Origin: an uncultured delta proteobacterium
GTDB taxonomy: Bacteria > Desulfobacterota > Desulfobacteria > Desulfobacterales > UBA2156
Reading direction: 5' to 3'
Assembly: GCA_963736855.1 (NCBI GenBank)
Contig: CAVTQK010000001.1
Span: 1-17,857, forward strand
Length of the DNA stretch: 17,857 nt
Shown here: positions 1-17,857 of the stretch, piece by piece
How the letters are laid out: the number at the start of each line of letters is the position of its first letter
How positions within the stretch are numbered: position 1 is the first letter of the stretch
Translations under genes and position numbers: made by a program
Notes under the pieces: model-generated
What the model saw: the letters and a program-made list of their open reading frames with translations, nothing else
Database searches by the model: none
What the model was told of the DNA's origin: nothing

Positions 1-2
1 TG

Positions 3-809
3 CCCGCTGTCCCCCACATTGTCGGCTATGATGCCGCCGGCGTGATCAGCCAGGTAGGACCAAAAGTCACCAATCGCCAGGTCGGACAGAGGGTAACCAC
101 CTTGAGTCCCTTCGGCTCCCATGCCGAAAAACGGGCCGTGGGCGCCATTACCTCCTGGCTTATTCCGGATAAGGTATCCTTTGAAGAAGCGGCCTGTGTG
201 CCGGTGACCTTTGGCACGGCCCATGAATGTCTGTTCGAGTTCGGCCATTTGCAGGCCGGGGAGACCGTACTCATTCAGGCCGGGGCCAGCGGTGTGGGGT
301 TGGCGGCCATTCAGTTGGCCAAGCGGGCCGGGGCCAGGGTGCTGGCCACCGCTTCCAGCAACGAGCGCCTGGAACGATTGAAAGAATACGGTCTGGATGA
401 AGGGATCAATTACGCGGAAAAGGACCTGGCTGCCGAGGCCAGGCGGTTGACCAATAACCAGGGGGTGGATCTGGTAGTTGACGGAATCGGCGGAGAGGTG
501 CTTCAGAAAAGCATTGAAGCCGCCCGGCACCGGGGCCGCGTTATTACTTTCGGCCAGGCAGGACGAGGTTTCAGGAGGGTTGACGTCGGCGGCCTGGCCA
601 TGGGCAACAAAACACTGACCGGAGTTTTTCTGGGGGCGGAGATCGCCACGGAGCGGGTGCAGAAAATAATCAATCAGTTATTGGAGGATATCGCCGCCGG
701 TCATATCAAAGTGCCCATCGCCCGTAAATTTCCCTTATCCCAGGCGGCTGAGGCCCATGCCTATATCGAAAGCCGTCAGGCGGTCGGCCGGGTGTTATTG
801 ATACCGTAA
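3..809 (+). CDS. Zinc-independent MDR oxidoreductase (NADPH:quinone reductase / enoyl reductase-like), 5'-truncated by the window edge
   Basis: Frame is open from base 3 (PAVPHIVGYDAAGVI). Contains EAACVPVTFGTA, the NAD(P)H-binding motif QAGASGVGLAAIQLAK, and C-terminal AAEAHAYIESRQAVGRVLL. No Zn-binding Cys cluster is visible. Confidence 0.9.
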   Translation, partial: PAVPHIVGYDAAGVISQVGPKVTNRQVGQRVTTLSPFGSHAEKRAVGAITSWLIPDKVSFEEAACVPVTFGTAHECLFEFGHLQAGETVLIQAGASGVGLAAIQLAKRAGARVLATASSNERLERLKEYGLDEGINYAEKDLAAEARRLTNNQGVDLVVDGIGGEVLQKSIEAARHRGRVITFGQAGRGFRRVDVGGLAMGNKTLTGVFLGAEIATERVQKIINQLLEDIAAGHIKVPIARKFPLSQAAEAHAYIESRQAVGRVLLIP

Positions 810-833
810 GGACAACCAATGTCCCTTTTATTT
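810..833 (+). terminator. Possible weak intrinsic terminator after the MDR gene
   Basis: GGACA-accaa-TGTCC hairpin immediately after the TAA stop, followed by CTTTTATTT. The stem is only 5 bp. Confidence 0.25.
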
Positions 834-867
834 ATGAATCCATTATTTTTGAAAGGTTTATCTTCTT

Positions 868-3057
868 ATGGTTGAGTTCAAGTATTCCAATGTGGAGCGG
901 GAGATGGAGGTTTACGGCTATGATTCGGTGGTCAGGAGCCATTGCCGTAACTGCCATGGCGGATGCGGGGTCCTGGTCTATGTCAAGGACGGTAAAATCG
1001 CCAGGATAGCCGGCGACCCGGATTGTCCCGTCAGCCACGGGACCCTTTGCAGCAAGGGACTGGCCTCCACCCAGCTCGTCTATCACCCGGACCGGCTTAC
1101 CTATCCGGTGAAACGGAAAGGCCCCAAGGGAAGCGGAAAATGGGAGCGCATCTCCTGGGATGAGGCCCTGGAGACGATTGCCGAGTCGGATCCTGGCCTA
1201 CAAGGAAGAGTTCGGCGCCGAATCGGTCGTCTTCGGATACGGGACCGGCCGGGAAAATGAAGCGGTCATCTACCGGATTGCCAATCTGCTTGGGCTCTCC
1301 CAATGTGCTGACCGCCGGCCATTTCTGCTACGGCCCGCGGATCGCCACCAGCATCCTCACCTGCGGCACCAATCCGATCGTCGATTATGAAAATCATCCC
1401 CAATGTCTCATGATGTGGGGGAACAATGTGGTCATCAGCAACCCGGATTGTTACAAGGGTGAGCCTTTTTCCGTGGCCCTGGATGCGGGCGCGAAATTGA
1501 TCGTCGTCGATCCCCGGCTGACCCGGGCCGCGGCCCGGGCCGACCTCTGGCTCCAGCTCCGTCCGGGGACGGACACGGCCCTGGCCCTGGGTCTGGCCCA
1601 GGTCATCGTTAACGAGGGGCTCTATGACCGGGAATTTGTCGAGAACTATACCCATGGCTGGGAAGAGTTCGTAAGACGGGTCAATGAATATCCCCTGGAA
1701 AAGGTGGAACGGATCACCTGGATTCCCCGAGAAAAGATCGAACAAGCGGCCCGCCTCTTTGCCGAGACCAAACCGGCGGCCATTCAGTGGGGAGTGGCCA
1801 TCGAACAGCAGAATACCTGCGCCGACAACGACCGGATCCTCATGTGTCTCATGGGGATCACCGGAAACATCGATCGTGCCCGGCGGCCAGGTGCTCTTCA
1901 AGACGCCGCCTATTCATAATGTGGGCAAATTCGGGGCCCATGGGATGCTGCCGCCGGAGCAGGCCGGCAAAACGGCTGGGGGGGGACCGTTTCCGGTCTG
2001 GCCGGCCGATTTGCCATCATCCAGCCCAAGGCGGTCTGGGATGCCATTCTCGACCGAAAAGCCCTATCCGGTCAAGATGCTCTTTTTCATCAGCTCGAAT
2101 CCGCTTATGACCCGGGCCAACGCCCGCGAGGTCTACCGGGCCCTGGAGAAGGTGGACTTCATGGCCGTGTCCGATTTCTTTTTGACCCCGACGGCGGAAT
2201 TGGCCGACATCGTGCTGCCGGCCGCCACCTGGCTGGAGATGGACTACATCGGTGATTTCTGGAAACGTCACGGCCGCCTCCTGCCGCGCCGCAAGGTGGT
2301 CCAGATCGGGGAGTGTCGCTCGGACCATGAGATGCTCAACGACCTGGCTCATCGCCTCGGCCAGGGAGAGTTCTGGTGGGACACCTTCGAGGGCGGTCTC
2401 GACTATATCCTGAAACCCATGGGCATCACCTGGCAGGAATTTAAAAAAATGGACTGCATCCGGGGCGAGGTCAAATACGAGAAATATAAGGAAACGGGGT
2501 TCTCCACGCCTACCCGGAAGTTCGAGCTCTACTGCACCACCCTGGAAAAGATGGGCTATGATCCTTTGCCGCAGTTCCGGGAACCGCCGGAAAGCCCGGT
2601 CAGCACACCGCAACTCTATCAGGAATATCCCTATATCCTGATCACCGGCGCCAGGCAGCCGGGATTTTTTCACACCGAAAACCGTCAGGTGCCCTGGCTC
2701 AGGGAGCTCCACCCGGACCCGATGGTCGAAATCCATCCGGATACGGCCGCCAGAGAAGGCATTCAAGAAGGGGACTGGGTGATCATCGAATCCCGGCGGG
2801 GTAAAGTCAGGCAGCGGGCCAAACTTTTTGCCGGTATGGACCCGCGGATAGTGGCCGCCCAGCATGCCTGGTGGTTTCCGGAAAAAAAAGATCCGGGCCA
2901 TGGCTGGGATGAATCGAATATCAATATCCTGACCGACAATGCCTATGAAACCATGGACCCGGCCATGGGGGCCACCAGCATCAGGACGCTGTTGTGCAAG
3001 ATCTATCCGGAGGAGGAAAGATTAAAAGGTAACGGACATCCAGCCGCGACGAGATGA
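868..3057 (+). CDS. Mo/W-bisPGD (DMSO reductase family) catalytic subunit, acetylene-hydratase-like clade; reconstructed across apparent frameshifts at about 1186, 1294, 1877 and several in 1965-2060
   Basis: N-terminal [4Fe-4S] motif CRNCHGGC...GTLCSKG, DRLTYPVKR...WERISWDEAL, GTGR, LLGSPNVLTAGHFCYG (candidate metal-ligating Cys), LIVVDPR...LRPGTD, SDFFLTPTAELADIVLPAA, and a C-terminal binding domain (YPYILITGAR...EIHPDTA). No twin-arginine signal. Confidence 0.9.
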
Positions 3058-3160
3058 AAATTATTGATAGCTCGATTTCGGAATAGTGTCCGATATTCGA
3101 CAGTTCGATCGCATTCGCGAATGTGAAAGTGATCATAGACCTGCAAAAGGTGATTTACTC

Positions 3161-3681
3161 ATGAAAAATATATGCTGGTCGATTGATGAAAAAGCCTGCT
3201 GGGGCTGCAAAACCTGCGAGGTGGCCTGCAAGCAGGAAAATCAGGCCCCGGAGGGAATCAAATATATTTCTGTTTCCGAAGACGGTCCGAAGATGGTCGA
3301 GGGGAAGCTCGATTTTGTTTACCGGGTCAATCTCTGCCGCCACTGCGATATGCCCTGAATGTCTTGAGGCCTGTCCGGTTGAAGCGATCACCAAGCGGGA
3401 CGACGGTCTCGTTATTCTGGATGAAGAGGCCTGCACCGGCTGCGCCGCCTGTGTCGAGGCCTGCCCCTATCAGGCGATTGTCTTTGATCGAACAGGCCGG
3501 CAAGGCCCGCAAATGCAATCTCTGTCATCACCGGGTGGACCAGGGGCTTATCCCGGCCTGTGCGGATAATGTCTGTCTGGCCCACTGCATCTACTTCGGT
3601 CAACCCGACCGGATGGAGCAGATGATAGCCGAAAAACCCTGGTTGAAGGAGAGACTGGCACAAATAAGATCGCTGCGATGA
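3161..3681 (+). CDS. DmsB/NrfC-type Fe-S electron-transfer subunit with four [4Fe-4S] motifs; frameshifts at about 3355 and 3493
   Basis: AAGGTG RBS then ATG at 3161. Motifs CWGCKTCEVAC, CRHCDMPECLEACP, CTGCAACVEACP and KCNLC...PACADNVC are spread over three frames. Directly follows the Mo enzyme gene. Confidence 0.88.
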
Positions 3682-3744
3682 TTGAGGTTTCACTTGTAAA
3701 AGCCCTGGAACCTCGACGAGTGCTCATCAGTAAGGAGAAAGCGG

Positions 3745-5334
3745 ATGGCAGATATTTTTATTCACATCGGTGAAATGCTGGCCCGGAACGGCCGGATGTA
3801 TCCGGACGAGATGGCCCTGGTGGAACGGGATCCCGGGGAAAACGGCGGTTGAGATCACCTGGAAGGAGTTTGACCGGAAGGCTGACCGTATGGCCAATTT
3901 TCTTCGGGAAAGAGGCATCGGAAAAGGGGACAAGGTCATGCACCTGATGCACAACTCGATCGACTGGCTGGTCGCCTACTTCGGCATTGTCCGCACCGGC
4001 GCCTGGGTGGTCCCGCTCAACTTTCGGTTTACCAGCGAAGACATCCAATACTGCATCGACGTGGCCGAACCCCGGATAGTCCTGTTTCGGTGAGGAATTT
4101 ACCGAAAGAATAGATCCGATCAGGGATGGGCTTTCTACGGTGGAGACCTTTCTCTGCGCCGGTGAACATATCCCCGGCCTATGCCGAATCCTTCTCCCGA
4201 AGTCCTTGCGGAATTCTCCGGATAGACCCTTTCCCCGTGGATATAGCGACCGGATGACCCCTGCGGACTTTATTTTACTTCCGGCACGACCGGCCAACCG
4301 AAGCCGATTCTCCTGACCCACAAGAACATGGCCAATGCCTGCTATCACTGAAAAGATGCACCACGGCCAGACACAAAGACGACAGTTTCATTCTCATCCC
4401 GCCCCTCTACCACACCGGCGCCAAGATGCACTGGTTCGGGAGTCTGATTGTCGGCGGACCGGCGGTAATCCTGAAAGGGTTCTCGCCCCAGTGGATCCTC
4501 GAGGCCGTGAGCGAAGAAAAAGGCACCATCGTCTGGCTCCTGGTTCCCTGGGCCCAGGACCTGCTGGTCAAACTGGACAGCGGGGAACTGAAACTGGAAG
4601 ACTACACCTCTCCCCGTGGCGTCTCATGCACATCGGGGCCATGCCCATTCCGCCCTCTCTTATCCGGCACTGGAGACGAATATTTCCCCGAGATGGCCTA
4701 CGACACCACCTATGGTCTGAGTGAGTGCACCGGGCCCAATTGCGTCCATCTCGGGCTTGGAAAACACCCATAAGGTGGGGGCCATCGGGAAGCCCGGTTT
4801 CAACTGGGAAGACCCGGATCGTCGATGAGCAGGGAAAAATGTTCCCAGGGGGAACCGGGGGAACTGCCCGTCCGGGGGACGGGGTGATGCGGGAGTACTA
4901 CAAGAATCCCGAGGCAACTGCCAAGGCCTTGAAGGAAGGATGGCTCTACAGCGGAGATATCGTTAGAGCAGGATGAAGACGGCTTCATCTATATCGTGGA
5001 CCGGAAAAAGGATGTCATCATAACCGGCGGCGAGAATGTCTTTCCCGTGGAGGTGGAGAATTTTTTCCACACCCACCCGGCCGTTAAGGATGTGGCGGCT
5101 ATCGGATATCCGGATGAGCGGTTGGGGGAAATCGTCGCCGTGACCATCGATCTGAAACCGGATAAGGACCTGACCGAAGACGAAGCCCTTAAGTTCTCCG
5201 AAACGTTGCCGCGTTACAAGCGGCCCCGGAAGATATTTTTCGGTCCGGTCCCCAGAAGCCCTACCGGAAAGATCGAGAAACCGAAGCTGAGAAAGAAATA
5301 CTTCGGCCGGGAAGAGGCGGTTAATCCTTTCTAA
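3745..5334 (+). CDS. AMP-forming acyl-CoA synthetase / class I adenylate-forming ligase; many apparent frameshifts
   Basis: AAGGAG RBS, ATG at 3745 (MADIFIHIGEMLARNGRMYPD). Motifs GAWVVPLNFR, P-loop YFTSGTTGQPK (about 4270-4302), PPLYHTG, TYGLSE, GWLYSGD, DRKKDVIITGGENVFPVEVE, PRSPTGKIEK. Stop TAA ends at 5334. Confidence 0.9.
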
Positions 5335-5394
5335 GATCAGATGTGCTGCTTATCCTTTGGGAAAACCTTAAACGGATAGGCATACAAAGTTATT

Positions 5395-5411
5395 ATTATG
5401 CATATGAATAA
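5395..5411. promoter_or_regulatory. Near-palindromic putative operator TTATGCATATGAATAA
   Basis: Imperfect palindrome centred on CATATG in an AT-rich intergenic region. Bases 5395-5407 (ATTATGCATATGA) are the exact reverse complement of 16489-16501. Confidence 0.4.
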
Positions 5412-5419
5412 GGAGAACG

Positions 5420-5515
5420 ATGATGAGAACAACCCCGGATTTACCTAAACATTTAATTGATGGGGCCATTAAGGTGACGCAGGGTGTCCCTGGACTATTA
5501 GACTTCTTTCTTTAA
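5420..5515 (+). CDS. Putative 31-aa small ORF or gene remnant (MMRTTPDLPKHLIDGAIKVTQGVPGLLDFFL)
   Basis: AAGGAG Shine-Dalgarno just upstream of ATGATG at 5420, open to TAA at 5513-5515, preceded by a TATTAT -10-like element. No recognisable homology. Confidence 0.25.
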   Translation: MMRTTPDLPKHLIDGAIKVTQGVPGLLDFFL

Positions 5516-5539
5516 TCGCATCCTAATTCTTCGATTACT

Positions 5540-6716
5540 TTATGACTGCCTGACCGTCGATGATCCCGGAGGGAAGGTAAAGATCAGCGGAAGGGTCAAC
5601 AAGGGCAGCAATGAAACGCCTATCAGGACACTGTGGATAGAGTAAAGGTCTGCCAATTTGCCGACTATCGGTGATACGGCGCCGCCTAATCCAAAGGCAA
5701 ATCCCATCATCAGGCTGGCCACCATGGACCTGCCCTTGGGCGCCAGAATTTGGGCCATGGCGACGCCCAGGGGCATGGTGGCCAATACCATGGCGCCGGC
5801 CATAATGGCTCCGATATAGACCCAACCGCCCTGGAGCCTTAAAAATAAAAGAAGCACAGGGGCCATAAGGGCATGAGTGAAGATGAAAACCGGTTTGAAC
5901 CCTATACGGTCGGATATATGTCCGGCGATCAGACCGCTTATCGTTCCGGACACGGTAAACAGGGAAAAAATGCCACCGGCCGACAAATCGAAAAGCCTTT
6001 TTCCACGTAGAGGACGGGCATGAAGGTCAAAAAGGATTGCCCGATAATCGCCCTCAAAACCATGACCACCCAGATGCAGGCAACGGTTTTCCAAACGCTT
6101 CCCAGGCTCTCTTTGACAGCCCCCAAAAAACCCAACCGGCGTAACCCCTCACTTTGCGGAACCGGCACAACCCGATATAAGTACCAGGCCACCAGAATTC
6201 CGAAAGCCATGGTGAAAGGCAGGACCTTCAGACCGAATCGGCCGGCATACCAGGTGATGAATAATGGACCGAGTCCGAAGGCCAGGGTCCCCCCGGTATT
6301 AAATACGGACATGGCAAATCCGGTTTTATTCCCGGAGTAGACCGGGACCAACCCGGTTACCGAGGGATGAAACATAGAGGAACCTATGGATCCTAAGGCC
6401 AACAACCGTCAGCAGCGTCCAGAATCCGGTGGTGATACCGGAAAGGGGAATAAAGACGACGGGCATGAGTACTCCCAATAGCATAAAATGGCGGGTGGCA
6501 TAGCGGTCGGCCAGGTATCCCACCGAAGGCTGGATGATGAAGGCCAACAAGACGGATGATCCCTGAGATGATTCCAACCTGAACCAGGGATAATCCCATC
6601 TTTTGGACAAAGAGGGGAAACAGGGGGCTGGTGAAGGAGCTATAAAAATCACCTGTAAAATGAACCAGGGTTAGGGCAAAAAGTATTTTTATGTTGGCTT
6701 TGGTTGTTTCAGTCAT
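5540..6716 (-). CDS. MFS transporter (Fsr/fosmidomycin-resistance-like); frameshifts at about 6553, 6400 and 5990
   Basis: N-terminus ALTLVHFTGDFYSSF, motif A QPSVGYLADR, GIGSSMFHP, AMSVFNTGGTLAFGLGP, second motif A GHISDRIGFK, C-terminal GKLADLYS. Many hydrophobic segments. Confidence 0.88.
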
Positions 6717-6723
6717 ATTTTTT

Positions 6724-7224
6724 CTAATTAGTCGTCCATCCGGTCTTCTTCAGATTCGCATTTTTCTTGGGAACGAGCCCACTCGCGGTTCCCACCATCA
6801 CCTTTTCCCCATCCTGGTTCTCGCACCAGACATCCAGCATCAATCTGACCCTTTCACCCTCGACTGCCTTCTCCCGGACTGTGCCCTTGACGGTCAGCAG
6901 GTCATCCGGCCAGGCTGACCGGATAATAGCCAGGGAAAGGGTGCCGCCAAGATAGCCGGGGCCGAAGAATTTAACCAACAGCTCCCCGAAATACTCCATG
7001 ATCTGGCTGGCAAAGACCAGGGGCTGATCGACCCCCCATTTTTGGGCTATGGTGTAGTCATTATGCCAATTCCTGATTCGCGGCCACTGGCTCCGGTACA
7101 GGCGCATCTTGTCCAGGGTTACCTTTTTGATGATAGGTTCCAGTTGATAGCCGACTTCGATATCCCGGCCGGCGGTGATTTTCATCGGCTTGAAGGCCGT
7201 GGGGTCGGTCTGAATGGTATCCAT
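6724..7224 (-). CDS. MaoC-like hotdog-fold protein (R-specific enoyl-CoA hydratase family), 166 aa
   Basis: DIEVGYQLEP, NWHNDYTIAQKWG...PLV, and AWPDDLLTVKGTVREK...LDVWCENQDGEKVMVGTA are typical of MaoC-type subunits. Confidence 0.8.
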   Translation of the reverse strand: MDTIQTDPTAFKPMKITAGRDIEVGYQLEPIIKKVTLDKMRLYRSQWPRIRNWHNDYTIAQKWGVDQPLVFASQIMEYFGELLVKFFGPGYLGGTLSLAIIRSAWPDDLLTVKGTVREKAVEGERVRLMLDVWCENQDGEKVMVGTASGLVPKKNANLKKTGWTTN

Positions 7225-7292
7225 CTTTTTACCTTCATTGAGGATTCTTTCTCATCCAGTCATTGCGGCGAGTTGACCGTCTACGCCTCACC

Positions 7293-7784
7293 TTAAGGGC
7301 TCGGGACCGAGCATGAAAAAGGGTTTTCGACTTTAATCTCTTTTCGCACTAAAGGAAAGGCCTGGGACATTCTCATCCGGACGATTTCCCGGCCGTCTTC
7401 GTCTATGACCAGGAATTCAAAGGTAATATGATCTCTGCCCCGCTTGTGTATTTTATCTGTAATCCGGCCGGTTATCCTGATCCGTTTTCCGACCTTAAGG
7501 GCGTTGATGAATTCGAACTCCTGCTTGGCCCAGAGCCCGTAGCCCTTGGGAAGGGCAAAATAATTCCAAAGCATGATATCGGTGTCATAGGCCAGAAAGG
7601 TCGGTGAGATAATGCGGCCGCCGAAGGGTGAATTTTCCAGATACCAGGGATTATAATCATCATTGGCCCAGGCATGCCTTTCGGCCATCTCCTCGGTAAT
7701 AACCATCTCCACCGGCTCCATTTCATGTCCGATTTCAGCATTGAGTAAATCTTGAGTTCCCGTCTGTCGCCGTTGCTCTTCCAT
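7293..7784 (-). CDS. MaoC N-terminal-type (FAS1-like/HadA-like) hotdog dehydratase subunit, 163 aa
   Basis: Start taken at MEEQ (7784). Motifs IGHEMEPVEMVITEE...ANDDYNPWY...SPFGGRIISPTFL, QEFEFINALKVG and KRGRDHITFE...DEDGREI. Confidence 0.8.
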   Translation of the reverse strand: MEEQRRQTGTQDLLNAEIGHEMEPVEMVITEEMAERHAWANDDYNPWYLENSPFGGRIISPTFLAYDTDIMLWNYFALPKGYGLWAKQEFEFINALKVGKRIRITGRITDKIHKRGRDHITFEFLVIDEDGREIVRMRMSQAFPLVRKEIKVENPFSCSVPSP

Positions 7785-7969
7785 TTTCTTCCCCTGCCGT
7801 CGCTTTTCCGGTCCTCTTAGTCCGGTTTTTCCAAAGAATTTATTCATGAGGAAGTTTCGATCCCTGGAGACCCCCCTACCAGGCTGCGGCTTCCGGGCTT
7901 CCAGGGTCCCAGACAATAATCCGAAAGAAGCTATTTCCCATTGCAGTGAACAACCATCTCTCTGTCCCC

Positions 7970-8762
7970 TTAACGGCCCTTGTACTCTCGGCCGTGCGTT
8001 TCTCCAGGAAGGCCTGTAACCCCTCCCGGGCATCCTCACTGGTCATCACCCGCACCAGGAGAGCATCCATCTCCTCTGAATAACGGTCCGCTTCCAGGAG
8101 TGATGCCTTCCTGATTCCCTCCTTCAAAGCACGCACGGCCAGTGGGGCATTGGCAACCAGTTCTTTGGCCAGGGCCATGGTTTCCGCTTCCAGACGGGCT
8201 TGGGGCAGCACTTGGTTGACCAGGCCCATTTCCCGGGCACGGGCGGCGTTAAGGGGCGCCCCCCTTAACAGGATCTCTGCCGCAGCGAACGGTCCGACCA
8301 CCTGCACCAGCTTACGGATGAGCGGAAATGGGACCATCAATCCGCGCTTAACGATTGGCATACCGATATGCGCGGTATCCGCCATGAGACGGAAATCACA
8401 GTGCAGAGCTAACTCACAGCCGCCAGCCAAGGCATCCCCGTTGATCATGGCTATCACCGGATTGGGATACACCTCTACGGCCTGCATAGCCTTGTGAATC
8501 AGCTCATGGTCAAGGGGGAAGCAGGACGGCGTCCCTTAACGTCCTCGAGTATGCTGTTTAGATCCATGCCGGATGAAAATGACCGTTCACCCGCACCGCG
8601 CAATACCACCACGCGAGTACCCTGATCATCGGCAAGGCCTTCCAGCGTCCCTTGGAGACTCCTTAGAAGCTCGTAGGTCAGGGCATTATGTTTGTGCGGC
8701 CGGTTTATGGTCAAGACGGTAATATAATTGCGGGTCGAAACATGCAAATCCTTTTCAGCCAT
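7970..8762 (-). CDS. Crotonase-superfamily enzyme (enoyl-CoA hydratase/isomerase-like); frameshifts at about 8510 and 7987
   Basis: LTINRPHKHNALT, FSSGMDL (first oxyanion-hole segment), PVIAMINGDALAGGCEL, GLVNQV, APLAVRALK, SEDAREGLQAFLEKR. A canonical C-terminus (EYKGR then TAA at 7972-7970) lies in another frame. Confidence 0.88.
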
Positions 8763-8828
8763 AACGAATCCATTCGCTTTTTTATTCAGGTGAAAAAAAT
8801 AATCGGTAACAGATTCAGGGTCAAGGAG

Positions 8829-10281
8829 TTAATAGGATTTATTGATATACTCGTAATAGGTTGTCAAAGCCTTGATAGCCGCAACAGCTCTCTCCGGGCT
8901 GGGGAAAATGGGAATTCCATTGGCGATTAATTTTTTTCTGCATTGGATCGGAAGGGGCGCCATAGGTGTATCCGACTATAGGTTTGCCGCAGGCATTGCG
9001 TATCCGAATAAGAGCTTCGGTTTGGGTTTTGATCATCGTCAGGTTTTGCCGGGTGGATTGTTCTTCTGATAAGCCCATGGCCTCCATTAACAGCGTCGTC
9101 CTGCGCCCTTGAGCCATAAAATACATGAGCAGCAGGTCGGCGTTTTCATCTTCCAAAAGAGTCTGAGGGATGATCGAGAAAAGGTCCGAGTGGTTCCGGG
9201 AAAAGGTCATGTCCACGGGATTGTTGATGCTGGCCGTAGGAGGGAAAAAAGGCTTCAGTTTCTCCCTGGTCGCCTCTGACAGACTCGACAGTTCCAGGCC
9301 GGCCCGTCCTGCGGCGTCGGCTGCATTGGCTCCAGGCCCGCCCGAATTGGTTTGGATGACCAGACGATGTCCTTTCGGCGCCGGCAGGCTTCCCAAGGCC
9401 CAGCAGAAATCAAACAGCTCCGTAAGAGATCCCGCCCTGATCACCCCGCTTTGTTTGAACAGGCCGCTGTATAGATTATCCGGCCCGGACAGGGCGCCGG
9501 TGTGCGAGAACCCGGCCCGTTTGCCCGTTTCCGTGCCGCCGACATAAAGAGCGACAATGGGTTTTTGGGGGACAATGGACCTGGCCGTTTCAATGAAGGC
9601 CCTGCCTCGCCGGATGCCTTCGATATAAAGGGCGATCACTTTGGTCTTTTTACAAGCACCAAAATAATTCAGGCAATCGACGATGTCGATGTTGGCTTCA
9701 TTGCCGACGCTGAAGGCCGAGCTGAATCCCAGCCCCATGGTGCCCAGATAATCAAACATCTGGGTGACAAAACTACCGCTTTGAGAGGCCATGCCGATAA
9801 ATCCCGGTTGGGCGTCATAGGTAAAGGGCGTCGGGTTGAGCTTGAGATGGGGGTTGACAACGCCGATGCAGTTCGGTCCAATAAACCGGATGCCGTAATG
9901 ATCGGCGGTTCTTTTCAGCTCTTCTTCCAATCCGGCGCCTTCCTCGCCGACTTCTCTAAACCCGCCGGAAACGACCACCGCACTCTTGATGCCTTTTTGG
10001 CCGCATTCATCCATGGCCTGACAGACAATGCGGGTGGGCAGGACGATTATGGCCAGATCAGGAATTTCGGGAAGATCCATCACGCTTTGATAGGCCCGGT
10101 ATCCCTGGACTTCCGTTTCCTTGGGATGAATGGGATAAACCAGTCCTTCATAACCCAGTTCCTTCATGGACATGAACTGGATGGTTCCCATGGTCGTGTA
10201 ATTGTTCGACGCCCCGAAAAAAGCGATGCTTTTTGGATTGGCGATAGAAAATAGCGGACTCTCTTCAATAAAATTTATCAT
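8829..10281 (-). CDS. ADP-forming acyl-CoA synthetase (acetate--CoA ligase family) alpha-type subunit; C-terminal frameshift in the T7 run at 8931-8937
   Basis: NPKSIAFFGASN, PDLAIIVLP, SGGFRE, GPNCIG, SQSGS, SVGNEA, LYIEG, phospho-His motif SHTGAL, TNSGGPG, NNPVDM. Removing one base restores GIPIFPSPERAVAAI...SY-stop. The start codon is uncertain (10281 chosen). Confidence 0.88.
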
Positions 10282-10325
10282 GGTACAATTCTCTGAAACA
10301 TCTACCTCCCTCAAGAAATAGGCCA

Positions 10326-10721
10326 CTACCCTTTTCTCTGAACCAATTCAATGCTCACACCATCCGGGGCTTCGATAAAAGCGATACGCGCGGTGGGGCC
10401 AAAATCCATAGGATCGACCGTAAACTTGACCCCGTTCTTCTTCAGGTCCCCGCAAAACCCGTCGAAATCCCCATCCACCCGGAACCCGAAATGATCCGTG
10501 CCCCACTCTATTCCGTTTTTCTCTTTAACCTGTTCTCCCGGCCTCTGGCCGCGAATAATAATGGTGGCCCCTTTGAAGGAGACAACGATTGAAGGCGCCC
10601 CGCGGACTTCAGAGCGGTTGACCACCCTTCCTCCCAGTTTTTCCGCGTACCAGGCGGCCGTTGATTCAGGGTCTTGACTGACAAGATGAACGTGGTCAAA
10701 TACCAGGTTTGCATCATTCAT
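10326..10721 (-). CDS. VOC (glyoxalase/bleomycin resistance/dioxygenase) superfamily protein, 131 aa
   Basis: FDHVHLVSQD...WYAEKLGG, GTDHFGFRV and RIAFIEAPDGVSIELVQ give a His/His/Glu metal-ligand pattern. Confidence 0.9.
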   Translation of the reverse strand: MNDANLVFDHVHLVSQDPESTAAWYAEKLGGRVVNRSEVRGAPSIVVSFKGATIIIRGQRPGEQVKEKNGIEWGTDHFGFRVDGDFDGFCGDLKKNGVKFTVDPMDFGPTARIAFIEAPDGVSIELVQRKG

Positions 10722-10780
10722 AATAGTCTACCTTTCTCAGATTAATGTTATTTTATAGGCTTCATTTGCTCAATAAAACA

Positions 10781-11715
10781 TCAACGGTCCTCTTTAAAAA
10801 ATCTGTAAAGGGCTTCCGAACTTTTAGCGGCCTGAGTCATGAACTCGGACATGATGCGGGAAATCTCTTCTATTTTATGGATCAGACCCACTCCTTGTCC
10901 GGCCGGCATAATCGTATTCTCCCCGGTGCCTTCCTTATGGCCGTAATCAACCACCTGTAACATGTTCTTTCTTCTCTTTCCCCTGATCCGTGAGACTTCT
11001 CGCCGCCGGGTTATCAAGAATCCGTAAAGACATTCTCCCTTCTCCCAACCAGAGAGTTCCGGTGTCCGGGGCCTGGAGAAGGGCTTCCTTGTAGTATTCC
11101 GGCACTGGACATTCCCTGGTACGCCAGGAAACGAGTGCCTACCTCGATGCCTTCGGCCCCAAGGGCCAGGGCAGCCAGAAATCCGCGGAAATCGCAGATG
11201 CCCCCGGCTGCCACCACCGGTATATTCAGGGCATCGCATAGTTGAGGAACCAGACAGAGGGTGGTCAGTTGACTTCTGCCCCCATGCCCGCCGGCTTCAA
11301 AACCCATGGCAATCACCCCGTCCACTCCGGCCTCCTGAGCCTTTAAACCCATGGCCGTGGTGGAAACCTTGTGCAGGACGATGAGTCCTGCGTCCTTGGC
11401 CCGATCCATGATCTTATCGGGGCTACCCCCCGAGGTTGAAATGACCGGAACCCTCATTTCGATGGCCGTCTCCAGAGACTCCAAGGCATTAGGGCGATGG
11501 AGGGGGATGTTGATCCCGAAGGGCCTGTCGGTTAAATCCCTGGCCTTTTCGATTTCTTTCCGGAGTTCAGGGACCGTCAAGGTTGACGTAGCGATCTGAC
11601 CCAATCCCCCACTTTCGGATACGGCGGCGGCCATGGGTCCCAGGGTAATTCGCCGCATGGGTCCTAGGATCAAAGGGATTTTTATTCCCAATAATTGCGT
11701 AAGTCTTTTTTCCAT
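10781..11715 (-). CDS. FMN TIM-barrel flavoenzyme of the nitronate monooxygenase / FabK enoyl reductase family; frameshifts in about 10950-11125
   Basis: RLTQLLGIKIPLILGPM, AAAVSESGGLG, TDRPFGINI, GVDGVIAMGFEAGGH, IPVVAAGGICD, ALALGAEGIEVGTRFLA, and C-terminal PAGQGVGLIHKI in another frame. Confidence 0.88.
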
Positions 11716-11853
11716 TGCCCTTCTTTCTCTTGTGGGCTGCCCGTTCTCCTAGAGCCGCCCGTTTGATTTTGCCGTAGTATAAGGACCTGGTTGAAAATTA
11801 ACACTTTATCACAATCCCGGTCATCGAAGAACCGAGGGAGGCTGTATTCAAAA

Positions 11854-12664
11854 TCAGGCTACGCGCCCACCCGGATAAGGCGGTCCGCCGGCGTAAACCT
11901 CTTCTACCAGGATTAATCCCGATCGTTTCGATTCCTCCCAGCGCCCCTTGATCTGATAGGAGATGGCTTCAGAGGTGAGGACATTGGCGGCTACCAAGGC
12001 CTGGGCTGCAGGAGTGGGAAACTCCGCTTTTTTCCAGCAGGCCAGTTTCTTTTGACCTGCGGGCTGCAACGACAGGGACGGGATCACTTTCGGATATCCG
12101 TCGGGTCCCAGCCAGGCCAGGACTTTGACTGCGGCCACCCTGGCGAATTCAAGTTTTACGGCCAGGGGGATGATCACGCCATTTCCTGACAATGTTTTTC
12201 GGTCACGGCCTTGGCTGATGGCCGCCAACCGGGCCAGCCAATAATCCTTGAGGACCTGGAGTTTGGAAATGGCAAAGGTCCCTTCTATGGAGAGGAGGCG
12301 GATGAGCCCGGCATTGCGGACGCCGGTGTAGGCGTTGTAGCGCAAAAGGGAGCTGTTCTTTTGTTGGTCCACATAGGGTCCGCTAGTCTGAAACTCGATA
12401 AAGTCTACCTTTGAGGATCCATCCCCGCAGCTCGGGTGTAACCACCAGGATACCGACGCGACAGTCTTCCTGAAGATTTTTGATGCTCTTGCGCAACAAG
12501 AAATTTCCAAAAAAAAGGGTGTCCTCCTGATCTTCGGCCGGACGCATTGAAATGCAGGGCACAACGTTGGGGATGTTATCAGCCGAGCGGGTGGCCAGAA
12601 ACTTGGGGGTCATCTCTCCGCGTAAAGCGGCCAATAGATCAGGTTGCTGTTCGAGAAGGGACAT
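11854..12664 (-). CDS. Pyridoxamine 5'-phosphate oxidase-like (FMN split-barrel) protein with two tandem domains, about 269 aa; frameshift at about 12406
   Basis: Domain 1: PKFLATRSADNIPNVVPCIS...FFGNFLLRKSIKNLQEDCRVGILVV...GWILKGDF. Domain 2: VKVLAWLGPDGYPKVIP...SYQIKGRW. Removing one base (AAA GGT [A] GAC) joins the two ORFs. Confidence 0.8.
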
Positions 12665-12714
12665 GGCAGGTCTTTCTATTCACTTTTCTTCGCTATTGTC
12701 AGCAGATAATTTGA

Positions 12715-12743
12715 ATCACCGAAATTGTCAATATTTCGGTGAT
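12715..12743. promoter_or_regulatory. Perfect 11-bp inverted repeat (operator or RNA stem-loop)
   Basis: ATCACCGAAAT-tgtcaat-ATTTCGGTGAT, about 50 nt upstream of the PNPOx-like start codon. No U-tract on either side. Confidence 0.55.
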
Positions 12744-12747
12744 GACT

Positions 12748-12846
12748 GGAATCCAGAAGTCAGAATTCAGGATCCAGGGATAAACTAGAAACCTGGTAAC
12801 GATCTACTCTCATTCTGAATTCTGGCTACTAGGCTACCTGAATTCT
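12748..12846. repeat. Inverted arrays of degenerate heptamer repeats forming a long imperfect hairpin
   Basis: Left arm GGAATCC AGAAGTC AGAATTC AGGATCC; right arm CATTCTG AATTCTG GCTACTA GGCTACCTG AATTCT. CAGAATTCAG (12761-12770) pairs perfectly with CTGAATTCTG (12815-12824). Confidence 0.55.
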
Positions 12847-12873
12847 AAAATTTTAAATCTCTTTGGTTAATTT

Positions 12874-13791
12874 TTATCCGGTCGCCCCTGACCAAACGGC
12901 AGTTGGCACCGGTTCCAGCGCCACCCGGTGAAGGGTTTCCATCATGGTCCGGGTTAACAGGGGCGTTGTTTCCAACAGATACGGCAAATCAAGCCGATGG
13001 TATTTGGGTTTGCCTAAATTGGTGTAGGCCAGCAAATCCCAACGCTGCACCGTAGGCAAGGCCTCCTGGATAAAGTCCCCGATCAATCGAATATTTTCCG
13101 GATCATCGGTATATCCGGGGATAACGGGAGTTCGAATCCACATCGATTTGCCGGCAGCCGCCAGGCGGCGCGCATTCTCCAGGATCGTTGCGTTAGAGAG
13201 GCCTGTGGTCCGTTTGTGTCTTTCCTCGTTCATCAGTTTAAGATCGAATAATATCAAGTCCACCCAGGATAATATCCTTTCATAGCGCTCCCAGGAGACG
13301 GCACCGCTGGTATCCAAGGCTACATGCACCCCGGCTTCCTTACAGCGAGGCAGGATTTGGCTGAGAAAATTCGTCTGCATCATCGGCTCGCCGCCGCTAA
13401 AAGTGATGCCTCCTCCCGAGGTCTGGTAAAAGACCTGATCTTTTAATAGTTCGCTAACCAACTCCTCGGGGGTAAGGGAGCGTCCGATAATTTCTATGGC
13501 CCCCGTCGGACAAGCATCCCGGCATTTTCCGCAAAGTGTACACCGTCCCCGGTCGATTTGCATCCCTTCCGGCCTAAGGTTTAATGCCTTTTCCGGACAA
13601 ACCTTAAGACAATCCTTCGCGCCAATGCATCGAGTGTCATACCACATCAGGTCGGGCTCAGGACGCAGCCCTTCCGGATTATGGCACCAGGGGCAGCGCA
13701 GGGGGCAGCCTTTAAGAAAGACCGTGGTGCGGATGCCGGGTCCGTCTTCGGTGCTGAATTGCTGGATGTTGAAGATCAGGCCGGTGTCCAT
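12874..13791 (-). CDS. Glycyl-radical enzyme activating enzyme (radical SAM) with ferredoxin-like insert, 305 aa
   Basis: GLIFNIQQFSTEDGPGIRTTVFLKGCPLRCPWCHNPEG (CxxxCxxC), insert CIGAKDCLKVCP...CTLCGKCRDACP, GGITFSGGEP, ALDTSG, LFDLK and IRTPVIPG. Starts 37 nt after the GRE stop. Confidence 0.95.
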   Translation of the reverse strand: MDTGLIFNIQQFSTEDGPGIRTTVFLKGCPLRCPWCHNPEGLRPEPDLMWYDTRCIGAKDCLKVCPEKALNLRPEGMQIDRGRCTLCGKCRDACPTGAIEIIGRSLTPEELVSELLKDQVFYQTSGGGITFSGGEPMMQTNFLSQILPRCKEAGVHVALDTSGAVSWERYERILSWVDLILFDLKLMNEERHKRTTGLSNATILENARRLAAAGKSMWIRTPVIPGYTDDPENIRLIGDFIQEALPTVQRWDLLAYTNLGKPKYHRLDLPYLLETTPLLTRTMMETLHRVALEPVPTAVWSGATG

Positions 13792-13828
13792 GGTCAGGTC
13801 GGCATTAAGATGGTTTTTTGGCTCATGC

Positions 13829-16230
13829 TCAAACCGCGTGGGACTCCCGGGCAATGATCTCGTCCTGGATTTCCTTCCCCAGACCGACAAAATAGGCGTT
13901 GTAGCCGGTGACCCGCACCAAGAGGTTGTGGTATTCGTCAGGGAACTTTTGGGCCTCCCTGAGGGTGTCGGCGTCGATCACATTGACCTGCAGGCAAGTC
14001 CCCCCCACTTTTCCATAGGCCCGTAACAGGCCTTTGAGCTTCTGGCGTTGTTCGGGATTCCGCAGGAGGTTCGGGCTGAAGCTCATGGTATGACTGGCGC
14101 CGTTGGGGGCGGTCTCCAATCCCAGTTTGCCGACACTCTTGATGATCGAGGTCGGTCCTCGGCGGTCGGCCCCATTGACCGGGCAGACCGCGTTGGAAAG
14201 GAACTGCCCCCGACGGCGCCCGTCGGGTGTCGCCGCCGTGGTCGGCGCATAAGCGATCCAGTAGTTCCAGGATAGATAACCGCCTCGATAGCGCTTTCCG
14301 GTGGATGAGATATGGGTAAAGGCCTGTTCGGTCCAAAAGCGGCTGATCTCGCGGGCGATCTCATCCGCATAACCGTCATCGTTGCCATACTTGGGTGCTT
14401 TGGTCAGCAAGGTCCGGCGTAAACTCTCCTGCCCTTCAAAGTTGGCCCGGATGGCCTCAACCAGGTTTCCCATTTCGATCTGGTGATCTTCATAAACCAG
14501 CTTTTTTACAGCAGCCAGGCTGTCGGCCACGGTGGCCAAGGCCACTCCTTCCACCGTCAAGAAATTATAACGGGCCCCGCCCGCGTTGCAGTCTTTGCCG
14601 TTTTGCAGGCAGCCGTCTACCAGGGCGCTCAGGTAAGGGACCGGTTCCCACCGGGCCCGGCCCCCATCGGCCAGGTTGTTGGCAGCGATGAGCTGTTCCA
14701 GGATAGTTTTGAGCTGTTGTTTAAAGGCTTCCATAAATTGAGGGAAGTCCTTAAAATTTTTCGGGTCACCGGTGCGCGGTCCGATCTGTCGGCCCGTGGC
14801 CAAATCACGGCCATCGTTTAAAACCAATTCGACGGCTTTGGCCAGATTCAGATTGACATCCACGGTGCCGGAGCGGTCGTCGCCGATCAGGGTGTTTTCC
14901 AGGCAGCCCACCGGTGCGTAATCCCAGAGCCTTTCTTCCGGAAGGCCCTGCCAACGCAAACCGGCCATGGAATTTTCGTCAAAGTTGATCAGGAAGGGAG
15001 AGCCCTGGGCCTTGGCCAGCATCTCCACCATGTGATCGAGTAACCGGTCGGAGGTCCCGGCGTGGATGCGGATGTTGGGCTTGGGTTCCAGAAGGTTCAT
15101 CTCTTCGATGACCTCCAGCATCAGATAGGTCAGATCATTGGCGGCGTCATGGCCCTGGGCATCCATTCCGGCCAGGGTTATAAGCTGGCCGAAAGAAGAA
15201 TTAATACCCTGATTGGTACCGGTCCAGCCCTGATAATCATAGACATAATTATGTTTGATCCACAAGCATTGCAGCCATTCGCGAGCGGACTCTTCGGTAA
15301 GGCGGCCCGCCTCCCGATCCGCCTGGAAGAATGGGTAAAGGTACTGATCCACCCGTCCCGGCGAAAGGCCGGGCCCCGGATAGCTTTCGGCGGCCATGGC
15401 CAGCATGTGGGTGAACCAAAGGGCTTGCAGGGCTTCGGAAAAGGTTTCGGGGGGCTGCCAGGGGACCTTTCGGCAAATGCGGGCGATTTCCTGCAACTCG
15501 TCCCGGCGCAGCTTATCGGTTTCGTTAGCGGCCAATTGGTCAGCCCGGAGGGCATAGCGGTCGGCCAGATCGCGCGTGGCCTCCGCCGAAATCATGATCG
15601 CCCGGGCCATATTCTTTTGTTCGACCGTACTCCCAGGATCATTGAACAGAACCTGGGCCTCATCCCAGATTCCTTTCCAACCGATTTTGAGGACTTTGGG
15701 GTAGTTGGGCACCAGATGACCGGGAACAGCGGCACAGTTTCCCACCCCGACGCTGTTGAGTCCATTCCAGACCTTGAGGAAGGTTTGCTCTTCCCGGTCC
15801 CGGCGTCGGGCTTCGTCTTTCTTGAGGCAGCGGGAGAGGGCCGTGCTGAAATGGGAACCGACGATCAGCTCTCCTTCCAATATTTCGACAGGCAGGTAGG
15901 AGCGAATCACCTGGCGGAAGAAAAGGGCCTGACGGATGACCAGGGGTTCGTTCCAAAAGCCGGCCGGCAACTCCACCGGCCGGGCTGAAGCTGACAGATA
16001 ACTGCGAAATCCTTTATGAAACAGGGCCATTTCAGGAACGTTGGTCCAGTTCCAGATGGAATACATCGTGTCCCAGGGGGTGCCGGTGGTATAGGCGCGC
16101 ACTTCGTTGGTGTATTCTCGTTCGTAAAGGACCAGAATTCCCGGCGTAAGCTTTCCACACGAGGTGAAAGGGTTGAAGACGCCGACCATAAATTCTGGGG
16201 GGAGACGAAGCAGCTTGATGCGGTGGTCAT
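13829..16230 (-). CDS. Glycyl radical enzyme (PFL2/eliminase-like, not classical PFL), about 800 aa; one frameshift at about 16127
   Basis: GGAGGT RBS then ATG at 16230 (MTTASS...LSPRVESLRREFWSF). Adding one T in the TTT run joins to YEREYTNEVRAYTTGTPWD. Motifs GHLVPNY, EALQALWF, SPGRVDQYL, Cys loop YAPVGCLEN (Cys codon 14903-14905), APKYGND, ATPDGR, and Gly loop LLVRVTGYNAYF (Gly codon 13904-13906). Confidence 0.95.
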
Positions 16231-16482
16231 GGATTTACCTCCGTTGGTTTAATGTCGCCTTTGAAAAATCTCCCTTTTGCCCAATCTCTGTGCAGACTCC
16301 TGAACCCTGCCTAAAACCAGGATGAAATCTCCGGTTAAAGAAACGCCACCCTCCTGCTGAGGCAGGGATTGAAAACAGGATGCATTCTGGAAAATACCAT
16401 GAGGGGGATTAAAAGGCAATGGTCTTGATTTTTGGTCACGGGTTGATTTTGTTTAGGAGCCGGGAAGATTGAGGCGAAGACC

Positions 16483-16510
16483 TTGACATCATATGCATAA
16501 TTAGTATCAT
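16483..16510 (+). promoter_or_regulatory. Sigma70-type promoter for the double-hotdog gene, with a putative operator in its spacer
   Basis: TTGACA (16483-16488), 16-nt spacer, TATCAT (16505-16510), 65 nt upstream of the ATG at 16576. The spacer contains TCATATGCATAAT. Confidence 0.6.
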
Positions 16511-16575
16511 ACCTAGGAGACCCACCATTTCTCTCTTTATCAAAATAGGCCATCACAAAACGAAAGGTACCATTC

Positions 16576-17809
16576 ATGAAGCGATATCTGACTGAGGAAG
16601 AAATAAAGCGGGCCAAGGCGGATAAAAATATCAGGGAAGGAATCATCGCTGAAATTGAAGCGAAACTGGAAATCGGAAAGCCGCGGCCGGTGACGGTTGA
16701 CGGACCCGACCCGGAAACCGGTTATAAGATGGGCGCCTACCGGATGACGCGCCGGGTGGCGACCGAAGACGCCATACGACAATTCTGCGACGCCATCGGC
16801 GATTTCAATCCGCTGTATCGCGACCGGGATTATGTAAAGAACACCCGTTACGGCGGCATCATCGCCCCTCCTCAATTTCTGGGGGCCATTGCCCCCTATT
16901 CCGGGATCGCCAAGGCGGCGGAAGATCTGGATTTTCATGTCGCCCGGGTTGACGCCGGAGTTAACGTCGAATGGTTCAAGATCATCCGGGAGGACGACCG
17001 GTTTACGGTATTTGAGTATCCTACGTCGGTGAAGGACATCACCCGGGAGAATACGGCCTTACAATTTTTAGTCAATGGAAACAGGGTGTTTAAAAATCAG
17101 CGGGACGAAGTGGTGGCCGTGGTGGATATTGCCGGGATTGCCGTCGTTCTCAAGGAGCCTTCATCCGGTAAGGTTCAGGTTGGGAAACCGCCGCAATTTC
17201 GCCGCTTTTCCATTCGCGAAGTGGAAGACTGGTATGAGCGGGCGGAAAGAGAAGAAATCCGGGGCGGCAATCCGCTCTTCTGGGAAGATGTCCAGGGAAG
17301 GAGACGAGCTTCCGCCGACGCACCACCTTTTTACTCTGGCGGAAGCCATCGCCTATTCCGCCGCCATGGGCAAAAGCGTCAGTTGGCGAACCCATATGGC
17401 CCACAACCGGGACACCTGGAAGAATATGATCGATCCGGAGAGCGGCCTGCCCGATTTCACGCACTGGCATCTGACCGACGCCGCCGCTCAACGGCTGGGA
17501 ATGCCGCGGGCCAATTGTCTGGGCATGCAAATGCGGGCCTGGCTGGGACGCATGATTTCGAACTGGATGGGAGACGACGGGTTCATCAAGAAGATGGGGG
17601 ACCAGCTTCGCGGGGTGTTGTATCGGGATTCGCTGGCGCTGTGCAAGGGCAAGGTGGTCAAAAAATACGTCCAGGACGGGGAACACCTGGTCGATCTGGC
17701 GGTTACCGTCGAGGATCACGACGGCAACTTCATGATACCGAACGGATCGGCCACAGTCGTCTTGCCGTCGAGGAAAATGGGGGTCGGGGAAAGGGTTTAT
17801 CCTGTCTGA
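16576..17809 (+). CDS. Fused double-hotdog (MaoC N-type plus MaoC) dehydratase/hydratase, about 410 aa; frameshift at about 17297
   Basis: N-domain ATEDAIRQFCDAIGDFNPLYRD...TRYGGIIAPP. Linker LFWEDVQEGDELP is restored by removing one G from CAGGGAA. C-domain PDFTHWH...AAQRLGMP...NWMGDDG...CKGKVVKKY...GSATVVLPSR. Confidence 0.85.
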
Positions 17810-17857
17810 TATTACTTTTTTCATAAGGCTAAAGTGTACCAAGGTTTTTCCTTTGGA

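What the first reader, a model, noticed from the sequence alone, without database searches (positions are those of the whole stretch)
11854..16230. Candidate undescribed glycyl-radical system: atypical GRE, activase and tandem PNPOx-like flavoprotein
Seen: three co-oriented genes encoding a GRE with intact Gly and Cys loops, its activase, and a two-domain split-barrel protein. Known: characterised GREs (PFL, glycerol/propanediol dehydratase, CutC, HypD, IslA/HpsG, arylacetate decarboxylases, BssA, NrdD) come with partners such as microcompartment shells, aldehyde/alcohol dehydrogenases or small Fe-S subunits. None of those is adjacent here, and I know of no characterised GRE working with a PNPOx-like protein. 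Inference: a new GRE reaction, with the split-barrel protein either supplying electrons to the activase or oxidising/reducing the GRE product, possibly feeding the flanking acyl-CoA enzymes.
Basis: partly seen in the sequence, partly recalled or inferred. Interest (0 to 1): 0.85.

Follow-up and report, generated by a model that had tools for sequence, protein, structure and literature searches.

The report
Orphan glycyl-radical enzyme with split-barrel partner
This is a real three-gene cassette of sediment anaerobes: an oxygen-sensitive radical enzyme of unknown substrate, its activator, and a two-lobed flavin-type protein that appears to belong to the enzyme itself rather than to the activator, a kind of partner not described for any studied member of this enzyme superfamily.

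Summary
Observation confirmed. Three minus-strand genes: a glycyl radical enzyme (GRE; one frameshift), an intact activase and a tandem split-barrel protein (one frameshift). The GRE is below every NCBIfam equivalog cut-off and sits in its own clade (support 1.0). It keeps CxE and the glycerol-dehydratase His164 equivalent but has a distinct SWNYW pocket. The partner is dedicated: 43 of 44 GRE-positive genomes among 351 hold it, and all 43 carriers hold the GRE. It tracks the GRE more closely than the activase (partial correlation 0.74 vs 0.14). It also stays beside the GRE in 9 genomes where no activase sits between them; one genome shows the reverse. An electron donor for the activase is therefore the weaker reading. 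The flanking acyl-CoA genes are not conserved. Best reading (0.45): a radical 1,2-eliminase on a bulky diol- or ether-type substrate, with a one-site flavin-type partner as subunit or product-processing enzyme. Substrate, flavin binding and the complex are untested. This scan found the same trio before on other DNA (8 notes listed). A 2026 GRE review names no such partner.

The parts
13829..16230 (-). Glycyl radical enzyme, about 800 aa, PFL2/eliminase-like fold; one base missing near 16129 (probable sequencing indel)
   Evidence: model of homologue P0001 pLDDT 90.3, TM about 0.83 to HypD and CutC at 27-30% identity
14897..14905 (-). CxE Cys-loop motif (C443, L444, E445 in P0001 numbering); C443 and E445 invariant in 109 of 109 aligned homologues
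13904..13906 (-). Radical-bearing Gly (G776) in R[VI]TGYNAY, invariant in 109 of 109
15716..15718 (-). His172, aligned to glycerol dehydratase His164 (proposed general acid), invariant in 109 of 109
   Evidence: role of His164 from PMC13450708 section 26
14258..14272 (-). Clade-specific SWNYW segment at the position of glycerol dehydratase P641-N645; S654-Y657 invariant in 109 of 109, W658 in 108 of 109
12874..13791 (-). GRE activase (radical SAM CxxxCxxC plus ferredoxin-like insert); the first auxiliary motif reads CxxAxxCxxxC, one Cys short
11854..12664 (-). Tandem split-barrel protein (FMN-bp/HupZ-like fold), about 269 aa; one extra base near 12407; domain 1 has PN, KSxxN and RYNAY, domain 2 has SYQxKG and EVY..PPxPG
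12715..12846 (.). Short inverted repeats in the widened activase/split-barrel spacer; local, not part of the conserved unit
   Evidence: spacer about 30 nt in L010-L012

Best explanation
A self-contained catabolic cassette. The activase installs the radical on G776 and C443 becomes the thiyl radical (established GRE chemistry, inferred here from intact motifs). C443 abstracts H from a carbinol carbon, E445 deprotonates that OH and H172 protonates a neighbouring leaving group. This is a radical 1,2-elimination or ring-opening of a vicinal diol, hydroxy-ether or amino-alcohol type substrate bulkier or more lipophilic than glycerol, and gives an aldehyde or ketone (inferred). The tandem split barrel is the GRE's own partner: a fused pseudo-dimer with a single flavin-type site, which docks on the GRE as a subunit or takes the reactive product and oxidises or reduces it (inferred). 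Products enter general aldehyde and acyl-CoA metabolism, which is why no downstream gene is fixed. Shown: genes, motifs, clade, co-inheritance, fold. Not shown: substrate, flavin binding, physical contact, expression.
For: CxE is kept by all described C-O, C-N and C-S eliminases and isomerases, and His164 plus Glu435 are the proposed acid/base pair of glycerol dehydratase (PMC13450708 sections 26 and 30). Both are invariant in 109 of 109 homologues. Best structural and profile matches are eliminases; HPAD, BSS and PFL score 296, 347 and 173 bits vs 610 for glycerol dehydratase. By alignment the glycerol dehydratase residues H281, Y339, D447 and Y640 face P/A, S/A, V and L, and W655/Y657/W658 are new, which suggests a larger, more apolar pocket. 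Partner co-occurrence 43 of 44 and 43 of 43. Over 79 complete loci, identity correlations were GRE-partner 0.93, GRE-activase 0.87, activase-partner 0.84, with partials 0.74, 0.47, 0.14; shared well-supported splits were 27, 23, 17. The partner directly follows the GRE with no activase between them in 9 genomes; a strong activase match lies on another contig in 8 of the 9. In four genomes with a clade II GRE and clade II partner the lone activase is closer to clade I activases (59-61% vs 47-51%). The single-domain partner in L113 carries the motifs of both halves, as expected if the tandem form is a fused dimer keeping one site. Recurrent but non-fixed neighbours among the 874 candidate ORFs clustered: acyl-CoA dehydrogenases 18 loci, GntR/FCD regulator 17, aldehyde ferredoxin oxidoreductase 8, Fe-ADH 3.
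Against: No substrate is identified and no transporter or downstream enzyme is conserved. CxE is also present in HPAD and IAD decarboxylases, so it does not prove elimination. The pocket mapping rests on sequence alignments with gaps around 281-288 and 339-347, not on coordinates. Gene order is mixed: activase and partner are adjacent in 71 of 108 loci (59 contiguous trios, 12 with an insertion after the GRE), and one genome keeps them together away from the GRE (L137). Strong conflicts between trees are few for all pairs (2, 1 and 0), and kin share history, so the correlations overstate. The phosphate-binding Lys position is variable in the clade II partners I aligned, and the motif pattern matched 70 of 93 partners; flavin binding may not be general.
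Confidence: 0.45

Rival explanations
1. Same GRE chemistry, but the split barrel is a dedicated low-potential flavin electron carrier that reduces the activase [4Fe-4S] cluster, as flavodoxin does for PFL activase.
For: Closest folds include FMN-binding proteins (Swol_0183 3in6 Z 16.9, rmsd 2.6, 127 aligned; Desulfovibrio FMN-bp 1axj Z 14.9, rmsd 1.8, 113 aligned). Activase and partner are adjacent in 71 of 108 loci and moved together in L137. PFL-AE uses flavodoxin. Most clade I activases lack one Cys of the first auxiliary motif (Ala in 61 of 97 motifs parsed).
Against: The partner stays with the GRE in 9 genomes without an adjacent activase, and there the activase type can differ from the GRE's subclade. 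Partial correlation with the activase is 0.14. An invariant [RK]YNxY lid (93 of 93) suggests specific ligand or partner recognition rather than generic electron transfer.
Confidence: 0.17
2. The GRE and partner form a redox-coupled radical enzyme: the flavin accepts or donates an electron to a substrate radical, so the net reaction is an oxidation or reductive cleavage and not a redox-neutral elimination.
For: Near-obligate GRE-partner co-inheritance; a second invariant acid, E561 (108 of 109); a clade-specific N-terminal ~90 residues that other GREs do not match could form a docking site; the roles of redox cofactors in known small subunits are described as enigmatic.
Against: No PFL-like GRE with net redox chemistry is described in the review sections read. 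The GRE active site is buried, and flavin binding is unproven.
Confidence: 0.13
3. The GRE is a new decarboxylase or C-C lyase for an aryl- or hydroxy-carboxylate, and the partner is a cofactor-free structural or gating subunit.
For: Aromatic-rich pocket, two conserved Glu (E445, E561) and invariant R453; HPAD uses two Glu; the clade II regulator has an FCD-type domain, which in my recall often senses small carboxylates; a LIV-type ABC transporter surrounds the L113 cassette.
Against: Much lower similarity to HPAD and IAD (258 and 287 bits vs cut-offs 1150 and 1100) than to eliminases; His164 equivalent kept; no Fe-S small subunit gene recurs. I could not map E561 onto HPAD Glu637.
Confidence: 0.15
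4. The GRE is a divergent enzyme for an already known reaction (diol, hydroxyproline, choline, sulfonate or anhydrosugar cleavage, or fumarate addition).
For: Automated annotations call homologues formate C-acetyltransferase or HypD; fold similarity is equally high to several eliminases. Archaeal PFL2-like GREs have been proposed as Ass/Bss (PMC8163825, passages); I did not test whether those belong to this clade.
Against: All equivalog scores are under half of their cut-offs; separate clade with support 1.0; substrate-determining residues of GD, CutC and the C-S lyases are not kept; single Cys with CxE, unlike PFL.
Confidence: 0.1

Closest known systems
B12-independent glycerol dehydratase (C. 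butyricum, PDB 1R8W) and propanediol dehydratase (5I2G, 9RCO)
   Same: Same barrel fold (TM 0.81-0.82), single-Cys CxE loop, His164 equivalent, ferredoxin-insert activase.
   Different: 28-29% identity; H281, S282, Y339, D447 and Y640 not kept; SWNYW segment; different N-terminal ~90 residues; dedicated split-barrel partner; no diol reductase or microcompartment genes among the recurring neighbours.
HypD, HpyG/HpzG, HplG, YbiW/PflD, CutC, IslA/IseG/HpsG (GRE eliminases and isomerases)
   Same: CxE motif and fold (TM 0.75-0.83).
   Different: Scores 357-477 bits vs cut-offs 1000-1109; His where CutC has Asp; no Arg/Gln/Arg sulfonate clamp at the inferred positions; no pathway genes of these systems among recurring neighbours.
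Multi-subunit GREs (HPAD, BSS, MASS) and the limonenylsuccinate synthase operon with LssP
   Same: A GRE inherited with an accessory protein; the lss operon also encodes an expressed PNPOx-like protein of unknown function (PMC12583861, passages).
   Different: Known small subunits are HiPIP- or rubredoxin-like iron proteins; this partner is a 269-aa tandem split barrel without a Cys motif; the GRE is not a succinate synthase (BSS 347 bits vs 610 for GD).
FMN-binding split barrels: Desulfovibrio FMN-bp (1AXJ), Swol_0183 (3IN6), HupZ (7KPZ), FDOR-B F420 reductases, PhdC
   Same: Domain 1 fold (Z 12.8-16.9 for the first four named); a Lys at the inferred position of FMN-bp Lys53, which binds the FMN phosphate (PMC4699859, passage).
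   Different: Two fused domains with the motifs divided between them; invariant RYNAY lid; 15-22% identity; ligand unknown (FMN, F420, heme or none).

Membership tests
Glycyl radical enzyme superfamily (PFL-like) | PF02901 + PF01228, Cys loop and C-terminal Gly loop | tested here: met
Glycyl radical enzyme superfamily (PFL-like) | Cognate radical SAM activase with CxxxCxxC | tested here: met
   TIGR02494 351 vs 174; adjacent gene
Glycyl radical enzyme superfamily (PFL-like) | Glycyl radical EPR signal after activation | not testable with these tools
   needs experiment
GRE 1,2-eliminases / isomerases (class) | [quoted passage not shown] | tested here: met
   C443 and E445 in 109 of 109; definition
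GRE 1,2-eliminases / isomerases (class) | C-O, C-N or C-S cleavage of a substrate | not testable with these tools
   substrate unknown
Glycerol/propanediol dehydratase | His164 | tested here: met
   H172 aligned
Glycerol/propanediol dehydratase | His281, Ser282, Tyr339, Asp447, Tyr640 (set recalled; positions read from the 1R8W alignment) | tested here: not met
   P/A, G, S/A, V, L
HypD (NF043068) | Equivalog cut-off 1100; activase cut-off 425 | tested here: not met
   477.5 and 335.7 bits
CutC (TIGR04394) | Cut-off 1050; Asp at the His164 position | tested here: not met
   399.9 bits; a CutC representative (P0315) has Asp there and lies outside the clade
C-S lyases (IslA/IseG/HpsG, HpfG) | Cut-off 1000; two Arg and one Gln binding the sulfonate | tested here: not met
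   449 and 406 bits; residues; His and Ala at the inferred Gln and Arg positions (position mapping inferred, not aligned residue by residue)
Arylacetate decarboxylases (HPAD, IAD, PAD, AAD) | Equivalog cut-offs (HPAD 1150, IAD 1100) | tested here: not met
   258 and 287 bits; no PAD or AAD model appeared in the output
Arylacetate decarboxylases (HPAD, IAD, PAD, AAD) | Second catalytic Glu (HPAD Glu637) | tested here: inconclusive
   E561 is conserved but no residue-level alignment to 2Y8N was obtained
X-succinate synthases (BSS/MASS/LSS) | Small Fe-S subunit genes and close similarity to BssA | tested here: not met
   BSS 347 and MasD 381 bits vs 610 for GD; no recurring small subunit, though ORFs under 110 aa were not clustered
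Pyruvate formate-lyase (TIGR01255) | Adjacent Cys-Cys; cut-off 994 | tested here: not met
   GCLE; 109 bits
FMN-binding split barrel (PNPOx-like) fold | Split beta-barrel fold | tested here: met
   (domain 1 matched; domain 2 supported by alignment to domain 1, and by secondary structure, not searched alone)
FMN-binding split barrel (PNPOx-like) fold | Flavin phosphate-binding helix motif K[ST]xxN | tested here: inconclusive
   domain 1: 70 of 93 by a relaxed pattern; domain 2: 0 of 93; the equivalence to FMN-bp Lys53 is inferred
Pyridoxine/pyridoxamine 5'-phosphate oxidase (PdxH) | PdxH family match | tested here: not met
   no NCBIfam hit; true PNPOx structures rank low (Z 9.8-9.9)

The most novel reading that the evidence does not exclude
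The split barrel is a flavin-bearing subunit of the GRE, making this the first flavin-coupled glycyl radical enzyme. It would cleave a lipid-type C-O bond (for example a glycerol ether or long-chain diol) and pass electrons or the reactive product through the flavin, giving sediment bacteria and archaea a general anaerobic entry into lipid necromass. This fits the enlarged apolar pocket and the sporadic SCP2, AOR, ADH, acyl-CoA dehydrogenase and FadR-like neighbours, but no test here addresses the substrate.
Probability: 0.12. Interest if true: 0.92.

Novelty: new variant of a known kind. Interest (0 to 1): 0.68.

Why it matters
GREs carry out hard anaerobic chemistry, and each new clade has tended to reveal a new reaction. 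The 2026 review states that whole clades lack validation, that no archaeal PFL-like GRE has an established function, and that accessory subunits are known only as iron proteins (PMC13450708, sections 15 and 33). This clade is highly conserved (at least 43% identity over 79 loci) and occurs in 44 of 351 sampled genomes of this phylum. It is also found in Chloroflexota, Actinomycetota, Planctomycetota, Acidobacteriota, Myxococcales, Riflebacteria and Bathyarchaeota records, where homologues are often auto-labelled PFL or HypD. Three genes suffice for reconstitution, so the question is directly testable, and the partner would be a new kind of GRE accessory protein.

Tried and rejected
Link to the window's flanking genes (NMO, glyoxalase, CoA ligase, enoyl-CoA hydratase, MaoC): rejected. 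Acyl-CoA dehydrogenase found inside the cassette in Dehalococcoidia: its subfamily is in 122 of 351 genomes, 39 of 44 GRE-positive and 83 of 307 GRE-negative (my count; kin not independent), is mostly unlinked and was not found in G000 (best 37%); kept as a weak metabolic hint only. Sphingolipid-type neighbours (S1P-lyase-like and FGGY kinase in L021; DUF6206 and class III aminotransferase in L025; C69 peptidase in 5 loci): too sporadic. Promoter and terminator scan: at chance level. Homologue search of the partner's second piece among longer proteins gave one 348-aa hit and no fusion to a GRE or activase, which is weak evidence. Cluster look-up of 10 proteins showed only MAG-type names, no cultured isolate. 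ESM Atlas returned only unnamed PNPOx-like clusters. Tetranucleotide test of whether contig C1 belongs in G000: inconclusive. Literature: no paper describing this trio in searches; PMC6849830 and PMC3543383 (passages) and bioRxiv 2024.11.13.623527 (term search, 0 hits) were not relevant. Subscription journals and supplements were not searched and could hold an SSN cluster for this clade. The first maximum-likelihood tree did not finish and was replaced by FastTree.


Full report
What is there. The window is the whole 17,857-base contig C1 of genome G000 and many of its genes are in pieces. On the minus strand lie a glycyl radical enzyme (GRE, 16230-13829), its activase (13791-12874) and a split-barrel gene (12664-11854). 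Against intact relatives the GRE lacks one base near 16129 and the split-barrel gene has one extra near 12407; the activase has no gap. An 800-aa homologue is 97% identical (P0001), so the breaks are most simply sequencing errors. It is the only PF02901 match in G000.

The GRE is unassigned. It scores 522 on the broad PFL2-3 model (cut-off 678) and under half of every equivalog cut-off: HypD 477/1100, HpsG 449/1000, CutC 400/1050, IAD 287/1100, HPAD 258/1150, PFL 109/994. A model of P0001 (pLDDT 90.3) matches HypD, propanediol and glycerol dehydratases and CutC about equally, at TM 0.81-0.83 and 27-30% identity. A profile search of 1.84 billion representatives gave three full-length hits at 950-1180 bits matching from the N-terminus and a few partial or degraded ones; other GREs scored at most 689 and matched only from about position 90. 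In a tree of 104 sequences (95 of the 150 representatives, chosen by length and rank, plus 9 of mine) the family is one clade with support 1.0, apart from a CutC representative. It has two subclades about 48% identical to each other.

Active site, by alignment only. C443, E445, H172 and G776 (P0001 numbering) are invariant in 109 of 109 homologues. H172 and E445 align with glycerol dehydratase His164 and Glu435, the proposed acid and base of dehydration; CxE is kept by all described eliminases and isomerases (PMC13450708 sections 26 and 30), but also by HPAD and IAD. Glycerol dehydratase His281, Ser282, Tyr339, Asp447 and Tyr640 (set recalled) face P/A, G, S/A, V and L. The clade has its own near-invariant SWNYW, DRSGTVD and E561. 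I read this as eliminase chemistry in a larger, more apolar pocket; I could not inspect coordinates.

The partner is dedicated. Of the best 80 of 332 loci from one genome per species, 61 show the split barrel near the GRE. Fifteen of the other 19 end within about 4 kb; in the four that do not, and in one truncated case, the gene lies elsewhere in the genome (5 of 5). In 351 genomes of the phylum the GRE was found in 44 and the tandem split barrel in 43, all among the 44; the exception has its GRE 1.4 kb from a contig end. Seven further genomes had only weak single-domain hits and no GRE match. Named loci include Thermodesulfobacteriota/Deltaproteobacteria, Anaerolineae, Dehalococcoidia, Geothermincolia, Planctomycetota, Acidobacteriota, Myxococcales, Riflebacteria and Bathyarchaeota.

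What the partner is. The L009 orthologue folds with pLDDT 92.7 into two barrels. Domain 1 matches Swol_0183 (Z 16.9), HupZ (16.6) and Desulfovibrio FMN-binding protein (14.9), ahead of true PNP oxidases (9.8-9.9). Domain 1 keeps a K[ST]xxN-type helix (70 of 93 by a relaxed pattern) and an [RK]YNxY lid (93 of 93); domain 2 has neither but carries YQxKG and PPxPG-type motifs. A single-domain version in L113 has all of these in one chain. The tandem protein is thus best read as a fused dimer that kept one composite site. Lys53 of FMN-bp binds the FMN phosphate (PMC4699859, passage); equating it with K59 is my inference, HupZ has Gln there and binds heme (PMC9237417, passages), and clade II partners vary. 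'Flavoprotein' is likely, not shown.

Whose partner? Among 108 loci with a complete GRE, 59 are contiguous GRE-activase-partner, 12 have an insertion after the GRE, 8 have insertions in both gaps, 7 are GRE-partner without activase, 16 are cut by contig ends and 6 are broken, single-domain or split. Counting genomes, including those with broken GRE copies, the partner directly follows the GRE in nine (G070, G081, G117, G148, G179, G210, G240, G268, G295), at least three separate places in the tree (G070 and G240 were not in it). In eight a strong activase match lies on another contig. In four of them GRE and partner are clade II while that activase is closer to clade I activases; that it serves this GRE is inferred from the shared Gly loop. 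Against this, one genome keeps activase and partner together away from the GRE (L137), and two keep the partner with neither. Over 79 complete loci the partner's divergence follows the GRE (0.93; partial 0.74) more than the activase (0.84; partial 0.14), with 27 vs 17 shared strong splits but few conflicts for any pair. Shared ancestry inflates all of these numbers. On balance the partner belongs to the GRE. A structural test of binding could not be run.

Neighbours. The window's acyl-CoA genes are local: the NMO-like gene matched none of 80 loci, and most of the downstream block is absent from L009 although the shared DNA is 88-92% identical. Recurring non-core neighbours are acyl-CoA dehydrogenases (18 loci, more than one subfamily), a GntR/FCD regulator upstream of clade II (17), aldehyde ferredoxin oxidoreductase (8), enoyl-CoA hydratase (6), C69 peptidase (5), Fe-ADH, adenosine deaminase and creatininase (3 each). 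An AOR, SCP2 and Fe-ADH block lies downstream in L110 and L112, with AOR and Fe-ADH in L107. These suit an aldehyde or lipophilic product but identify nothing.

Literature. A June 2026 review (PMC13450708; outline, sections 6, 15, 22, 23, 26, 30, 33 and term searches read) has no occurrence of 'FMN' or 'pyridox', lists small subunits only for HPAD, BSS and MASS and says entire clades lack validation. The one precedent found is LssP, a PNPOx-like protein of unknown role in the limonenylsuccinate synthase operon (PMC12583861, passages). Searches found no description of this trio; subscription papers and supplements were not covered. This scan has recorded the same trio in other genomes (eight notes shown); these are AI notes and not independent support.

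Verdict. A real, conserved, uncharacterised GRE clade with a partner type not described for the superfamily: new variant of a known kind, interest 0.68. Most likely a radical 1,2-eliminase with a GRE-linked, one-site flavin-type partner (0.45); electron donor to the activase 0.17; decarboxylase-like 0.15; redox-coupled GRE 0.13; known reaction 0.10.

Noticed in passing
window:1-17857 (G000:C1): The contig may not belong to G000 or may be a recent transfer: the GRE was not found in 11 same-family genomes, the closest copy (94%) is in a genome related only at phylum level, much of the window is 88-92% identical in DNA to L009, and long-ORF cover is 0.54 vs 0.68-0.79 in the large contigs; the tetranucleotide test was inconclusive.
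   Followed up: partly
window:12874-13791: The first auxiliary ferredoxin motif of clade I activases lacks its second Cys (CxxAxxCxxxC; Ala in 61, Cys in 24 of 97 motifs parsed), suggesting an altered or missing auxiliary cluster.
   Followed up: partly
L113:7104-15420: Divergent cassette with a single-domain split barrel inside a LIV-type ABC transporter operon (binding protein upstream, permeases and ATPases downstream); the binding protein's ligand could reveal the substrate.
   Followed up: partly
L091:12304-14775; L096:5176-7535; L123:12650-15091; L062:13180-16008: A second, unrelated PFL2-like GRE without its own adjacent activase lies next to the cassette; in L062 it has a ~150-aa N-terminal extension with no Pfam hit.
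   Followed up: partly
L072:10452-11684 and orthologues in L056, L057, L061, L067, L083, L086, L077, L088, L092: An unassigned acyl-CoA dehydrogenase subfamily (best NCBIfam 256 vs cut-off 640) sits inside or beside the cassette in several lineages and is widespread in the phylum (122 of 351).
   Followed up: yes
L110:13273-17344; L112:1519-5081; L107:4109-8024: AOR and Fe-ADH genes, with an SCP2 gene in L110 and L112, downstream of clade II cassettes.
   Followed up: partly
L021:4663-7672; L025:2474-7672: PLP-dependent (S1P-lyase-like by recall) and FGGY kinase genes divergent from the GRE in L021; C69 peptidase, DUF6206 and class III aminotransferase inside the L025 cassette.
   Followed up: no
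window:868-3681: Frameshifted molybdopterin oxidoreductase catalytic subunit and 4Fe-4S subunit, also present in L009.
   Followed up: no
window:3-809; 3770-5334; 5540-6716; 6724-7741; 7876-8762; 8839-10326; 10326-10721; 10781-11715; 16576-17809: Zn-type quinone reductase, AMP-dependent ligase, MFS transporter, two MaoC-like genes, enoyl-CoA hydratase, ADP-forming CoA ligase alpha, glyoxalase, NMO/FabK-like flavoprotein and a double hot-dog dehydratase, most broken by indels; ordinary acyl-CoA metabolism genes.
   Followed up: partly
window:12715-12846: Nested short inverted repeats in the activase/split-barrel spacer, wider than in most relatives; possibly a small inserted repeat element.
   Followed up: partly
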